Positions 1 through 64,000 are shown, counted from the first letter of the stretch. The stretch: DNA of 64,000 nt from Pseudomonadota bacterium (GCA_043821645.1 JBDRCO010000022.1:1676-65675); one strand, 5' to 3'. The notes: a model not told the origin generated them from the sequence alone. Numbers and translations are program-made.

Positions 1-394
1 TTTCGATTTCGGCTACGGGGCTGTCACCCTCTACGGCCGTCCTTTCCAGAACGGTTCGCCTATCTAATCATGGATCACGTGTGGTCGCCCTACAACCCCA
101 CTCCACCGAGGTGGAGTGGTTTGGCCTATTCCCCGTTCGCTCGCCGCTACTTGGATAATCTCTTTTGATTTCTCTTCCTCCAGGTACTAAGATGTTTCAA
201 TTCCCTGGGTTAGCTTCCAGCACCTATGTATTCAGTGCAGGATGACTGCGCATGACCGCAGCCGGGTTTCCCCATTCGGAGATCTTCGGATCGATGCCTG
301 CTGAGCGGCTCCCCGAAGCATATCGCAGCTTAGCCACGTCCTTCATCGCCTCCTGGTGCCAAGGCATCCGCCGTGTGCCCTTAGTAACTTGACC
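1..394 (-). rRNA. rrl: 23S rRNA, 5' portion (continues beyond window start)
   Basis: Reverse complement begins GGTCAAGTTACTAAGGGCACACGGCGGATGCCTTGGC and contains the conserved GAAACATCTTAGTACC and GTAGCGGCGAGCGAA segments. Confidence 0.97.
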
Positions 395-552
395 TTCACT
401 TTTTGTTGCAAAGGTCAAGGTCAGAACCTTGAGAACTCGCCTTTTGGCACTTGCTGTTCCTGTTCCCGAGGGAACATGGAACTCACGTGCATCTTCGTAT
501 CCAGTTGTCAAAGAGCTGTGCGCAATACAAATGTAAAACGCACAAAATACTG

Positions 553-628
553 TGGTGGAGCTGAACGGGATCGAACCGTCGACCTCAGGCTTGCAAAGCC
601 CGCGCTCTCCCAGCTGAGCTACAGCCCC
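553..628 (-). tRNA. tRNA-Ala (UGC), ITS
   Basis: GGGGCTGTAGCTCAGCTGGGAGAGCGCGGGCTTTGCAAGCCTGAGGTCGACGGTTCGATCCCGTTCAGCTCCACCA; 76 nt, CCA encoded. Confidence 0.97.
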
Positions 629-646
629 AAAGCCGACATACCGACA

Positions 647-723
<77 letters not shown>

Positions 724-948
724 AAGTTAAAGGCCTAGGGGTAGCCCACCGACCCGTCGCATCACGCAAGCAGGTCACGCCCTGCTTCACCACTCTTTGC
801 GTTGTCAAAGAGCCGTGGCTCCTTGAAAACCGAACAGTGAATTCGAGAAACACGGCTCCGAAGGCCGCGACCCATCTTGTATCGGATAGAGTTGACCTGG
901 AATGTCCTGCGCGTCTCCGCCATGCGTTGATTTGCAGGAAACGATTCC

Positions 949-2499
<1,551 letters not shown>

Positions 2500-2699
2500 A
2501 ACTCAGAACCTCCGACCTCGTTCCGGCTAAGGAAACGAAGCCGACTGTTCATAGGCAAGGTTAGTCAGTCCACCGAAGTACCTTACCGTCGCTCGCGCCT
2601 CTCGGCGTGAACGGCTTCCGATGGACTCGGAGACCCTATCCGATTGGACGCTTCTGAAAGACTTGCGTCTGTCATCAGCGCTCTCGAATTCACTATTCA

Positions 2700-2713
2700 G
2701 TTTTCAAAGAACC
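2700..2713 (-). promoter_or_regulatory. rRNA leader boxA-like antitermination site
   Basis: Minus strand GGTTCTTTGAAAAC in the leader; similar GCTCTTTGACAAC copies in the ITS near 504-516 and 801-813. Confidence 0.6.
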
Positions 2714-2743
2714 AACGCGATCCACCATCGTGGAGGGCCGCGT

Positions 2744-2771
2744 ATTTACTCACCGGAATCGAAGGCGTCAA
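2744..2771 (-). promoter_or_regulatory. Putative downstream rRNA promoter (P2)
   Basis: Minus strand TTGACG-N16-GTAAAT; the -10 is weak. Confidence 0.45.
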
Positions 2772-2862
2772 CAAAAAAAGTTAACAACCTGTCGCCTACC
2801 CGGCGCCCCCGCCCCTTCCTCCGCCTCGTCGAGAACCCCCTCCCGAAGCGATGGAGCGGCGG

Positions 2863-2947
2863 ATACTACTCGCGCCGGCTACGAAGTCAACGAATTTTTT
2901 GGAAGGTGTATTTATTTGATAAAGTATTGATATAGTTGACAATATTG
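2863..2947 (-). promoter_or_regulatory. Putative rRNA promoter P1 with AT-rich UP region
   Basis: Minus strand TTGACT(2890-2885)-N16-TAGTAT(2868-2863), a GC-rich discriminator, and an AT-rich tract upstream in a GC-rich genome. Confidence 0.7.
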
Positions 2948-3158
2948 CACCGTCACCTGTCCATGACGGGGGTTCAAAAGCACTCTCTTTGAAAGGATCC
3001 ACCCCTGATCCGGCCTTTTTGGGCCCCACAAGGGCAGATCGGACGGGCAAAAAGTGATCTCCAGGTGATCTGCGGCTGATCTCGCGCCTCGAGGCCCCCG
3101 GGGCGGCGGTTTGCGTGGCAAAGATCGCGGCCGCCCGAGCCTCGGTGACGACGGAAAT

Positions 3159-3740
3159 TCAAGCAGACGGGAGGGCGAGCCGCGCGGCCACCACCAGCGC
3201 CCGAAGCGCGTCGACGGTGCGATCGAGATCGTCGTTGACGACGACGTGATCGAAACCTTGGAGGGCGCGCACGCGCTCGCTGCGGGCGTTGCGCAGGCGC
3301 TTCTGGATCGCCATCTCGTCGTCGGTACCGCGGCCACGCAGGCGCTGCTCGAGCACTTCCCACGACGGCGCGTCGATCCAGATCAGCTGGCCGTGGGGAA
3401 ACAGGACCTTGAGCTGCTCGGCGCCCTGCACGTCGATGTCGAACAGCAGGTCGACGCCCGCGTCGAGGCGGCGTCGCGTCTCGTCGAGGCCAGAGCCGTA
3501 GTAGTTGTCGTGCACGCGCGCCCATTCGATGAGCAAGCCTTGGGCGATCATCTGCTCGAAGCGGGGCACGTCGACGAAGTGGTACTCGACGCCGTCGCGC
3601 TCGTCGCCCCGGGGGGAACGCGTGGTGTAAGAGATGGAAAGGGCCAGGTTGTCGACGCTGGCGAGCAGGCGATGGGTCAGGGTGGTCTTGCCCGCACCGG
3701 AGCCGGCGGCGAGCACGAAGGGGATTCCGGTTCGGCTCAT
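3159..3740 (-). CDS. gmk: Guanylate kinase
   Basis: P-loop [54 protein letters not shown]. Confidence 0.96.
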
Positions 3741-4063
3741 GCCGCGCCCTCGTCCGCCTCGTCGTCGTCGTCGTCGTCACCCGCAGCAGCTGCTCCCCCC
3801 ACCGCGTCGGGCCGCGCCAGAAAGCGCTGGGCCACGGTCTCGGGTTGCACGGCACTGAGCACCACGCCGTCATTGTCGAGGACCAGCAGCGAGCGCGTGC
3901 GCCGGCCCTGGGTGGCGTCGACGAGCTTGCCGCGCTCGCGCGCTTCCTCGCGCAGACGCTTCATCGGTGCCGAGGCCGCGGACAGGATGGCGACGACGCG
4001 GTGTCCGGCCACGTAGTTGCCATAACCCACGTTGACCAGCCCGGGGATGGAGTGGGACTTCAC
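3737..4063 (-). CDS. DUF370/RemA-family protein with acidic tail
   Basis: [10 protein letters not shown]...SAPMKRL...[12 protein letters not shown]...[14 protein letters not shown]; yicC-remA-gmk synteny. Confidence 0.9.
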
Positions 4064-4066
4064 GCG

Positions 4067-4957
4067 CTACTCCAGGTTCTGGATCTGCTCACGCACCCTT
4101 TCGAGTTCGGTCTTCAGCTCGACGACCAGCGTGGTGACGCCGAGATCGCTGACCTTGGAGCCGAGCGTGTTGATCTCGCGCAGGAGTTCCTGGCACAGGA
4201 AATCCGCCTTGCGGCCAACCTGTCCGTCTCCGGCGAGCAAGGCCGCCATGGCGTCGAGGTGGGCCCGTAAGCGCACCAGCTCCTCGGTGGCATCGCTGCG
4301 CTCGGCGAGCAAGGCCACCTCGGTGAGGAGCCTGGTCTCGTCCAGGGTCGCCCCGTGGCCCGCCGCGACCAGCAACTCGCGCACCCGGGTGTCCAGTCGC
4401 GTGCGCACGTTCTGCACGATCTCGGGGAGCTGGGCGGTGACCCGCTCGGACAGGCTCCGCAGCGTGTCGAGGCGGCTCTGCAGGTCTTCGACCAGGCGAG
4501 CGCCCTCGGCCTGGCGGGCCGAATTCAGCTCGGTGAGCGCCCCGGCCAGGGCCTGTTGCAGGGCTCCCCAGGTGGTGTCGTCGTCGCTGGCCGGCTCGTC
4601 TCCCACCAGCACGTCGCGCAAGCCGGCCAGGGGCATGACGTCGATGGCGCCGGGCAGGTGCAGGGTGTCGCAGATCTGGCGCAGCGCACCGAGGTACTGC
4701 TTGGCCAGATCGAGGTCCGCGCGCACCCGGGTCAGGGCGCGCGAACTGCTATCGACCCGCACGAAGGCATCGATCCGGCCACGGCGCAGCGCCTGCTGAA
4801 GCTGTGACGTCACCCTGGCCTCGTGGGCCAGCAGGGGCGGCGGCAGGTGTACCCGCAGCTCGAGATAGCGGTGGTTGACGGCCCGCAGCTCGACGGCGAG
4901 CACGATGCCCTCGCTGCTGCCGGTCCCGAGGCCGTAGCCCGTCATGCTGTGCGCCAT
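4067..4957 (-). CDS. yicC: YicC/YloC-family endoribonuclease
   Basis: SMTGYG, ELRAVNHRYL, EELVRL, GRKADFLCQELLREINTLGSK, REQIQNLE. Confidence 0.95.
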   Translation of the reverse strand: MAHSMTGYGLGTGSSEGIVLAVELRAVNHRYLELRVHLPPPLLAHEARVTSQLQQALRRGRIDAFVRVDSSSRALTRVRADLDLAKQYLGALRQICDTLHLPGAIDVMPLAGLRDVLVGDEPASDDDTTWGALQQALAGALTELNSARQAEGARLVEDLQSRLDTLRSLSERVTAQLPEIVQNVRTRLDTRVRELLVAAGHGATLDETRLLTEVALLAERSDATEELVRLRAHLDAMAALLAGDGQVGRKADFLCQELLREINTLGSKVSDLGVTTLVVELKTELERVREQIQNLE

Positions 4958-5057
4958 GCGCCCTGTTTAGCAGACCCGCGCCAGCCGTGGAAGCACCGTG
5001 CCCCCGACCGCGCGCCCCTTCACGGCATCGAGGCCAGGTGGGATCAGGGAGGACCGC

Positions 5058-6221
5058 TCAGTCGGCGCGCGGCATGGCCCGCAACACCACGTCGTCCGCG
5101 AGGTCATGCATGCAGCGGTGGTGCTTCTCGGGACACTGGGCCTGGCCGTGCTCGGAACACGGCCGGCAGGGGAGGTCGACGGTGCAGACTTGAACCTTGT
5201 CGTCGAAGTCGTGGCGGGCAGGATCCGTGGGGCCAAACAGGGCCACGCAGCGCGCCCCCACGGCGCGACCGAGGTGCAGCAGGCCCGTGTCCCCCGCCAC
5301 CACCACGCCGGCCCGGCGCATGATCTCCGCGGCCTGGTCGAGGGTGGTCGCCATGCCATCGAGGATGCGCTCGCCAGCTCGGCTGCGCTCCCGGATCGCC
5401 TGGAGCAGGGGTCGCTCGTGCTCGGCACCGATGACGATGGGGACCTGTCCGCGGTCGAGCAAGGCATCGGCCAGGCGCGCCCAGTGCTGCGTGGGCCAGC
5501 GCTTGGTGGCCCACACCGAACCCGGGGCCAGGGCCACCAGGGAGCCGGAGGTCAGGCCACGGTCGGCCAGCAGATCGGTGACGTGGGTCTTGGCGTCGAC
5601 GCTGGTGCGAAAGCGCGGCTGAGTGACGACGGGGGCTATCCCCAGGGGCTCGAGCAAGCGCAGCAGCTGGCCGGTGAAGGTGGCGCCGCGCTCGTAGGGA
5701 ACGCGATGGGTGAAGGCCAGCCGCGCCAGGGGTCCGGACAGCGGCACGCCGATGCGATCGCCCGCGAAGCCGACGCGCATGAAGAGCTTGGATCGCCAGC
5801 TGAACATGGCGCTGCGCACCGAGCGATGCGGCACCAGCAAGGCCTGGCACTTGAGCGCCTGCAGGCGCGCGAGGACCCTGTCCATGCCACCCAGGCCCTG
5901 GTGGGTGTGGGCCTTGTCATACTCGAGTGCGCCGCTGTAGCCCAGGCCGCGCGCGAGCTGGGCGGGCCCCGGGCGGGCCACCAGCAGCACGTGCGCCTCG
6001 GGCCAGGCACGACGGATGGAGTAGGCAAGCACCGACGTGAACACGATGTCTCCGACGTAGGAGGTATCGAGCACGGCGATGCGCGAGCCCTCCCCACCCA
6101 GTCGGTTGCGCAGGGATTGTTCCTCGGCCAGGGCGCCGGTGGCGACGAGACTGCCTTGCGGTGTCGAGGTCGGGGCCTCGTCCTCGGGCTCGGCTGGATC
6201 GCGGTCGGGATCGGTGCTCAT
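5058..6221 (-). CDS. GT9 family LPS heptosyltransferase-like protein
   Basis: SYVGDIV, APGSVWATKRWP, GDTGLLHL, VALFGPT, C-terminal CRPC...CP...HRCM. Confidence 0.9.
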   Translation of the reverse strand: MSTDPDRDPAEPEDEAPTSTPQGSLVATGALAEEQSLRNRLGGEGSRIAVLDTSYVGDIVFTSVLAYSIRRAWPEAHVLLVARPGPAQLARGLGYSGALEYDKAHTHQGLGGMDRVLARLQALKCQALLVPHRSVRSAMFSWRSKLFMRVGFAGDRIGVPLSGPLARLAFTHRVPYERGATFTGQLLRLLEPLGIAPVVTQPRFRTSVDAKTHVTDLLADRGLTSGSLVALAPGSVWATKRWPTQHWARLADALLDRGQVPIVIGAEHERPLLQAIRERSRAGERILDGMATTLDQAAEIMRRAGVVVAGDTGLLHLGRAVGARCVALFGPTDPARHDFDDKVQVCTVDLPCRPCSEHGQAQCPEKHHRCMHDLADDVVLRAMPRAD

Positions 6222-6248
6222 GGCAAGGGTAGGTGCGGGAGCGCCGGC

Positions 6249-6419
6249 TCACCCGACGGGGGTGGCCTCGTCGATGAGCATGACGGGGATGTCGTCCTCG
6301 ATGCGATAGCTGAGCTTGCACGCATCGCACACCAGAGCGCTCTGGTCCTCGACGAGATGAACCTCTCCCTTGCACTTGGGGCAGGCCAGGATCTGCAACA
6401 GTTCGTCTCGGATCGGCAT
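6249..6419 (-). CDS. Trm112/YcaR-family small protein, 56 aa (not in ORF track)
   Basis: Manual translation MPIRDELLQILACPKCKGEVHLVEDQSALVCDACKLSYRIEDDIPVMLIDEATPVG matches the LACP.CK...L.C...Y.I.DGIPVML pattern. Confidence 0.9.
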   Translation of the reverse strand: MPIRDELLQILACPKCKGEVHLVEDQSALVCDACKLSYRIEDDIPVMLIDEATPVG

Positions 6420-6460
6420 GCGGTCACCTCACTCCATCCGGTTCGCGACCTGCCGTGTGT

Positions 6461-7360
6461 TTACCTCAGCAAGCGGTAGTTGCGGTACTCGAAAAAACGA
6501 TGACCGGTGGCCACCTCGGCGAGATCGAGCAGGTCCTCGCGCAGGTGGCGCCAGCGCAGGCTCCGCGGCCGCGGGGAAAAAGGCCAGTCGCGGGCCGCGA
6601 TCCAGTCATGCATGACCCGGGGGTGCGATCCCTCGAAGCGCCGGACCTTCTCGTCCGCCTCGTAGACGTAGGCCTCGTCGCTGGCCCGTGGCACCAGCAG
6701 GCTCTGGACCTCGTCGTCGGTGCGGTACAAGCGCTCGAAGGCACGGGTCTTGGCCAGCATCTGCTCGGGCGGCCGCACCCACCCGTAGTGAAAGACCCGG
6801 GCACCAGCGTCGAGCACCTGCAGCTTGCGAGGAGCCGGTGGCCCCTGCTCGGGACCGCGGCGAAAGCCCTGGGCGTCCTTCCAGCTGCGCACCCCGCGCC
6901 CACCTTTAAAGGCCCGGATCTCGTGCCTGTACCACCGCCTGGATTGGCCAACACTATGAAAGGACCCGTAAAAGTGGACGTAACGGAACAGCAATCCGTC
7001 GATCTCGGGGCGTGCGTCGGCCCGTGCCATGGCAGCGCGCAGGTCCGGCACATCGTCCTCATGCAGCACCTCATCGGCCTGCAGGTAGATGCACCAGTCT
7101 GCGGCACAGCGCGCCAGGGCCAGGTCTGTTTGCTGGGCCAGCACCTGGCCACCCTGGCGCAGGCTGTCGTCCCACCGGCTCTCGAAGATCTGCAGCCGCC
7201 CGTCGTCGAGAGCGCGGACCCGGGCCAGGGTGTCGTCGTCGGACAGGCCGACGTTTACCACCACCCGCTCGCACAGGCCCAGCAGGGAGCACAGCGAGGC
7301 CTCGAAGGGATAGCCCAGGCGCACCCCGTTGCGCACGAAGGTGAAGCCCCACACACTCAC
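6461..7360 (-). CDS. GT2-like glycosyltransferase
   Basis: GTG start overlaps the upstream TGA; GFTFVRNG...YPF, SDDDT, YLQADE, FHYGWVRPP. Confidence 0.85.
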   Translation of the reverse strand: MSVWGFTFVRNGVRLGYPFEASLCSLLGLCERVVVNVGLSDDDTLARVRALDDGRLQIFESRWDDSLRQGGQVLAQQTDLALARCAADWCIYLQADEVLHEDDVPDLRAAMARADARPEIDGLLFRYVHFYGSFHSVGQSRRWYRHEIRAFKGGRGVRSWKDAQGFRRGPEQGPPAPRKLQVLDAGARVFHYGWVRPPEQMLAKTRAFERLYRTDDEVQSLLVPRASDEAYVYEADEKVRRFEGSHPRVMHDWIAARDWPFSPRPRSLRWRHLREDLLDLAEVATGHRFFEYRNYRLLR

Positions 7361-8433
7361 CGGGACTCCAGGCGACCGAGGAACCCGTCCAGGGCGGTGA
7401 GCAAGATCTCGTGCGCCCGGTCCTCGTCGCTGACATCGACCACCGCGTGGGGAGCTGCCGTCTCGCCCCAGCGCGCCACGGGCATGTTCTTGAACAGCGC
7501 CAGGGTCGGCGCGCCCACGGCGATGGACAGGTGCATGGGTCCGCTGTTGTTGGTCACGGTGCACCCCGCAGCCTCGAGCAGGGCTGCCAGTTCGTGGACG
7601 CTGGTCGGGGGCGCCAGACGCGCGCGGCCCCGCGCCGACATGCAGATCGACGTGGCCAGCTCGCGCTCGCCGGGCCCCCACACCACCACCGGCTGCCGCC
7701 CGTGTTCCAGCAGGACCTGTGCCGCGCCGACGAAGAGCTCGATCGGAACCCGGCGCCAGTCGAGCCGCCCGCCAGGATTGAGCACGGCCCAGCGCCCGGG
7801 CTGTGCCGCCACGTCGTGGAGCAGCGCCGAGAGCTCGGGCCCCACCGCAGCCCGGGGAACAAAACTCATCGGCCTGTCAGCGCCATCGATGCCAAGCGCC
7901 ATCAGCAGCTGCAGGCGCTGGCGCCGCTCGCTCGCCTCCTGAGCGATCGGTGTCACGGCCTGGCTGAAGCAGGCGCTCGCACCGGTGCCGCGCGCGAAAC
8001 CCACGCGCCAGGGTGCGCGGGTCAGCAGGGTGGCGAGGGCGTGCGAGGTGGACAGCAGGGTGTAGTTGCTGCAGTCGATGGCCACGTCAATGCGCGCCCG
8101 CCCCAGGCGCCACAGCGACCGCCAGCTGCTCAGGGTGAAGGGAAAGCCGCGCAGTCCAAAGGGCAACACCTCGTCGACGTCGGGCTGACCCAGGAGCAGG
8201 CTCGCGAGCCCCGGGTGGGTCACCGCGACCAGGGTGGCCCGGGGCAGGGATTCCCGCAGCGCGCCGAACAGGGGGGTCTGCAGCAGCACCTCGCCCAACC
8301 GGCGATCGAAGCGCAGCAGCGCGATCCGCGCCCGCGCCAGGTCCACGTCGTGACGGCGGGGCCGCAGCAGCCAGGCGGCGAGCCGGAACAGCGCGTGCTG
8401 CAGTCGTCCTCCTCGGCCCGTCCACTGCGACAT
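7357..8433 (-). CDS. GT9 family glycosyltransferase
   Basis: RLGEVLLQTP, LNPGG, TNNSGPMHLSIAVGAPTLALF; start could be 8442. Confidence 0.85.
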   Translation of the reverse strand: MSQWTGRGGRLQHALFRLAAWLLRPRRHDVDLARARIALLRFDRRLGEVLLQTPLFGALRESLPRATLVAVTHPGLASLLLGQPDVDEVLPFGLRGFPFTLSSWRSLWRLGRARIDVAIDCSNYTLLSTSHALATLLTRAPWRVGFARGTGASACFSQAVTPIAQEASERRQRLQLLMALGIDGADRPMSFVPRAAVGPELSALLHDVAAQPGRWAVLNPGGRLDWRRVPIELFVGAAQVLLEHGRQPVVVWGPGERELATSICMSARGRARLAPPTSVHELAALLEAAGCTVTNNSGPMHLSIAVGAPTLALFKNMPVARWGETAAPHAVVDVSDEDRAHEILLTALDGFLGRLESR

Positions 8434-8546
8434 GGCGCGCATGCTAGACCGGCCGGGGAACCACCACAATGCGGTGCTGGAGCGCGGACAGGAGCTTGAC
8501 CGAGCGCGACGGCGGACTACACTTCGCCCACCGCAGGAGGTCTCCG

Positions 8547-8990
8547 ATGTTCACGCTTCGCCACCTGTCGATCGTGTCCCTGCTGGCCCTGAGCGCCTGC
8601 GCCCAGGGCGAAGGATCCGTGCTCGAGCAGTACGCAGTGGAACTTCGCGAGAAGATCAACACCTGCCGCGAACTCGACCCGCAGGTCTCCAGCGAGGTCA
8701 TCTTCGTCACGCACCATGGCACACAGGGCGTGTTGCACCTGGGCGGCGAGCTGGCGTTTCCGGTGCGTTTTGGCGACAACAGCATCGAGGGCACGTTTAC
8801 CGAGACCGACCACGCCACGGTGGCCGGACGCCACGTCGTGTGCAAGCGCGTGACCACGATCGAGCTGGTGGTCGAGAACGGGGTGGTCCACGGCACCTAC
8901 GAGCGCCAGCGACGCCAGGAATGCCTGATGGATGCCAAGCCCTGCCAGACCACCTGGACCGTCACCGGCAAGACCCGCGAGGGGAGCTGA
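8547..8990 (+). CDS. Hypothetical lipoprotein
   Basis: AGGAGG RBS; signal MFTLRHLSIVSLLALSAC with lipobox. Confidence 0.75.
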   Translation: MFTLRHLSIVSLLALSACAQGEGSVLEQYAVELREKINTCRELDPQVSSEVIFVTHHGTQGVLHLGGELAFPVRFGDNSIEGTFTETDHATVAGRHVVCKRVTTIELVVENGVVHGTYERQRRQECLMDAKPCQTTWTVTGKTREGS

Positions 8991-8999
8991 GCTCGCGGC

Positions 9000-10082
9000 T
9001 CAGTCCTGCCTGGGTTTGCAGCCGCAGAAGTTGTTCACGTCCTGGGCGTCGCAGCCTATGGAGGTGTAGTCGTCGCCCTGGGTCTGGCGGCAGTGTTCCT
9101 CGCAGGGCACGGCGTCATGGACCTGACCATCGTTGCACACACCGGCAGTGGCCTCGTCGAAGCAGATCACGTCGCCCGGCGTGCACACCGCCACGTCGCC
9201 GATGGCGATGTCGTACTCGCACTGGCACGGGTCCTGGGCGTTGACATCGCAGCCCAGAGAGATCTGGCCCTGGGCCGCACAGGTGTCATCACAGTCCTGG
9301 CGCTGGTAGTCGTAGTCGGCACAGGTGGCCAGGACGTTGCCGCTCTCGCACGCGATGTCGCCAGGCATGCACACGGCCATCACGCCCATCTCGAGGTCGT
9401 ACTGGCACTGGCAGGGGTCGGCCGCGTCGTCGCTGCAGCCCAGCGAGTACGCCGCGGGATCACCGTATTGCGCGTCGCAGTAGGTCTCGCAGTCGACGCT
9501 GTTCATGCTGTAGTCGTCGCCGCACTCGACCAGGGTGGTGTCGTCGGCGCAGTACACGTCGCCCGGGAAACAGGCGGGCATGCCACCGTCGATCATGTCC
9601 TCCTGACACTGGCAGGGGTCGGCCGCATCGATGTCGCAACCCAGGGAGTAGCCCCACTCGCCCGAGGCGGAGAACCGGTCCTCGCAGATCTCGGCGCAGC
9701 TCTGCCGCGTGTACAGATAGTCGTCGCCGCAGGTGGCCAAGGTGTCGGCATCGTCGCAGTGCAGGTCGCCCGGTGAGCACTCGACCATCTCGCCCATGAT
9801 GATGTCGCCGCCGTCGTCGCCGGTGCCACCATCGCCGCCGCCGCCACCGTCCGCGCTGGTGACGACGTCAAAGCGATCCTGGAGCTTGCCCCGGAGGTCC
9901 CCCAGGCAGGCCACCAGACCCAGGCTGATGGCAGCGATGAGCAGGGCGGTGAAGGCGAGGCGCACCGGACCCGGCTTGCGCACACCCTCGTCACCCTCGT
10001 CGTGCCTGGGCGGCCGCACCCCTGGATAGCGTGCACCGCTGTATCGGGCCACGGGGCGAATCTCGAAGGCATTCTTGTTCAT
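9000..10082 (-). CDS. Cys-rich repeat lipoprotein with N-terminal leader-like extension; candidate substrate of the adjacent rSAM
   Basis: GAGG RBS; ~40-aa extension, hydrophobic stretch, LGLVAC lipobox (Cys59), Gly/Asp linker, then four 8-Cys repeats. Confidence 0.85.
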   Translation of the reverse strand: MNKNAFEIRPVARYSGARYPGVRPPRHDEGDEGVRKPGPVRLAFTALLIAAISLGLVACLGDLRGKLQDRFDVVTSADGGGGGDGGTGDDGGDIIMGEMVECSPGDLHCDDADTLATCGDDYLYTRQSCAEICEDRFSASGEWGYSLGCDIDAADPCQCQEDMIDGGMPACFPGDVYCADDTTLVECGDDYSMNSVDCETYCDAQYGDPAAYSLGCSDDAADPCQCQYDLEMGVMAVCMPGDIACESGNVLATCADYDYQRQDCDDTCAAQGQISLGCDVNAQDPCQCEYDIAIGDVAVCTPGDVICFDEATAGVCNDGQVHDAVPCEEHCRQTQGDDYTSIGCDAQDVNNFCGCKPRQD

Positions 10083-10092
10083 GTCCAACCTC

Positions 10093-11214
10093 TCAATCGA
10101 AGTCATAGGCAAAGCGCTCGGCCTGCTCGCGATAGTGCTTCTTGAGAAAACGGGCGTTGCGCTCGTCCCACAGCACATTGCCCAGCTCGTCGGCGATGGG
10201 GATGAGCATGCGCTCGTGGGCACACAGCACCGGCGGCACCCGGGTGACCTGCCCGGTCATCTGCCAGTTGAGGCAACCACAGTAGTTGGAGCAGCGGCCG
10301 AGCAGCGCGCAATCCTGGCACTCCCCGCGCTCGCGCTTGTTCTCAGCAATGAGTTCCTGGCGCCGCGGCGTCAGACCGGTGTCGACGTGGCCGATGCAGT
10401 AGTCCTGGGCGTCGGGGCGGTCGGACACGAGCTGCACGCAGGGGAACACCCGGCCGTCGGGGGCGATGGAGATCTTCTTGGCCCCGAAGTCACACAGCAC
10501 ACCGAGCTCGATGGGCGAGCGAGCATGGCTCTTGAGCTTGTCGTCGAACAGGGACAGGTGGAAGTGGTCCCCGGCGCGAACGCGCTCCAGGTAGAAATCC
10601 GCCAGACGACGGTAGCTGTGCTCCAGTTCCTCGAACAGCTCCGGGGTCCAGCCGGGGTGGGTGTAGTCGAGCTGGTGCACCACGAAGCGCAAGCCACGGC
10701 TCCACATGTAGCGGATCGAGGACTCGAGGCGAGGCACCGTCGGCGGCGTGATCACACTGGTGACGACGGTGTACGGGTTGTGCGCCAGGATGCTGTCGAG
10801 CTTGCTGTCGAGCAACTCCCAGGAACCCGAGCCGTCGGGCAGCACGCGCTGGGCATCGTTCGCCTCGCGATCGCCGTCCAGGGAGATGGCGTAAAGGATG
10901 TTGTGATCGCGACAGAAGGCCAGCTTGTCGTCAGTGAACAGGGTGCCGTTGGTGCTCAGCCTGAAGTGCATGGCGGTGCCCCGGGGCCGCGCCTGCTGTT
11001 CGGCATACAGGGTCAGCTCGCGGATGGCGTCGAAGCACAGCAGCGGCTCGCCGCCGAAGTAGGCCACGCAGGCCGAACCATGGGCCATGCCGAGCACCAG
11101 ATCGATGGCCTTGCGCGCGGTGTCGAGCGACATCGACTCCTTGATCTTGCTCGGCGCGTAGCAGTAACGGCAGCGCAGGTTGCAGCTCTTGGTCAGGTGC
11201 AGCACGGCCTTCAT
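10093..11214 (-). CDS. Radical SAM/SPASM domain protein (peptide/protein maturase type)
   Basis: CNLRCRYC, YFGGEPLL, STNGT, ISLDG; SPASM C-x17-C (CDFG...PDGRVFPC) and CQDC-x5-C-x3-CGC...C. Confidence 0.95.
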   Translation of the reverse strand: MKAVLHLTKSCNLRCRYCYAPSKIKESMSLDTARKAIDLVLGMAHGSACVAYFGGEPLLCFDAIRELTLYAEQQARPRGTAMHFRLSTNGTLFTDDKLAFCRDHNILYAISLDGDREANDAQRVLPDGSGSWELLDSKLDSILAHNPYTVVTSVITPPTVPRLESSIRYMWSRGLRFVVHQLDYTHPGWTPELFEELEHSYRRLADFYLERVRAGDHFHLSLFDDKLKSHARSPIELGVLCDFGAKKISIAPDGRVFPCVQLVSDRPDAQDYCIGHVDTGLTPRRQELIAENKRERGECQDCALLGRCSNYCGCLNWQMTGQVTRVPPVLCAHERMLIPIADELGNVLWDERNARFLKKHYREQAERFAYDFD

Positions 11215-11259
11215 GTCTTGGACCCGTCTCCTGTTCTGGCTGGACGCAGGGTGATGAAC

Positions 11260-11275
11260 AGCAAGCCCCGTGCCG
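11260..11275 (-). promoter_or_regulatory. Putative sigma54 (-24/-12) promoter of the rSAM operon
   Basis: Minus strand CGGCAC-GGGGC-TTGCT, matching YGGCAC-N5-TTGCW, 46 nt upstream of the start codon. Confidence 0.7.
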
Positions 11276-11388
11276 GTGCGTCCCGGGTAGATTCCTCAGT
11301 CATTTCGGGTTCAAGACGAAGGATGGCGGCTGCTGGTCGACAAAAAACTGAGGAGCACGCGACATTCTTGAGAAGGGCTGCCAGGGAG

Positions 11389-12096
11389 TCAGCGCTGCAT
11401 CTGGGCAAGCTGTTGCAGGGTGATGCCACCCTTGAACTCGCCCATCTTGCCGACACTGTCGTCGCCCTCGAGGGTCTCCACCTTGCGCACCCCGGGATAG
11501 AGCCGCTCCGCCTGTTCGGCGCCGAGGGCCTGGATTAGTTCATCGAAGATCTTCTTCAGGGTCTCATCCCAGTCCTTGGTGGCCAGCTCGCGCGCCTTGC
11601 GCGCCTCGAACAGCACAGCGCGCGCCTCGCTCATCTTTTGAGTGGTCTCCTTGAAACCCTGAACGCGGCGCTTGAGCGCCTTGGCGATCTTCTGCTTGAG
11701 CTCGTCGTACTTGGGAGGCAGGAACTTGGTGATGCGCTGCGCCAGTTCGAGGCCTCGCTTCTCGAGCTCCCCCAGGGGCACCTCGGTGAAGTAGTTGGGC
11801 TTGTTCTGCAAGATGGAGCGCTTGACCGGGTGCAGGCCGCTGGTGTCGTCGACGGTCTTGATGAACTCGGCAACCTTGTTCTCGTAGGCTTCCACCCAGT
11901 GATCGCGCATGGCCACGGCCTCCTGCACCGCTCCGGCCGCCGTGTCCAGGGCGTGACAGGCCTGCTGCAGGGCATCGGTGATCGTGGCCACGCGCGTGGC
12001 CTGGGCCTCGAGCTTGCGCATGCGCAGGCGCCCCACCACGTAGTAGCCGTAGCGAAGTTTCTGATCATACTTGGCGGCGATCGGTGGCAGTTCCAT
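11389..12096 (-). CDS. Hypothetical helical/coiled-coil protein
   Basis: GAGGGAG RBS before MELPP; K/E/A-rich with gene-like codon usage; no family recognised. Confidence 0.7.
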   Translation of the reverse strand: MELPPIAAKYDQKLRYGYYVVGRLRMRKLEAQATRVATITDALQQACHALDTAAGAVQEAVAMRDHWVEAYENKVAEFIKTVDDTSGLHPVKRSILQNKPNYFTEVPLGELEKRGLELAQRITKFLPPKYDELKQKIAKALKRRVQGFKETTQKMSEARAVLFEARKARELATKDWDETLKKIFDELIQALGAEQAERLYPGVRKVETLEGDDSVGKMGEFKGGITLQQLAQMQR

Positions 12097-12222
12097 GGCT
12101 CCCTCGGTTGTGTTCATTCTACCCTCTCGTCGCCGGCGTGGCGATGCCTGCGGCGATGGCTTTTGACAGCCGGTCAGGCCACGCGCACAATGCCCGTCCC
12201 CTCGTCGGGGAAGGAGGATGTC

Positions 12223-12645
12223 ATGACGCGTGGTGCCGTCTTCGCCCTGGGGCTGGTGCTGGGTGGATCGCTGCTGGCCGCGCCGGTGAACATGAAACCG
12301 GGCAAGTGGGAGACCACCATCGAGGTTGAGATGCCGGGGATGCCCATGAAGATGCCCCCGATCAAGGCCGTGAGCTGCGCCACCGAGAAAGATCTGGTGC
12401 CCTCGACAGCCCAGAAAGATCAGGACTGCAAGGTTCTCAAGCAGAAGATCACCAACAGCACCGTCGAGTGGACCGTGTCCTGCAAGGACCCCAAGGGCGG
12501 CGTGGCGACGGGCGAGGGCAAGGTGACCTACTCTGGCGACAGCTACCAGGGGCAGATGGTCATGACCATCGGCGGTGGCGCCCAGGGCACCATGAAGATG
12601 CTGTACAAGATGCAGGGCAAGCACCTGGGCGCCTGCGACAAGTAG
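12223..12645 (+). CDS. DUF3617-family exported protein
   Basis: AAGGAGG RBS; signal peptide, MKPGKWE...EMPGMP, C...C...WTVSC...GKHLGAC. Confidence 0.85.
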   Translation: MTRGAVFALGLVLGGSLLAAPVNMKPGKWETTIEVEMPGMPMKMPPIKAVSCATEKDLVPSTAQKDQDCKVLKQKITNSTVEWTVSCKDPKGGVATGEGKVTYSGDSYQGQMVMTIGGGAQGTMKMLYKMQGKHLGACDK

Positions 12646-12657
12646 GCTGGGGCCAAC

Positions 12658-13461
12658 TCAGACGCCGTGGCGTCGCTGGTAGGTCTCGAGGTCCAGGCGG
12701 ACTTGGCTCAGTTCCTGGCGCAAGAGATCGATCTGCAGATCGCGCTGCCTGAGCACATCCTCCATCTCGGCGAGCTGCTTCATCAGCCCCTTCACGTGCT
12801 GCATCAGGCGCTCCGTCTCATCGACGCGGCGGCGACTCGGTGCCTTGACCTCGACCTGGATCTCGACCGGATCCGGGATCAGGGATTCGACCGTGGCGAC
12901 CGACCGGGGTATCGACGGAGTGTCGTGGACAGGCGTCAGAGCCGACAGGGGCAGGGCTTCGATCCGCAGCGAGGCGTCGTGCACCTGGTAATCGACCAGT
13001 CCGGCACTCGATGCGCGCTGAACTGGCGCTGACATGGACCGAGGGGGTGACGACGACAGGGGAGCAGCGACTGGCTGGACCTGCAGCACGGCGGGAGCGA
13101 TCTGGATGGCTTCCACCGCCGGCAGCCCCAGGGCCGCGAGCAGATGGTCGAAGCGTTCACGCTCCGCTGCCGGGACCTTGTTGAAGCGAACCCCCGCCCC
13201 GGGCACCTGGTTTGCAGCCAGGGCGTCCTTGGGCGAGATCGTGCTGACCACCGTGCCGGTCATCTCGATGGCCTGCTTCAGGCCAGGCTGAACCAGTCGA
13301 ACGCGCACCGTCGTGCCGAGCTCGGGTGGCCGGGGTGAGCGAAAGAACAGACCCCCCGCCGAGATGTTCTCGACGATGGCCGAGGACAGCTTCTCGTTGA
13401 GCCACACGTAGGCCGCGATGCCCTGCGCAGGGGCACGTGGGTAGCGCCTCTTGTCAGCCAT
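12658..13461 (-). CDS. PilZ-domain protein with C-terminal coiled coil
   Basis: RRYPR (RxxxR) and NISAGG (D/NxSxxG) c-di-GMP motifs, GAGVRF. Confidence 0.88.
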   Translation of the reverse strand: MADKRRYPRAPAQGIAAYVWLNEKLSSAIVENISAGGLFFRSPRPPELGTTVRVRLVQPGLKQAIEMTGTVVSTISPKDALAANQVPGAGVRFNKVPAAERERFDHLLAALGLPAVEAIQIAPAVLQVQPVAAPLSSSPPRSMSAPVQRASSAGLVDYQVHDASLRIEALPLSALTPVHDTPSIPRSVATVESLIPDPVEIQVEVKAPSRRRVDETERLMQHVKGLMKQLAEMEDVLRQRDLQIDLLRQELSQVRLDLETYQRRHGV

Positions 13462-13518
13462 GCATCCTCGCACCGCTGGACCACTGTCCGCGCGCGCAGT
13501 GTATCCGGTCCCGACCTG

Positions 13519-14985
13519 TCACCATAGTCCCTGGTCCTGCCCCGTCAGCGGAAGGTCTGGCGGTGCCTTCTCCGGCGCCTCGACCGGGGCGGGTGGCTGC
13601 GCTGGCGTGAAGCGGACCGCGCCACCGCTGCACGCCGTCTCCAGCTGCAGGAAGGAAAAGTTCTGCACCCCGAGCTTGTGGCCACGCGCGATGTCGGGTC
13701 GGGCCGCACCACAGTCGCCGCGCCGGACAGCCTGGCCCGCGCGCTCGTACAGCATCGACGACAGGTTGCTGGTGAGAAAACGCGACCAGCGATCCAGCGC
13801 CACACCGCGCTCGAGCACGGCGATGGCCTCGTCGAGGCGCCCGCTGTCATGCAGTCCGAGCGCCCACTTGTTGATCAGGACCGCGCGGTTGTGGATCAGG
13901 CTGCTGGCCTCGGGGTCCTTGAGGATGCCGCGCTGGTAGACGGCCAGGGCCTCCTCGTGACGCCCCGCCGTGGCGTGGGCCGAGGCGAGCTGATCGATGA
14001 CGTAGCACCGGTTGTTGCGAAGCACCTTGCGCGACGAGGCCGGAGCGTCCTCCCAGCCGAGGTCGATCAGGCGCAGGGCGCGCTCCGGATCGCCGCGGTC
14101 CATGGCATCCAGGGCAAGGTTGTTGATGAGCGCGCTCTGGTGGGCACGCAGCTGCAGCGAGCGCTCCCGTTCGGCCAGCCGCCCGCCGCGCTTGAGCAGG
14201 GCGTTGGCCAGTGGAACCTCGCCCCGCGCCACTGCCTCGAGCGCCCGGTTGGAGAGGATCAGGGATACCAGGGTGATGTTGTCTATCTCCGCCGCAGGCA
14301 TCTGCTCGGGCACCTCCTCGTCGCCAGCGAGCGAGGTATGACTGCGCGACAGCCCCCGCTCGAGCAGGAAATCCAGGTAGTTGCGCGATCGACGATCCGG
14401 TGCAAAGCCCTGCGGCGAGGTGGTCTCGATCTCGATGGGACCACGGCCGGTGAACTGCACGGCGTACACGTGCGAGGGGATGACCACGGCCTTGACGATG
14501 AGGTTCACCCGTTCGGCCAGGGTGTTGTACATGACCGTGGCGCTGACGCAGTTGAAGATGTGTTGATGGGCGACCTCGACCAGGGAGCTGGCCGTGGCCC
14601 GGTACTCGCCCAGCAGGCGCCGGTGCAGGGACGCCAGCAAGGCGCGCCCGCGCTGCTCGTCGTCGCGGATGCCGCGCACGTCGTCGACGATGGCGTCGAG
14701 GATGGGCATGAGCTGCATGCGATGGGCACGCAGGGCCTCGGGCTCCACCACCCCCGACGCGATCAGAGCCGCGGTGAGCATGTCGTGGTGCTCGAGGACG
14801 CGATCCTGGGCATCGTCGATGAGGGCCTGCTCGGTGGGCACGATGGGGTAGGCCAGCATGGGGTCGATGTCGGCCGGGTGCTGGGTGCTGGCGCAGCCCG
14901 GGTGCAGCAGCAGTCCCAGTAACATCAGCGCACCGGCAGGACGTCCGGTTCGCGCCTGCCTTGCTTGGTGGACCTGGCTCACCAT
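13519..14985 (-). CDS. TPR-repeat protein with transglutaminase-like domain (start uncertain)
   Basis: FNCVSAT...PSHVY...IETTSPQGF followed by TPR-like helical repeats; possible lipobox HPGC. Confidence 0.7.
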   Translation of the reverse strand: MVSQVHQARQARTGRPAGALMLLGLLLHPGCASTQHPADIDPMLAYPIVPTEQALIDDAQDRVLEHHDMLTAALIASGVVEPEALRAHRMQLMPILDAIVDDVRGIRDDEQRGRALLASLHRRLLGEYRATASSLVEVAHQHIFNCVSATVMYNTLAERVNLIVKAVVIPSHVYAVQFTGRGPIEIETTSPQGFAPDRRSRNYLDFLLERGLSRSHTSLAGDEEVPEQMPAAEIDNITLVSLILSNRALEAVARGEVPLANALLKRGGRLAERERSLQLRAHQSALINNLALDAMDRGDPERALRLIDLGWEDAPASSRKVLRNNRCYVIDQLASAHATAGRHEEALAVYQRGILKDPEASSLIHNRAVLINKWALGLHDSGRLDEAIAVLERGVALDRWSRFLTSNLSSMLYERAGQAVRRGDCGAARPDIARGHKLGVQNFSFLQLETACSGGAVRFTPAQPPAPVEAPEKAPPDLPLTGQDQGLW

Positions 14986-15065
14986 CTCTACCGCCTCGTC
15001 GACACGCGAACTCGTTCGGGGGTGCGCCTGCTTTTCCGTCGCCACGATGCAGGTCGCTGCGTACA

Positions 15066-15497
15066 ATGCTCCCCGTGTTCTACCACGAAAAGCCCCTGCG
15101 GTTTGAGTGTACTGGCTGCGGCGACTGCTGCATTGGCCGGCCCGGCGACTACGTGGCCCTGCGGCCGGGGGAAGCGGACAGGATCGCGGCCTTCCTGGGC
15201 CTGGAACTCGACGCTCTCAAGCAGCAGTTCCTGGTTCGCCTCACCGAACAGGTGCTGGGAGTGCGCCTGCGCGACGAGGGCCCGTGCGTTTTTCTCGACG
15301 ACGCCAAGCGCTGTCGCATCTACCCGGCGCGGCCGCTGCAGTGCCGTACCTACCCGTTCTGGCGAGAGATCCTCATAAGCGAGGACGCCTGGAATGACGA
15401 GCAGAGCCGTTGCGAGGGCATCCACCGCGGGCCCGACCTGGCCGCCGAGGAGGTCGCTGCGACCCTCGCCCTGGATCTGGATTCACCCATGATCTAG
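15066..15497 (+). CDS. YkgJ-family (CxxCxxCC) Zn/Fe-cluster protein
   Basis: LRFECTGCGDCC...CVFL...CRIYPARPLQCRTYPFW...CEGI. Confidence 0.92.
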   Translation: MLPVFYHEKPLRFECTGCGDCCIGRPGDYVALRPGEADRIAAFLGLELDALKQQFLVRLTEQVLGVRLRDEGPCVFLDDAKRCRIYPARPLQCRTYPFWREILISEDAWNDEQSRCEGIHRGPDLAAEEVAATLALDLDSPMI

Positions 15498-15538
15498 GGG
15501 AGTTTCACCTTCTTGCGGGCCGCCTGGACCAGGCGCGT

Positions 15539-16570
15539 TCAGGGAATCGCGCAGCTCACCACGCCGTCGTCGAAGACCTGACCCATGATCACGCGGCCGC
15601 CGTGCACCCAGCCGGTGGAGGCTGCCGAGACCTTGTGACCGTCGTCCTCGAACAGCCGGCGCACGCTCGCGTCCTCGACGTCGATGCGGAAGATCTGAGA
15701 GGGGGCGCGCAGACCGGCATCCGTGGCGTGGCGGGCGAAGACCAGCATATCAGGATGTGCGGCCGCGATGAGGGTGCGGCTGTCCATCCACAGCAGGTTG
15801 TCGACGCCACTGCCCAGGTCGAAGTGGCGGCTCATCTCGCCCAGGGCACCGCTGCCCGGATCGCGGGGGTACTCGCGCACCCGGTTCTCGCGCACCGCGG
15901 CCAGGTAGAGATGCTCACCGGTGACGTCGATCTCCAGCCCGTTGGCATAGGCCACACCCTCGACCAGCACCGTCCATTGCCCCTGGCGATAGTGCACCAG
16001 ATTGCCACAGGGAAGACCCAGGGCGCCCTCGACCAGCATCAGGCTTGCGGGCAGGCCACGGTCATTGGACACGTAAAGCTCGTCGTCACCGGCCACCACC
16101 AGGTCGTTGGGGCTGTGCATCAGCGTGTGCTGCAGGCGGCGCCGGAACACCAGAGCGTCGTCGAGGACGCCGAATTCCTCGATCAGGTGGGTGTCCCTGT
16201 TCACGTGATTGATCACGAACAGCCGCGTCTCGCCGGTGGCCGTGGTCCACACATCGATGCCGTGGGGATGAAAAGGTGTGGTGTCGCGGTTGCGAAGGAT
16301 CAGTGGGCGCGCAGGACCCAGCCCCTCGTCGCCCAGCTCGACCGCCGCGATCTGCCCACCCGCCAGGGGTGCCCCGTCGTCACCACGGGTCCTTCGCTCC
16401 TGGCTCGACACCAGCAGCCGCGGGGGCGGGTGCGCCAGGTCCAGGGCAAAGTCCTCGGCCCCGGGCAAGCCCTGCACGCGTTGGCAGGCGCGCGGATGCG
16501 GCGCGGGTTGCCGGGCACAGGCCGCGAGCGAGACCAGCAGCGCCATCACGAGAGCGCGTGCGGCGCTCAC
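15539..16570 (-). CDS. Paraoxonase/arylesterase-like beta-propeller lipoprotein
   Basis: Lipobox LAAC; GAEDF, FHPHGI, LFVINH, SPNDL, YANGL, GVDNL. Confidence 0.85.
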   Translation of the reverse strand: MSAARALVMALLVSLAACARQPAPHPRACQRVQGLPGAEDFALDLAHPPPRLLVSSQERRTRGDDGAPLAGGQIAAVELGDEGLGPARPLILRNRDTTPFHPHGIDVWTTATGETRLFVINHVNRDTHLIEEFGVLDDALVFRRRLQHTLMHSPNDLVVAGDDELYVSNDRGLPASLMLVEGALGLPCGNLVHYRQGQWTVLVEGVAYANGLEIDVTGEHLYLAAVRENRVREYPRDPGSGALGEMSRHFDLGSGVDNLLWMDSRTLIAAAHPDMLVFARHATDAGLRAPSQIFRIDVEDASVRRLFEDDGHKVSAASTGWVHGGRVIMGQVFDDGVVSCAIP

Positions 16571-17436
16571 GTCAGCACACTGTGGAGACGCAGGAAGCCC
16601 AGCATGGCCTCGGCGATGCGCTCGGGTTCCTCGAGCAGACCCGTGTGCCCGGCCTCGGGCAGGTGCAGGTGCTCGGCACCCGGGATGCGACGCGCCATCT
16701 CCTCGGACAGGTGCCCGGGTGTGAAGCTGTCCTTGCCTCCCGAGATGACCAGGGCGGGCACTGTGATCTGCTCGAGCAGGTCACCGGCCGAGTGCTCGGC
16801 CGCGGCCAGTCCCAGGGCACTCCAGCTCGGTCCGTCGATGCGGCGCATGTGATCGTAAAAGGGCTTCATGTCCTTGCGCTTGAGGCGCTTGCCAATGACG
16901 CCACCGAGCTGGTTGAGCTGAAAGGTCAGCGGCACGTGGTAGCTGAGCCCACCGATGCACAGGCCGACACCCGCCGCGCGCCCGCCGACGGCGCGCATCA
17001 CGTGCTTGAGCTGCGGCCCGAGCTTCGGATGCAGCAGGTGATCGAAGGGCCGGCCGTAGGTGCCCAGGATGGGCACGAAACCCAGGATGCGCTGCGGAAG
17101 ATGACGCCAGGCCTCGAAGATGATCTGGCAGCCCAGCGAAAAGGCCACCTGCACGGCGCGCTCGGCCTGCACGGCGTCCATGACGCGACGCAGGTCGTCG
17201 ACACAGCCGGCGATGCTGACGTCGGAGAGGTCGCGCGCGGGTGCCGAGGCGCCATGACCGCGCAGATCCCAGAACACCAGTCGCGCGTGTGGGGCCAGCA
17301 AGGGGGCGATGCGTCGCCAGTAGAAGTCCGACGCCGTGTAGCCGCTGGTGAACACCAGGGTGGGGCCGCGGGGATTCCCCTCGACGCGGTAGGCGATGGC
17401 AGTGCCATCGCGCGCCATCACGAAGTCATGGGCCAT
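16567..17436 (-). CDS. Alpha/beta hydrolase
   Basis: DGTAIAY, WDLRGHGAS, nucleophile elbow AFSLG, PALVISGGKD, GH. Confidence 0.9.
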   Translation of the reverse strand: MAHDFVMARDGTAIAYRVEGNPRGPTLVFTSGYTASDFYWRRIAPLLAPHARLVFWDLRGHGASAPARDLSDVSIAGCVDDLRRVMDAVQAERAVQVAFSLGCQIIFEAWRHLPQRILGFVPILGTYGRPFDHLLHPKLGPQLKHVMRAVGGRAAGVGLCIGGLSYHVPLTFQLNQLGGVIGKRLKRKDMKPFYDHMRRIDGPSWSALGLAAAEHSAGDLLEQITVPALVISGGKDSFTPGHLSEEMARRIPGAEHLHLPEAGHTGLLEEPERIAEAMLGFLRLHSVLT

Positions 17437-17464
17437 GGGACCCCCGGCGCCGCTCGCAGCGTCG

Positions 17465-18904
17465 TCACATGTCGAAGTAAAGGCTCATCTCGTAGGGGTG
17501 CGGGCGGTTGCGCACCTCCTCGTAGTCGCGCCGCATCTTGGTCTCGCACCAGATGCGGATCATCTCGGAGGTGAACACGCCGCCGCGCAGCAGGAACTCG
17601 TGATCGTCCTGCAAGGCGTTGAGCGCCTCCTTGAGCGAGGTGGGCATGCGGCCGATGCGTTCGCGCTCGCTTGCGGGCAGGTCAAACAGGTTGCGGTCCA
17701 CCGGGCCGTAACCCGCCTCCGCGGCGTCGATGTGGTTGAGGATGCCGTCGATGCCTGCCATCAGCTGCGCTGCCATGGCCAGGTAGGGATTGCAGGTGCC
17801 ATCTGGCGGGCGGAACTCGATGCGTTGCTCGCGCTCCGTGCCCGCGTACTTGGGGATGCGCACCGCGGCCGAGCGGTTGGCCAGGCCGTAGCACAGGTTG
17901 ACCGGGGCCTCGAACCCAGGAACCAGGCGCTTGTACGAGTTGGTGGCGGGGTTGGTGAGGGCGAGCAGGGCGCGGCCATGCTTGAGCACACCGCCGATGT
18001 AGCAGCGCGCCAGCGCGCTCAGGCTGGCGTAGGGACCGTCCTCGAAGAACAGGCTGCGCTCGCCGCGTACCAGCATCTGGTGAAAATGCATGCCGCTGCC
18101 TGCCTCGTTGTACAGGGGCTTGGGCATGTAGGTCACGGTCTTGCCCGCGGCGCGCGCCACCATGCGGGTGATGTACTTGATGAGCATGACCGCGTCGGCC
18201 GCGCGCTCCATGGGCAGCAGACGGATCTCGATCTCGCTCTGGCCAGGCCCGCCCACCTCGTGGTGGTGGTAGCGCACGGGGATGCCGGCGTTCTCGATCT
18301 GGCAGGCCATGGCCGTGCGCACGTTGTACAGCGCGTCGAGGGGCGGCATGGCGTGGTAGCCACCCTTGCGCGGGATCTTGCCACCCAGGTTGCGGCCCTC
18401 CTCGGCGCCGGTGTTCCAGTCCGCCTCCTCGCTGTCGATGCGGTAGGACGCGAGGTTGATGTCGTTGCGGTAGACGATCTTGTCGAAGATGTAGAACTCG
18501 AACTCGGGGCCCCACAGGCTCTGCTCGGCGATACCGTGCTCGGTGAGCAGCTTCTCGGCGCGGCGGCACACGGTGCGCGGGTCGTTGGCAAAGGGCTGCA
18601 GGGTGCCGGCCTCGTGCACGTTGCAGATCACGGCCACGGTACCGTGCTCGAAGAAGGGTTCATACAGCGCCGTGGTGACGTCGGGTATGATCACCATGTC
18701 GCCGGCGTGCACGCTCTTGAAGCCCAGGGACGAGCCATCAAAAGCGATGCCCTCGCTCATGATGCGCTCGTCCACACGCTCGGCCGGCACGGTGACGTGG
18801 TGCCACACCCCGAACAGGTCGACGAAGCGCAGGTCGACCATCTCGATCTTGCGCGGGTGCTGACCTTCGCGCACGAAGTGCATCAAGTCCTGGATCGTCT
18901 TCAT
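17465..18904 (-). CDS. glnA: Glutamine synthetase type I (GSI-beta-like)
   Basis: FDGSS, GPEFEF, HHEV, TYMPKP, GSGMHFHQ, SYKRLVPGFEAP, NRSAAVRIP, RIEFRPPD; has the GSI-beta insertion. Confidence 0.97.
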   Translation of the reverse strand: MKTIQDLMHFVREGQHPRKIEMVDLRFVDLFGVWHHVTVPAERVDERIMSEGIAFDGSSLGFKSVHAGDMVIIPDVTTALYEPFFEHGTVAVICNVHEAGTLQPFANDPRTVCRRAEKLLTEHGIAEQSLWGPEFEFYIFDKIVYRNDINLASYRIDSEEADWNTGAEEGRNLGGKIPRKGGYHAMPPLDALYNVRTAMACQIENAGIPVRYHHHEVGGPGQSEIEIRLLPMERAADAVMLIKYITRMVARAAGKTVTYMPKPLYNEAGSGMHFHQMLVRGERSLFFEDGPYASLSALARCYIGGVLKHGRALLALTNPATNSYKRLVPGFEAPVNLCYGLANRSAAVRIPKYAGTEREQRIEFRPPDGTCNPYLAMAAQLMAGIDGILNHIDAAEAGYGPVDRNLFDLPASERERIGRMPTSLKEALNALQDDHEFLLRGGVFTSEMIRIWCETKMRRDYEEVRNRPHPYEMSLYFDM

Positions 18905-19059
18905 CGGTGCTCCTCGGCCCCCGCAGCCACAGCGTCACCCCGCGTGTGCCCTGGCTCGACCTTGTAGATGAATTCACCCGGCCGTGCAACGCGCGGGCGC
19001 CAGGCTGTCGACGGAGGCGGGGCTGCGCGCCGGGTGAAACGGGGTCGGCGCTTGCGGGG

Positions 19060-19752
19060 TCAACGCGGAGTGGGATCGCCAGGCTCCGGCCGGCTCTGGA
19101 AGCGAAAAGGATAGTGAACCGTGACCTTGCCGCCGCCCTCGGGGGCCTTCAAGCGAAGTGCATACATGGTCTCGCGCACGCACTCGCCCAGGGAACCCGG
19201 CGCCACGCCGCCGTCGATGTCGAGGATGTCGCTGGAGCTGATCACGCCGCCCAGCTCGGGGTCGCCTTCGATGGTGAAGCGCACCTTGAGGGTCGTCGAC
19301 AGGCCAGGCTGGGTCTCCAGGGCCTGCTCGTAGCACTCCTTGACCAGGGGGACGATCTCGCGCACCTGGGCCTGGATGTACTCCTTGCTCAGGCTTCCCG
19401 GTGCAGCCTCGCTCGCGGTGACGCCACCACCACCCGGCCCCTGTGGGACGGCTCCGTCCACACCTCGCACGATGGCGGCCGCGGCCAGGCGTCGTCCTAT
19501 CTCGGCCAGCAACCGCGCGCGGGTCTCGGCGTCCATGCGCTGTGCTGTGGGCAGCGCCTGATCAGGCTGTTCTGTGGCGACCGGGGTGCCGACCCAGTGC
19601 GCGGCCCCGCCCTTCGTCGACGTCGGGTCCTGTCCCGGCGTGGCGACGGCGGGCCCAGCCTGGTCCCCGGCGACGTCCACCCGCGGCCACAGCAGGACCC
19701 CCAGCAGGACGAGCACGGCGAGGGCGATCACGACGACGAGGATGCGACGCAT
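19060..19752 (-). CDS. AgmX/PglI C-terminal (TonB-like) domain membrane protein
   Basis: N-terminal TM helix; LSKEYIQ...VKECYEQAL...VRFTI...CV...VTVHYPFRF. Confidence 0.8.
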   Translation of the reverse strand: MRRILVVVIALAVLVLLGVLLWPRVDVAGDQAGPAVATPGQDPTSTKGGAAHWVGTPVATEQPDQALPTAQRMDAETRARLLAEIGRRLAAAAIVRGVDGAVPQGPGGGGVTASEAAPGSLSKEYIQAQVREIVPLVKECYEQALETQPGLSTTLKVRFTIEGDPELGGVISSSDILDIDGGVAPGSLGECVRETMYALRLKAPEGGGKVTVHYPFRFQSRPEPGDPTPR

Positions 19753-19829
19753 GGGGGGATGCTCTCAGCACCGGTTCCCGCGCGCAAGGGCGCCCGCTAC
19801 AATGCGCGAACTTCTGGCGATGGTGGGTC

Positions 19830-20297
19830 ATGACCCAGGACGCACAGCTTCCCCTGACCACGGCGCCTCGCTGCGCCATGTGCGGCGCTCCACTGCCCGG
19901 AAACGCAGGCAGCCAGGTCACCTGCGCCTTCTGCGGCTCGCTCAACCTGGTCGAGTCCGACGAGACCCGACTGATCCGACAATCGACGCAGCGCCTGATG
20001 GACGCCACCGAGCAGGCGCGCGAGATGTACCAGCAGATGCAGCCGCGCATGCAGGAACTCGAAGAGCTGCTCAAGCAGGCCTACCTGGATCGCGATCTCG
20101 AGCGCGCCCTGCACTGGCACGAGGCCCTGCTGCGCCTGGTGAGCGCGCCCCAGTACCACATCCTGCGCGCCGCCGATCAGAGCCAGAGCTGGGTGCAGCG
20201 AGGCTATCGCGAGCTGGAGCAGACCCTCGCCAGCAGCCTGCACAAGATCCGCGACGAGTGGAAGCAGAGCGGTCGGGCCCAGGGGGCTCGGTCATGA
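19830..20297 (+). CDS. Zinc-ribbon hypothetical protein
   Basis: CAMCGAPL...VTCAFCGS followed by a helical domain. Confidence 0.7.
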   Translation: MTQDAQLPLTTAPRCAMCGAPLPGNAGSQVTCAFCGSLNLVESDETRLIRQSTQRLMDATEQAREMYQQMQPRMQELEELLKQAYLDRDLERALHWHEALLRLVSAPQYHILRAADQSQSWVQRGYRELEQTLASSLHKIRDEWKQSGRAQGARS

Positions 20298-20355
20298 CCA
20301 TCCCCGGCAACGCGGGAGCGCGCGCCGCGGCGAGGACCGAAAAGAGAGGCCGAGC

Positions 20356-20808
20356 ATGACCCTGAAGACGGGACGCCTGATGACCATGTTGTGCCTGCTG
20401 CTGACCAGCAGCGCCTGCCTGTGCGTGCGCACCTTCGACAATTTTCACTACTTCCAGTGCCGGGCCAGGCAGAGCGAGGCCAAGACCGGACTCAAGGCCC
20501 TGTGGACGGCCGAGCAGAGCTTCTTCGCCGAGCAGGGCCGCTATGGCAACCTCGACGAGGTTGGCTTCGTGCATCCGGCGGCCGAGGCCGAGAAGGCTTA
20601 CTACCGCTTCACCCTGCGCGAGCAGGACGGCGCGCACTTCGTGGCCGAGGCGCGGGGCCTGATCGCCCAGAACGAGCGCGAGCAGGAAGACGTCTGGGTC
20701 GTCGACGAGGGAGGTGAGGTGCGCAACACGACGGCCGCGTGCCTGCGCCCGGGTGGCGCCGTCGACGATGAGCCCGAGGTCGGGGCCAGCGCCCAGGAGA
20801 CGCCATGA
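20356..20808 (+). CDS. Type IV pilin-like protein lacking a prepilin signal (possible lipoprotein)
   Basis: NFHYFQCRARQSEAKTGLKALWTAEQSFFAEQGRY resembles the PilA alpha1-C helix; no GFTLIE motif; LTSSAC possible lipobox. Confidence 0.7.
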   Translation: MTLKTGRLMTMLCLLLTSSACLCVRTFDNFHYFQCRARQSEAKTGLKALWTAEQSFFAEQGRYGNLDEVGFVHPAAEAEKAYYRFTLREQDGAHFVAEARGLIAQNEREQEDVWVVDEGGEVRNTTAACLRPGGAVDDEPEVGASAQETP

Positions 20809-21197
20809 ACCAGGTCTTCTTCGTGCTCTACGTCGACGATCAGGCGCGCAGCCGAACCTTCTACACGGCCGTGCTCGGCCAGGCCCCCGAGCTCGACGTG
20901 CCTGGCATGACCGAGTACAGGTTGGGCGAGAAGGTCGTGCTGGGCCTCATGCCCAACGCCGGAATACGGCGCCTGCTCGGCGACACCATACCCGATCCCG
21001 GCCTGGGCTCTGCCTACCCGCGCTGCGAGGTTTACCTGCTGCTCGACGATCTCGATGCAGCCGAGGCGCGCGCGCAGAACGCAGGTGCTCGACGGCTTGC
21101 GCCACGGGCGGCCAGGGACTGGGGCGACGACGTGTCGTACTGGCAGGATGGCGACGGGCATATCATCGGGCTGGCCAGGCGCAGCGCCCGGACTTGA
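20805..21197 (+). CDS. VOC/glyoxalase-family protein
   Basis: LYVDDQARSRTFYTAVLG, DVPGMTEY, RDWGDDVSYWQDGDGHIIGLA; ATGA overlap with the upstream gene. Confidence 0.9.
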   Translation: MNQVFFVLYVDDQARSRTFYTAVLGQAPELDVPGMTEYRLGEKVVLGLMPNAGIRRLLGDTIPDPGLGSAYPRCEVYLLLDDLDAAEARAQNAGARRLAPRAARDWGDDVSYWQDGDGHIIGLARRSART

Positions 21198-21330
21198 CCC
21201 CTTCTCGACCAACCGCCTCCCCATCAAGGCTGGTCTCGTCAGACATGCGATGCGTCACAGATGTGCAGGGCTGCACACGGCGCACACCTGCACACACCAC
21301 ATAACCCTCTGTTCTTGAACAACTTCTTCC

Positions 21331-21346
21331 TGGCACATGACCTGCA
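21331..21346 (+). promoter_or_regulatory. Putative sigma54 promoter
   Basis: TGGCAC-ATGAC-CTGCA (GG-N10-GC), ~45 nt before the ATG at 21391. Confidence 0.6.
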
Positions 21347-21390
21347 AACTCCGGGTCCGAGAGCGGACACCGCCCAGCAGGAGAAAGCCC

Positions 21391-22122
21391 ATGTCATGCC
21401 GACACGCAGCCAGGATCTCGGTGCTCACCTGCGCAACGCTGATGTTCGCGCTCGCAGGCTCCGCGCAGGCCGCCACACCCCTGCCCTTCGAGCTGCGTAG
21501 CGATCTTGCCCAGGACGGGTTGAACCAGGAGCACGCCGATGACGCCAGCGACGACGACAGCGGCGCCAGCCCCTACCTGCGCGGCACCCTGTTCGGCCTG
21601 GGCCAGCTGTCGCTGCAGTACGCGGCCCTGCTGGTCTACGACCCGGCCAACTGGCACGGCTACGGCAACTCGGCCACGCCCTCGCTGAGCAAGTTCGGCG
21701 ACAACTTCACGCGGCCGCCGGTGTTCGAGCCCGTGCGCTTCGGCGGCGGTGGACTGCTGGGCATCGCCCAGGCCGATGGCGATCCGTGGACCGTCAACGT
21801 GCTGGGCCACGGCGTGCAGGGCGCCGAGCTCTACCTGCGCCTGCGGCGCGAGGGCTTCGCGGCCAGCTCGTCCCTCATCGGCGGCGTGATCCAGTCCGTG
21901 GTGTGGGAGTACGGCTTCGAGGGCGTGCACGAGACGCCGTCCATGTGGGACCTGTTCTACACCCCGCTGGGTGGTGCGCTCCTCGGCGAGGCGCGCTACC
22001 GGGTGCTGCGCCTGGCCCGGGCGCGCAGCGGCGCTCCTGGCTTCCGCATGCTGACCTGGATCGCGGACCCCGTGGGCGAGCTCGACGCCCTGCTGAACAA
22101 GACGCTCTACGGTCGACGCTAA
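21391..22122 (+). CDS. DUF3943-like exported protein
   Basis: Signal peptide; DGDPWTVNVLGHGVQGA, WEYGFEG...PS..DL..TPLGGALLGE. Confidence 0.75.
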   Translation: MSCRHAARISVLTCATLMFALAGSAQAATPLPFELRSDLAQDGLNQEHADDASDDDSGASPYLRGTLFGLGQLSLQYAALLVYDPANWHGYGNSATPSLSKFGDNFTRPPVFEPVRFGGGGLLGIAQADGDPWTVNVLGHGVQGAELYLRLRREGFAASSSLIGGVIQSVVWEYGFEGVHETPSMWDLFYTPLGGALLGEARYRVLRLARARSGAPGFRMLTWIADPVGELDALLNKTLYGRR

Positions 22123-22157
22123 CCGCACATCGCGACGCCTCGCCAGGAGGCCATCGT

Positions 22158-23351
22158 TCAGCGACGCTTGCGCTCCAGCTCGGACAGGATCTCCTTGAGC
22201 TCGACCTCGGGCGGGTCGATGACCAGCACCGCATCGGTGGGCTCGTCCCTGGCGACGGACGGTCGCGGTACGGCGCTCGCCGGTCGGGGTCGAGAGGACG
22301 CGCGGTGGTGCGCGGGCGCCGGAGTGGTCGACTCCGCGGGGGTGGCGCGCAACTCGGCCGGGCGCTGCCAGCTGGTCCTGGCGTCGAGCCAGGCGCGGTA
22401 GCGCTCCCAGCTCCACATGCCATCGCTGGCACCGGTGTCGATGACGGAACCGAGCTTGAAGTACTGCTGCTGGCGGATGCAGGCCCGCGCCGCGGTGTTG
22501 CCGATCAAGATCTCGAGCTCGGGCACGCGCAGGTCCAGGTCCTCGTGGTAGCGCAGCCGCTGGCACACCACCGCCACCAGGCAATCGGCGAGCTGGGCCG
22601 AGATGCCGGCCTGGATCTCGGCGGGAAAGGCCAGCACCATGCGCTGTATCGCCTCGCCCACGCTCGACGAGTGCACCGTGGCCAGCACCAGGTGGCCGGT
22701 CTCGGCGGCATTGAGGGTCAAGCGCATGCACTCGGGATCGCGCATCTCGCCGACCATGATCACGTCGGGGTCCTGGCGCATGGCATCCAGCAGGGCCTGC
22801 TCGAAGCTCGGTGTGTCGCGCCCCACCTCGCGCTGGCGCACATAGGCCTGCTGGGGCACCAGGCAGTACTCCACAGGCTGCTCGATGGTGAGGATGTGGC
22901 GCGCCTCGGACGCGTTGATCTCCTGCAGCAGCGCGGCCATGGTGGTCGACTTGCCACAGCCCGTGGGACCGCTGACCAGCACCAGACCATGGGCGCGATG
23001 TGCGAGCCTGGCGAGATCAGGATGCAGGTTGAGGGCGTCGACCGTGGGCAGCACGCCGGGCAGGATGCGGATGGCCAGCCCCGCACCGCGACTGCTGTGC
23101 AGCGCATTGATGCGGCAGCGAACCCCGGCGACCGTGCGCGAGCTGTCATGAGACATGCGCTCGATGAACTCGGGCCAGGCGCGATTGCCCACGGCTTCCC
23201 GGACCAGGGCCTGGACAGTTTCTGGCGACAGCGGCTCGCCCGTGGTGCGCAGCTCCCCTCGACACCGCAGTGCCGGACGCAGGCCCGGCTCGACGTGCAC
23301 GTCCGAGGCGCCCGCGGACACAGCCTGGGAGATGAGCTCGTTGAGTAGCAT
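22158..23351 (-). CDS. PilT/PilU-family type IV pilus ATPase paralog
   Basis: ASDVH, GPTGCGKSTT, TIEQPVE, QREVG, RQDPDVIMVGEMRD, AETGHLVLATVH. Confidence 0.93.
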   Translation of the reverse strand: MLLNELISQAVSAGASDVHVEPGLRPALRCRGELRTTGEPLSPETVQALVREAVGNRAWPEFIERMSHDSSRTVAGVRCRINALHSSRGAGLAIRILPGVLPTVDALNLHPDLARLAHRAHGLVLVSGPTGCGKSTTMAALLQEINASEARHILTIEQPVEYCLVPQQAYVRQREVGRDTPSFEQALLDAMRQDPDVIMVGEMRDPECMRLTLNAAETGHLVLATVHSSSVGEAIQRMVLAFPAEIQAGISAQLADCLVAVVCQRLRYHEDLDLRVPELEILIGNTAARACIRQQQYFKLGSVIDTGASDGMWSWERYRAWLDARTSWQRPAELRATPAESTTPAPAHHRASSRPRPASAVPRPSVARDEPTDAVLVIDPPEVELKEILSELERKRR

Positions 23352-23674
23352 GCCATCCTCCGCGCGGTCAGCGCGCTGCACACCGACGCAAGCAGCGTGC
23401 CGAGCGCATGCACGAGCACGACAGGCTCGCGTGACCGTCCTGCTTCAGGCTACCAGGCGGACCACCCTCGGGCCCAGGCGGGCGGCAGGACGCGCTGGCA
23501 GGCGCGATCGCGGACTTGTGCACGCCGACGTCGCCGGGCCCCACAGATCCCTCGTGCCGCCGTCACCGGCGCGGGAGTCCGGACAGCTTGGCACAGAACG
23601 TCGCCGCGGCGCCTGGATCGGGACAACTTGTCAGGAGCGGCAGAGCAGGAGGTCGCCCGAGGTGGTCCACCCGT

Positions 23675-25312
23675 TCAGCGGAACTCGACCACACTCCAGT
23701 CGACCCGGGCATTGCCTGCGGCGCTGGCCCGATGAGCGGTCAGGTTGCTGCCATTGTCAGCGAGCTGGACGGTGAACCAGCCGGTTCCGATCACGTCGTC
23801 GGCCGTGTAGTCGGTCACACCCTGCCTCTGGTACGAGGGACAGAAGGCCAGCGCGCGACCCGGGGCCACTGCCTGGCTCAGCGTCGCGCTCCTGTCCTGC
23901 TGGCTACTGCTGAAACTGAGTGTGCCGTGCTGCGCGCGCAGGGCGTCCCACTCCACCAAATACCAGGTCATGCGCACCCCGAGGCCGGTCCCGGCGCGCT
24001 CGAAATACAGGCGGCTGGCGTTGTCTATCCTGCCGCTCACCAGCTGGTTGGCCAGCGTCCCCGAGCCGCTGAGCTGGTAGCTGAAGATGAGAAAGGCGTG
24101 GTCCGGGTCCGTGGCGGGCGCGAGGTCCACCGTGGTGTCGCTATCGCCGCTGCCCAGGCTGACGCTTCCGCTGCGCACCTGGCCACCGCTCGCGGGAAGA
24201 AACTCCACCACCTGCCAGTCGATCTCGCCGGGGTCGTTGCCCTGCACGCGCTCGAAGCGCAAGGTCTGGTCGTCGACAAAGGTCGCCTCGCGCCAGTCGT
24301 TGTCGTTGTAGTTGCCGCCTCCGAGATGAAAGCTGAACAGCGGAAACGCCCGGGCCGGGTCGATGGCCTGCCCGAGGGTGGCCGTGGTCACGACGGTGCC
24401 CGCCGCCGCGGACTCCGTGCCGCGCTGCACCTGTATGCCGTCGAGCTCGACCACGGTCCAGGCGAGATCCACCGTCACCGATGCCGAGGAGGATCCGCGC
24501 CGGAAGCGCACCGCCGTGCCTCCATTGACGAGCTGGCCACCGGTGTGACCATCGACAGGTTGGTTGCTGCTGGTGGTCGCGCTGAAGATGAGCAGGCTGC
24601 GGGTGGGATCCACTGCCGGGTTGAGCGGGAACGAGACCTCTGACGCGCTGCCGGAGATGCTGCCTGTGCCCTGGTGGTGCTGCAGCAGCACGCCGGGGAC
24701 CGCGGCATCGGGCTGCGCCGCATCGGCCCGGGCGACATCCGGAAGCGCCGCGTCGGCTTGAGCCGTGTCCGGCGGCGAGGCATCCGGCACGGCCGAGTCG
24801 GGCAGCGGGACGTCGAGCAGCGCATGGTCTGGCACCGCCGCGTCCATCACCACCACGTCCGGAGCGAAACCGTCCACCACCGCGCCATCTTCGACCGCGC
24901 TGTCCACGAAGGCGCTGTCTGGCCCACTGGCATCCCCGATGGCACCATCCAGCCTGGCTCCGTCGCTGCGCGCCCCGTCCCCTGCCGTGCTGTCGACGGA
25001 GGCGAGGTCCGCGGTGGAGGCCTCGGCGGGAATGGCATCGTGCGCCGGGCCATCCAGAGCGGCGCCGTCGCTCCGGCCGGCATCGCGCGTGGTGGCGGCA
25101 GCGTCGACCACGGAGCCCGCCACCACACACACCTTGTCGACGCAGCGAAAGCCCTGGACACAGCCCCGATCGTCCACACAGCCGAAACGCATCCCCTCGG
25201 TCACCGCGACGCCTGCGGGACAGGCTACCAGGCTCAGCACCCCGGAAAGAACCAGCGCGCCAGGCGAGCCACCGAGACGGGAGCCGTTCCTGTCACCGCG
25301 CGCGTTCCACAT
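23675..25312 (-). CDS. Surface lipoprotein: Cys motif, D-x4 linker, repeated beta-rich domains
   Basis: LSLVAC lipobox; C..D..C..GF.C....C; pentad D-repeats; three repeats ending W.VVEF/L. Confidence 0.75.
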   Translation of the reverse strand: MWNARGDRNGSRLGGSPGALVLSGVLSLVACPAGVAVTEGMRFGCVDDRGCVQGFRCVDKVCVVAGSVVDAAATTRDAGRSDGAALDGPAHDAIPAEASTADLASVDSTAGDGARSDGARLDGAIGDASGPDSAFVDSAVEDGAVVDGFAPDVVVMDAAVPDHALLDVPLPDSAVPDASPPDTAQADAALPDVARADAAQPDAAVPGVLLQHHQGTGSISGSASEVSFPLNPAVDPTRSLLIFSATTSSNQPVDGHTGGQLVNGGTAVRFRRGSSSASVTVDLAWTVVELDGIQVQRGTESAAAGTVVTTATLGQAIDPARAFPLFSFHLGGGNYNDNDWREATFVDDQTLRFERVQGNDPGEIDWQVVEFLPASGGQVRSGSVSLGSGDSDTTVDLAPATDPDHAFLIFSYQLSGSGTLANQLVSGRIDNASRLYFERAGTGLGVRMTWYLVEWDALRAQHGTLSFSSSQQDRSATLSQAVAPGRALAFCPSYQRQGVTDYTADDVIGTGWFTVQLADNGSNLTAHRASAAGNARVDWSVVEFR

Positions 25313-25326
25313 CGAGCACCCCAAGG

Positions 25327-26664
25327 CTAGAACAGCGGGAGGTACCGCCTCAGTTCGTAGTCGGTGACCTGGATGCGGTACTGATCCCACTCTATTTTCT
25401 TGTTGTGGATGAACTTGTCAAAGATGTGATCACCCAGGGTGTGGCGCAAGAACTCGCTCTGCTCGGCCTCGACGATGGCCTCGTACAGGTTGCCAGGGAG
25501 CTCGCCGATGCGCAGATCGCTGCGCTGCGCCGGGGTCATGGTAAAGATGTTGTCCTCGACCGACGAGGTCAGCTCCAGCGAGCGGTCGACGCCGTCGACA
25601 CCCGCGGCCAGCATGCAGGCAAAGGCCAGGTAGGGATTGCACACCGGATCCGGCGAGCGCAGCTCGCAGCGCGCCGAGGTCTCGCGGCCCACGCGCATCC
25701 GCGGCACGCGCACCAGGGCCGAGCGATTCTTCTGTCCCCACGAGACGTACACCGGCGCCTCGTAGCCCGGCACCAGGCGCTTGTAGCTGTTGACGGTCTG
25801 GTTGAGCACCAGGGTCATCTCGCGGATGTGGGTCAGCAGACCGGCGATGTAGGAGCGCGCCAGCGGCGACAGGTTGTAGTCGTCACTGGCGTCGAAGAAC
25901 AGGTTGTTCTCCTTGGTGAACAGGGACTGGTGCGTGTGCATGCCGCTGCCGTTCTGGCCGAACACAGGCTTGGGCATGAAGGTGGCGTAGGCATCGTGCT
26001 CGCGCGCGATCTCCTTCGCCATGAAGCGCACCAGCATGACGGTATCGGCCATGCGCAGCGCGTCCATGTAGCGCACATCGATCTCGTGCTGGCTGGGCGC
26101 CACCTCGTGGTGCGAGTACTCGCAGCGCACGCCCATGCTCTCGAGCGCCTTGACGGTCTTCTGCCGCAGCAAGGTGCCGCGGTTGATCAAGGAGGCATCG
26201 AAATAGCCAGTGCTGTCGAAGGGTTGCAGACCCTCGGGGCTGGCGAAGTAGAAGTACTCGAGCTCGGCGCCCACGTTCATGTGCCAGCCGCGCTGGGCGA
26301 TCTCCTCGAGCTTGCGCTTGAGCACGTGGCGCGTGTCGCCCGGATAGGGCAGGCCCTCGGGGGTGAGCAGGTCGCAGAACATGTGCGCGCGGCGCTCGCC
26401 GCCGGCGCCGCCGGGCATCTCGGCGAAGGTCGCGGGATCGGGCATGGCCATCAGGTCGCTCTCGTGGATGCGCGCGAAGCCCTCCACCGACGAGCCATCG
26501 AAGCCCACACCCTGCTCCAGGGCATCCTCGAGTTCGCTGCGCGCGATCTCCACGCCCTTGAGCTGGCCGATGATGTCGGTGAACCAGACCCAGATGCCGG
26601 TGATGCCGCGCTCGCGCACCTTGCGGAGAACATTCTCCTTCTGCTCCTGGCGGGTGTCGGTCAT
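25327..26664 (-). CDS. glnA: Glutamine synthetase family protein (GSI-alpha-like)
   Basis: FTDIIG, FDGSSVEGF, HHEVAPSQHE, TFMPKP, NGSGMH, SYKRLVPGYEAP, NRSALVR, ELRSPD. Confidence 0.93.
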   Translation of the reverse strand: MTDTRQEQKENVLRKVRERGITGIWVWFTDIIGQLKGVEIARSELEDALEQGVGFDGSSVEGFARIHESDLMAMPDPATFAEMPGGAGGERRAHMFCDLLTPEGLPYPGDTRHVLKRKLEEIAQRGWHMNVGAELEYFYFASPEGLQPFDSTGYFDASLINRGTLLRQKTVKALESMGVRCEYSHHEVAPSQHEIDVRYMDALRMADTVMLVRFMAKEIAREHDAYATFMPKPVFGQNGSGMHTHQSLFTKENNLFFDASDDYNLSPLARSYIAGLLTHIREMTLVLNQTVNSYKRLVPGYEAPVYVSWGQKNRSALVRVPRMRVGRETSARCELRSPDPVCNPYLAFACMLAAGVDGVDRSLELTSSVEDNIFTMTPAQRSDLRIGELPGNLYEAIVEAEQSEFLRHTLGDHIFDKFIHNKKIEWDQYRIQVTDYELRRYLPLF

Positions 26665-26906
26665 GCTGCCTCCTGGGGTCGAGAGAACATCGCGCGCTCT
26701 CGCCGAGTCACGGGTCCCTGGCGACGGGGCCTCTCCCCCTCGACCTCGATGCGATGGCCCTGACCTGCGCGTCGTGGAACGCCGGGCGTGACCTCGAGGC
26801 TGCCGCTCGGCGCGATCTCGCTCTCGTCGGCGCGAGCTGGCAAGTGCAATCGAGGTCAGCGTGAAGCTGCAACCAAGGGTCGTGGTGGCCTGGCAGCGTC
26901 GCCGCC

Positions 26907-28031
26907 TCAGCGCGACGTGTCAGGGGCGGCTGTTTCCCCCAGGCGCTGCAGCTCGCGGATGGCGTCGGCCAGCTCTGTCGGCGCGCGGGCCGAGACCTTG
27001 TCGAGCAGGGCATGCAGGGGCCGCTGGCCCAGCACCGCGGCCTCCAGACCTTCAAGGGCGGACATCGCCGCCTGCTGTGGGGCCGGATCCGCATGCTGCA
27101 GCAAGGCCTGTAGCACGGCCAGCGCGTCCTGGTGCGAGGACTCCAGGCGCAGCAAGGCGCAGGCCGCATGGGCCCGCACCTCGGGACTCGGATCCTCGAG
27201 CCGGGCACACAGACCGGCACGAACAGGCGCCGAGGTATCGCCGAGGGCGCCCGAACACGCCGTGGCCTCCAGCCGCGTCGCCGCGTCGTCACTGGACATG
27301 GCCTGGAGCAACACGTCGTCTATCGCGGCCAGGCCCTCGGGCTGGGCTTGTCCCTCGGTCCGGGCCTCTTCGAGGAGGCCACGCAAGGCCGTGAGTGCCT
27401 GGTAGCGCCGGGGGCCCTGGGCAACCCGAGCGACGTCCAGCAGCGCAGGTGCGACCACCTCCACCGCTAGGGGAGCCAGCGCACACAGCGACAGCAGAGC
27501 CGCATCCCCCACACCCGTATGGCTGTCCGCCAGCGCGTCCACCAGCGAGCCACACAGGGGAGCAGCGTCCTCGCCGACCCTTCCCAGCGCACCTGCTGCG
27601 GCCCGGCGCGGTCCCGGATGCTCGTGACGCAGCGCGGCTTCCACCGCGGCAAGCTGACCCGGGGCTTCGCGGCACACACTGGCGAGCAGCAAAGCTGCAT
27701 CCTCCACCGCGGGCGCTTCGGCATCGAGATGGGGCAGGGCGTCAAGCACGGCCTGCACCGCACGCTCCGCCAGGGCCGGAGAGGTTGGGAACCAAGAAGC
27801 CTGCAACAGGTGCAGTGCCTCGGCGGTGAGTGCTGGCTGATCCCGGCCCAGGGCACGCAGCAAGAGCTCGGCCGCCCGGTCTCGCAGCGCCTCGTCCATC
27901 GAGGCCAGAGAGGCTCCGAGAGCCTCGCGCGCGCGCTCCGCCACGTCCGCCTGGGGGCTCAGGAGTTGTGGTAGCCACCCGTCCAGGGGCAGAGCCATTT
28001 GCATGGGTGGTCGGTCGCGGGGATCGGGCAT
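26907..28031 (-). CDS. HEAT-repeat protein
   Basis: Repeated L.D....VR..AA.AL units. Confidence 0.8.
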   Translation of the reverse strand: MPDPRDRPPMQMALPLDGWLPQLLSPQADVAERAREALGASLASMDEALRDRAAELLLRALGRDQPALTAEALHLLQASWFPTSPALAERAVQAVLDALPHLDAEAPAVEDAALLLASVCREAPGQLAAVEAALRHEHPGPRRAAAGALGRVGEDAAPLCGSLVDALADSHTGVGDAALLSLCALAPLAVEVVAPALLDVARVAQGPRRYQALTALRGLLEEARTEGQAQPEGLAAIDDVLLQAMSSDDAATRLEATACSGALGDTSAPVRAGLCARLEDPSPEVRAHAACALLRLESSHQDALAVLQALLQHADPAPQQAAMSALEGLEAAVLGQRPLHALLDKVSARAPTELADAIRELQRLGETAAPDTSR

Positions 28032-28131
28032 CGGTCACCTGCCGTATTTTTGCCAGCCACACGCACCATGGGGGGTGAGGTAGCGAGAATGTCTACATGT
28101 CGTACCCGTCGAGTCAACCCAGGAGCCAGTC

Positions 28132-28887
28132 ATGAGCAGTTACACCGTTCGCTCTGGCGACAATCTGTCTACCCTGGCCCGCCGCTACGGCACCACGGTC
28201 AACGCGCTGGCCCGCGCCAACAAGATAAAGAATCCCAACCTGATCCGGGTCGGCCAGAAGCTGAACATCCCTGGCAAGACGGACAGCTACACGAAACCAG
28301 CCAGCACCTCCAAGGCCCGGCCAGCGTCCAGCTACACCGTGAAGCGCGGAGACACGCTCTCGGGCATCGCGGCGCGGAATGGCACCTCGGTCGATGCGCT
28401 GGTGCGCGCCAACAACATCCGCAACCCCAACGTGATCAGCGTCGGGCAGCGGCTGACCATCCCCGGCCGCTCCGCAAGCAGCTCGGCCGCGAGTGCCCCC
28501 ACCGCGAGCCCGACCAGCGCCAATGCCAAGATGCAGAACCTGGCCAAGGTGGCACGCGGCGTGGCCAGCAAGATGAACTCCCGCGGCTGGTGTGCCCGGG
28601 GTGTGTTTGATTCGCTGCAAAAGGCGGGCATGGCCATCCCGCGCTCTCCTTCGGCTTACATGGCGGCCAGCACCCTGGCCCGGGACCCCCGCTTCCGCGA
28701 GGTCAAGCTGACCGATGCGCAGATCCGCAAGCTGCCGCCCGGCGCCATCGTGGTGAGCGCCGCCTACAACTCGCCCGGCAACCCGCACGGCCACATTGCC
28801 ATCACCCTCGGCAACGGCATGGAAGCCAGCGATCACATCGGCCAGCTCGGGCTCAACGGCACCCAGCGTGTCTTCCTGCCTCGCTGA
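28132..28887 (+). CDS. 2x LysM protein with Cys/His (CHAP/NlpC-like) C-terminal domain
   Basis: [32 protein letters not shown] twice; GWCARGV...PHGHIAI. Confidence 0.88.
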
Positions 28888-29006
28888 TCCCGCCAGGACC
28901 GCGACGCCCGCCCCACCCCGTCTCCCTGGTACCACGACACTCCCTGTCACTTTCCTGTCGGGTACCTCGTGGACTGTTCCGCCAGGGGTGCGCTAAGGTC
29001 CGTGCC

Positions 29007-30176
29007 ATGGCGAGTCCTGCGCACCTCCTGGCCGGTCGGCCCATACATTTCCCCTTCCTGTCGGGGATCTTCGAGTATGACTGCGCGTCCTGCAGCGCGC
29101 CCTGCTGCCGCGGAGCTACCCTGGGCATAGGCCGCAGCCGCGAGCTGGTGGCGCTGCTGTCCATCTCGCCGTCGCTGGCACTGTTCGCGGCGCCGGACTT
29201 CACGGGCTCCCCCCTGCCCAGCATCCAGGGACCCGTCGACGCCTGCTGGTTCCTCGACAGCCGCCATCGCTGCCGCCTCGAGTGGGCGGTGGGACGCGAC
29301 ACCAAGCCCGGCACCTGCCGGCTGTTCCCCTTCCATCAGCTGCGGCTGGCCGGCGAGCACCTCGTCGTCATGCCGCACTTCCTGTGTCCGATCACGGTCT
29401 CCGACGGACCGCGCGCCAGTGGCATGACCAGCTATGACGAGATCTGTCTGGAGATGCACCGCGCCGGGGTGCCTCGCGACGGCCATCCGCGCCTGGCGCG
29501 GCCGCCGGACATGAGCTGGGACGAGGCCTTGCCGCTGGAAAGGCAGGTGCGCAAGCTCTCGCTGCGCCACCTCGAGGCCACCAGCTACCTGGACTTTGCC
29601 CAGGAGCAGGACTTCGTCACCCACGGGGTGCTGGGGCAAACCCTGGCAGCGGGCGGGTGCGACAGGCTTCACGACCGCATCGCGTCCCTGCTCGGTCTCA
29701 CCCGCGAGCTGTCGCCGCGCACAGTCCTCGACCTGGTCGCCCTGACGCCCTATCTGCGCATGCGGGGTGGCGAGGTGGCGCGCCGGTCCTTGCCGTCGGT
29801 GCTGGTGGCCCTGGCCGCCGTGCTCGCCGCCCTGGAGTCCATCCCGGGGACCCGCATGAGCGCCCGCACCGTGGTGCAGGTGTTCGAGCATCGACTGCCG
29901 CTGCTGTTCGTGCTCGGGCACCTCAACGAGACACCGGGGCTGCAATCCGGCTTCTCGGCGGACCAGCTGCTGCGCGGCATGCCGAGCTTCACCCATGCCT
30001 TCGCGCGCATGCTCAAGGAGATCGAGCTCAACGGATCCCGCCGCCAGCCACGCAGCCTGGGCCAGATCATCGAGAGCGATCCCGACTTGCAGAGGCCCCT
30101 TCGTCCCGAGATGGTGAGCGCGCTGTGGCGCCTGGGTCGCTACCTGGCCGACGCAGGCACCTTCGATCTCGGCTGA
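29007..30176 (+). CDS. YkgJ-like Cys-cluster protein with long C-terminal extension
   Basis: YDCASCSAPCC...CWFL...CRL...KPGTCRLFPF. Confidence 0.75.
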   Translation: MASPAHLLAGRPIHFPFLSGIFEYDCASCSAPCCRGATLGIGRSRELVALLSISPSLALFAAPDFTGSPLPSIQGPVDACWFLDSRHRCRLEWAVGRDTKPGTCRLFPFHQLRLAGEHLVVMPHFLCPITVSDGPRASGMTSYDEICLEMHRAGVPRDGHPRLARPPDMSWDEALPLERQVRKLSLRHLEATSYLDFAQEQDFVTHGVLGQTLAAGGCDRLHDRIASLLGLTRELSPRTVLDLVALTPYLRMRGGEVARRSLPSVLVALAAVLAALESIPGTRMSARTVVQVFEHRLPLLFVLGHLNETPGLQSGFSADQLLRGMPSFTHAFARMLKEIELNGSRRQPRSLGQIIESDPDLQRPLRPEMVSALWRLGRYLADAGTFDLG

Positions 30177-30184
30177 GGTCTGAT

Positions 30185-31930
30185 ATCAAGAACATCGTCG
30201 GCAAGACCACGGGTCTCAAGCCCTCGCAGCGCCAGCGGCTCGAGAAATTGCTCACCCGTCGCATCGATCCCCACGCCAGCGTCACGCCCGAGCTCGCGCG
30301 CAGCCTGACCGAGCTCAGCGACGAGACAGCGCGCCAGGTGGGCGTGCTGATCGATCGCTCGGGACGCGTCGTCGACGTCATGGTGGGTGACGCCGTGCGC
30401 CTGTACCTGCCTGACATTGGCCGCGCCCGCGCCGGTGCGGCACGCCTGCGCGGCTTGCGTCTCGTCGTCACCGAGCTCACCAGCCGCGAGCGCGACGTGG
30501 TGGTCCGCCCCGACCTGCTCACGGACCTGCAGAAGCTACAGCTCGATCTGGTGGTCGTTCTCGAGGTGTTGACCCTGGGCCACGTGGGCCGCGTGGCCAC
30601 GGCGCAGCTGCTGCCGCCCAATCCGCAGGGTGAACACGTGCGCATCCTGCACGCGCGGCAGGTGCAGGATCTGGACGACGACTTCATCGCCTTCGTCACG
30701 GCCCTGGAACAGGAACTCACCCGCAAGGTCGAGGAGACCCGGGACGCCGAGCGCCTGGACCTCCCGGGAGAGCGGGCCGTCCTGGTCGGCGTGTACACCA
30801 GGCCCCGCGCCGAGGCCCAGCGCTCGATGGACGAGCTCCATCAGCTGGCCCGGGCCGCCGGCGCCCGGGTGGTCGAGTCCATCCTGCAGCTGCGCAAGGA
30901 ACTGGATCCGCGCACGGTCCTTGGCAAGGGCAAGCTCGAGGAGGTCTGCCTGTCGACGCTGCACCAGGGCGCCGACCTGCTCATCTTCGACGCCGACCTG
31001 AGCCCCTCGCAGCTCAAGCACATCACCGACGCCACCGACCTCAAGGTTCTGGATCGCACCATGCTGATCCTGGACATCTTTGCCCAGCGCGCGCGCTCCC
31101 TCGACGGCAAGCTGCAGGTCGAGCTGGCCCAGCTCAAGTACTCGCTGCCCCGCCTGGCCGCGCGCCAGACCGGCCTGTCGCGGCTCACCGGTGGCATCGG
31201 CGGCCGCGGACCCGGCGAGACGCGGCTGGAGATCGACCGGCGCCGGGCCAAGGATCGCATGTCCCGCCTCGAGCGCGAGATCGAGGGGCTGAGTCGGCGC
31301 CGCCAGCTCCGCCGCAAGCAGCGCAACGAGCGCGGCCTGCCCGTGGTCTCCATCGTGGGTTACACCAACGCAGGCAAGTCGACCCTCCTCAACGCCCTGA
31401 CCCACAGCGAGGTCCACGTCGAGGACGTGCTGTTTGCGACCCTGGACCCGACCAGCCGCCGGCTGCGCTTTCCGCGGGAGCGCGAGGTCATCATCACCGA
31501 CACGGTGGGGTTCATCCGCGATCTGCCCGAGGATCTGGTCAACGCCTTTCGCGCCACCCTCGAGGAGCTCTCCGATGCCTCCCTGCTGTGGCACGTGGTG
31601 GATGTCAGCGACCCCAACCTGGTCGAGCACGTGGCCTCGGTGGACCGCACCCTCGAGGCCCTGGGCCTGGCCGGCAAGCCCCGCCTGGTGGTGCTCAACA
31701 AGGCCGACCTGACGAGCGAGCTGGATAGCGCCGTGCGCGCCCGGGGTCTCGACGCGCTGGTCATCAGCGCCCGGCAGCAAAAAGGGTTCGAGCGCCTGCT
31801 CAACCGCTCCGCCGAGATCCTGTGGCAGGAGGAGGTCCTGGTCTCGGACTCCAAATGGGCCCTCGAGCCTGAAGTCATCTTGCGTCCGCCGACCCTCGAG
31901 GATTTCGCCCATCTGTTCAACGACTCGTGA
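30185..31930 (+). CDS. hflX: Ribosome-associated GTPase HflX (long form), probable ATC start
   Basis: GKTTGLKPSQ, ILDIFAQRA, LQVELAQL, GIGGRGPGETRLEIDRR, GYTNAGKSTL, LFATLDPT, DTVGFI, NKAD. Confidence 0.95.
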   Translation: MKNIVGKTTGLKPSQRQRLEKLLTRRIDPHASVTPELARSLTELSDETARQVGVLIDRSGRVVDVMVGDAVRLYLPDIGRARAGAARLRGLRLVVTELTSRERDVVVRPDLLTDLQKLQLDLVVVLEVLTLGHVGRVATAQLLPPNPQGEHVRILHARQVQDLDDDFIAFVTALEQELTRKVEETRDAERLDLPGERAVLVGVYTRPRAEAQRSMDELHQLARAAGARVVESILQLRKELDPRTVLGKGKLEEVCLSTLHQGADLLIFDADLSPSQLKHITDATDLKVLDRTMLILDIFAQRARSLDGKLQVELAQLKYSLPRLAARQTGLSRLTGGIGGRGPGETRLEIDRRRAKDRMSRLEREIEGLSRRRQLRRKQRNERGLPVVSIVGYTNAGKSTLLNALTHSEVHVEDVLFATLDPTSRRLRFPREREVIITDTVGFIRDLPEDLVNAFRATLEELSDASLLWHVVDVSDPNLVEHVASVDRTLEALGLAGKPRLVVLNKADLTSELDSAVRARGLDALVISARQQKGFERLLNRSAEILWQEEVLVSDSKWALEPEVILRPPTLEDFAHLFNDS

Positions 31931-32093
31931 GGGTGCTGTGACGAGTTTCCCGGGCCGTGTTTTGTTGGGGCGGACCGGACCAGCGCGCACGATCACCAGC
32001 TGCCAGCCCTAAGGACTCCAGGCGAGCAACGCGCAAACTTTGAGCCGGGCCGGTCCAGTGCTATGGTAGCGGCCACACTCGACGGAAGCGGAT

Positions 32094-33842
32094 ATGGACG
32101 AGGAAAGCGCAGTCGGCCAGCACATCAAGCGCGCCGTGGCCCTGCTGGTGGGCTGTGGCATCGGGCTGCTGCTGGTCTACCTGCTGGTCGCGATCACCGC
32201 CGGTTCCCGGCGCGGCACGCCCATCGCTGTCGACGACAAGAACCTGGCACCCAGTGCATTGCAGACACCCTTCGCCGCCGCCGCCATGCCCGCGGCCACC
32301 ACCGGCGAGGAGATCTTTGTCCAGCGCTGCGCCCCCTGCCACGGCCCCAAGGGACATGGCAATGGCCTGCTGGCGCCCCAGCTGACGACGGAGCCGCGCG
32401 ATCTGGTCAAGGGTCCGTACTGGATTCGCTCCACGGCGGCGGGCACGGCCCCGGTCCGTGACGACCTCAAGAAGGTGGTGGAGCGCGGCATCTCGGGCAC
32501 CATGATGCCTGGCTTCGAAGGTGTGCTCGAGATCGAGAAAGCCGAGCAGCAGGGCATTGACCTCGTCGTGGACTACCTGATCGCGCAGTCCAAGTATCTG
32601 CAGAAACCGGGTACCGTCATCGAACCCGAGGAGCAGGCCACCGGCGAGGACTGGGAGGTCGAGGCCGGCAAGGCGGTGTGGGATGCGCTCAAGTGCGCCG
32701 AGTGCCACGGCGATGGCGGTCGGGGAGGAGGCGCTCGCGCGGCCGAGATCAAGGACGGCCGCGGGCAGGCCGTGCGGGTCCCCGACCTGAGTGCGCCCTG
32801 GGATTTCCGGCGCGGCTCCGAGACACACCACATCTGGATGGGTCTCGAGCTCGGACTCAGCCCGGAGCACATGCCCTCGCTGACCAGCAAGACCAGCAAG
32901 GGTGACCGCCTGGCGCTGGCGGTGTACGTGCGGTCGCTGGCCCGCAAGCTGCTCGACAGCGACGACATGAAGGCCGCCCGCGAGCAGCGCGGACTGGTTC
33001 GCCATGGCGAGGACATGGTGCACCTGCTGGGCTGCGCACGCTGCCACACCCCCGTGGACGCCAATGGGCTGCCCCGCCGTGATCTGGCCTTTGCCGGGGG
33101 CGTCGAGATCCGCACCCCCAGCGGCACCTTCCACGCCGGCAATCTGACCCCGCACCCCGAACACGGCATCGGCAAGGCCAGCGACGAGAACCTCGCCCGC
33201 GCCATCACCGAGGGTGTCAGCCTCGATGGGCGCAGCATTGATCCCCTGGCACATCCCTGGACCTGGTACAGCAAGCTGACGAGTTCAGACCTGGCGGCGA
33301 TCATCGCCTACCTGCGCAGTCTGCCGGTGGCGACCAATGCGGTGTCCGCTGCCGAGCGGGAGTCCCGCGGCATCTTCAGCATGCTCGGCGTGATGTTCGG
33401 TGCCGGCGAGCCCGCGGTCGAGGTGGTCAGCCGCATCGCCGGGGCCTCGCCCGAGACGCCAGGTACCGACGGTGACGAGGACGCGGAAGAAGAAGACCCC
33501 ACGCCTGCGGACACCAGCGCGGCCAAACCCGGGGCCACCGACAATCCCCCGTCCGGCACCACGGTCGCGACGCCCAAGGGTCCCCCTGCTGCGGGCACGG
33601 ACAGCGATGACGAGGGCGGCGACGACGATGATGACGCGCCCCAGAGTTCCGAGGCACGCCTGGCCGTGGCCAAGGCGCGGGTCGAGGAAGCGAACCTGCG
33701 GCTGAGCGAGGCAGCGGCGGCCTTCGGTCGGGCCAAGGCAGAGTACGAGAAGGTCCAGGCCGAGGTTGGCGCCGCCGGCGACGACAAGTCTCCCGGCAAG
33801 GGCAAGAAGAAGAAGAAAAAGAAAAAGAAGAAGAGGCGCTAG
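32094..33842 (+). CDS. Membrane-anchored triheme cytochrome c with acidic linker and poly-Lys tail
   Basis: CAPCH, CAECH, CARCH; distal Met candidates GTMMP and HMP; NLTP...GIG. Confidence 0.9.
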   Translation: MDEESAVGQHIKRAVALLVGCGIGLLLVYLLVAITAGSRRGTPIAVDDKNLAPSALQTPFAAAAMPAATTGEEIFVQRCAPCHGPKGHGNGLLAPQLTTEPRDLVKGPYWIRSTAAGTAPVRDDLKKVVERGISGTMMPGFEGVLEIEKAEQQGIDLVVDYLIAQSKYLQKPGTVIEPEEQATGEDWEVEAGKAVWDALKCAECHGDGGRGGGARAAEIKDGRGQAVRVPDLSAPWDFRRGSETHHIWMGLELGLSPEHMPSLTSKTSKGDRLALAVYVRSLARKLLDSDDMKAAREQRGLVRHGEDMVHLLGCARCHTPVDANGLPRRDLAFAGGVEIRTPSGTFHAGNLTPHPEHGIGKASDENLARAITEGVSLDGRSIDPLAHPWTWYSKLTSSDLAAIIAYLRSLPVATNAVSAAERESRGIFSMLGVMFGAGEPAVEVVSRIAGASPETPGTDGDEDAEEEDPTPADTSAAKPGATDNPPSGTTVATPKGPPAAGTDSDDEGGDDDDDAPQSSEARLAVAKARVEEANLRLSEAAAAFGRAKAEYEKVQAEVGAAGDDKSPGKGKKKKKKKKKKRR

Positions 33843-33844
33843 GT

Positions 33845-34471
33845 ATGGACGAAGAAGGCCCGCGGTTCTGGTTGTGGAGCCTCGGTGGTGTCGGGCTGGG
33901 CCTGATGCTGGGCCTGCTCATGGCCCTGTCTGGCACGCCCAGCTGCAGCCTCAACCCCTCGGTGCGCACCGCGGCGGGCGACACAGGGTCCATGCCCGCA
34001 CTGCCTGAGAAGATCGAACCCAGCCGCATCGCCCAGGCACAGCGAGGCTGGTACCTGGCCACGGCTGCCGGCTGCGCGTCCTGCCACACCCCCGTCGACC
34101 CCTTCACCGGCCCGCTGGCCACGCAGGCCCTGTCCGGTGGCATGGCGCTGCGCTCGCGCTTCTTCGGGACCCTGTACTCGGCCAACATCACCTCGGACCT
34201 GTCCTCGGGTCTCGGCAAGCTTCGCGACGAGCGAGGTCGACTGCGCTCGGCGCTTCGCGGCGGCGTGGGTACCCGCGGCCAGGTCATGCACCCTGCGGCC
34301 ATGCCCTGGCTCGAGATCGGACGCGCCGACACCGAGGATCTCGACTGCATCCTGTACTACTTGCTGCTCGCCAAGGCGTACTCGCGCACCTTCCCGGCGC
34401 GTGGTGCGCCTGGCTCCGGGGATAGCCCTGGCGTGTGGTTGGGACTCGGTTCCTGGTCGCGCTCGATGTGA
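33845..34471 (+). CDS. Monoheme cytochrome c
   Basis: TM helix; RGWYLA...GCASCHT, LSGG, NITSD..SGLG, AMPW. Confidence 0.88.
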   Translation: MDEEGPRFWLWSLGGVGLGLMLGLLMALSGTPSCSLNPSVRTAAGDTGSMPALPEKIEPSRIAQAQRGWYLATAAGCASCHTPVDPFTGPLATQALSGGMALRSRFFGTLYSANITSDLSSGLGKLRDERGRLRSALRGGVGTRGQVMHPAAMPWLEIGRADTEDLDCILYYLLLAKAYSRTFPARGAPGSGDSPGVWLGLGSWSRSM

Positions 34472-34504
34472 GCGGAGCGCGGGACTCTCGCCCCGCAGCG
34501 CGCC

Positions 34505-35818
34505 TCAGGCGTCCTCGGCGTCGAGGTCCTCGGCCGTGGGCGCCGCCCCCAGCTTCCCGGGCTCGTGCACGGTCACGCTGAAGGTGTCGACCACGGTCAT
34601 GCCCTTTCGCTCGGCACTGAGCGCGAAGGTCCAGGTGCCGGGCTCGTCGACGACCATGCGATACATCCCGTTCTTGTAGGGCGCGAACTCGTAGCCCGGG
34701 TGCTCGCCCCCGAGCAGCGCGAAGGCCTTGATCTTGTAATCGGCAGGATACTTCACACGAAATTCGTGCCCCGCCATGACGCGCTCACCGGTGGCCAGGG
34801 CGTCGCGGTTGAGCAGGACCTCGCCGCGGCTCACCTTGGGCCAGAAATCCGGTTTCTCGTCGAGAATGCGCAGCATCACCTCGAGCGGATAGACCTGCTT
34901 GATGGGGGCCGTGTTCATCTCGCCGAGCATCTTCTTGACCTGGTCTGGCCGGGCAAAACCCAGCAGCTTGCGCACGGCCTTGTCGATGATGGCGTCGCGA
35001 TCCAGGCCGTCGTCCTCCATGTGGTCAGCGAGGCGCACCATGTGAATGGCGCCCTGGATGGAGCCGAGCCGCTCGATGTCCGGCGGCTCGAGCGTGGGAT
35101 CGAAGTCATCGTGGTAGGTCGAGGTGAAGGCGTTCTTGTGCTCGTCCTCGCCGATGATCCGCTTCTTGGCCGCCAGGGCCTGCTCCACGGGATCACCGCC
35201 GCCCTCGTCCTGACCCACCAGCACGCTCACCTGCTCGACGTCCTCGGTGCGCTCGCGTCCCTCGACGGGCCGGGCGCGCCCCATGCCCGCCTTCGCTGAG
35301 CCCTTCTTGGCGTCGGCCCGGTCCCCGCGCTCCGAGCGGCCGCGGCTGCGCGCTTCACCCACACGGCCACCCCGCCCGCCTCCCTCGCCCTTGCCCCCGC
35401 TCTTCTGCTTGTCCGGGGTATCCCCTGCGTCACCGGCGCCATCCGCCGAGGCCGCGGACTTGCCTCTGCGCCGGGTGGTGCGGCCGAGCATGCGCTTGAT
35501 GAAGCCGCCGCCGGTGCCTGGCAGGCTGTCATCACCGTCACCATCACCCCCGCCATCGCCCTCACCCTCACCCTCACCCTCGACCTTGGCTCCGGCGTCC
35601 CCGTCCTCGTCCTTGGCGCGCCGGGTGGTGACCATGACATCACCCTGCCCTGCCTGCACCGAAGGGCTCGCCAGTCCACGTTCTGGCGCCGCCTTGTCGA
35701 CGCTGGCCTCGGCGTCGCGCGCTTTGGATTCCGGAGCCTCGGGCTTGCTGGAGCTGCCCTCGGCGCCGGCAGCAGGAACGGTTCCGGTGGTCGACGATCC
35801 GCGCTGGATGGTGCTCAT
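34505..35818 (-). CDS. Hypothetical protein with long disordered N-terminal half
   Basis: GAGG RBS; G/E/D/K/R low-complexity N-half and a globular C-half. Confidence 0.7.
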   Translation of the reverse strand: MSTIQRGSSTTGTVPAAGAEGSSSKPEAPESKARDAEASVDKAAPERGLASPSVQAGQGDVMVTTRRAKDEDGDAGAKVEGEGEGEGDGGGDGDGDDSLPGTGGGFIKRMLGRTTRRRGKSAASADGAGDAGDTPDKQKSGGKGEGGGRGGRVGEARSRGRSERGDRADAKKGSAKAGMGRARPVEGRERTEDVEQVSVLVGQDEGGGDPVEQALAAKKRIIGEDEHKNAFTSTYHDDFDPTLEPPDIERLGSIQGAIHMVRLADHMEDDGLDRDAIIDKAVRKLLGFARPDQVKKMLGEMNTAPIKQVYPLEVMLRILDEKPDFWPKVSRGEVLLNRDALATGERVMAGHEFRVKYPADYKIKAFALLGGEHPGYEFAPYKNGMYRMVVDEPGTWTFALSAERKGMTVVDTFSVTVHEPGKLGAAPTAEDLDAEDA

Positions 35819-36004
35819 GCTGGGTGCCCCTCGTACCCGATATGTTGGCCTCCCCCATGGCCACCGTCAAGGCGGCCCGGGGAGCGCTGCGGCGCAAAGA
35901 GCGCCCCGGGGCAGTCCTGCCACCAGGTGTCCCCGCTACCTCGTTTGACAGCACCGTCGACCGGTCGCAGTATTGGCGCGGTCCTTGTCGACGGCGAGTG
36001 GTGT

Positions 36005-37240
36005 ATGAGCGACAGGCTGCTGCATCTGGATCCCTACGGCGGTGCCTCGGGCGACATGGTCCTCGGTGCACTGTGCGACCTCGGTGTGCCCGTGGGGGTC
36101 ATCGAGAAATCCCTGGCCGCCGTGGGTCTGGACGGGGTGCGCGTGAGCCTGCGCCGCGAACAGCGCCATGGCGTGTCCGGACAGCGCGCGGTGTTCGTCG
36201 ACGAGCAGGGCCGCCCCATCGATCCTCTCGAGGCAGACCAGGCAACGGTGAATCACCACCACGGCCACACCCACGCGGGCGAGCTGCTGCGACGCATCGC
36301 CCGCAGCGCGTTGCCGGACGAGGTCCGGGACCTGTCCCTGCGCATCTTCCGGCGGCTGGCCGAGGCCGAGGCCCGGGTGCATGGCGTGTCCGTGGACGAG
36401 GTGGCCCTGCACGAGGTCGGCGGCCAGGACGCCATCGCCGACGTGGTGGGTGCGGCCACCGCCCTGCACCACCTGCAGCCGGCGCGGGTGAGCGTGGGTC
36501 CCCTGCCCCTGGGTGGAGGCAGCGTGCACGCGGCCCACGGCGTGTTGCCCGCGCCTGCGCCCGCCACCCTGCAGCTGCTGCTCGGCGCACCGGTGCAGGG
36601 CATCGCCGTTGCCCACGAGTGCGTCACCCCCACCGGTGCCGCGATCCTGACCACGCTGGCCCAGCGCTATGGCGCGATCCCGAACGGGACCCTGCGCGCC
36701 GTGGGGACGGGGCTGGGGCGCCGCGACCCGCAGGAGCGTGCCAACCTGCTCCGCGCATTGCTGCTCGATGCCCACACCACGCCCGCGCTCGACGACGCCG
36801 GGATGGTGGAGATCCAGACCAACCTCGACGACGAGACCGGGGAAGTGCTGGCCCACACGATACAGCGCCTGCTCGCCCAGGGCTGTGTGGACGCCTGGGC
36901 GGTTCCCGGCACCATGAAGAAGGGGCGGCCGGCCACGATCCTGCATGCCCTGGCGCCGGAAGCAGCTCGGGAGGCGGTGATCCGGCTCCTGCTCGAAGAG
37001 ACCTCGAGCCTGGGTCTGCGCTGGCACCGGGTCGAGCGCGCGACCCTGCAGCGCCGCGTGGTCGAGGCCCACACCCGCTTCGGTGTGGTGCGGGTCAAGC
37101 TCGGCCTCGACGGCGAGCGTGTTCTGAAGACCAAGCCCGAGTTCGACGACTGCCAGCGCCTCGCAACGCAAGCCGGGGTCCCGCTGCGCCAGGTCATCGA
37201 GGCGGCGCTGCGCGCGGCAGATGGCGAGGTCGTGCCGTGA
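36005..37240 (+). CDS. larC: Nickel pincer cofactor biosynthesis protein LarC
   Basis: GASGDMVLGAL, His-rich HHHGHTH, AEARVHG, HEVG..DAIADVVG, TPTGAA, TNLDD, MKKGRP, KPEFDDC. Confidence 0.95.
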   Translation: MSDRLLHLDPYGGASGDMVLGALCDLGVPVGVIEKSLAAVGLDGVRVSLRREQRHGVSGQRAVFVDEQGRPIDPLEADQATVNHHHGHTHAGELLRRIARSALPDEVRDLSLRIFRRLAEAEARVHGVSVDEVALHEVGGQDAIADVVGAATALHHLQPARVSVGPLPLGGGSVHAAHGVLPAPAPATLQLLLGAPVQGIAVAHECVTPTGAAILTTLAQRYGAIPNGTLRAVGTGLGRRDPQERANLLRALLLDAHTTPALDDAGMVEIQTNLDDETGEVLAHTIQRLLAQGCVDAWAVPGTMKKGRPATILHALAPEAAREAVIRLLLEETSSLGLRWHRVERATLQRRVVEAHTRFGVVRVKLGLDGERVLKTKPEFDDCQRLATQAGVPLRQVIEAALRAADGEVVP

Positions 37241-39399
37241 TCATGCCCTCCGTCGCCGTGGTGCACCCCGATCCGGAGCGGCGACGCATCCTGGCCGCAC
37301 ACCTGAGCCAGGCGGGTTTCACGCCCGTCGAGATCGATGGCCTGGACACCCACCGAGCGGAGCTGGCGCTGTGCGACGCCGTGCTGTGCGATGTGCGCAC
37401 TCCGCGGCCAGATCCCCAGCGCAGCCTAGCCGGATTCCTGCGCGACACCCTGCGGCTGCAAGGCACCGTGCTGGCCGTGCTCCCGGACACCAGCGCGGAG
37501 ACGATCGCCCGCACCGAGGGCGAGGACTTCGACGATTTCATCCTCGCCAGCGCGGACGCTCCGGCCCTCACCGCTCGGCTGCGCCTGGCCCTGCGTGCTC
37601 GAAACCACCAGCGGGACCTCGAACTGCGAAGTCTGGACGCGCTCGCCTTGCTCGAGCTGAGCCAGACCCTGGCATCGAGCCTCGACGTGCAGACCATCCT
37701 GCACGAGGCCAGCTTGCTGGTTGCCAGCGTGCTGCAGGTGGATCGCTGCGCCATCGTGCTCCTCGACCCGGACAGCAGCCGGGGCTCCATCGTCGCGGCC
37801 AGCGAAGACCACATGGTGCGCGACCTCGAGATCTCCCTCGACGCCTACCCGGAGCTTCGGAACCTCATCGAGACCTCCGCCCCGGTCATCATCCACGACG
37901 CGAGCCAGAGCGCCTTGCTGGGTGAGGTCAAGCAGATCCTGGCCGAGAAGCGGGTCGGGGCCGAGATGCTGTTCCCCATCATCTACGACGAGCATGTGGT
38001 GGGTGCGCTGTTCCTGCGCAGCGTGCAGCGTCTCGAGGCCGTGGATCCGCGCAAGGTCGAGTTCGGCATGACCGTGGCCAGCTCCCTGGGTGTGTCGATC
38101 CGCAACGCCCGGCTGTTCGACTCGTTTCGCGATCACACCAAGCGCGTCAACCAGCTCCGCCTCCAGGCCGAGCGGCGCATGCGCGCCCTGCAACGCTACG
38201 AGGACTTCTTCGAGTACGCCGCCGACGGCATGATGGTGCTCGAGGCCGACGGCCGGGTGCAGTACCTCAACCGTGAAGGACACCGGATCCTGGGCGGCGA
38301 TCGCGACCGCGAGGCCAGTCTCAACCTCAACAGCTGCCTGACCGAGGATTCACAGCTCGTGCTGCAACACATGCTGCAGGTGATCCGGCAGGGCCAGTAT
38401 TGCCGCAACATCGACCTCACGGCGATCCGGCCCAGCGACGAGGAACGTTCGTTGTCGGTGTCCGCGTCGCCCCTGGGAGAGGGCCAGGGCCTGGCCGTGC
38501 TGTCCTTCCGCGACGTCACCGAACTCAAGGAGATGCAGACCGAGCTCAAGACCACCAAGGACTTTCTCGAGAATCTCATCGACAGCTCGGTCGACGGCAT
38601 CGTGGCTGCGGACCTGCGCGGCAATGTGCTGCTGTTCAACAAGGGCGCCGAGCGCATCTACGGCTACAACGCCCCCGAGGTCATCGGCCACATTCCGGTG
38701 TGGCGGCTCTACCCGCGCGGCGAGGCCGTCGCGATCATGCGACAGCTGCGCAGCGAGGCCATGGGTGGCCTGGGCCGCGCCGTCGGGCGACGGAGCCTCA
38801 TCAAGGACAAGCAGGGCACTCACGTGCCGGTCAGCCTCACCGCATCGATCATCTACGAGGACGGCGTCGAGGTCGCCACGGTGGGGATCTTCTCCGACCT
38901 GCGCGACCGCCTCAGGATGGAGCAGGACCTCGAGGAGGCACAGCAGCTGGTGATCCAGAGCGAGAAGCACGCCGCCGTGGTCGAGCTGGCCGGCGCCGCG
39001 GCCCACGAGCTCAACCAGCCGCTCACCAGCGTCGTGGGCTACGCCGAGATGCTGCGGCGCAAGGTGCAGGACGGCGATCCCCTCAAGCGGCCCGTCGACA
39101 TCGTCTACAAGGAGGCCGAGCGCATGGCCGAGATCGTGCGCAAGCTCGGCCGCATCACCAAGTACGAGACCAAGGCCTACGGTGGGGGCGCGCGCATCCT
39201 CGATCTCGATCGCGCCTCGACCCCGGACCGGCCCCGCGGTCCCAGAGCCGTGCTCAGTTCCGACCCGCGGGTACCCCTGGTACGCAGCGTGCGCGCCGAG
39301 ACCACCTCCCCCGCACGGCCAGCAGCCACCGAGCCCGCACCGGCCTCCCCCGCCGCCGGCGCCACGAATGAATCCGAACCCGGGGACGAGCGTCCATGA
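37237..39399 (+). CDS. REC-like/GAF/2xPAS/HisKA signalling protein lacking an ATPase domain
   Basis: GTGA overlap with larC; GAF (YPEL...PV...LFPI), PAS (FNKGAERIYGY), H-box AHELNQPL; no N/G1/G2 boxes. Confidence 0.85.
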   Translation: MIMPSVAVVHPDPERRRILAAHLSQAGFTPVEIDGLDTHRAELALCDAVLCDVRTPRPDPQRSLAGFLRDTLRLQGTVLAVLPDTSAETIARTEGEDFDDFILASADAPALTARLRLALRARNHQRDLELRSLDALALLELSQTLASSLDVQTILHEASLLVASVLQVDRCAIVLLDPDSSRGSIVAASEDHMVRDLEISLDAYPELRNLIETSAPVIIHDASQSALLGEVKQILAEKRVGAEMLFPIIYDEHVVGALFLRSVQRLEAVDPRKVEFGMTVASSLGVSIRNARLFDSFRDHTKRVNQLRLQAERRMRALQRYEDFFEYAADGMMVLEADGRVQYLNREGHRILGGDRDREASLNLNSCLTEDSQLVLQHMLQVIRQGQYCRNIDLTAIRPSDEERSLSVSASPLGEGQGLAVLSFRDVTELKEMQTELKTTKDFLENLIDSSVDGIVAADLRGNVLLFNKGAERIYGYNAPEVIGHIPVWRLYPRGEAVAIMRQLRSEAMGGLGRAVGRRSLIKDKQGTHVPVSLTASIIYEDGVEVATVGIFSDLRDRLRMEQDLEEAQQLVIQSEKHAAVVELAGAAAHELNQPLTSVVGYAEMLRRKVQDGDPLKRPVDIVYKEAERMAEIVRKLGRITKYETKAYGGGARILDLDRASTPDRPRGPRAVLSSDPRVPLVRSVRAETTSPARPAATEPAPASPAAGATNESEPGDERP

Positions 39400-39476
39400 C
39401 CACAGCGCAACTCCGCGTCACATCCTGGGTGCGTCCTCGACACCCGCGGAGCCATCCAGCGCACAGGGAGATGTCC

Positions 39477-40268
39477 ATGATCGTTCTACCTGCCCTCACC
39501 CTGGCGACCACGCTGCTCGTGGGCGCGGCACCGGCCAAGGCCCCCGTCCCCGAGATGGACGCCGCCACCATCCTCAAGAAGGCCATGGCCCGCAACCTGT
39601 TCGGGCTCACCGGCACGGCCAACGCCAGCATGGAGGTTCACACCACCCGTGGCGAGGTCAAGAACCGCGACCTGGCGGTCAAGCTCATGCGCAGCGAGGC
39701 GGGGTTGCAGCGTGCTCTGGTCAGCTTCCGCAGCCCTGTCGAGGTGGCGGGCACCGCGTTCCTGGTGGTGGAGCGCCCCGAGGGGCCCCCGGACCAGTAC
39801 CTGTATCTCCCCGCACTCAAGAAGGTCCGCCGCATCGCCGCCGGTCAGGCCACGGACTCTTTCATGGGTTCTGACTTCACCTTTCTCGACCTGTCCCCCC
39901 TGCCCCAGGGCAACAGCGGCGAGATCGAGTTCAAGCGCCTCGAGGATGCCACCGTCGGCGGCCAGCCAGCCTACGTGATCGAGGCTCTGAGCAAGATCCC
40001 GGGCTCGCCTTACAGCCGGGTGCTCACCTCCATTCACCGCGAGCACCTGGTGCCACTCAAGATCGAGTTCTTCGACCAGAGCGGTAAGCCGCTCAAGGTC
40101 CTGACCATGAAGAAACTCAAGAAGATCGACGGCAAGCTCATCCCGGTCGAGCTCGAGATGAAGAACCAGCAGAAGAACTCGTGGACCGTGCTGGGCCTCA
40201 CCGAGCTCGATCTCAAGGCCAAGCCCAGCGAGGCCGACTTCACGCCCGAGGCCATGCAGGGCACCTGA
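39477..40268 (+). CDS. Outer-membrane lipoprotein-sorting (LolA-like) protein
   Basis: F.SP..V.GTAFL, DQYLYLPALKKVRRI, SFMGSDFTF.DL, YSR. Confidence 0.9.
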   Translation: MIVLPALTLATTLLVGAAPAKAPVPEMDAATILKKAMARNLFGLTGTANASMEVHTTRGEVKNRDLAVKLMRSEAGLQRALVSFRSPVEVAGTAFLVVERPEGPPDQYLYLPALKKVRRIAAGQATDSFMGSDFTFLDLSPLPQGNSGEIEFKRLEDATVGGQPAYVIEALSKIPGSPYSRVLTSIHREHLVPLKIEFFDQSGKPLKVLTMKKLKKIDGKLIPVELEMKNQQKNSWTVLGLTELDLKAKPSEADFTPEAMQGT

Positions 40269-40478
40269 GCTGCGAAGCGTCGCGCTCGCTCGCGTCGCCA
40301 GCGCACCGTTCACCGTCCTTTGACGTCGTCATCTCCTCGACCCGGACAGACTGTCCTGGCCTGTGGACCCATGGTATGTTGCCGCCCGGACGCACTCGAC
40401 GCGCCGGGCGGTGGGTTCCGGCGCATGAATCTCTCGACGACGGGGAGCGGGGTCCGTCCCCCGGACAGGAGGTGCCTG

Positions 40479-41348
40479 ATGCGACGCGCATACCCGATGC
40501 TGATTCTCCTGCTTCTTGGCAGCCTGATCGGATGCAAGGACACGGCCGACAGCGCGACCACGACCGTCCAGCCCACCCCCGGGACACCACCCACCGAGCC
40601 CGCGGAACCTGCGTCCGCAGCCGCCAAGGAAGAATTCGGCCTGGTGCGCACGGGGCTCGCCAGCCTCAAGGAGACTCCCGAGGACAAGGGCAAATGGAAG
40701 GCGACCATGATGCGCGGCGAGAAGGTCACCGTGCTCGATCGCGCGCCAGGACATCTCAAGGTTCGCCTCAGCGACGGCACCGAGGGCTTTGTCGACGACA
40801 AGGCCGTGCTGACGGGCGAGGTGCAGGAGGTCCTGGTGCTCGACGACAAGCCGCTGTACCAGCGCCCGGACTCGGCCTCGCTGCGCGATGGAACCGTCAA
40901 GCTCGGCACCTTGCTGTTTATCCTTCGCGACAAGGACGGCTGGCTCGAAGTGCAGCTACCCAAGGGCCGCACTGGCTGGATGCAGTCCGCGGACATCTCC
41001 CGCGATCAGACCGAGCTCGCCGTGGCGCGCAACCTGTTCCGCCACGAGCTGCTGCGGGACGCCAAGCAGAAGGCGCGGCAGGAGCAGGCCGCGCAGATCC
41101 TGGCCGAGACCATCTCGCAGTACCCGCAGTCCAGGGTGCTGCAGGCCAGCGGTCTGGCCCCTGGCGCCGCACCTACCGAGGACAAGCCCGCAGACGCCGA
41201 GCCCAATGCGGACATGCCTGCCGAAGGTGCCGTCGCCGCGGACATCAATGCGGTCGAGCCTGCCGCGGCACCTGTCGCACCCCCTGCCGAACCTGCACCC
41301 GCACCGGCACCGGCCGCCGCTCCTGCCGCTCCCACCGCCAATCCGTAA
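40479..41348 (+). CDS. SH3-domain lipoprotein
   Basis: AGGAGG RBS, LIGC lipobox; VRLSDGTEGFV and WLEVQLPKGRTGWM SH3b-like motifs; P/A-rich tail. Confidence 0.8.
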   Translation: MRRAYPMLILLLLGSLIGCKDTADSATTTVQPTPGTPPTEPAEPASAAAKEEFGLVRTGLASLKETPEDKGKWKATMMRGEKVTVLDRAPGHLKVRLSDGTEGFVDDKAVLTGEVQEVLVLDDKPLYQRPDSASLRDGTVKLGTLLFILRDKDGWLEVQLPKGRTGWMQSADISRDQTELAVARNLFRHELLRDAKQKARQEQAAQILAETISQYPQSRVLQASGLAPGAAPTEDKPADAEPNADMPAEGAVAADINAVEPAAAPVAPPAEPAPAPAPAAAPAAPTANP

Positions 41349-41496
41349 CTGTCCGATTTCCGAACTCTCCCGCCGACGTGCCGACATCCCGCTGGCGTCC
41401 CGGGCCCTGGAGGGCTATGGATCCCTTGCGTTCGCAGGACGCATTCCTACTGCGCTCGGGGGAGTTGCAGCGTCGGTGCGAGGCGGGGAGGGATCC

Positions 41497-42615
41497 ATGT
41501 CTGCCACCGTGCAAGTCGCGGAGTTGCCGATCTCGGATCAGGGTGTGGACACCACGCTCCAGCTCGACGCCGCACTGCTGCTGGCGTCGGCGGATGTGCT
41601 CCTCATCGCAGTCGAGGGCACACGGATTCGCTTCGCCAGCCCGGCGATCCAGCGGGTCTTGGGATACAGGCCCGACGAGCTCCTAGGCCGCGAAGTCACC
41701 GAGTTTCTGACTCCAGGTGACGACGAGCGGGTCGCAAGTCGCGCCCATTCGCGCCAGCATGGAGCCGACGAGCCCAGCCACTATGAGATACAGGCCCACC
41801 ACCGCGACGGCAGCCTGCGGTGGCTGGAGATAAAAGTCACACCACTGTCCCAGGGTGAACATGTGCTGAGCCTGGCGACGGTCCACGACATCACGTACCG
41901 CAAGAGCGCGGAGCTGGAACTCGAGCGTGCCCACACCGAGCTCGATCTGTTCACGGCGCGGATCGCGCATGACCTGCGCACGCCCTTGCACGGGGTCATG
42001 GGATACACACGCCTGCTGCAGCAACATCCTCCCTGCGCCACCGACGAGGAGGCGCGCGACTACCTGTCCAAGATCCTGCAAACCAGTGAGCAGGCCGTGC
42101 GGCTGCTCGATGGACTGCACGAGCTGTCACAGCTGGCACGCAGTGCCATCCAGCGCAGCGAGGTCGACCTGTCCGCCCTGGCCCGCGCCGTTGCGTACGA
42201 GGTGCTGGGCAGCCGTGGCGACCGCAGCATCGATCTGCTGTTCGAGCCCGGCGTGCGCGCGTACTGCGATGCCTCGCTGGTCCGGGTGCTTTTGACCAAC
42301 CTGATCGACAATGCGCTCAAGTACGGCGCAGGCCGCGAACCACTCCGCCTCGAGTTCGGGAGCGCGCTCGACGGCGACGTGCAGACCTTGTACCTGCGCG
42401 ACAACGGCCCGGGCTTCGAGCTCCCCCCCGACGCAGATCTGTTCGCACCCTTCGAGCGCCTTGCGGCGAGCCGCGACACCGAGGGTTTCGGACTGGGCCT
42501 GGCGACGGCCCGGCGCATCGTCGAGCACCACGGTGGGCAGATCTGGGCCGAGAGCACACCAGGCGAGGGCGCCACCTTCTTCTTCACCCTGGGATCGAAC
42601 ACGAGACGTCGCTAG
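41497..42615 (+). CDS. PAS sensor histidine kinase
   Basis: LGYRPDELLG, IAHDLRTPL, NLIDNALKY, DNGPG, GLGLA, GATFFF. Confidence 0.95.
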   Translation: MSATVQVAELPISDQGVDTTLQLDAALLLASADVLLIAVEGTRIRFASPAIQRVLGYRPDELLGREVTEFLTPGDDERVASRAHSRQHGADEPSHYEIQAHHRDGSLRWLEIKVTPLSQGEHVLSLATVHDITYRKSAELELERAHTELDLFTARIAHDLRTPLHGVMGYTRLLQQHPPCATDEEARDYLSKILQTSEQAVRLLDGLHELSQLARSAIQRSEVDLSALARAVAYEVLGSRGDRSIDLLFEPGVRAYCDASLVRVLLTNLIDNALKYGAGREPLRLEFGSALDGDVQTLYLRDNGPGFELPPDADLFAPFERLAASRDTEGFGLGLATARRIVEHHGGQIWAESTPGEGATFFFTLGSNTRRR

Positions 42616-42816
42616 CCGTTCGATTTCCAGACACCGCCCCCATCCTCGACGGCGCAGCGCCCGCCGTCGCGCGAACCTGCCAGCGGGGTCCAGCCGCAAT
42701 CCAGGGCGCCGACGCCGTGAAAAATATCTTCCGAGCAGGGCTTGTTCCGCGGGCGGCCAGGTAACTTTGTGGCTGCTGTTGTGCTAGGTTTTCTTTTTTT
42801 TCGGTGGAGTCGGACC

Positions 42817-44703
42817 ATGCACAGTGCCCATGGCAAATTGCTCGATGTGGATCTCTCCACCGGTCAGCTGACCACCCGGGAGCTGCCCCGGGAACGCTGG
42901 GAGAAGTTCGTGGGCGGGTCGGGCCTGGCCTGCGCCATGCTCCTGGACGAGGCCGATCCCTCGACGGTCGATCCGCTCGGCCCCGACAACACCCTCATCT
43001 TCATGGCCGGCTTGTTCACCGGCACCGGCGTCCCCACCGCCTGCAAGATCAACGTCTGCGCCCGCTCGCCCTTGACCAACGGTTGGGGTGAATCCGCCGG
43101 CTCGGGCGACTTTGGCAAGTGCCTGCGCGCCTCGGGCTTTGATGGCGTGGTCTTCCGGGGACAGTCCGAGCATCCGGTGTATCTGTTGCTGACCGACGAG
43201 CGCCAGGAACTGTGTGCTGCCCAGGACCTGTGGGGACAGGACACCTTCGACACCCATGCCGCGTTGATGGCGCGCCACGGCGACAAGGGCTCGGTGGCGG
43301 CCATCGGCCCGGCCGGCGAGCGCCTGGTGCGCTATGGCGCCATCATGATCGACGGGCCCATCGCCCGCGCCTGCGGCCGCACCGGCATGGGCGCGGTCAT
43401 GGGCTCCAAGCGCCTCAAGGCCATCTACGCGGCGGGCAAGCAGCGCCTCACCATGGCCGACAAGGCCGCGTACAAGGCCGGCGTGGCCACCGACCTGCCC
43501 ACCATGCGGCAGTATGCCAAGGGCCTCACCGACTGGAGCACCGCCGGCGGCGTCGAGGCTGTCGAGTTCTTCGGCGACCTGCCCATCCACAACTGGCGCC
43601 TCGGCTCTTTCAAGGAAGGCGCCAAGAAGATCGCGGCCCAGAGCTACCACCCGAAGTGGCTTCAGGAGCACCACACCTGCGCGGCCTGCTCCATCCGCTG
43701 TGGCAAGATCCTGCGCGTCGAGGGGCAGCCGCTGGATGGCCTGCACGGCCACGGCCCCGAGTACGAGACCACGGCGGGCTTCGGCTCCAACCTCCTCATC
43801 GACGACCCGCTGCCGGTGGTGCACGCCAACGTGCTGTGCAACCGCCTGGGCATAGACACCATGTCGGCAGCGTCCTGCGTGGCCTTTGCCTTCGAGTGCT
43901 TCGAAAAGGGGATCATAGGCAAGAGCGACCTCGACGGTCTGGAGCTGCGCTGGGGCGACGGCGAGGCCATGCTCGAGCTCACCCGACGTATCGCCCTGCG
44001 CGAGGGCGGGTTCCCCACACTGCTCGGCGAGGGTTCGAAGCGAGCTTCGGCCGAGATCGGCCAGGGCAGCGAGGCCTTCACCATCGAGGTCAAGGGCCTC
44101 GAGGTCGCCTTCCACGATCCCCGTGCCCACGTGTCCATGGCGGCCAACTACGCCACCGCTTCGCGCGGCGGCGACCACCTGGACGCGCTGACCTACTTCC
44201 TGGCCCGCGGCGTCCCGGTGGCCGATTTCGGTTTTGACGGCGCGCTCGAGGATTTGAAGAGCACGCCCGAAAAGGGCGACGTCGTCTACCGCATGCAGAA
44301 CTTCCTTGGCCTGCACAACTCGCTGGGCATCTGCAAGTTCCTCTACATCGGCCGCATCGGTCCCTCGGTGCTGGCGCGCTGGGTCAGCCAGGTGGCGGGC
44401 ATTCCCGTGGACATGGCCGGCGTGCTGGAGATGGGCGAGCGGCTGGTGCAGCTCAAGCGGCTGTACAACGTGCGCTGCGGCGTGCGGGCCAGCGACGACC
44501 GCCTGCCCCGGCGCCTGCAGACCGAGCCACGCCCGGATGGCCGCAGCGGCGGCGTGCTGCCCGACACACCACTGATGGTGAACCGTTTGTATGAGCTGCG
44601 CGGCTGGGCGGCCGACGGCATCCCGACCCGCCCCACCGTCGAGCGCTTCGGGCTGCAGGCCTACGACATCGACCGCCAGCGCCTTGTTGGGGGGGCGCCG
44701 TGA
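42817..44703 (+). CDS. aor: Aldehyde ferredoxin oxidoreductase family protein
   Basis: VDLSTG, DPLGPDN, RSPLT, IGPAGE, GRTGMGAVMGSKRLKAI, CAACSIRC, GPEYET, GIDTMS, VKGLE...HDPR. Confidence 0.93.
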   Translation: MHSAHGKLLDVDLSTGQLTTRELPRERWEKFVGGSGLACAMLLDEADPSTVDPLGPDNTLIFMAGLFTGTGVPTACKINVCARSPLTNGWGESAGSGDFGKCLRASGFDGVVFRGQSEHPVYLLLTDERQELCAAQDLWGQDTFDTHAALMARHGDKGSVAAIGPAGERLVRYGAIMIDGPIARACGRTGMGAVMGSKRLKAIYAAGKQRLTMADKAAYKAGVATDLPTMRQYAKGLTDWSTAGGVEAVEFFGDLPIHNWRLGSFKEGAKKIAAQSYHPKWLQEHHTCAACSIRCGKILRVEGQPLDGLHGHGPEYETTAGFGSNLLIDDPLPVVHANVLCNRLGIDTMSAASCVAFAFECFEKGIIGKSDLDGLELRWGDGEAMLELTRRIALREGGFPTLLGEGSKRASAEIGQGSEAFTIEVKGLEVAFHDPRAHVSMAANYATASRGGDHLDALTYFLARGVPVADFGFDGALEDLKSTPEKGDVVYRMQNFLGLHNSLGICKFLYIGRIGPSVLARWVSQVAGIPVDMAGVLEMGERLVQLKRLYNVRCGVRASDDRLPRRLQTEPRPDGRSGGVLPDTPLMVNRLYELRGWAADGIPTRPTVERFGLQAYDIDRQRLVGGAP

Positions 44704-44939
44704 CGGCGGTGGTGACCGTGGTGCTGCACGCCAACCTCAGCCGCTACGCCGACGGGCGCGAGCGCGTCGAGCTGCCCTTTCGCGCTGGCACCAGCGTCGC
44801 CGAGTACGTGCAACAGCTCGGCATCCCGGCCCACGAGTTCTATGCCGTGGTGCGCTGCGGCGCCGTGACCCGCGACCTCGGCGAGGTGCCCGCCGACGGC
44901 GAGGTGGTCGAGCTGCTGCCCGTGATCTCCGGGGGCTGA
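44700..44939 (+). CDS. MoaD/ThiS sulfur-carrier protein
   Basis: 79 aa ending LLPVISGG; GTGA overlap with AOR. Confidence 0.9.
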   Translation: MTAVVTVVLHANLSRYADGRERVELPFRAGTSVAEYVQQLGIPAHEFYAVVRCGAVTRDLGEVPADGEVVELLPVISGG

Positions 44940-45086
44940 CCCCGGGTGCGGCCAGGCCGGCCCTCGGGGTCGCCGCAGGACCTCCGCTGCGGGTCAAAAA
45001 CCACCGCTGCCCGCCACCTTGCCAGCCCGGTCTTGCCGCCCGCGGCCGGCGCGGGCATGCTCCGCGATCCCGACGACGAGGATCGC

Positions 45087-46481
45087 ATGACCGACGCCCC
45101 CACCTCGATGGTTCTGTCCAGTCCGCCGCCCACCGACCTGGTCGAGAAGCACAGGCTGCCGCCGCAGCACCTGGAGGCCGAGCGCTCGGTGCTGGGCGGT
45201 GTGCTGCTCAACAACCTCGCTCTGGACTGGGTCTCCGACATCGTGGCCGAGGAGGACTTTTACAAGGAAGCGCACCGCGTGCTGTACCGCGCCATGCGCC
45301 GGCTGTCGGACCGCAGCGATCCCGTCGACGAGCTGACCCTGGTGCAGGAACTCAAGGCCCACGACGAACTCGACCGCGTCGGCGGCCTGGGCTACGTGGG
45401 AGCCCTGACCCAGGCCGTGCCCACCGCGGCCCACGTCGCCGCCTACGCCAAGATCGTGCGCGACAAGGCAGTGCAGCGCGCCCTCATCAATGCCGCCACC
45501 GACATCGTGCGCCAGGGCTTCCGCGAGGACCTGGAGCTCAGCGAGTACGTCGACAGCTCCGAGCGCTCCATCTTCCAGGCCACCGAGGACAGGCGACGCC
45601 GCGCCATCCTGCCCATCAAGGACGTGCTCAAGACCACCTTCAAGAACATCGAGGAGATCTACAACCGCAAGCAGGACGTCACCGGGGTCTCCACGGGCTT
45701 TGGCAAGCTCGATCACTACACCTCGGGCCTGCAACGCTCCGACCTGGTCATCCTGGCCGCGCGGCCCTCGATGGGCAAGACCGCCCTCGCCCTCAACATC
45801 GGCGGCCACGCTGCCATCCGCGACAAGGTGCCGGTGCTCATCTTCTCGCTGGAGATGAGCGCCGATCAGCTGGTGAGTCGCTTCCTCGGCGCCGAGGCCA
45901 GGGTCAACCTCAGCGACCTGCGCAAGGGCAAGATCAAGGAGAGCGACTGGCCGCGCCTGGCCCAGGCCGCGGGCCGCATCTCCGACGCGCCGCTGTTCAT
46001 CGACGACTCGGGCGTGCTCACGGTGACCGAGATGCGCTCGAAGTGCCGCCGCATCAAGCGCGAGCACGGCCTGGGGCTGGCCATCGTCGACTACCTGCAG
46101 CTCATGCAGGGCGGCCGCAGTGTCGACTCGCGCACCCAGGAGATCTCGGAGATCAGTCGCGGTCTCAAGGCTCTGGCGCGCGAGCTCGACATCCCGGTGA
46201 TGGCCCTGAGCCAGCTCAACCGCTCCCTCGAGTCGCGCACCGACAAGCGGCCCATGCTCAGCGACCTGCGCGAGTCCGGCGCCATCGAGCAGGATGCCGA
46301 CGTCATCATGTTCGTGTACCGCGACGAGTACTACAAGCGCGAGCAGACCCCGCCTGACATGGTGGGCATCGCCGAGATCATCATCGGCAAGCAGCGCAAC
46401 GGCCCCACCGGCTCGTTGTTGTTGAGCTTCCAAAAAGAGCACACGCGCTTCGAGAATCTCGCCGAGGAGCGCAACCCCTAG
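45087..46481 (+). CDS. dnaB: Replicative DNA helicase DnaB
   Basis: PPQHLEAERSVLG, AARPSMGKT, FSLEM, VDYLQL, LSQLNR, RPMLSDLRESGAIEQDAD, KQRNGPTG. Confidence 0.98.
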   Translation: MTDAPTSMVLSSPPPTDLVEKHRLPPQHLEAERSVLGGVLLNNLALDWVSDIVAEEDFYKEAHRVLYRAMRRLSDRSDPVDELTLVQELKAHDELDRVGGLGYVGALTQAVPTAAHVAAYAKIVRDKAVQRALINAATDIVRQGFREDLELSEYVDSSERSIFQATEDRRRRAILPIKDVLKTTFKNIEEIYNRKQDVTGVSTGFGKLDHYTSGLQRSDLVILAARPSMGKTALALNIGGHAAIRDKVPVLIFSLEMSADQLVSRFLGAEARVNLSDLRKGKIKESDWPRLAQAAGRISDAPLFIDDSGVLTVTEMRSKCRRIKREHGLGLAIVDYLQLMQGGRSVDSRTQEISEISRGLKALARELDIPVMALSQLNRSLESRTDKRPMLSDLRESGAIEQDADVIMFVYRDEYYKREQTPPDMVGIAEIIIGKQRNGPTGSLLLSFQKEHTRFENLAEERNP

Positions 46482-46704
46482 CCGGGTTTCCCGCCCTGAC
46501 CTTGGGCGCGCCAAAGATCCCCCCTCTGTCGATAAGGTACGACAGCGGCCTCGGTGCTCGACAGGCCGCGCTTGACGGAGCAATCGGGGATCTATAAACT
46601 CGCGAATTCATAGGGTTATCCTACATTTTCCTACCCTGCCCCACAGGTACCTGGAAGATCGGATAAGACCCCGCAATGGCTTGGACTTGGGCATGAGGTG
46701 GGCA

Positions 46705-48267
46705 ATGAACAAGACACTCTTCGCGGGCCTGGCGAACCTGAGCGCGATCCTGGTACTGGGCCTGACCCCGGGCTGCCCGCAGACCGTGACCAGCTCGACC
46801 TCGTGCAACAACGACCACGACTGCCCGGCGGGCCAGCTCTGCGTCAGCGGCGAGTGCTATGCGGGGCGCAGCGACGGCGGCGTGACCGCGGCCTGCTACA
46901 GCGACAACCAGTGCCAGGCCATCGATCCCTCCCTGATCTGCAACTCGGCGGGTCTGTGCGACTTGCCGTCGACGGGCTCGCCCTGCACGGTCACCGCGGA
47001 CTGCCCCATCGATCAGTTCTGCAACTTCCAAAGCCAGGTCTGCGTGGCGCTGCAGCCAGGCTACTGCCGCGAGGCCTCGCAATGCGGCGCCCAGAAATGC
47101 TCGGCCACGGCCGGCGGTGTGGGGCGCTGTGTCGAGTGCATGACCGGCGCCGACTGCCCGAGCGGACAGTGCCAGGCCAACGGCACCTGCGCCGCGAGCA
47201 GCGCGACCTGCACCCCTCCCTGCCAGACCGGCTACACCTGCAATCTTGGGCAGTGCGTGGCCTCGGCCGGCGACTGCAATCCCCCCTGCCTGGCCACCGA
47301 GCAGTGCGCGCAGGGCGTGTGCTACGGAGAGAACGGCTGTCCGCGCAATGCCCACCCCGTCAACAACCAGTGCGCCTGCGACGACGGCTTCGTGCCCAAC
47401 GCCTCGGGCAATGCCTGCGTGCCAGAGGGCCAGAGCTGCGACCCCAACAGCCAGCTCGCCTGCCAGCAGCAGGGCGGCACCTGGGATGCGGTCAACTGCG
47501 TGTGCATGTCCGGTGGCAGCTGCAACCCGCCCTGCGGACCGGGCACGAGCTGCCAGAACAACGTCTGCGTCGCCGTCGGTGGCGCCTGCACCAGCGCCCT
47601 CGAATGCCTGATGGCTGGTGGTAGCAGCTTCATGACCTGCGACACGGCCACATCGACCTGCGTCTGCGATGCCCTGCAGGGCTTTGTCATGTGCTTCCTG
47701 TTCGACGCCGAGTTCGACGAGAACCTGTGCGATTGCACCTGGGTCGCCGAGGTGGACGCGGGCTCACCCCCGGATGCAGCCCGACCGGATACCACCCGAC
47801 CAGACACGGGCAGCCAGGACGCCGCGACCCAGGATAGCGGCGGCGGTCTCGACGCGGGCACGCCCGACAGTGGCAGCGGAACCGACGCCGGCAGCGATCG
47901 CTGCGCCAGCAACGGTTGGTATGGCGACGGCGAGTGCGACACCTTCTGTCCGCAACCGGATCCGGACTGCCTGGTGGTGGGCGGTACAGGCGCGACCTGC
48001 ACCAACGACAACCAGTGCATCCGGGACTACTCCACCTGTGACACCGATTGGCCTGGAGGGTACTGCTGGAGTTCCTGCGACTATGACTACTATGGCGGCG
48101 AGTGCGGTACCGAGGGCGCCTGCATTTGCCTGAGCTACCGCTGGAGCGGCGCCTGCCGCGATTCAGACTGCTACAGCCGCTGCTCGCCCACCTTGCCCTG
48201 CCGCAGCGGCTACTCCTGCGAGCTGGGGGATGAGTACGACGAGATCTACGTCTGCGTGCCTAACTGA
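46705..48267 (+). CDS. Cys-rich surface lipoprotein A (Dickkopf-like, EGF-like and LNR-like modules)
   Basis: LTPGC lipobox; C..D.DC..G..C....C modules; CPRNAH...CACDDGF; GWYGDGECDTFCPQPDPDC. Confidence 0.85.
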   Translation: MNKTLFAGLANLSAILVLGLTPGCPQTVTSSTSCNNDHDCPAGQLCVSGECYAGRSDGGVTAACYSDNQCQAIDPSLICNSAGLCDLPSTGSPCTVTADCPIDQFCNFQSQVCVALQPGYCREASQCGAQKCSATAGGVGRCVECMTGADCPSGQCQANGTCAASSATCTPPCQTGYTCNLGQCVASAGDCNPPCLATEQCAQGVCYGENGCPRNAHPVNNQCACDDGFVPNASGNACVPEGQSCDPNSQLACQQQGGTWDAVNCVCMSGGSCNPPCGPGTSCQNNVCVAVGGACTSALECLMAGGSSFMTCDTATSTCVCDALQGFVMCFLFDAEFDENLCDCTWVAEVDAGSPPDAARPDTTRPDTGSQDAATQDSGGGLDAGTPDSGSGTDAGSDRCASNGWYGDGECDTFCPQPDPDCLVVGGTGATCTNDNQCIRDYSTCDTDWPGGYCWSSCDYDYYGGECGTEGACICLSYRWSGACRDSDCYSRCSPTLPCRSGYSCELGDEYDEIYVCVPN

Positions 48268-48439
48268 TCCGCGAGATCTGCCCCGGTACGACAGTCTCCC
48301 ACATTTCCCTTCCTTTCTTAAGCACCTGATATCGGTCAAGTTACCGATCCGGGGTCAAATCGACACAACAAATTCGACGCACCTCCGAAGGGTGGCGCTC
48401 GATAACCTATGTATGGACAGTGGGGTGTCGAGGGTTGCC

Positions 48440-50078
48440 ATGAAAAAGACCATCGCAACAGGCATCGCGGCGCTGGCTCTGATCCTGACCGCCTGCACCA
48501 CCACCGCCGTGTCCGGCAACTTCTGCAGCACCGACGGCGATTGCGTCGACGGCCAGCTCTGCGTCAACGGCGAGTGCTTCGACTCCCGCAACGAGACCGA
48601 CCAGACCCCGTGCACCAGCGATGGCGACTGCTCCAGCGGCACGGTCTGCGCCGCCACAGGCTTCTGCGAAGCCCTGGGCTCGGGCACCTCGTGCACGGTG
48701 ACCGCGGACTGCCCCGTCACCCAGTACTGCAACATCAGCATCCAGTCCCCGATCTGCACCCCCCTGCAGCCCGGCGCGTGCCGCGAGGCCAGCCAGTGCG
48801 CCGGCCTGATGTGCACCGCCACGGCGGGCGGCGTGGGTCGCTGCGTCGAGTGTCTGCGCGGCGCGGATTGCTCCTCCGGCACCTGCAACCCGGACGGCAC
48901 CTGTGGCACGGGATCGGGGGGCGTGGACGCAGGTGTGACCGACAGCGGTGGTCTCGATAGCAGCGGTTTCGACAGCACCCTGCCCGACAGCGGCGGCTGT
49001 TACCCGGCGTGCAACAGCGCGGCCGGCGAAAGCTGCGTGGCGGGAGTGTGCTACGGCGCCAACGGCTGCCCGCTCAACGCGCACCCCGACGGCGCGGGCT
49101 GCGTCTGCGACACGGGCTTCGCGCCCAACGCCTCGGGCACCGCCTGCGTGGCGTCGAGCGGCGGGTCTGATGCTGGCACCACCTTGGACAGCGGCGGCGG
49201 CACCGGCGACTGCACCCCGGCCTGCTACTCCGGCGAGACCTGCTACATGGGCACCTGCTACAACGCCGAAGGATGTCCTCGCAACTCGCACGCCGACGGC
49301 CAGTACTGCACCTGCGACGATGGCTACGTGCCCAATGCCGCAGGCACCGGCTGCGAGATCGCGGGCGCGGGGTTCCTGCCCGCCGAACGCGCACCCCGAG
49401 AACGGCGGTTGCGCCTGCGACGCGGGCTACCAGCCCAACGCCGCGGGCACGGCCTGCGAACCCATTGGCGGAGGCTACGACGCGGGCGTGCCGGACAGCG
49501 GCGGCGGCGACTTCTGCGAGCAGTACGGGCTGTACAACAACGGCACCTGCGACGACTACTGCCCGAGCCCGGATCCAGACTGCGGCAGTGGCGGTGGAAC
49601 GGGCAGCTGCCCGGCCAACGCCCACCCCGAGTCCGACGGCTACTGCTACTGCGACGCGGGCTACACCCCGGACCCCGGCGGCACCTACTGCGTGCCCGAG
49701 AGCGGCGGCGGTGGCAGTGATCCCTGCGCAGACTACGGCTACTACGGCGATGGCGAGTGCGACACCTTCTGCGCCAACCCCGACCCGGACTGCGGCGGTG
49801 GCAGCGGCGACTTCTGCTATGACTACGGCTGGTATGGCGATGGCATCTGCGACACCCAGTGCCCGCAACCCGATCCGGACTGCGGCGGCGGCAGCAGCGG
49901 CGACTACTGCGCAGACTGGGGATGGTACAACGATGGCTACTGCGACGACTGCCCGTCACCGGATCCAGACTGCAGCGGTGGCGGCGGTGGTGGCGGCTAC
50001 AACTACTGCGAGAGCGACTGGGACTGCTGGTCCGGCTACTACTGCGACTGGTGGTCGAGCACCTGCGAGCCGTACTAG
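48440..50078 (+). pseudogene. Cys-rich surface lipoprotein B, paralog of A, with a 1-nt frameshift near 49369-49374
   Basis: LTAC lipobox; Cys repeats switch frame at GCG-GGG-T-TCC-TGC; removing one base gives one 545-aa ORF. Confidence 0.75.
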
Positions 50079-50308
50079 TTTGAAGGGGCCGTCGGGCGCC
50101 CTGCCTCTCCTGAGGGTCTGTCGGGCAGACCCTCCCCCGTCGAAGTGAATTCGACGGGGCCCCCACCCAACCAGCACTGTCAGGGACACCTCGCTTCGCT
50201 GACGCGTGCTCGGTGACGTCCAAAGATGGGGTGTCCAGCTCGTGGACGGTTGTGCGGCCTGCGCAGGGAGGCGAGCGGCACGATGACAACGAACCCTGCG
50301 CTCGACGC

Positions 50309-50336
50309 TTGTGATCGCCACCTTCGCGGCTAGAAT
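50309..50336 (+). promoter_or_regulatory. Putative sigma70 promoter
   Basis: TTGTGA-N16-TAGAAT, followed by hairpin GTTCCCG-AAAA-CGGGAAC (50343-50360). Confidence 0.55.
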
Positions 50337-50399
50337 GCGCCGGTTCCCGAAAACGGGAACTGCGAGTCGATGTGCGTTTTCTATATCCCGGAGGCTCAC

Positions 50400-51323
50400 G
50401 TGATCGGTGTCGTCGTGGTGTTCGAGGAGCACTCCAGCATGCCCCAGGTGGTGGCCGCGGACCGCGAGCTGCTGGGCGCCCCGGTGCTGGCCCGCGCCAT
50501 CGCCAGTACCATCCCGGCCGAGCGCGAGGCCCAGGTCGTGGTCGCGGTGCCCGGCGCCCAGGTCGAACGCGTGCGCGAGGACGTGGTCCGTCGCTACGGC
50601 CTGATCGAAGTGGTCGAGGTTGTGACCTGGCAGGGCGATCTGCGAGCGACCGTGGGCGCGGCCCTCGAGCGCTTCGGTGACGGTGTCGAGCTGGTGCTGT
50701 TGCACGACGGACGCCGCCCCCTGGTCACCCACGCCACCTGCCAGCAGCTCATCACCAGCGCCCTCGAACAGGGCGCGGCCGCCCCGGTGCTGGCCACGAC
50801 CGAGTTCAGCATCGTGCGCGAGGACGGTGGCCTGCGCCAGGGCCCGGACCATCTCGGTCTGCTGCAGTCACCCATCGCGGCCCAGCGCGACCGCATGGCC
50901 TCGGCCCTGGCTCACGGGGGTGCCGCGGGGGCCAACCTGTACACGCTGCTCCTGGTCGACGGTGGACGGGTGGCAGAAATAGACGGCGAGCGCGACAACC
51001 TGTTGATCCGCGATGAATCTGATCTGTCCCGCGCCATCGAGGTGTGGAGTCGCCGAGCCATCGACTACCCCTTCTTGTGGCCGCGGCCGGATCGCTTCGA
51101 CGAGGCCGAGCGCGAGGCCGGAGACGAGAGAGGCAGCTCGAGCGGTGCCGTGGCCAGCGCGTCCATCGATCAGATGCTGGCCGCAGGCGTTGCTCAGGAC
51201 GAGACCGAGGCACCCTTTGACGAGGCCATGGCCAGCCTGGCAGACGAGGTCCCCGGGACGGACGATGCCGAGACTTCCCACGAGGACGAGCCCTCGGATT
51301 CCGGCGGCCCCTACGCCGAGTAA
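50400..51323 (+). CDS. IspD/TarI-like cytidylyltransferase-fold protein, degenerate, with acidic tail
   Basis: GGAGG RBS plus GTG; LLGAPVLARAI, VLLHDGRRPLV, LQSP, DNLLIR...DL; lacks AAGxGxR. Confidence 0.75.
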   Translation: MIGVVVVFEEHSSMPQVVAADRELLGAPVLARAIASTIPAEREAQVVVAVPGAQVERVREDVVRRYGLIEVVEVVTWQGDLRATVGAALERFGDGVELVLLHDGRRPLVTHATCQQLITSALEQGAAAPVLATTEFSIVREDGGLRQGPDHLGLLQSPIAAQRDRMASALAHGGAAGANLYTLLLVDGGRVAEIDGERDNLLIRDESDLSRAIEVWSRRAIDYPFLWPRPDRFDEAEREAGDERGSSSGAVASASIDQMLAAGVAQDETEAPFDEAMASLADEVPGTDDAETSHEDEPSDSGGPYAE

Positions 51324-51365
51324 GCAATCCCAAGCAGTCGTCCGCGGACGACGAGGCATCGGGTC

Positions 51366-52016
51366 ATGAGCCTGTCCGAGCAACGCCAGCAGTTCTCGCG
51401 CCGCCAGAGGGGCAAGACCCTGCAGGCAGCACTCATGGTGTTTGTCATCGGTCTGTGCGGGACCATGATCGCGGACCTGTGGGACGACGTGCGCTACGAC
51501 CTCTCCACCCAGCCGGTGCGCGATCTCGGTCGCGCCGAGGAAGCGAGCCTGGACCTGGCCGAGGTCCCCGACGACTGCTACGTCAAGATCCGGGGCATCA
51601 TCGGCAACCGTGGCGCGGTGGTCAAAGGCGGCCGTGTGAGCGCGCTGGTCTACCCCGAGCGCTGGTACAGGCAGCTCGTGGGCAGCCCGATCCTCATCGA
51701 GATCGAGGTGGGCGAGGACGAGGCCCGGCGCGAGCGCTACAGCATGTTCACCGAGCTCACCATCCAGGGCCGGGCGCGGCGTCTTCACGCCCACAGCGAG
51801 TTCGCCAACGTGCTGGCCTTCTACAAGAATCGCTACGGCTATGAGGTCCCGCCCCGCGGCGTGGTGATCTCGGTGGACCGCATCCCGGGGCAACAGCATG
51901 GCGCGCTCATCGGCGTGATCCTGCTTTGCCTGGTCGCGCTGTCCAACATCGGGCTGCTGGTGCTGCTGATCCGCCGCAAGCCCCGCATCGAGGCCACCGC
52001 CCCGGACCAGGACTGA
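51366..52016 (+). CDS. Hypothetical membrane protein (two TM helices)
   Basis: GAGG RBS; hydrophobic helices near both ends. Confidence 0.75.
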   Translation: MSLSEQRQQFSRRQRGKTLQAALMVFVIGLCGTMIADLWDDVRYDLSTQPVRDLGRAEEASLDLAEVPDDCYVKIRGIIGNRGAVVKGGRVSALVYPERWYRQLVGSPILIEIEVGEDEARRERYSMFTELTIQGRARRLHAHSEFANVLAFYKNRYGYEVPPRGVVISVDRIPGQQHGALIGVILLCLVALSNIGLLVLLIRRKPRIEATAPDQD

Positions 52017-52159
52017 GCCTCAGCCAGCGGCCGCGATCCCCCCCTCCGCATCGTGCGTTGCCGACCGTGCCCGGGCATGCTATTCGGCCACCACACTTGA
52101 GGTGGGTCCTTTTTCTGGTGCGGCACGCAGCACCAGGACCGCGCACAGGAGAGCTTGTC

Positions 52160-53989
52160 ATGAAGAAATTCGCCGGCATCGCGCTCGTCTTGCTGACCGC
52201 ACTGTGGCCCCTGGCATCCCGCGCCCAGGTCGACGGCGGCTCCACGGACCTGTTTCTGGGGACCTGCACGCCGGACAGCTATGAAGCCAACAACGACATC
52301 TCCACCGCGAAGCCCGTCACCGAGGGCACGATAGGCAACCTGACCGCCTGCGACAACGACGAGAACGACTGGTACAGCATCACCGTCCCCGCCAACGCCG
52401 GCATCGTCGTCGACATCGCCTTCCTCCACGCGCACGCAGACCTGGATCTGTACCTCTACGACGCGGCGGCGACGGGCACTCCCGTGCACAGCTCCAGCTC
52501 GACCTCGGACAACGAGAAGGTCTACAAGATGATCTTCGCGACCCAGACCAACGTGCTGATCAAGGTCCTGAACTACGACTGGGAAGACAGCATGTGGGCG
52601 CCCTACACCATGACCGTGGCCATCCACCCCGGTGGCTATGACCCCTGCGCCCCCGACGACAGCTACGAGCCCAACGACACCTCGGCCACGGCCAAGCCCG
52701 TGACCGCCGGCTCGCCCATCACCAACCTGATCGGGTGCGACGAGGACTGGTACAGCATCAGCGTGCCGGCCAACAACGGCATCGTGGTCGACGCCACCTT
52801 CCTGGATGACGACGGCAACCTCGATCTCTACCTGTATGACGCCGCCGCCACCGCCACCTCGCTGCACAGCTCGCTGAGCTACACCGACAACGAGCGCGTG
52901 TACAAGGAGCTGTTCACCACCGCCACCAACGTGCTCATCCGCGTCCGCCAGTCGGCCTATGGACTGCCCGAGCGCGTGTCCTACACCCTGACGGTGGCCC
53001 TGCATCCCGGTGGTTTTGATCCCTGTGCTCCCGATGACGGTCACGAGCCCAACGACACCTCGGCCACGGCCAAGCCCATCACGGCGGGCTCCGAAGTCAC
53101 CGGGCTCGTCGCCTGTGACGACGACTGGTACAGCCTGAGCGTGCCCGCAGACAATGGTCTGGTGGTCGACGCGACCTTCCTCGACGACGATGGCAACATC
53201 GACCTCTACCTGTACGAGGCCGGGGCCACCCCCACCCAGCTGCACAGCTCGACCAGCTACACAGACAACGAGCGCGTGTACGCGGAGCTGTTTGACGCCG
53301 CCACCAACGTGTTGATCCGGGTCCGCTCCGACGGCTCGCGATCGCAGCAAGCCTACAGCCTGACCGCCACTTTGCATGCGGGTGGCTACGACCCCTGCTC
53401 GCCCGACGACAGTTACGAGCCCAACGACGATGAGGCGCACGCGGCGGCCCTCACGGTGCCCGGCACCTTCACCAGCCTGGTGGGCTGCGACAGCGACTGG
53501 TACAGCTTCAGCCTGCCCGCGGGCCAGGGCGCCACGGTCGACATCGACTTCACCGACGACGATGCGGACCTGGACCTGTACATCTACGAGGCCGCCGACA
53601 CGAGCACTGCGGTGGATTCGTCGACCGGGACCTCGGACACCGAGGAGGTGTGTGCGGACCCGGTGTCGGCCGCCACAGACATGCTCATCCGCGTGCGCAA
53701 CTTCAGCCAGAGCAGCGGCGGCACCTCGGACTACACCATGACCGTCACCCTGCAAAACACGCAATGCTCGGGCAGCAGCCCCGACGGCGGCGTGGTCACC
53801 ACCGACGCGAGCGCCACCGACACCAGCGGCGGGCAGGATACCCGAAACGGTGGCACGGACGCGGCCTCGGCCGATGCCGGTGACGGCGGCGGTGGCGGCT
53901 GCCTGTGCAGTGGCGCTCGCCTCAGTGGCAGCGGTGCCCTGCTGGTGCTCGGCCTGGCCCTGGTGGCCGTGCGTCGACGACGACGCTGA
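52160..53989 (+). CDS. Surface protein with four PPC-like repeats and MYXO-CTERM-like anchor
   Basis: Signal peptide; four copies of D.(Y/H)E.ND...C..DWYS...D.YLY...D.E.V; C-terminal GGCLCS, TM helix, RRRRR. Confidence 0.85.
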   Translation: MKKFAGIALVLLTALWPLASRAQVDGGSTDLFLGTCTPDSYEANNDISTAKPVTEGTIGNLTACDNDENDWYSITVPANAGIVVDIAFLHAHADLDLYLYDAAATGTPVHSSSSTSDNEKVYKMIFATQTNVLIKVLNYDWEDSMWAPYTMTVAIHPGGYDPCAPDDSYEPNDTSATAKPVTAGSPITNLIGCDEDWYSISVPANNGIVVDATFLDDDGNLDLYLYDAAATATSLHSSLSYTDNERVYKELFTTATNVLIRVRQSAYGLPERVSYTLTVALHPGGFDPCAPDDGHEPNDTSATAKPITAGSEVTGLVACDDDWYSLSVPADNGLVVDATFLDDDGNIDLYLYEAGATPTQLHSSTSYTDNERVYAELFDAATNVLIRVRSDGSRSQQAYSLTATLHAGGYDPCSPDDSYEPNDDEAHAAALTVPGTFTSLVGCDSDWYSFSLPAGQGATVDIDFTDDDADLDLYIYEAADTSTAVDSSTGTSDTEEVCADPVSAATDMLIRVRNFSQSSGGTSDYTMTVTLQNTQCSGSSPDGGVVTTDASATDTSGGQDTRNGGTDAASADAGDGGGGGCLCSGARLSGSGALLVLGLALVAVRRRRR

Positions 53990-54128
53990 GGCGCGCTCCG
54001 AGGTTCCTGCCAGTCCTTCCCGTCCCCCCCACCTAGACGCCCGTGACGCCGCCCCCGCGCGCAGCCGTGGACGTCTGTGTCCGGGAGCGCTACAACCGCG
54101 GCATCACCGTCGACACCCGAGGACACGC

Positions 54129-55634
<1,506 letters not shown>

Positions 55635-55905
55635 TGCGATAAGTTGAGCAGCACGCGCGCTGGCCGCGCTGAACTTTTCTAACCTCCTGTCATCACATTA
55701 GAAATTAAACTTCCAGGCGCTTCCGGGCCGTGCCGGGCGTTCCTTTCCCTACACTGTCGCCAGCCTGCCGAATCACCGAGTACCTTTCTACTCTTTGATC
55801 TTTTTCAATTTTTTCGGCAACGCCGGCCGGCAGTTTGCGATAAGCTACGAGAAGAGCGATCACCTCACGGGATCAACACCGCGCAGCTTGAAGACGGAGG
55901 ACAAG

Positions 55906-57042
55906 ATGAGTTCGTTGCTGAGCCTGGGAAATTTTAACGTCAACCTCACCGCATCGTTCGGGTTCACCTCATCGAGCCTCGCCAACACGGTCCTGTCGGG
56001 CTTCAATGCTGCTGGCAGTATTGGCGCCTCGCAGATCATGAGCTTCGCCTCGAGCTTCCAGTCCGGAGGCTTCTCGGCGTCGTTCTCTGCCAGCTTCTCG
56101 CGCGGCTTCCCGATGGAGCCGGCGCCGCTGCCGCGGCCTCGACCCGAGCTGTCCGGTCCGCCGGCCGGTAAGGGGCTGGAGAAGGATCCTCCGGGCTGGC
56201 CTGCGGGCTCGGTGCGCACCGCCGGCGGCTACACCGTGGTGCCCGAGGGCAACACCTCGTGGAAGGTCTTCAATCCGGGCCAGAATCCGTCGGACAAGCC
56301 TGCCACCCACGTGCACGGCGACCCCCATGTCACCGAGGCGGACGGCGGCAAGTGGGACTTCACTAAGACCAGTGACTTCACCCTGCCCGACGGCACCAAG
56401 ATCACCGCCAAGACCTCCAGTGAAAAGGGCTACTCGGTGACCAATGGCCTCGAGATCACCAACGGCATGGATCACGTCTCGGTGACCGGGGTCAACGGCA
56501 AGCCGACGACCAGCGCGGTCATGCCGGACGGCTACGAGTACCGGGCGACCCAGAACGCCGCCAATCCGAACCGGCCCGAGTTCAAGCTCGGCGGCGACGG
56601 CGACGACTGGTTCATGGTCAAGGACGGCAAGATGGGCGAGATCACCGGCGCCCACATGGATGGCAAGACCGGGGCCTACGAGCAGCAGGTCGACGGCAAG
56701 GGCTACCGCATCGACCCCAACCTGCGGCCGCCTATCGGCTCGCCGGCCTGGGGCAACATGCTGCGCGACAACGCCCTGGACTTCGTCACCGGCAAGCTGG
56801 GCATGCCGCCCTGGATGGCCGAGAACGTGGGGCAGATGTTCCACCAGGACCACGCCTTTGATCAGCTGTACCAGAACATGCAGGCGCTCTCGCCCTACAC
56901 TGGACCCTTCGGCGGTATGTACGGGATGGCCTTTGGCTTCGGGGGTGCCTTCGATGCCATGAACAACATGGCCGACGCCATGAACAACCTGCAGTATCTG
57001 CAAGCCGCCCAGCTCGGTTTCCGGGCCGGGTTCCTGTACTGA
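55906..57042 (+). CDS. DUF1521-like, Cys-free, Gly/Ser-rich protein
   Basis: GGAGG RBS; HVHGDPHV...WDF...FTLPDGTKIT motif; low-complexity termini. Confidence 0.75.
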   Translation: MSSLLSLGNFNVNLTASFGFTSSSLANTVLSGFNAAGSIGASQIMSFASSFQSGGFSASFSASFSRGFPMEPAPLPRPRPELSGPPAGKGLEKDPPGWPAGSVRTAGGYTVVPEGNTSWKVFNPGQNPSDKPATHVHGDPHVTEADGGKWDFTKTSDFTLPDGTKITAKTSSEKGYSVTNGLEITNGMDHVSVTGVNGKPTTSAVMPDGYEYRATQNAANPNRPEFKLGGDGDDWFMVKDGKMGEITGAHMDGKTGAYEQQVDGKGYRIDPNLRPPIGSPAWGNMLRDNALDFVTGKLGMPPWMAENVGQMFHQDHAFDQLYQNMQALSPYTGPFGGMYGMAFGFGGAFDAMNNMADAMNNLQYLQAAQLGFRAGFLY

Positions 57043-57081
57043 CGAGCGACTAGCCTACATTCCTGAGGTCTGCTACAAAGG

Positions 57082-57114
57082 GCCCTGCCGCGAACCGGCA
57101 GGGCTCCTTTTTTT
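57082..57114 (+). terminator. Rho-independent terminator
   Basis: GCCCTGCCG-cgaac-CGGCAGGGC followed by TCC and T7. Confidence 0.85.
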
Positions 57115-57235
57115 GATGTGCGCACGACGGCGCATCGAGGCTATGAGCCCACGGCAGGGCGTGGGGAGGCGTGATCGCATCAGGCTCGTGGCGCTGCCCG
57201 CAGAGGCGAGAAGCGGCGTCGCGAAGGAGTGAACG

Positions 57236-57988
57236 ATGGCGACCAAGGCAAAAGGTCCCGCGGGTGACAAGCTCAAGAAGAAGAAGTCCGAATCACCTCC
57301 GGCGCCTGCAGCGGCGGGGCTGGGCACAGCGGTGGCTTCCCGCGAGCCGGTGACCCTGGCCTACGACGCGGCCCTGCTCAACGACTTCGTGCTGGGCAAC
57401 ATCACCCTGGGCGAACTCGAGGGCATCACCAAGAAGGTGCAGTACGAGATCGCGGAGCGCGGGTTCAAGCTGCTCAACGAGGGCAAGCTCGATCAGGCCG
57501 AGCGCATCTTCAAGGGGCTCATCACCCTGGACCCTTTTGACAGCTACTTCCACACCGTGCTCGGGAGCATCCACCAGCGCCGCGACCTCAAGGACGAGGC
57601 CATCGAGGAGTACAGCCGTGCCCTCAAGGTCAACCCCTACAACGCGACGGCTCTGGCCAACCGGGGTGAGATCTTCTTCCAGCAGGGCCGCGTGCTCGAA
57701 GCAACGCAGGACATCCAGTCCGCCATCGAGTTCGATCCCGACTGCCGCGAGCCCGCCACCGTGCGCTGCCGCGTGCTCGCCATGGCCCTGGCCAAGACCA
57801 TCGAGGAGAACAAGGACAAGATCCTGGCCACCATGGCCAAGGCGAAAAAGAGCAGTGCTCCGAAGGGCGACGCCAAGAGCGCTGCCAAGGCCAAGAGCGG
57901 TGACAAGCCCAAGGCCAAGGCCAAGACCGCGAGTCCCGCGGCCAGCAAGACCGACAAGAAGCCCGCCAAGAAACCCGTCAAGAAATGA
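57236..57988 (+). CDS. SycD/LcrH-like TPR chaperone with Lys/Ala-rich tail
   Basis: TLGELEGIT...YEIAERGF.LL..GK..QAERIFKGLITLDP, three TPRs. Confidence 0.75.
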   Translation: MATKAKGPAGDKLKKKKSESPPAPAAAGLGTAVASREPVTLAYDAALLNDFVLGNITLGELEGITKKVQYEIAERGFKLLNEGKLDQAERIFKGLITLDPFDSYFHTVLGSIHQRRDLKDEAIEEYSRALKVNPYNATALANRGEIFFQQGRVLEATQDIQSAIEFDPDCREPATVRCRVLAMALAKTIEENKDKILATMAKAKKSSAPKGDAKSAAKAKSGDKPKAKAKTASPAASKTDKKPAKKPVKK

Positions 57989-58011
57989 GGTGTGGGCGAC
58001 CCGCCCCGCCG

Positions 58012-60525
58012 TCAGCCGCGCTCATCCACCCGCCGCATCGCCTCGAGCAACAAGAAGGTGGTCGAGTTGTCGACGTTCTTGTCAGACTGCTGCTCGCCAT
58101 AACGGATCTGGAATGAACCTTCACGTGGTGCTGCCAGCGTGTAGAACGCTGGTTCACCGAGCTGCTCGCCGGCCCGGGCATAGGTGACCTGGCCGCTGAC
58201 GAAGCCGATGAGACCCGACACGCCGTCTGCGAACTGGATGGCGACGGTGGCGGTCTTGCGTCCGAGTTCCAGGGTCTGCACGATCTCGGTGAGCGACATC
58301 TCGGACAGCGAGCCGGCGACGCCTCCCTGGGGCGGCGGTAGTGTCGCCGAGGCGGCCTGGGTCTGCGGCTTGCGCACGATCGAGCGCCGCAGCTTGGAGG
58401 CGAGAAAGTCGAGGTTCAGGGGCATGGGCAAGAAGTCGTCGGCGCCCAGCTCCAGGGCCTTGGACATGTGGTAGTCGTCCGCGCGGCTCGAGAACACGAA
58501 GATGGGGATGTCGCGATAGGCATCCCGCGAGCGCGCGGTGAGGATCAGGTTGTAGCCGTCGACCTTGGGCAGCGAGAGCTCGGTGATCAGTCCCTCGACG
58601 CCACCCTCGTCCAGCGCCTCGCGCGCAAGCTGGCCATCCACCACGTGCCGCACCGAGAAGCCCTCGGACACCAGGCGCGTCTTCAGGCCATCGGCCAGGC
58701 TTTGGTTGCCCGTGGCCAGCAGGAGCAACGAGCCGCCCTCGCCCACGGTCTCGGTGCCGCGATTGGAGTAGACGCGGCGGATGGTCCCCTCGAGCAGGGT
58801 CCGCGGGGCCACCACGACCTCAGCGGTCTGGGCCGCGATGAGGATGCGCGCCTCGTTGATGGTCGACTTGTCGTTGGGATCGGCGACCGCCAGGGACACC
58901 CGCCGCGCCGAGAAGTCGTAGCCAATGGGCAGGATGCGCTTGGCGCTGGCGTAGGCCTCGGGCAAGGAGTTGAGGAGCTGCACCGGGACCTCGACCTGCT
59001 GCAGATCGTCGGCGCCGATGAGGGACAGACCCGCCTGCCGTGCCAGGGCCTGGGCCAGCCGCAGCTCGTCGAGGTGACCTAGGCGCGCCAGGATCTCCCC
59101 CAGACGGCCACCCTGTTGCGGTTGCAGCTCGAGGGCCTGCTGCACCGCCGCCGGGCTCACGGCCCCCATGTCGATCAGGATCTCACCCAGGCGTCGGGGG
59201 TCTGGCCCCGCGGCGCGCTTTTCGCGGATCACGGCCATGCGCTTGAGTGGCAGGGCGGCGAGCTGGGCTCCCCGTTCCGGAGCGGCCGCAGCAGCGGGCT
59301 GGGGGCGCATCGCTGTCGCCGGCCGAGGCGCGACCGGAGGTGTCGTGGGTCGCGCCGCGACAGGGCCTGGCGTGGCGACAGCCGGGGTATGCACCACGAC
59401 CGCAGGCAGAGCCCCTGGTGTGGGTGCAAAGGGCGCGCTTGCCTTGTCGGCCGCGCGTGCCGGTTCGTCGGTGATGTCGTAGAAATCATCCACGGTTCGG
59501 GGGCCTGTGCCCTCGAAAGACGTGCCGACCATCGGCGCCGCGGGACTGCCAGGGGCCGCAGGCGCGGGTGGCGACGGCGCTTCGGGGCGCGGTTGCGCAG
59601 CAGGAGCGACCACCGCAAGCGGCGGCGAGCCGAAGTCGATGGGAGCGGGCAGAGGCACGGGAGCCGCGGCGACGGGCGGAGGTGGCACGGGCGACCTCGC
59701 CGGTGGTGACACAGGTGGTGCTGCCGGTGGCTGCGCCAGGCCAAAGCTGCGCACCCAGTTGGCCAGCTGTGCGCTGCTGGTCTGGGCACCCACCACGGTC
59801 ATCTCCGCGCGCAGGGCCTCGGCGAAGGCTGCGGCATCACTGGACAGCCTGTCCTCACCGGAGAGTCCCAGGCCGCGAATCACCACCGGTTCGAAGCGAG
59901 CGCGGATGGTGCGCTGCTGCTCCTGCTGGGCCGACGGCAGGGGGCGCGAGGCGCTGGCGTTGAGGACCTCGTACAGCAGGGCCGCGGATCCTGCCACGTC
60001 GAGTCTGGGACCTGTGGGCGTCTGGGCCCGGCAGAGCTCGGCGCCGATGAGGGAGGCATCGCCGTTCTCGGCCACCAGCACGTGCGAGGCGTTCACCTCG
60101 CCATGCGCCAGGGGCATACCCTCCGCATCCCGCTGGTGATGCAGGGCCGTGAGGGCGCTGAGCACATCAAAGACCACTCCCAAGGCCAGCTCGAAGGGCA
60201 GAAAAAGCTGGCGTGCCTTGGTCTCGACCAGCAGGCGCGACAGATCGAGGGCAGGTGGCGCCGCTCGCACCAGGTAGACCTGGCCGCTGTGTTCCGCGAC
60301 GTCCACGGGCACCACCAGCTGCGTGCAACTTCGCAGCGATTCCAGGCGCTGGATCCGATCCCGCAGGCCCGCCAGGATCTCGATGCCGGGCTGGTGGAAC
60401 AGCTTGAGGATGTAGCAAAACTCGCGCTCCTGGACGGTGCGCGCCACGAACAGATCGGCCTGCCCGCCGCTCGAGATGCGCGGCCCCAGGATGTAGGGAC
60501 CACACTGCTGAAAGTTCTCTGCCAC
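58012..60525 (-). CDS. Pseudokinase - Pro linker - MshEN/GSPII_N - pseudo-receiver - DUF4388 fusion (start may be up to 60579)
   Basis: Kinase-fold remnants, tandem RLGEIL..G motifs, receiver fold, GSLSEMSLTEIVQTL...LLLEAMRRVDE. Confidence 0.85.
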   Translation of the reverse strand: MAENFQQCGPYILGPRISSGGQADLFVARTVQEREFCYILKLFHQPGIEILAGLRDRIQRLESLRSCTQLVVPVDVAEHSGQVYLVRAAPPALDLSRLLVETKARQLFLPFELALGVVFDVLSALTALHHQRDAEGMPLAHGEVNASHVLVAENGDASLIGAELCRAQTPTGPRLDVAGSAALLYEVLNASASRPLPSAQQEQQRTIRARFEPVVIRGLGLSGEDRLSSDAAAFAEALRAEMTVVGAQTSSAQLANWVRSFGLAQPPAAPPVSPPARSPVPPPPVAAAPVPLPAPIDFGSPPLAVVAPAAQPRPEAPSPPAPAAPGSPAAPMVGTSFEGTGPRTVDDFYDITDEPARAADKASAPFAPTPGALPAVVVHTPAVATPGPVAARPTTPPVAPRPATAMRPQPAAAAAPERGAQLAALPLKRMAVIREKRAAGPDPRRLGEILIDMGAVSPAAVQQALELQPQQGGRLGEILARLGHLDELRLAQALARQAGLSLIGADDLQQVEVPVQLLNSLPEAYASAKRILPIGYDFSARRVSLAVADPNDKSTINEARILIAAQTAEVVVAPRTLLEGTIRRVYSNRGTETVGEGGSLLLLATGNQSLADGLKTRLVSEGFSVRHVVDGQLAREALDEGGVEGLITELSLPKVDGYNLILTARSRDAYRDIPIFVFSSRADDYHMSKALELGADDFLPMPLNLDFLASKLRRSIVRKPQTQAASATLPPPQGGVAGSLSEMSLTEIVQTLELGRKTATVAIQFADGVSGLIGFVSGQVTYARAGEQLGEPAFYTLAAPREGSFQIRYGEQQSDKNVDNSTTFLLLEAMRRVDERG

Positions 60526-60633
60526 GTCCGTCGTCACCTCGCGGTCGCCGCGCGGACTCGCGCCGGCGTTCCATAGCATCGGCTCCGGACTACAGGCAAC
60601 AGCCGCGACAACCCAGCCTCCCGGCTGTGGGGC

Positions 60634-60873
60634 TCAAGATCGGCAGTCGGGAAAGCTGATCGCGTTGTCACGCGCCGACTCGCAGGCCTCGGTCACGCCG
60701 CGGCGAGACATATCGCGGGCGCTCACACAGGCGCTGACGCTGGCACAGGCATCGTCGCTGCCGCAGGTTTCCTGGACCAGCACCACACAGGGGTCGGCCC
60801 CACAGCCGACCACGCCGCCCAGCCCCAGGCCGAACATGAGGACCTGCAGAACTCCGCGCCTCCCGTTCCTCAT
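60634..60873 (-). CDS. Small Cys-rich lipoprotein
   Basis: VVGC lipobox plus six further Cys; ATGA overlap with rpe. Confidence 0.65.
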   Translation of the reverse strand: MRNGRRGVLQVLMFGLGLGGVVGCGADPCVVLVQETCGSDDACASVSACVSARDMSRRGVTEACESARDNAISFPDCRS

Positions 60874-61535
60874 GCCGGCACATCCGCGCGCAGCCCGGCG
60901 ATGGCGCGTGCATAGTCCGCCTGCTTGAAAACAGCAGTACCAGCCACCAGCACGTCACAGCCGGCTTCCTGGATCACGCCGGCATTGGAGGATTCGACGC
61001 CACCATCGACCTCGACATGAACCTGCGGACGCCCCGCCTCGCGCAGCATCGCCCGGATTGCACGCACCTTGTCGAGAATCCGGGGTAGAAAGCGTTGCCC
61101 GCCGAATCCCGGATTGACCGACATGCAGAGCACCAGGTCCACGTCGTCGAGAACATAGCGCAGCCCGTCGGGGTGGGTTCCAGGATTGAAGGCAAGACCC
61201 GCGCGCGCGCCCAGGCGCCGGATCTCGGCCAGGGTGCGTTGCACATGGGGGCACGCCTCGACGTGGACGGTGACCAGATCGGCTCCTGCCCCGGCAAAGG
61301 CCTCGAGGTAATGCTCGGGCTCCACGATCATCAGGTGCACGTCCAGGGGCAGTCGCGTGGCTCGACGGACCGCCGCCACGACCTGTGGCCCTATGGTCAG
61401 GTTGGGCACGAAACGCCCATCCATGACGTCGATGTGTATCCAGTCCGCCCCGGCTTCCTCGACGGCGCGGATCTCCTCGGCCAGGCGACCGAAGTCTGCG
61501 CTCAGGATCGAAGGTGCAACGATCGACGAGGGCAT
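60870..61535 (-). CDS. rpe: Ribulose-phosphate 3-epimerase
   Basis: APSILSADF, HIDVMDGRFVPNLTIG, DVHLM, MSVNPGFGGQ, VDGGV, LVAGTAVF. Confidence 0.98.
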   Translation of the reverse strand: MPSSIVAPSILSADFGRLAEEIRAVEEAGADWIHIDVMDGRFVPNLTIGPQVVAAVRRATRLPLDVHLMIVEPEHYLEAFAGAGADLVTVHVEACPHVQRTLAEIRRLGARAGLAFNPGTHPDGLRYVLDDVDLVLCMSVNPGFGGQRFLPRILDKVRAIRAMLREAGRPQVHVEVDGGVESSNAGVIQEAGCDVLVAGTAVFKQADYARAIAGLRADVPA

Positions 61536-61633
61536 GCCACTCCTTGCGGGCTGCCGGAAAGCTCGCCCGATGCTATGGTGTAGGCTATCATATCCACTTC
61601 GTGGCGCTTGGTCGCCCGTGACATGGGAGGGTC

Positions 61634-62419
61634 GTGATGCGATGCCAGGTGTCTTTCGGTGTTGTCGTCGTCGCTCTGATGCTGGCCCCGCTCCCGTCGA
61701 GAGCCCAGGTGGATGCCAGCGGCGAAGACAGTTCCGGCAGCGACGCTGCAACAGCTGCCGACGCCACGGTCGAAGACAGTGCCGTGGCCCCGGATGCGGC
61801 CACCGAAGCAGATAGCGCCGTGGCAGCCGATTCGGCCGTGGAACCCGACGCCGCGACAGCCCCGGACTCCGCTATCGCCAGCGACGCCACGACAGGCACC
61901 GATTCCGCGGTCGAGAACGACGCGACCGTCGAGACAGATGCCGCGGTCGAGCCCGATGCTGCGGCGGCGACCGACGGCGGCACGACCACAGACGGCGCGG
62001 CCGATGTCGACGCGGCCACGGCGGTCGATAGCTCCCGGCCGGACACCCTACGGCCGGACACGAGCACCACGCCCGATGCCACCCGTCCCGACCAAAGCAC
62101 CGGCTTCGACGTCGGATCGTTCGACGCCACGCGCCCGGACAGCGCACGCCCGGACAGCGGCCCCTGTGTCGAATCCTGCGTGGACGGCAAGACCTTGCAC
62201 AGCTGCACTGCCGACGGCCAGCTGGTCGTGCTGACCTGCCCCTCGGACCAGACCTGTGAGGGCTCGAGCTGCGTGCTCAAGCCGACCCCACCGGACGACC
62301 AAGGGGGCTGCCAGTGCGGCCTGGCCTCCAGCCTGGACGGTCTCATGGCGCTGGTGGTTGCGGGGGTGCTGGTGGGCGTGAGCGTGGGACGCCGCCGCCG
62401 AATGCGTGCTAGACTGTGA
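61634..62419 (+). CDS. Asp-periodic repeat surface protein with MYXO-CTERM-like anchor
   Basis: Signal peptide, many D-x5/D-x4 units, 6-Cys module, GGCQC, TM helix, RRRR. Confidence 0.8.
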   Translation: MMRCQVSFGVVVVALMLAPLPSRAQVDASGEDSSGSDAATAADATVEDSAVAPDAATEADSAVAADSAVEPDAATAPDSAIASDATTGTDSAVENDATVETDAAVEPDAAAATDGGTTTDGAADVDAATAVDSSRPDTLRPDTSTTPDATRPDQSTGFDVGSFDATRPDSARPDSGPCVESCVDGKTLHSCTADGQLVVLTCPSDQTCEGSSCVLKPTPPDDQGGCQCGLASSLDGLMALVVAGVLVGVSVGRRRRMRARL

Positions 62420-62483
62420 TCTCCTCTGGCAACCAGGCCGGACCACGGGAGGAACTCGGGGGAGCGATCGCGAGGTGACTGCC

Positions 62484-63686
62484 GTGAACCACGGCTCGCA
62501 TGCGTCCACTCTCCCACCACGCCGGGTGCTCCTCCTCGACGACGAGGAGTCGGTGCTGGGTGTGCTCTCCGACTACCTTCGCGGTCCCAACCTGGAGATC
62601 GTGACCTGTCGCGAGATCGAGGCCGCCGAGGCCATTCTCGAACACGCACCCTTTGACGTCGTGGTCACCGACTTGCGGGTGTCCGAGCTGGGTGGCTTCG
62701 AGGGCATCCGTCTGATCCGCTTCGTCACCTCGCACTTCCCGAAGACCATCGTGCTAGCGATGAGCGGCTACGTCACCGAGGAGGTGTACGCCTTTGGCCG
62801 CGCCGCCGGGGTCACCGCGGTGCTGGAGAAACCCCTCGACCTGCCGCGCCTGCGCGAGTGGGTTTACGGCGACACCGAGGGCGCCGACGGCGGTGGCCTC
62901 GATGAGGGTCCTGTCGCCGACGTGCAACCTCTGCGCGAGTTCCTGACGTCCAACCAGGTGTACTCGCACTACCAGCCCATCGTCGACCTGTCGGTGCACC
63001 AGCGCGTCCAGGTGTTCGGCTACGAGGCTCTGGCGCGAGGTCCCGGCGACACACCGCTGCGCAACCCGGAGATCCTGTTCGCCTATGCCACGCGCAAGGA
63101 ATGCCTGCTCGAGACCGACGTGATGTGCATCGGGGCAGCCATGCGCCAGGCCCCTCGCCTGGGCAGGCCCAAGCTCTTTCTCAACATGCACCCTCGCTCG
63201 CTGACCTCACCGGACTCGCCCGATCGGGTCACCGACCTCGTGGTCGGAGCAGGCATGGACCCCAAGCAGGTGGTGATCGAGCTCACCGAGCACCATGCCA
63301 TCGTCAATCCCGAAGCTTTTCGCGAAAGCCTGGACCGGATGCGCGCGCGCGGCTTCGGCGTGGCCCTCGACGATTTCGGTGTGGGCTACGCCAACGTGCG
63401 GCTGCTCAGCGAGATCCAGCCCGAATACATCAAGCTGTCGGGCTACTTCGCCATGAACGTGGACCGCTCGCCGGTACGGCAAAAGCTGGTGGCCGCCATG
63501 GCCGACATGGCGCGGCGCCTGGGCACACCGGTGATCGCCGAGGGCATCGAGACCGAGTCCGACCTGCTCGCGGTGCGGCAGCTGGGTGTGGCCTACGGCC
63601 AGGGCTACCTGTTCGCGCGCCCGGCCAGTGCCGACGATCTCACGAAGCGCTTCGATCAGGATGGCGCTGAGCGGCTCGACGCTTGA
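62484..63686 (+). CDS. REC-EAL c-di-GMP phosphodiesterase-type response regulator
   Basis: LLDDE, VVTD, EKP; YQPI, YEALAR, FLN, IELTE, DDFGVGY, AEGIE, QGYLF. Confidence 0.92.
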   Translation: MNHGSHASTLPPRRVLLLDDEESVLGVLSDYLRGPNLEIVTCREIEAAEAILEHAPFDVVVTDLRVSELGGFEGIRLIRFVTSHFPKTIVLAMSGYVTEEVYAFGRAAGVTAVLEKPLDLPRLREWVYGDTEGADGGGLDEGPVADVQPLREFLTSNQVYSHYQPIVDLSVHQRVQVFGYEALARGPGDTPLRNPEILFAYATRKECLLETDVMCIGAAMRQAPRLGRPKLFLNMHPRSLTSPDSPDRVTDLVVGAGMDPKQVVIELTEHHAIVNPEAFRESLDRMRARGFGVALDDFGVGYANVRLLSEIQPEYIKLSGYFAMNVDRSPVRQKLVAAMADMARRLGTPVIAEGIETESDLLAVRQLGVAYGQGYLFARPASADDLTKRFDQDGAERLDA

Positions 63687-63821
63687 CCCCCGCGCACCCC
63701 CTTTGACAGCATCCCCGGATCGCACGATGGCGAGCCGGGCGATCACGGGACCCGGCTCCATCGTCGGTGTCACCAGAACCGTGCCCGCGGCGCGAGCCCC
63801 GAGGCAGCAGAGGAAGTCCCC

Positions 63822-64000
63822 ATGGCCAACGGCGTGAACAAGGTGATCCTCATTGGCAACCTCGGGCAGGACCCCGATGTGCGCGTCACCGGAGGCGGCA
63901 CCGCGGTCGCCAACATGCGGCTCGCTTGCAACGAGCGCTACAAGAACAAGAACGGCGAGTGGGAAGACCGCGTCGAGTGGGTCAGCGTGGTGACCTTTGG
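63822..64000 (+). CDS. ssb: Single-stranded DNA-binding protein (partial, runs off window; not in ORF track)
   Basis: Manual translation MANGVNKVILIGNLGQDPDVRVTGGGTAVANMRLACNERYKNKNGEWEDRVEWVSVVTF. Confidence 0.95.
   Translation, partial: MANGVNKVILIGNLGQDPDVRVTGGGTAVANMRLACNERYKNKNGEWEDRVEWVSVVTF

Follow-up and report, generated by a model that had tools for sequence, protein, structure and literature searches.

The window, a 64,000-nucleotide stretch from a Pseudomonadota bacterium (GCA_043821645.1, JBDRCO010000022.1:1676-65675), carries on its minus strand a -24/-12-type element, a gene for a 373-aa radical SAM (rSAM)/SPASM enzyme and, with its ATG 10 nt past the rSAM stop codon and preceded by GAGAGG, a gene for a 360-aa lipoprotein precursor. 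All three had been listed in an initial annotation and were found again; their coordinates are collected in Table 1.

Table 1 Features of the two-gene locus. Positions are counted from the first nucleotide of the window.
Feature	Position	Strand	Basis or remark
Sigma-54-type -24/-12 element CGGCAC-N5-TTGCT	11260..11275	-	Sequence; 45 nt 5' of rSAM ATG
Radical SAM/SPASM enzyme, 373 aa	10093..11214	-	ORF, Pfam/NCBIfam and homologue alignment
Enzyme C-terminal segment, residues 331-361, clade-specific	10132..10224	-	Predicted docking surface for partner tail
Lipoprotein precursor, 360 aa	9000..10082	-	ORF; family alignment
N-terminal tail, residues 1-24, predicted leader-like docking tag in signal peptide n-region	10011..10082	-	Conservation
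h-region and lipobox L-V-A-C (Cys59), predicted Lgt/LspA processing site	9906..9968	-	Sequence
Repeat 1, 8 Cys, opens with Gly-centred block and C-S-P-G-D	9594..9800	-	Sequence
Repeat 2, 8 Cys, junction ..C-Q-C-Q-E-D-M-I-D-G-G-M-P-A-C-F-P-G-D	9393..9593	-	Sequence
Repeat 3, 8 Cys	9207..9392	-	Sequence
Repeat 4, 8 Cys	9003..9206	-	Sequence

Ten flanking ORFs (5058-15497) were compared with Pfam: eight matched GT9, Trm112, GT2, GT9, DUF3617, PilZ, TPR and CxxCxxCC; two (8469..8990 and 11389..12624) had no Pfam match. As the initial annotation had remarked, no sulfatase, quinohemoprotein, protease or transporter is encoded among these ten ORFs; qhp genes, a dedicated peptidase and an ABC exporter are likewise absent from them.

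The core of the upstream element, GGCAC-N5-TTGC, has three occurrences in the window where 1.1 are expected; the element alone is weak and near chance there, since 7 of 100 shuffles reach this count. Similar elements precede the rSAM ATG in two orthologous loci: TGGCAC-N5-TTGCT, 13 nt upstream, in L002 (rSAM 68% identical) and TGGCCC-N5-TTGCC, 18 nt upstream, in L094 (64%). Among loci L001-L092 the strict sigma-54 core is correctly placed only in the window and L002, and no -24/-12 element precedes the related L013 gene. A sigma-54 promoter is defined by GG and GC doublets spaced as in TGGCAC-N5-TTGCW, together with sigma-54 itself and an enhancer-binding activator; the host genome has rpoN. 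Judged from these sequences, the two-gene module is probably sigma-54-dependent.

Family placement of the enzyme

CX3CX2C is found at C11, C15 and C18, invariant across 62 homologues, and the score on PF04055 (radical SAM) is 53.9 bits (cut-off 29.5), which places the enzyme in the superfamily. The SPASM positions (C241, G254, C259, C299, C302, C308, C312, C314, C331) are likewise invariant in 62 homologues and are spaced (C241-x12-G254-x4-C259; C299-x2-C302-x5-C308-x3-C312; C331) as in the seven-Cys SPASM motif CX9-15GX4C ... CX2CX5CX3C ... C of PF13186/TIGR04085, which serves two auxiliary clusters; the Pfam SPASM model (PF13186) gives 18.7, under its cut-off of 21.5. There is no N-terminal RRE, the enzyme starting just 10 residues before CX3CX2C.

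The best-scoring curated model is NF047865 (PapB family; 196.1 bits, cut-off 340), followed by nif11 (141 bits), CXXX-repeat (139), SCIFF (128), CcpM (128) and QhpD (126; TIGR03906, 125.8 against a cut-off of 453). The CrpC-type model TIGR04463 gives 49.8 bits (cut-off 525), the anSME models TIGR03942 and NF010321 75.1 (cut-off 349) and 55.8 (cut-off 441), respectively. Only the superfamily-level PF04055 passes; no NCBIfam or Pfam family model reaches its cut-off, in agreement with the earlier remark that this is not a characterised family.

When 157 rSAMs were placed in one tree, 82 rows grouped together with support 97, and this clade takes in 50 of 50 rows labelled 'major', 3 of 3 labelled Cys-rich and 7 of 8 labelled 'tail-only'. 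A 26-row outgroup, with no tail- or partner-labelled row, includes a nif11-type enzyme and L084, a true PapB by its 428.6 bits on NF047865, which thus falls in another clade than the window enzyme. Grouping with anSME or cofactor enzymes, named beforehand as an outcome that would speak against the proposed system, was not seen: anSME scores are far under cut-off and the clade lies apart from PapB and nif11. The C-terminal segment (residues 331-361) has the consensus HE..L.PIAD..G..LW...N..F..KHY, found in 50/57 partner-bearing rSAMs, 30/57 other in-clade rows and 0/25 outgroup rows. In Fibrobacter enzymes the distal half of this motif is absent, and the Y-P tail described below is missing from the proteins encoded beside them.

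The precursor, its tail and its pairing with the enzyme

The leader-like extension (40 residues, N-terminal), the lipoprotein signal and the four 8-Cys repeats noted in the initial annotation are all present. The precursor is very acidic, with 51 Asp in the 301 residues after Cys59, and has 33 Cys. Its tail, F.V.PV..Y.GARYP (conserved F6, P10, Y14, Y19 and P20), is followed by the lipobox and lies at the very start of the protein in 26 of 29 family members (by regular expression). Since the tail is kept in this position, the ATG is taken as the true start; an internal GTG start, which would give an ordinary short signal peptide, was ruled out on the same ground. R-K-P-G-P-V-R, a 17-residue hydrophobic stretch and L-V-A-C59 correspond in sequence to the positively charged n-region, the h-region and the lipobox ([LVI][ASTVI][GAS]C) of a bacterial lipoprotein signal. 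Cys59, invariant in 29/29 members, is the predicted lipoprotein processing site; residues 39-76 form a helix in the AF2 model.

The family is small, with 29 proteins in a search of 5.8 billion sequences. The partner has no Pfam or NCBIfam match at E <= 0.01, eight partners from other loci gave nothing meaningful at E <= 1 in the same databases, and in the protein atlas the only matches were unnamed Myxococcota clusters, scoring <= 0.87.

Within the host genome there is a single tail (27.0 bits; next best 10.8), a single rSAM of this clade (next match, E 1.3e-8) and a single repeat-bearing protein, and the genes concerned are adjacent. Gene order is the same in L002 and in L094, where the directly downstream protein scores 27.4 bits for the tail and 320 bits on the Cys-rich profile; these are the two orthologous loci whose flanks were long enough to tell. 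A scan for loci with the rSAM alignment returned only two close orthologues.

Across the wider set, a same-strand tail or 'major'-type partner occurs at 44 of 80 metagenome loci outside profile training. This set is the sole independent one: 16 and 10 of the genome loci had gone into training the tail and the 'major' profile, respectively, so that the count of 19/20 for the genome loci is circular. Consistent adjacency of homologues to proteins with the same leader had been proposed as support, and it was found in 60 of the 82 clade rows by HMM, or in 78 of 82 with 18 of the 22 unlabelled rows added, in which a variant tail was judged by eye and hence subjectively. In at least nine phyla the tail motif is carried by proteins encoded next to rSAM homologues, on quite different mature domains: Cys-rich repeats, an Asp-rich type (L013), the 'major' family, which ends in W.K.QG.I, Bacteroidota types and short lipopeptide-like Akkermansia ORFs. 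Because the cargo varies, the tail is the element common to the partners; the partner types have no one Cys position in common, and the sole Cys of one partner (L101) is residue 247.

A complex model of tail and enzyme scored 0.88 in each of three runs (best of three controls, 0.00); of 80 solved complexes 58 attain the score mark, as do 2 of 110 mismatched pairs, a calibration that differs from these runs, in which own alignments and small molecules were included. At least 70% of contacts agree between runs, with partner pLDDT of at least 56. Tail residues 5-24 contact enzyme residues 298-304, 326-349 and 361; residues 230-234, 189 and 191 also lie in the interface. The tail is thus predicted, from modelling, to bind the C-terminal helix and SPASM domain of the enzyme; it is modelled on this surface, and the active site holds no modelled segment. 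Taken with the same tail adjoining clade rSAMs across at least nine phyla, the view of the lipoprotein as the dedicated partner of the enzyme, with a leader-like extension, is supported, and the enzyme-partner link is well supported by sequence and model.

Repeats, junctions and comparison with known systems

The repeats start at C102, C171, C238 and C300, each with C-x-P-G-D. In the AF2 model pLDDT is above 90 inside the repeats and below 50 at junction residues 164-167, 232-235 and 293-297. With eight Cys, a number divisible by two, each repeat could form four disulfides and would have no Cys to spare for a thioether. No match at E <= 0.001 was returned by Foldseek for the whole model or for a single repeat, and the hits that crowded the list in a wide fold search were to the long signal-peptide helix. 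Against representative PDB chains the single-repeat model gave 4zce_B (Z 3.4, rmsd 2.2, 42 aligned), 6so0 (Z 3.3, rmsd 3.8, 50 aligned) and three further chains of the CBM14 type (Z 2.2-2.7), all far below a trustworthy Z; the CBM14/peritrophin-A chitin-binding module is defined as a small disulfide-rich beta fold with six Cys, and a weak or absent fold match is no proof of a new fold.

In non-first repeats (n=62), Gly stands 5 residues ahead of the first Cys in 62/62 and Asp 9 ahead in 51/62. The Gly-centred motif pointed out in the initial annotation proved specific to tail-bearing proteins: 58 copies occur in 48 of these, whereas 26 tail-less relatives hold 8, a number at background level. 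For other tail-bearing cargo types, 19 copies were observed against 4.7 expected (0 of 2000 composition-preserving shuffles reach 19), an enrichment that counts related sequences, the L135-L146 proteins being close kin; the motif is missing in 4 of these 13 other-cargo proteins.

Several known systems resemble the pair in part. anSME is a SPASM rSAM that modifies signal-peptide-bearing sulfatases while these are still in the cytoplasm, and no dedicated protease or transporter is known to take part; it recognizes the modified motif itself, (C/S)-x-(P/A)-x-R, and is not known to read a signal-peptide tag. The window enzyme differs in scoring far under the anSME cut-offs and in having no sulfatase among the flanking ORFs. 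QhpD, also a SPASM rSAM, forms Cys-Asp/Glu thioethers in a leader-bearing subunit that is later exported (QhpC, quinohemoprotein amine dehydrogenase gamma subunit). Its model is among the top models of the window enzyme; the score is well under cut-off, however, and the qhp genes, dedicated peptidase and ABC exporter have no counterpart near the window pair.

PapB/PapA (freyrasin ranthipeptide) is alike in its rSAM with full SPASM architecture and in the native PapB target C-X3-D (PMC12715619), the spacing of C-x-P-G-D in the window protein; PapB is also active without leader in vitro. It differs in that an RRE occupies PapB residues 1-86 (PMC12715619), whereas the window enzyme has none, belongs to a separate clade, falls short of the PapB cut-off and has its own C-terminal helix motif; PapA is a short peptide, unlike the 360-aa lipoprotein precursor with its predicted export.

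In bufferins and other MNIO-modified RiPPs, a Sec signal peptide takes the place of the classical leader on the precursor; among Buf2 bufferins about 16% have one of the lipoprotein kind, some MNIO substrates are protein-sized, and the signal peptide is suggested by the authors to be part of the recognition sequence (PMC12452194). The enzyme class is unrelated, however (MNIO with a partner protein, not rSAM), and a conserved N-terminal lengthening of the signal peptide is not mentioned in the available parts of that source (PMC12452194).

CrpC of Methanococcus voltae, for which thioether (ranthionine) cross-links on a protein have been demonstrated experimentally (PMC13692751, 2026), acts on CrpA, a 28.8-kDa Cys-rich protein with a leader-like N-terminus (PMC13692751). 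A SPASM rSAM gene beside that of a large Cys-rich repeat protein with such an N-terminus is common to both systems. The archaeal CrpC differs in having an RRE and in its distance from the window enzyme on TIGR04463, and the 17-residue C-X-X-Q/D repeat is unrelated; for CrpA, in contrast to the window partner, neither signal peptide nor lipobox is described in the accessible text (PMC13692751). CrpC/CrpA is a direct precedent for the idea of RiPP-like chemistry on a protein (PMC13692751). Further precedents are anSME, QhpD and the bufferins, with their Sec signal peptides.

Readings of the two-gene module

The reading favoured here, with moderate confidence, is that of a two-gene module in which a PapB-related, RRE-less rSAM/SPASM enzyme would modify its own lipoprotein substrate after docking of the tail, most likely at the repeat junctions. 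The n-region of the signal peptide, about 35 residues longer than usual, would hold the docking motif; with the precursor still unfolded in the cytoplasm, the tail would bind the clade-specific C-terminal helix and the SPASM domain, a contact that would do the work of the leader/RRE pair in RiPP systems. Next, the chain downstream would be modified by the enzyme; Sec export would follow, and lipoprotein processing at Cys59 would take off tail and signal peptide together. This would account for the lack of genes for a dedicated protease or exporter in the neighbourhood.

The likeliest sites in the window protein would be the Gly-centred inter-repeat junctions, C-x-C-x-Y-D-h-h-x-G-[DE]-h-x-x-C, better candidates because these blocks are specific to tail-bearing proteins. 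A Cys-to-Asp/Glu thioether would, from homology, be the leading chemistry, the best curated models all being formers of Cys thioethers; Cys-free cargo in related systems makes another reaction possible (epimerisation or another cross-link). Genes, motifs, the kept pairing and the clade structure are what was observed here; the docking is a prediction, and modification, site, chemistry and order of events are inferred.

A wider reading is tentative and, taken as a whole, doubtful: a large RRE-less, uncurated clade in at least nine phyla, gut Akkermansia included, may read a conserved tag in N-terminally extended signal peptides (Sec/lipoprotein, in some cases Tat-like) as a leader and introduce a non-thioether change at h-h-x-G-[DE]. 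General signal-peptide processing would stand in place of RiPP protease and exporter, and the chemistry, for example epimerisation or a new cross-link, would harden exposed linkers. If this were true, RiPP-type radical chemistry would be a routine step in the maturation of exported proteins.

Rather unlikely is the literal form of the repeated-site proposal in the initial annotation, a PapB-like reaction in which the Cys of every C-x-P-G-D is joined to the Asp at +4 (C-X3-D), giving at least four small thioether rings before export. The spacing is that of the native PapA motif CSANDA (PMC12715619), PapB is the best-scoring curated model, the CrpA motif is C-X-X-Q/D (PMC13692751), and the 62 non-first repeats keep Pro at +2 (59), Gly at +3 (56) and Asp/Glu at +4 (59). 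First repeats, however, have the acid at +4 in only 14/28, use of one Cys per repeat would leave seven, and other tail-bearing cargo types have repeats without Cys. Moreover, C-x-P-G-[DE] is found in tail-less relatives with ordinary short lipoprotein signal peptides (12/20 of a family of about 205 aa; two large proteins, one holding 6 copies and the other 7); since these have it too, the motif is probably structural, a P-G turn in the fold explaining its presence there.

A single modification near the mature N-terminus or in the signal peptide (a Cys59 thioether in C-L-G-D, or a change in the tail), with the repeats left unmodified, is unlikely. It would suit partners with one Cys only, in a lipobox-like position (L014, L016, L021, L023, L119, L130, L132, L134), and the short Akkermansia ORFs, whose only Cys is lipobox-like. 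An acid within five residues after the lipobox Cys is found in 27/29 family members against 191/317 (60%) lipoprotein-like N-termini in the genome, but this exceeds the background only modestly. In other partners the lipobox Cys is missing (e.g., L019, L024, L031, L069, L100, L101, L109), a thioether at this Cys would block diacylglyceryl transfer, and the tail is modelled on the SPASM/C-terminal surface, not beside SAM.

That enzyme and lipoprotein are merely co-transcribed, the tail serving, for example, membrane targeting or regulation while the rSAM acts elsewhere, is quite improbable. In L093, the closest metagenome orthologue (70% identical), no same-strand partner was found in the 331 nt available downstream, where a convergent, different Cys-rich ORF lies, and the sequence upstream extends over just 50 nt; in L121, too, no partner was seen. 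Against this, the pairing persists across changing cargo in at least nine phyla, tail and enzyme C-terminal motif occur together, and the complex model is far above its controls. Scarcely credible, finally, is an anSME-like conversion of Cys in the C-x-P context to formylglycine, placing reactive aldehydes on an exported protein: the sulfatase motif and C-x-P-G-D both have Cys with Pro at +2, and anSME too acts before export on signal-peptide-bearing proteins, but the anSME scores are far too low, the +4 residue is acidic and not Arg, no sulfatase gene is among the flanking ORFs, and C-x-P-G-D also occurs in tail-less relatives.

For the module in which the tail docks on the enzyme and the junctions are the likeliest sites, no account of an rSAM reading a lipoprotein-signal-peptide tag was found in the literature; Supplemental Data set 1 of PMC13692751 (bacterial rSAM-associated Cys-rich proteins) could include the family. 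If true, this reading would add a third route by which RiPP-type radical SAM enzymes find their substrates, besides the RRE-read leader and core-only recognition: a tag built into the signal peptide of the exported protein and read by the C-terminal helix of the enzyme. It would account for a two-gene unit that manages without protease and transporter, and a class of protein-sized secreted substrates would join CrpA, the single case shown experimentally. Tail and C-terminal motif would together provide a simple sequence rule for hundreds of pairs, some of them in gut bacteria.

Gene pair and putative promoter

The minus-strand pair of a radical SAM/SPASM enzyme (rSAM) and a downstream lipoprotein precursor (partner) was confirmed in every element that the initial annotation had read from the sequence, namely both ORFs, the 10-nt gap, the lipoprotein signal, the four 8-Cys repeats and the -24/-12 element. 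The partner ORF is preceded by a GAGAGG ribosome-binding site. Ten flanking ORFs (5058..15497) gave GT9, GT2, Trm112-like, DUF3617, PilZ, TPR and CxxCxxCC assignments, two being without a Pfam match; the reported absence of a sulfatase, protease, transporter or quinohemoprotein was borne out among these ten.

Features of the gene pair and its surroundings in the window
Feature	Position	Strand	Description
rSAM, 373 aa	10093..11214	-	ORF; CX3CX2C at residues 11-18, complete SPASM cysteine motif
Partner, 360 aa	9000..10082	-	ORF; lipoprotein precursor, starts 10 nt past rSAM stop codon
Sigma-54-type element	11260..11275	-	CGGCAC-N5-TTGCT, 45 nt before rSAM start codon
Other exact core match	13202..13215	+	GGCAC-N5-TTGC
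Other exact core match	23388..23401	-	GGCAC-N5-TTGC
Envelope-sugar genes	5058..8469	-	Directly adjoining the pair; GT9 heptosyltransferase-like, Trm112-like zinc ribbon, weak GT2, second GT9
173-aa ORF	8469..8990	+	Convergent with partner gene; no Pfam match; internal Met opens a short lipoprotein-type signal ending in lipobox-like A-C
Upstream ORF	11389..12624	-	Directly upstream of promoter element; no Pfam match; not conserved beside the pair in orthologous locus L002

A sigma-54 promoter for the pair is plausible. The core GGCAC-N5-TTGC taken alone is weak evidence (three occurrences in the window vs 1.1 expected; 7 of 100 shuffles reach three). Sigma-54 is encoded in the genome; the orthologous locus L002, from another family of the same phylum (rSAM 68% identical), has a perfect TGGCAC-N5-TTGCT 13 nt ahead of the start codon, and locus L094 has TGGCCC-N5-TTGCC 18 nt ahead of that of its rSAM. 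No sigma-54 element precedes the related gene of locus L013, and at L093, the closest metagenome orthologue, just 50 nt upstream of rSAM could be inspected for a promoter.

Enzyme, partner and their pairing across genomes

No curated model reaches its cut-off on rSAM. The highest scores were PapB, 196.1 bits (cut-off 340); nif11 maturase, 141; CXXX-repeat, 139; SCIFF, 128; CcpM, 128; QhpD, 126; the best-scoring models all describe thioether-forming peptide or protein maturases. Relatives are named 'radical SAM protein' in databases, nothing more specific. The protein opens directly with the radical SAM core and thus has no N-terminal RRE, the leader-reading domain of RiPP enzymes, whereas PapB carries one at residues 1-86 (excerpt of PMC12715619). 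Since the partner likewise matched nothing in Pfam or NCBIfam, the view that this is not a characterised family stands.

The partner comprises about 40 N-terminal residues, a hydrophobic segment, a lipobox L-V-A-C (Cys59), a Gly/Asp-rich linker and four repeats of 62-69 residues, each with eight Cys and opened by C-x-P-G-D. It belongs to a small family, with 29 members among 5.8 billion proteins, each of them hypothetical and from a Myxococcota or 'Deltaproteobacteria' assembly. Two parts are conserved in the family alignment: the extreme N-terminus (hereafter the tail), F.V.PV..Y.GARYP, with F6, P10, Y14, Y19 and P20 nearly invariant and an invariant lipobox Cys after it; and two to six 8-Cys repeats. 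The repeats are predicted by AlphaFold2 (pLDDT > 90) to form small beta-beta-beta-alpha-beta units with low-confidence linkers between them (residues 164-167, 232-235 and 293-297). No solved structure convincingly matched the whole model or a lone repeat; ranked highest for the repeat were chitin-binding CBM14 modules (weak, Z at most 3.4), a kinship to be taken as a lead only.

Neighbours of rSAM homologues elsewhere share the tail and differ in the mature domain: Cys-rich repeats (window, L002, L094); an Asp-rich protein with a Cys-free mature part (L013, rSAM 57% identical); a widespread 'major' family (H-G-x-G-R-G-A-x-G-C ... P-P-V-F-L-S-E-E-E-A, C-terminal W.K.QG.I); Bacteroidota types; and, in Akkermansia, short lipoprotein-like ORFs in tandem. 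Within the window's genome, which holds a single rSAM of this kind and a single protein with the repeat, a 17-column tail profile run on the six-frame translation found one ORF, the partner (27.0 bits; runner-up, 10.8).

A partner was present at 19 of the 20 first genome loci; since these loci had served to train the profiles, the count is partly circular. The claim that rSAM homologues adjoin proteins with the same leader was supported by 80 metagenome loci outside profile building, 44 of which have a same-strand tail-bearing or 'major'-type ORF next to rSAM. Going by record titles, partner-bearing loci span at least nine phyla (Myxococcota, Krumholzibacteriota, Planctomycetota, Acidobacteriota, Bacteroidota, Lentisphaerota, Kiritimatiellota, Verrucomicrobiota and Bacillota). 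Among 157 rSAMs placed in a tree, an 82-row clade (local support 97) takes in 50/50 rows adjoining 'major' partners, 3/3 Cys-rich and 7/8 'tail-only' rows; a variant tail was judged by eye to be present in 18/22 of its unlabelled rows. The 26-row outgroup, which includes true PapB (L084, 428.6 bits) and a nif11-type enzyme, has no partner-labelled row. The grouping with anSME or cofactor enzymes that had been considered was not found: rSAM scores 75 bits on anSME and sits in its own clade, apart from PapB and the nif11-type enzyme.

The clearest result against a strict pairing rule is L093, where no same-strand ORF lies in the 331 nt downstream, the 50 nt upstream being all there is to inspect on the other side; a different, very Cys-rich ORF with many C-C and C-x-C pairs (1183..1503, minus strand) converges on rSAM at the expected partner place. 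No partner is visible at L121, nor at L105 and L115, whose contigs stop at or just after rSAM. Taken with the controlled complex model described below, the comparative data make the proposed enzyme-partner relation well supported.

Several loci show variants of the arrangement. Two tandem tail-bearing partner genes accompany one rSAM gene at L015 (2112..3992), L023 (1617..4500) and L029 (1..4000). At the Akkermansia loci L042 (3350..3950) and L044 (1045..1510), the rSAM homologue is preceded by two or three ORFs in tandem, each 47-77 codons long and encoding a degenerate tail M-K-I-x-P ... [LF]-Y-P, a lipobox-bearing signal peptide and just 16-50 residues past the Cys, which gives them the look of lipopeptide-type precursors. 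A twin-arginine-like R-R-x-F between the Y-P tail and the lipobox at L004 (873..1424) and L038 (3522..) suggests Tat instead of Sec export in some members. At L020 (2798..4023) the tail and the 'major' domain of the partner gene fall in two different reading frames, and at L033 (4001..5119) a stop codon lies inside the rSAM match; broken copies or faulty assembly may explain both.

Predicted tail docking and candidate modification sites

A segment past the last SPASM cysteine, consensus HE..L.PIAD..G..LW...N..F..KHY, is common to the enzymes of the partner-bearing clade; it is found in 50/57 partner-bearing rows, 30/57 other in-clade rows and 0/25 outgroup rows. Fibrobacter enzymes end after its first half, and their lipoprotein-like neighbours are without the Y-P motif. 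The enzyme (62-row alignment) was modelled with SAM, three clusters and tail residues 1-42 (29-row alignment). The complex scored 0.88 in 3/3 runs, the best of three controls 0.00, with contact agreement of at least 70% and partner pLDDT of at least 56; this mark was attained by 58/80 solved complexes and 2/110 mismatched pairs, in a set-up from which the custom alignments and ligands differ. Predicted contacts join tail residues 5-24 to enzyme residues 298-304, 326-349 and 361, plus 189, 191 and 230-234, with Y19 against 342-349 and H230. This supports binding of the tail. Since its predicted position is the SPASM/C-terminal surface, away from SAM, the tail looks more like a docking element than a substrate site. 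Tail conservation beside rSAM and the contrast with the controls leave the leader-like nature of the extension well supported.

As a candidate site, C-x-P-G-D has the C-X3-D spacing of CSANDA in PapA and, in repeats other than the first, shows good conservation (P 59/62, G 56/62, D/E 59/62). A one-repeat profile matched 116 proteins among 1.84 billion representatives; the N-terminus is complete in all 48 that were scored as tail-bearing, and the strong tail-less matches are mostly fragments starting inside a repeat. The weaker matches include tail-less proteins whose signal peptides are of the ordinary short type (among P0203-P0252): a family of lipoproteins of about 205 aa, with three 8-Cys repeats (G-D-P-C-R-T ...) that are distant relatives of the partner's, and two giant, Cys-rich proteins of 972 and 1176 aa. 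C-x-P-G-[DE] occurs in these tail-less relatives too (12/20 members of the lipoprotein family; the giant proteins have 6 and 7 copies), so it is probably a turn within the fold.

What distinguishes tail-bearing proteins is a junction block, C-x-C-x-Y-D-h-h-x-G-[DE]-h (h, hydrophobic; x, any residue), which coincides with the flexible linkers of the AlphaFold2 model. C-x-C-x-[YF]-[DG] was counted 70 times in tail-bearing vs 6 times in tail-less proteins, and a Gly stands five residues ahead of the first Cys in 62/62 non-first repeats. The Gly-centred motif expected of partners occurs 58 times in the 48 tail-bearing proteins vs 8 times in 26 tail-less ones, the latter rate equalling genome background (0.10 per 100 residues). 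Among other tail-bearing cargo, a similar motif, h-h-(x)-G-[DE]-h...P, was found 19 times vs 4.7 expected (0/2000 composition-preserving shuffles as high), in 9/13 proteins, several of them close kin, and is missing from the other four.

Homology points to thioether chemistry. No single Cys position is shared by every partner type compared, and some motif-bearing proteins of the other cargo have no Cys nearby, which leaves room for a different reaction. A single modified site at the lipobox-like Cys is a possibility; an acidic residue follows it within five residues in 27/29 family members vs 60% of the genome's lipoprotein-like N-termini.

Relation to known systems

Protein-sized substrates of SPASM enzymes include sulfatases for anSME and QhpC for QhpD. 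For CrpC/CrpA (2026), an excerpt of PMC13692751 shows that the substrate, a Cys-rich repeat protein of 28.8 kDa whose N-terminus is leader-like, receives ranthionine cross-links. RiPP precursors of MNIO enzymes have Sec or lipoprotein signal peptides in place of leaders (excerpt of PMC12452194). Our literature searches gave no description of a system like the present one; members may appear in Supplemental Data set 1 of the CrpC paper. New here are an enzyme clade without RRE and beneath every curated cut-off; a conserved tag inside an extended signal-peptide n-region; a predicted reader of this tag, the C-terminal helix of the enzyme; and the breadth of cargo and taxa.
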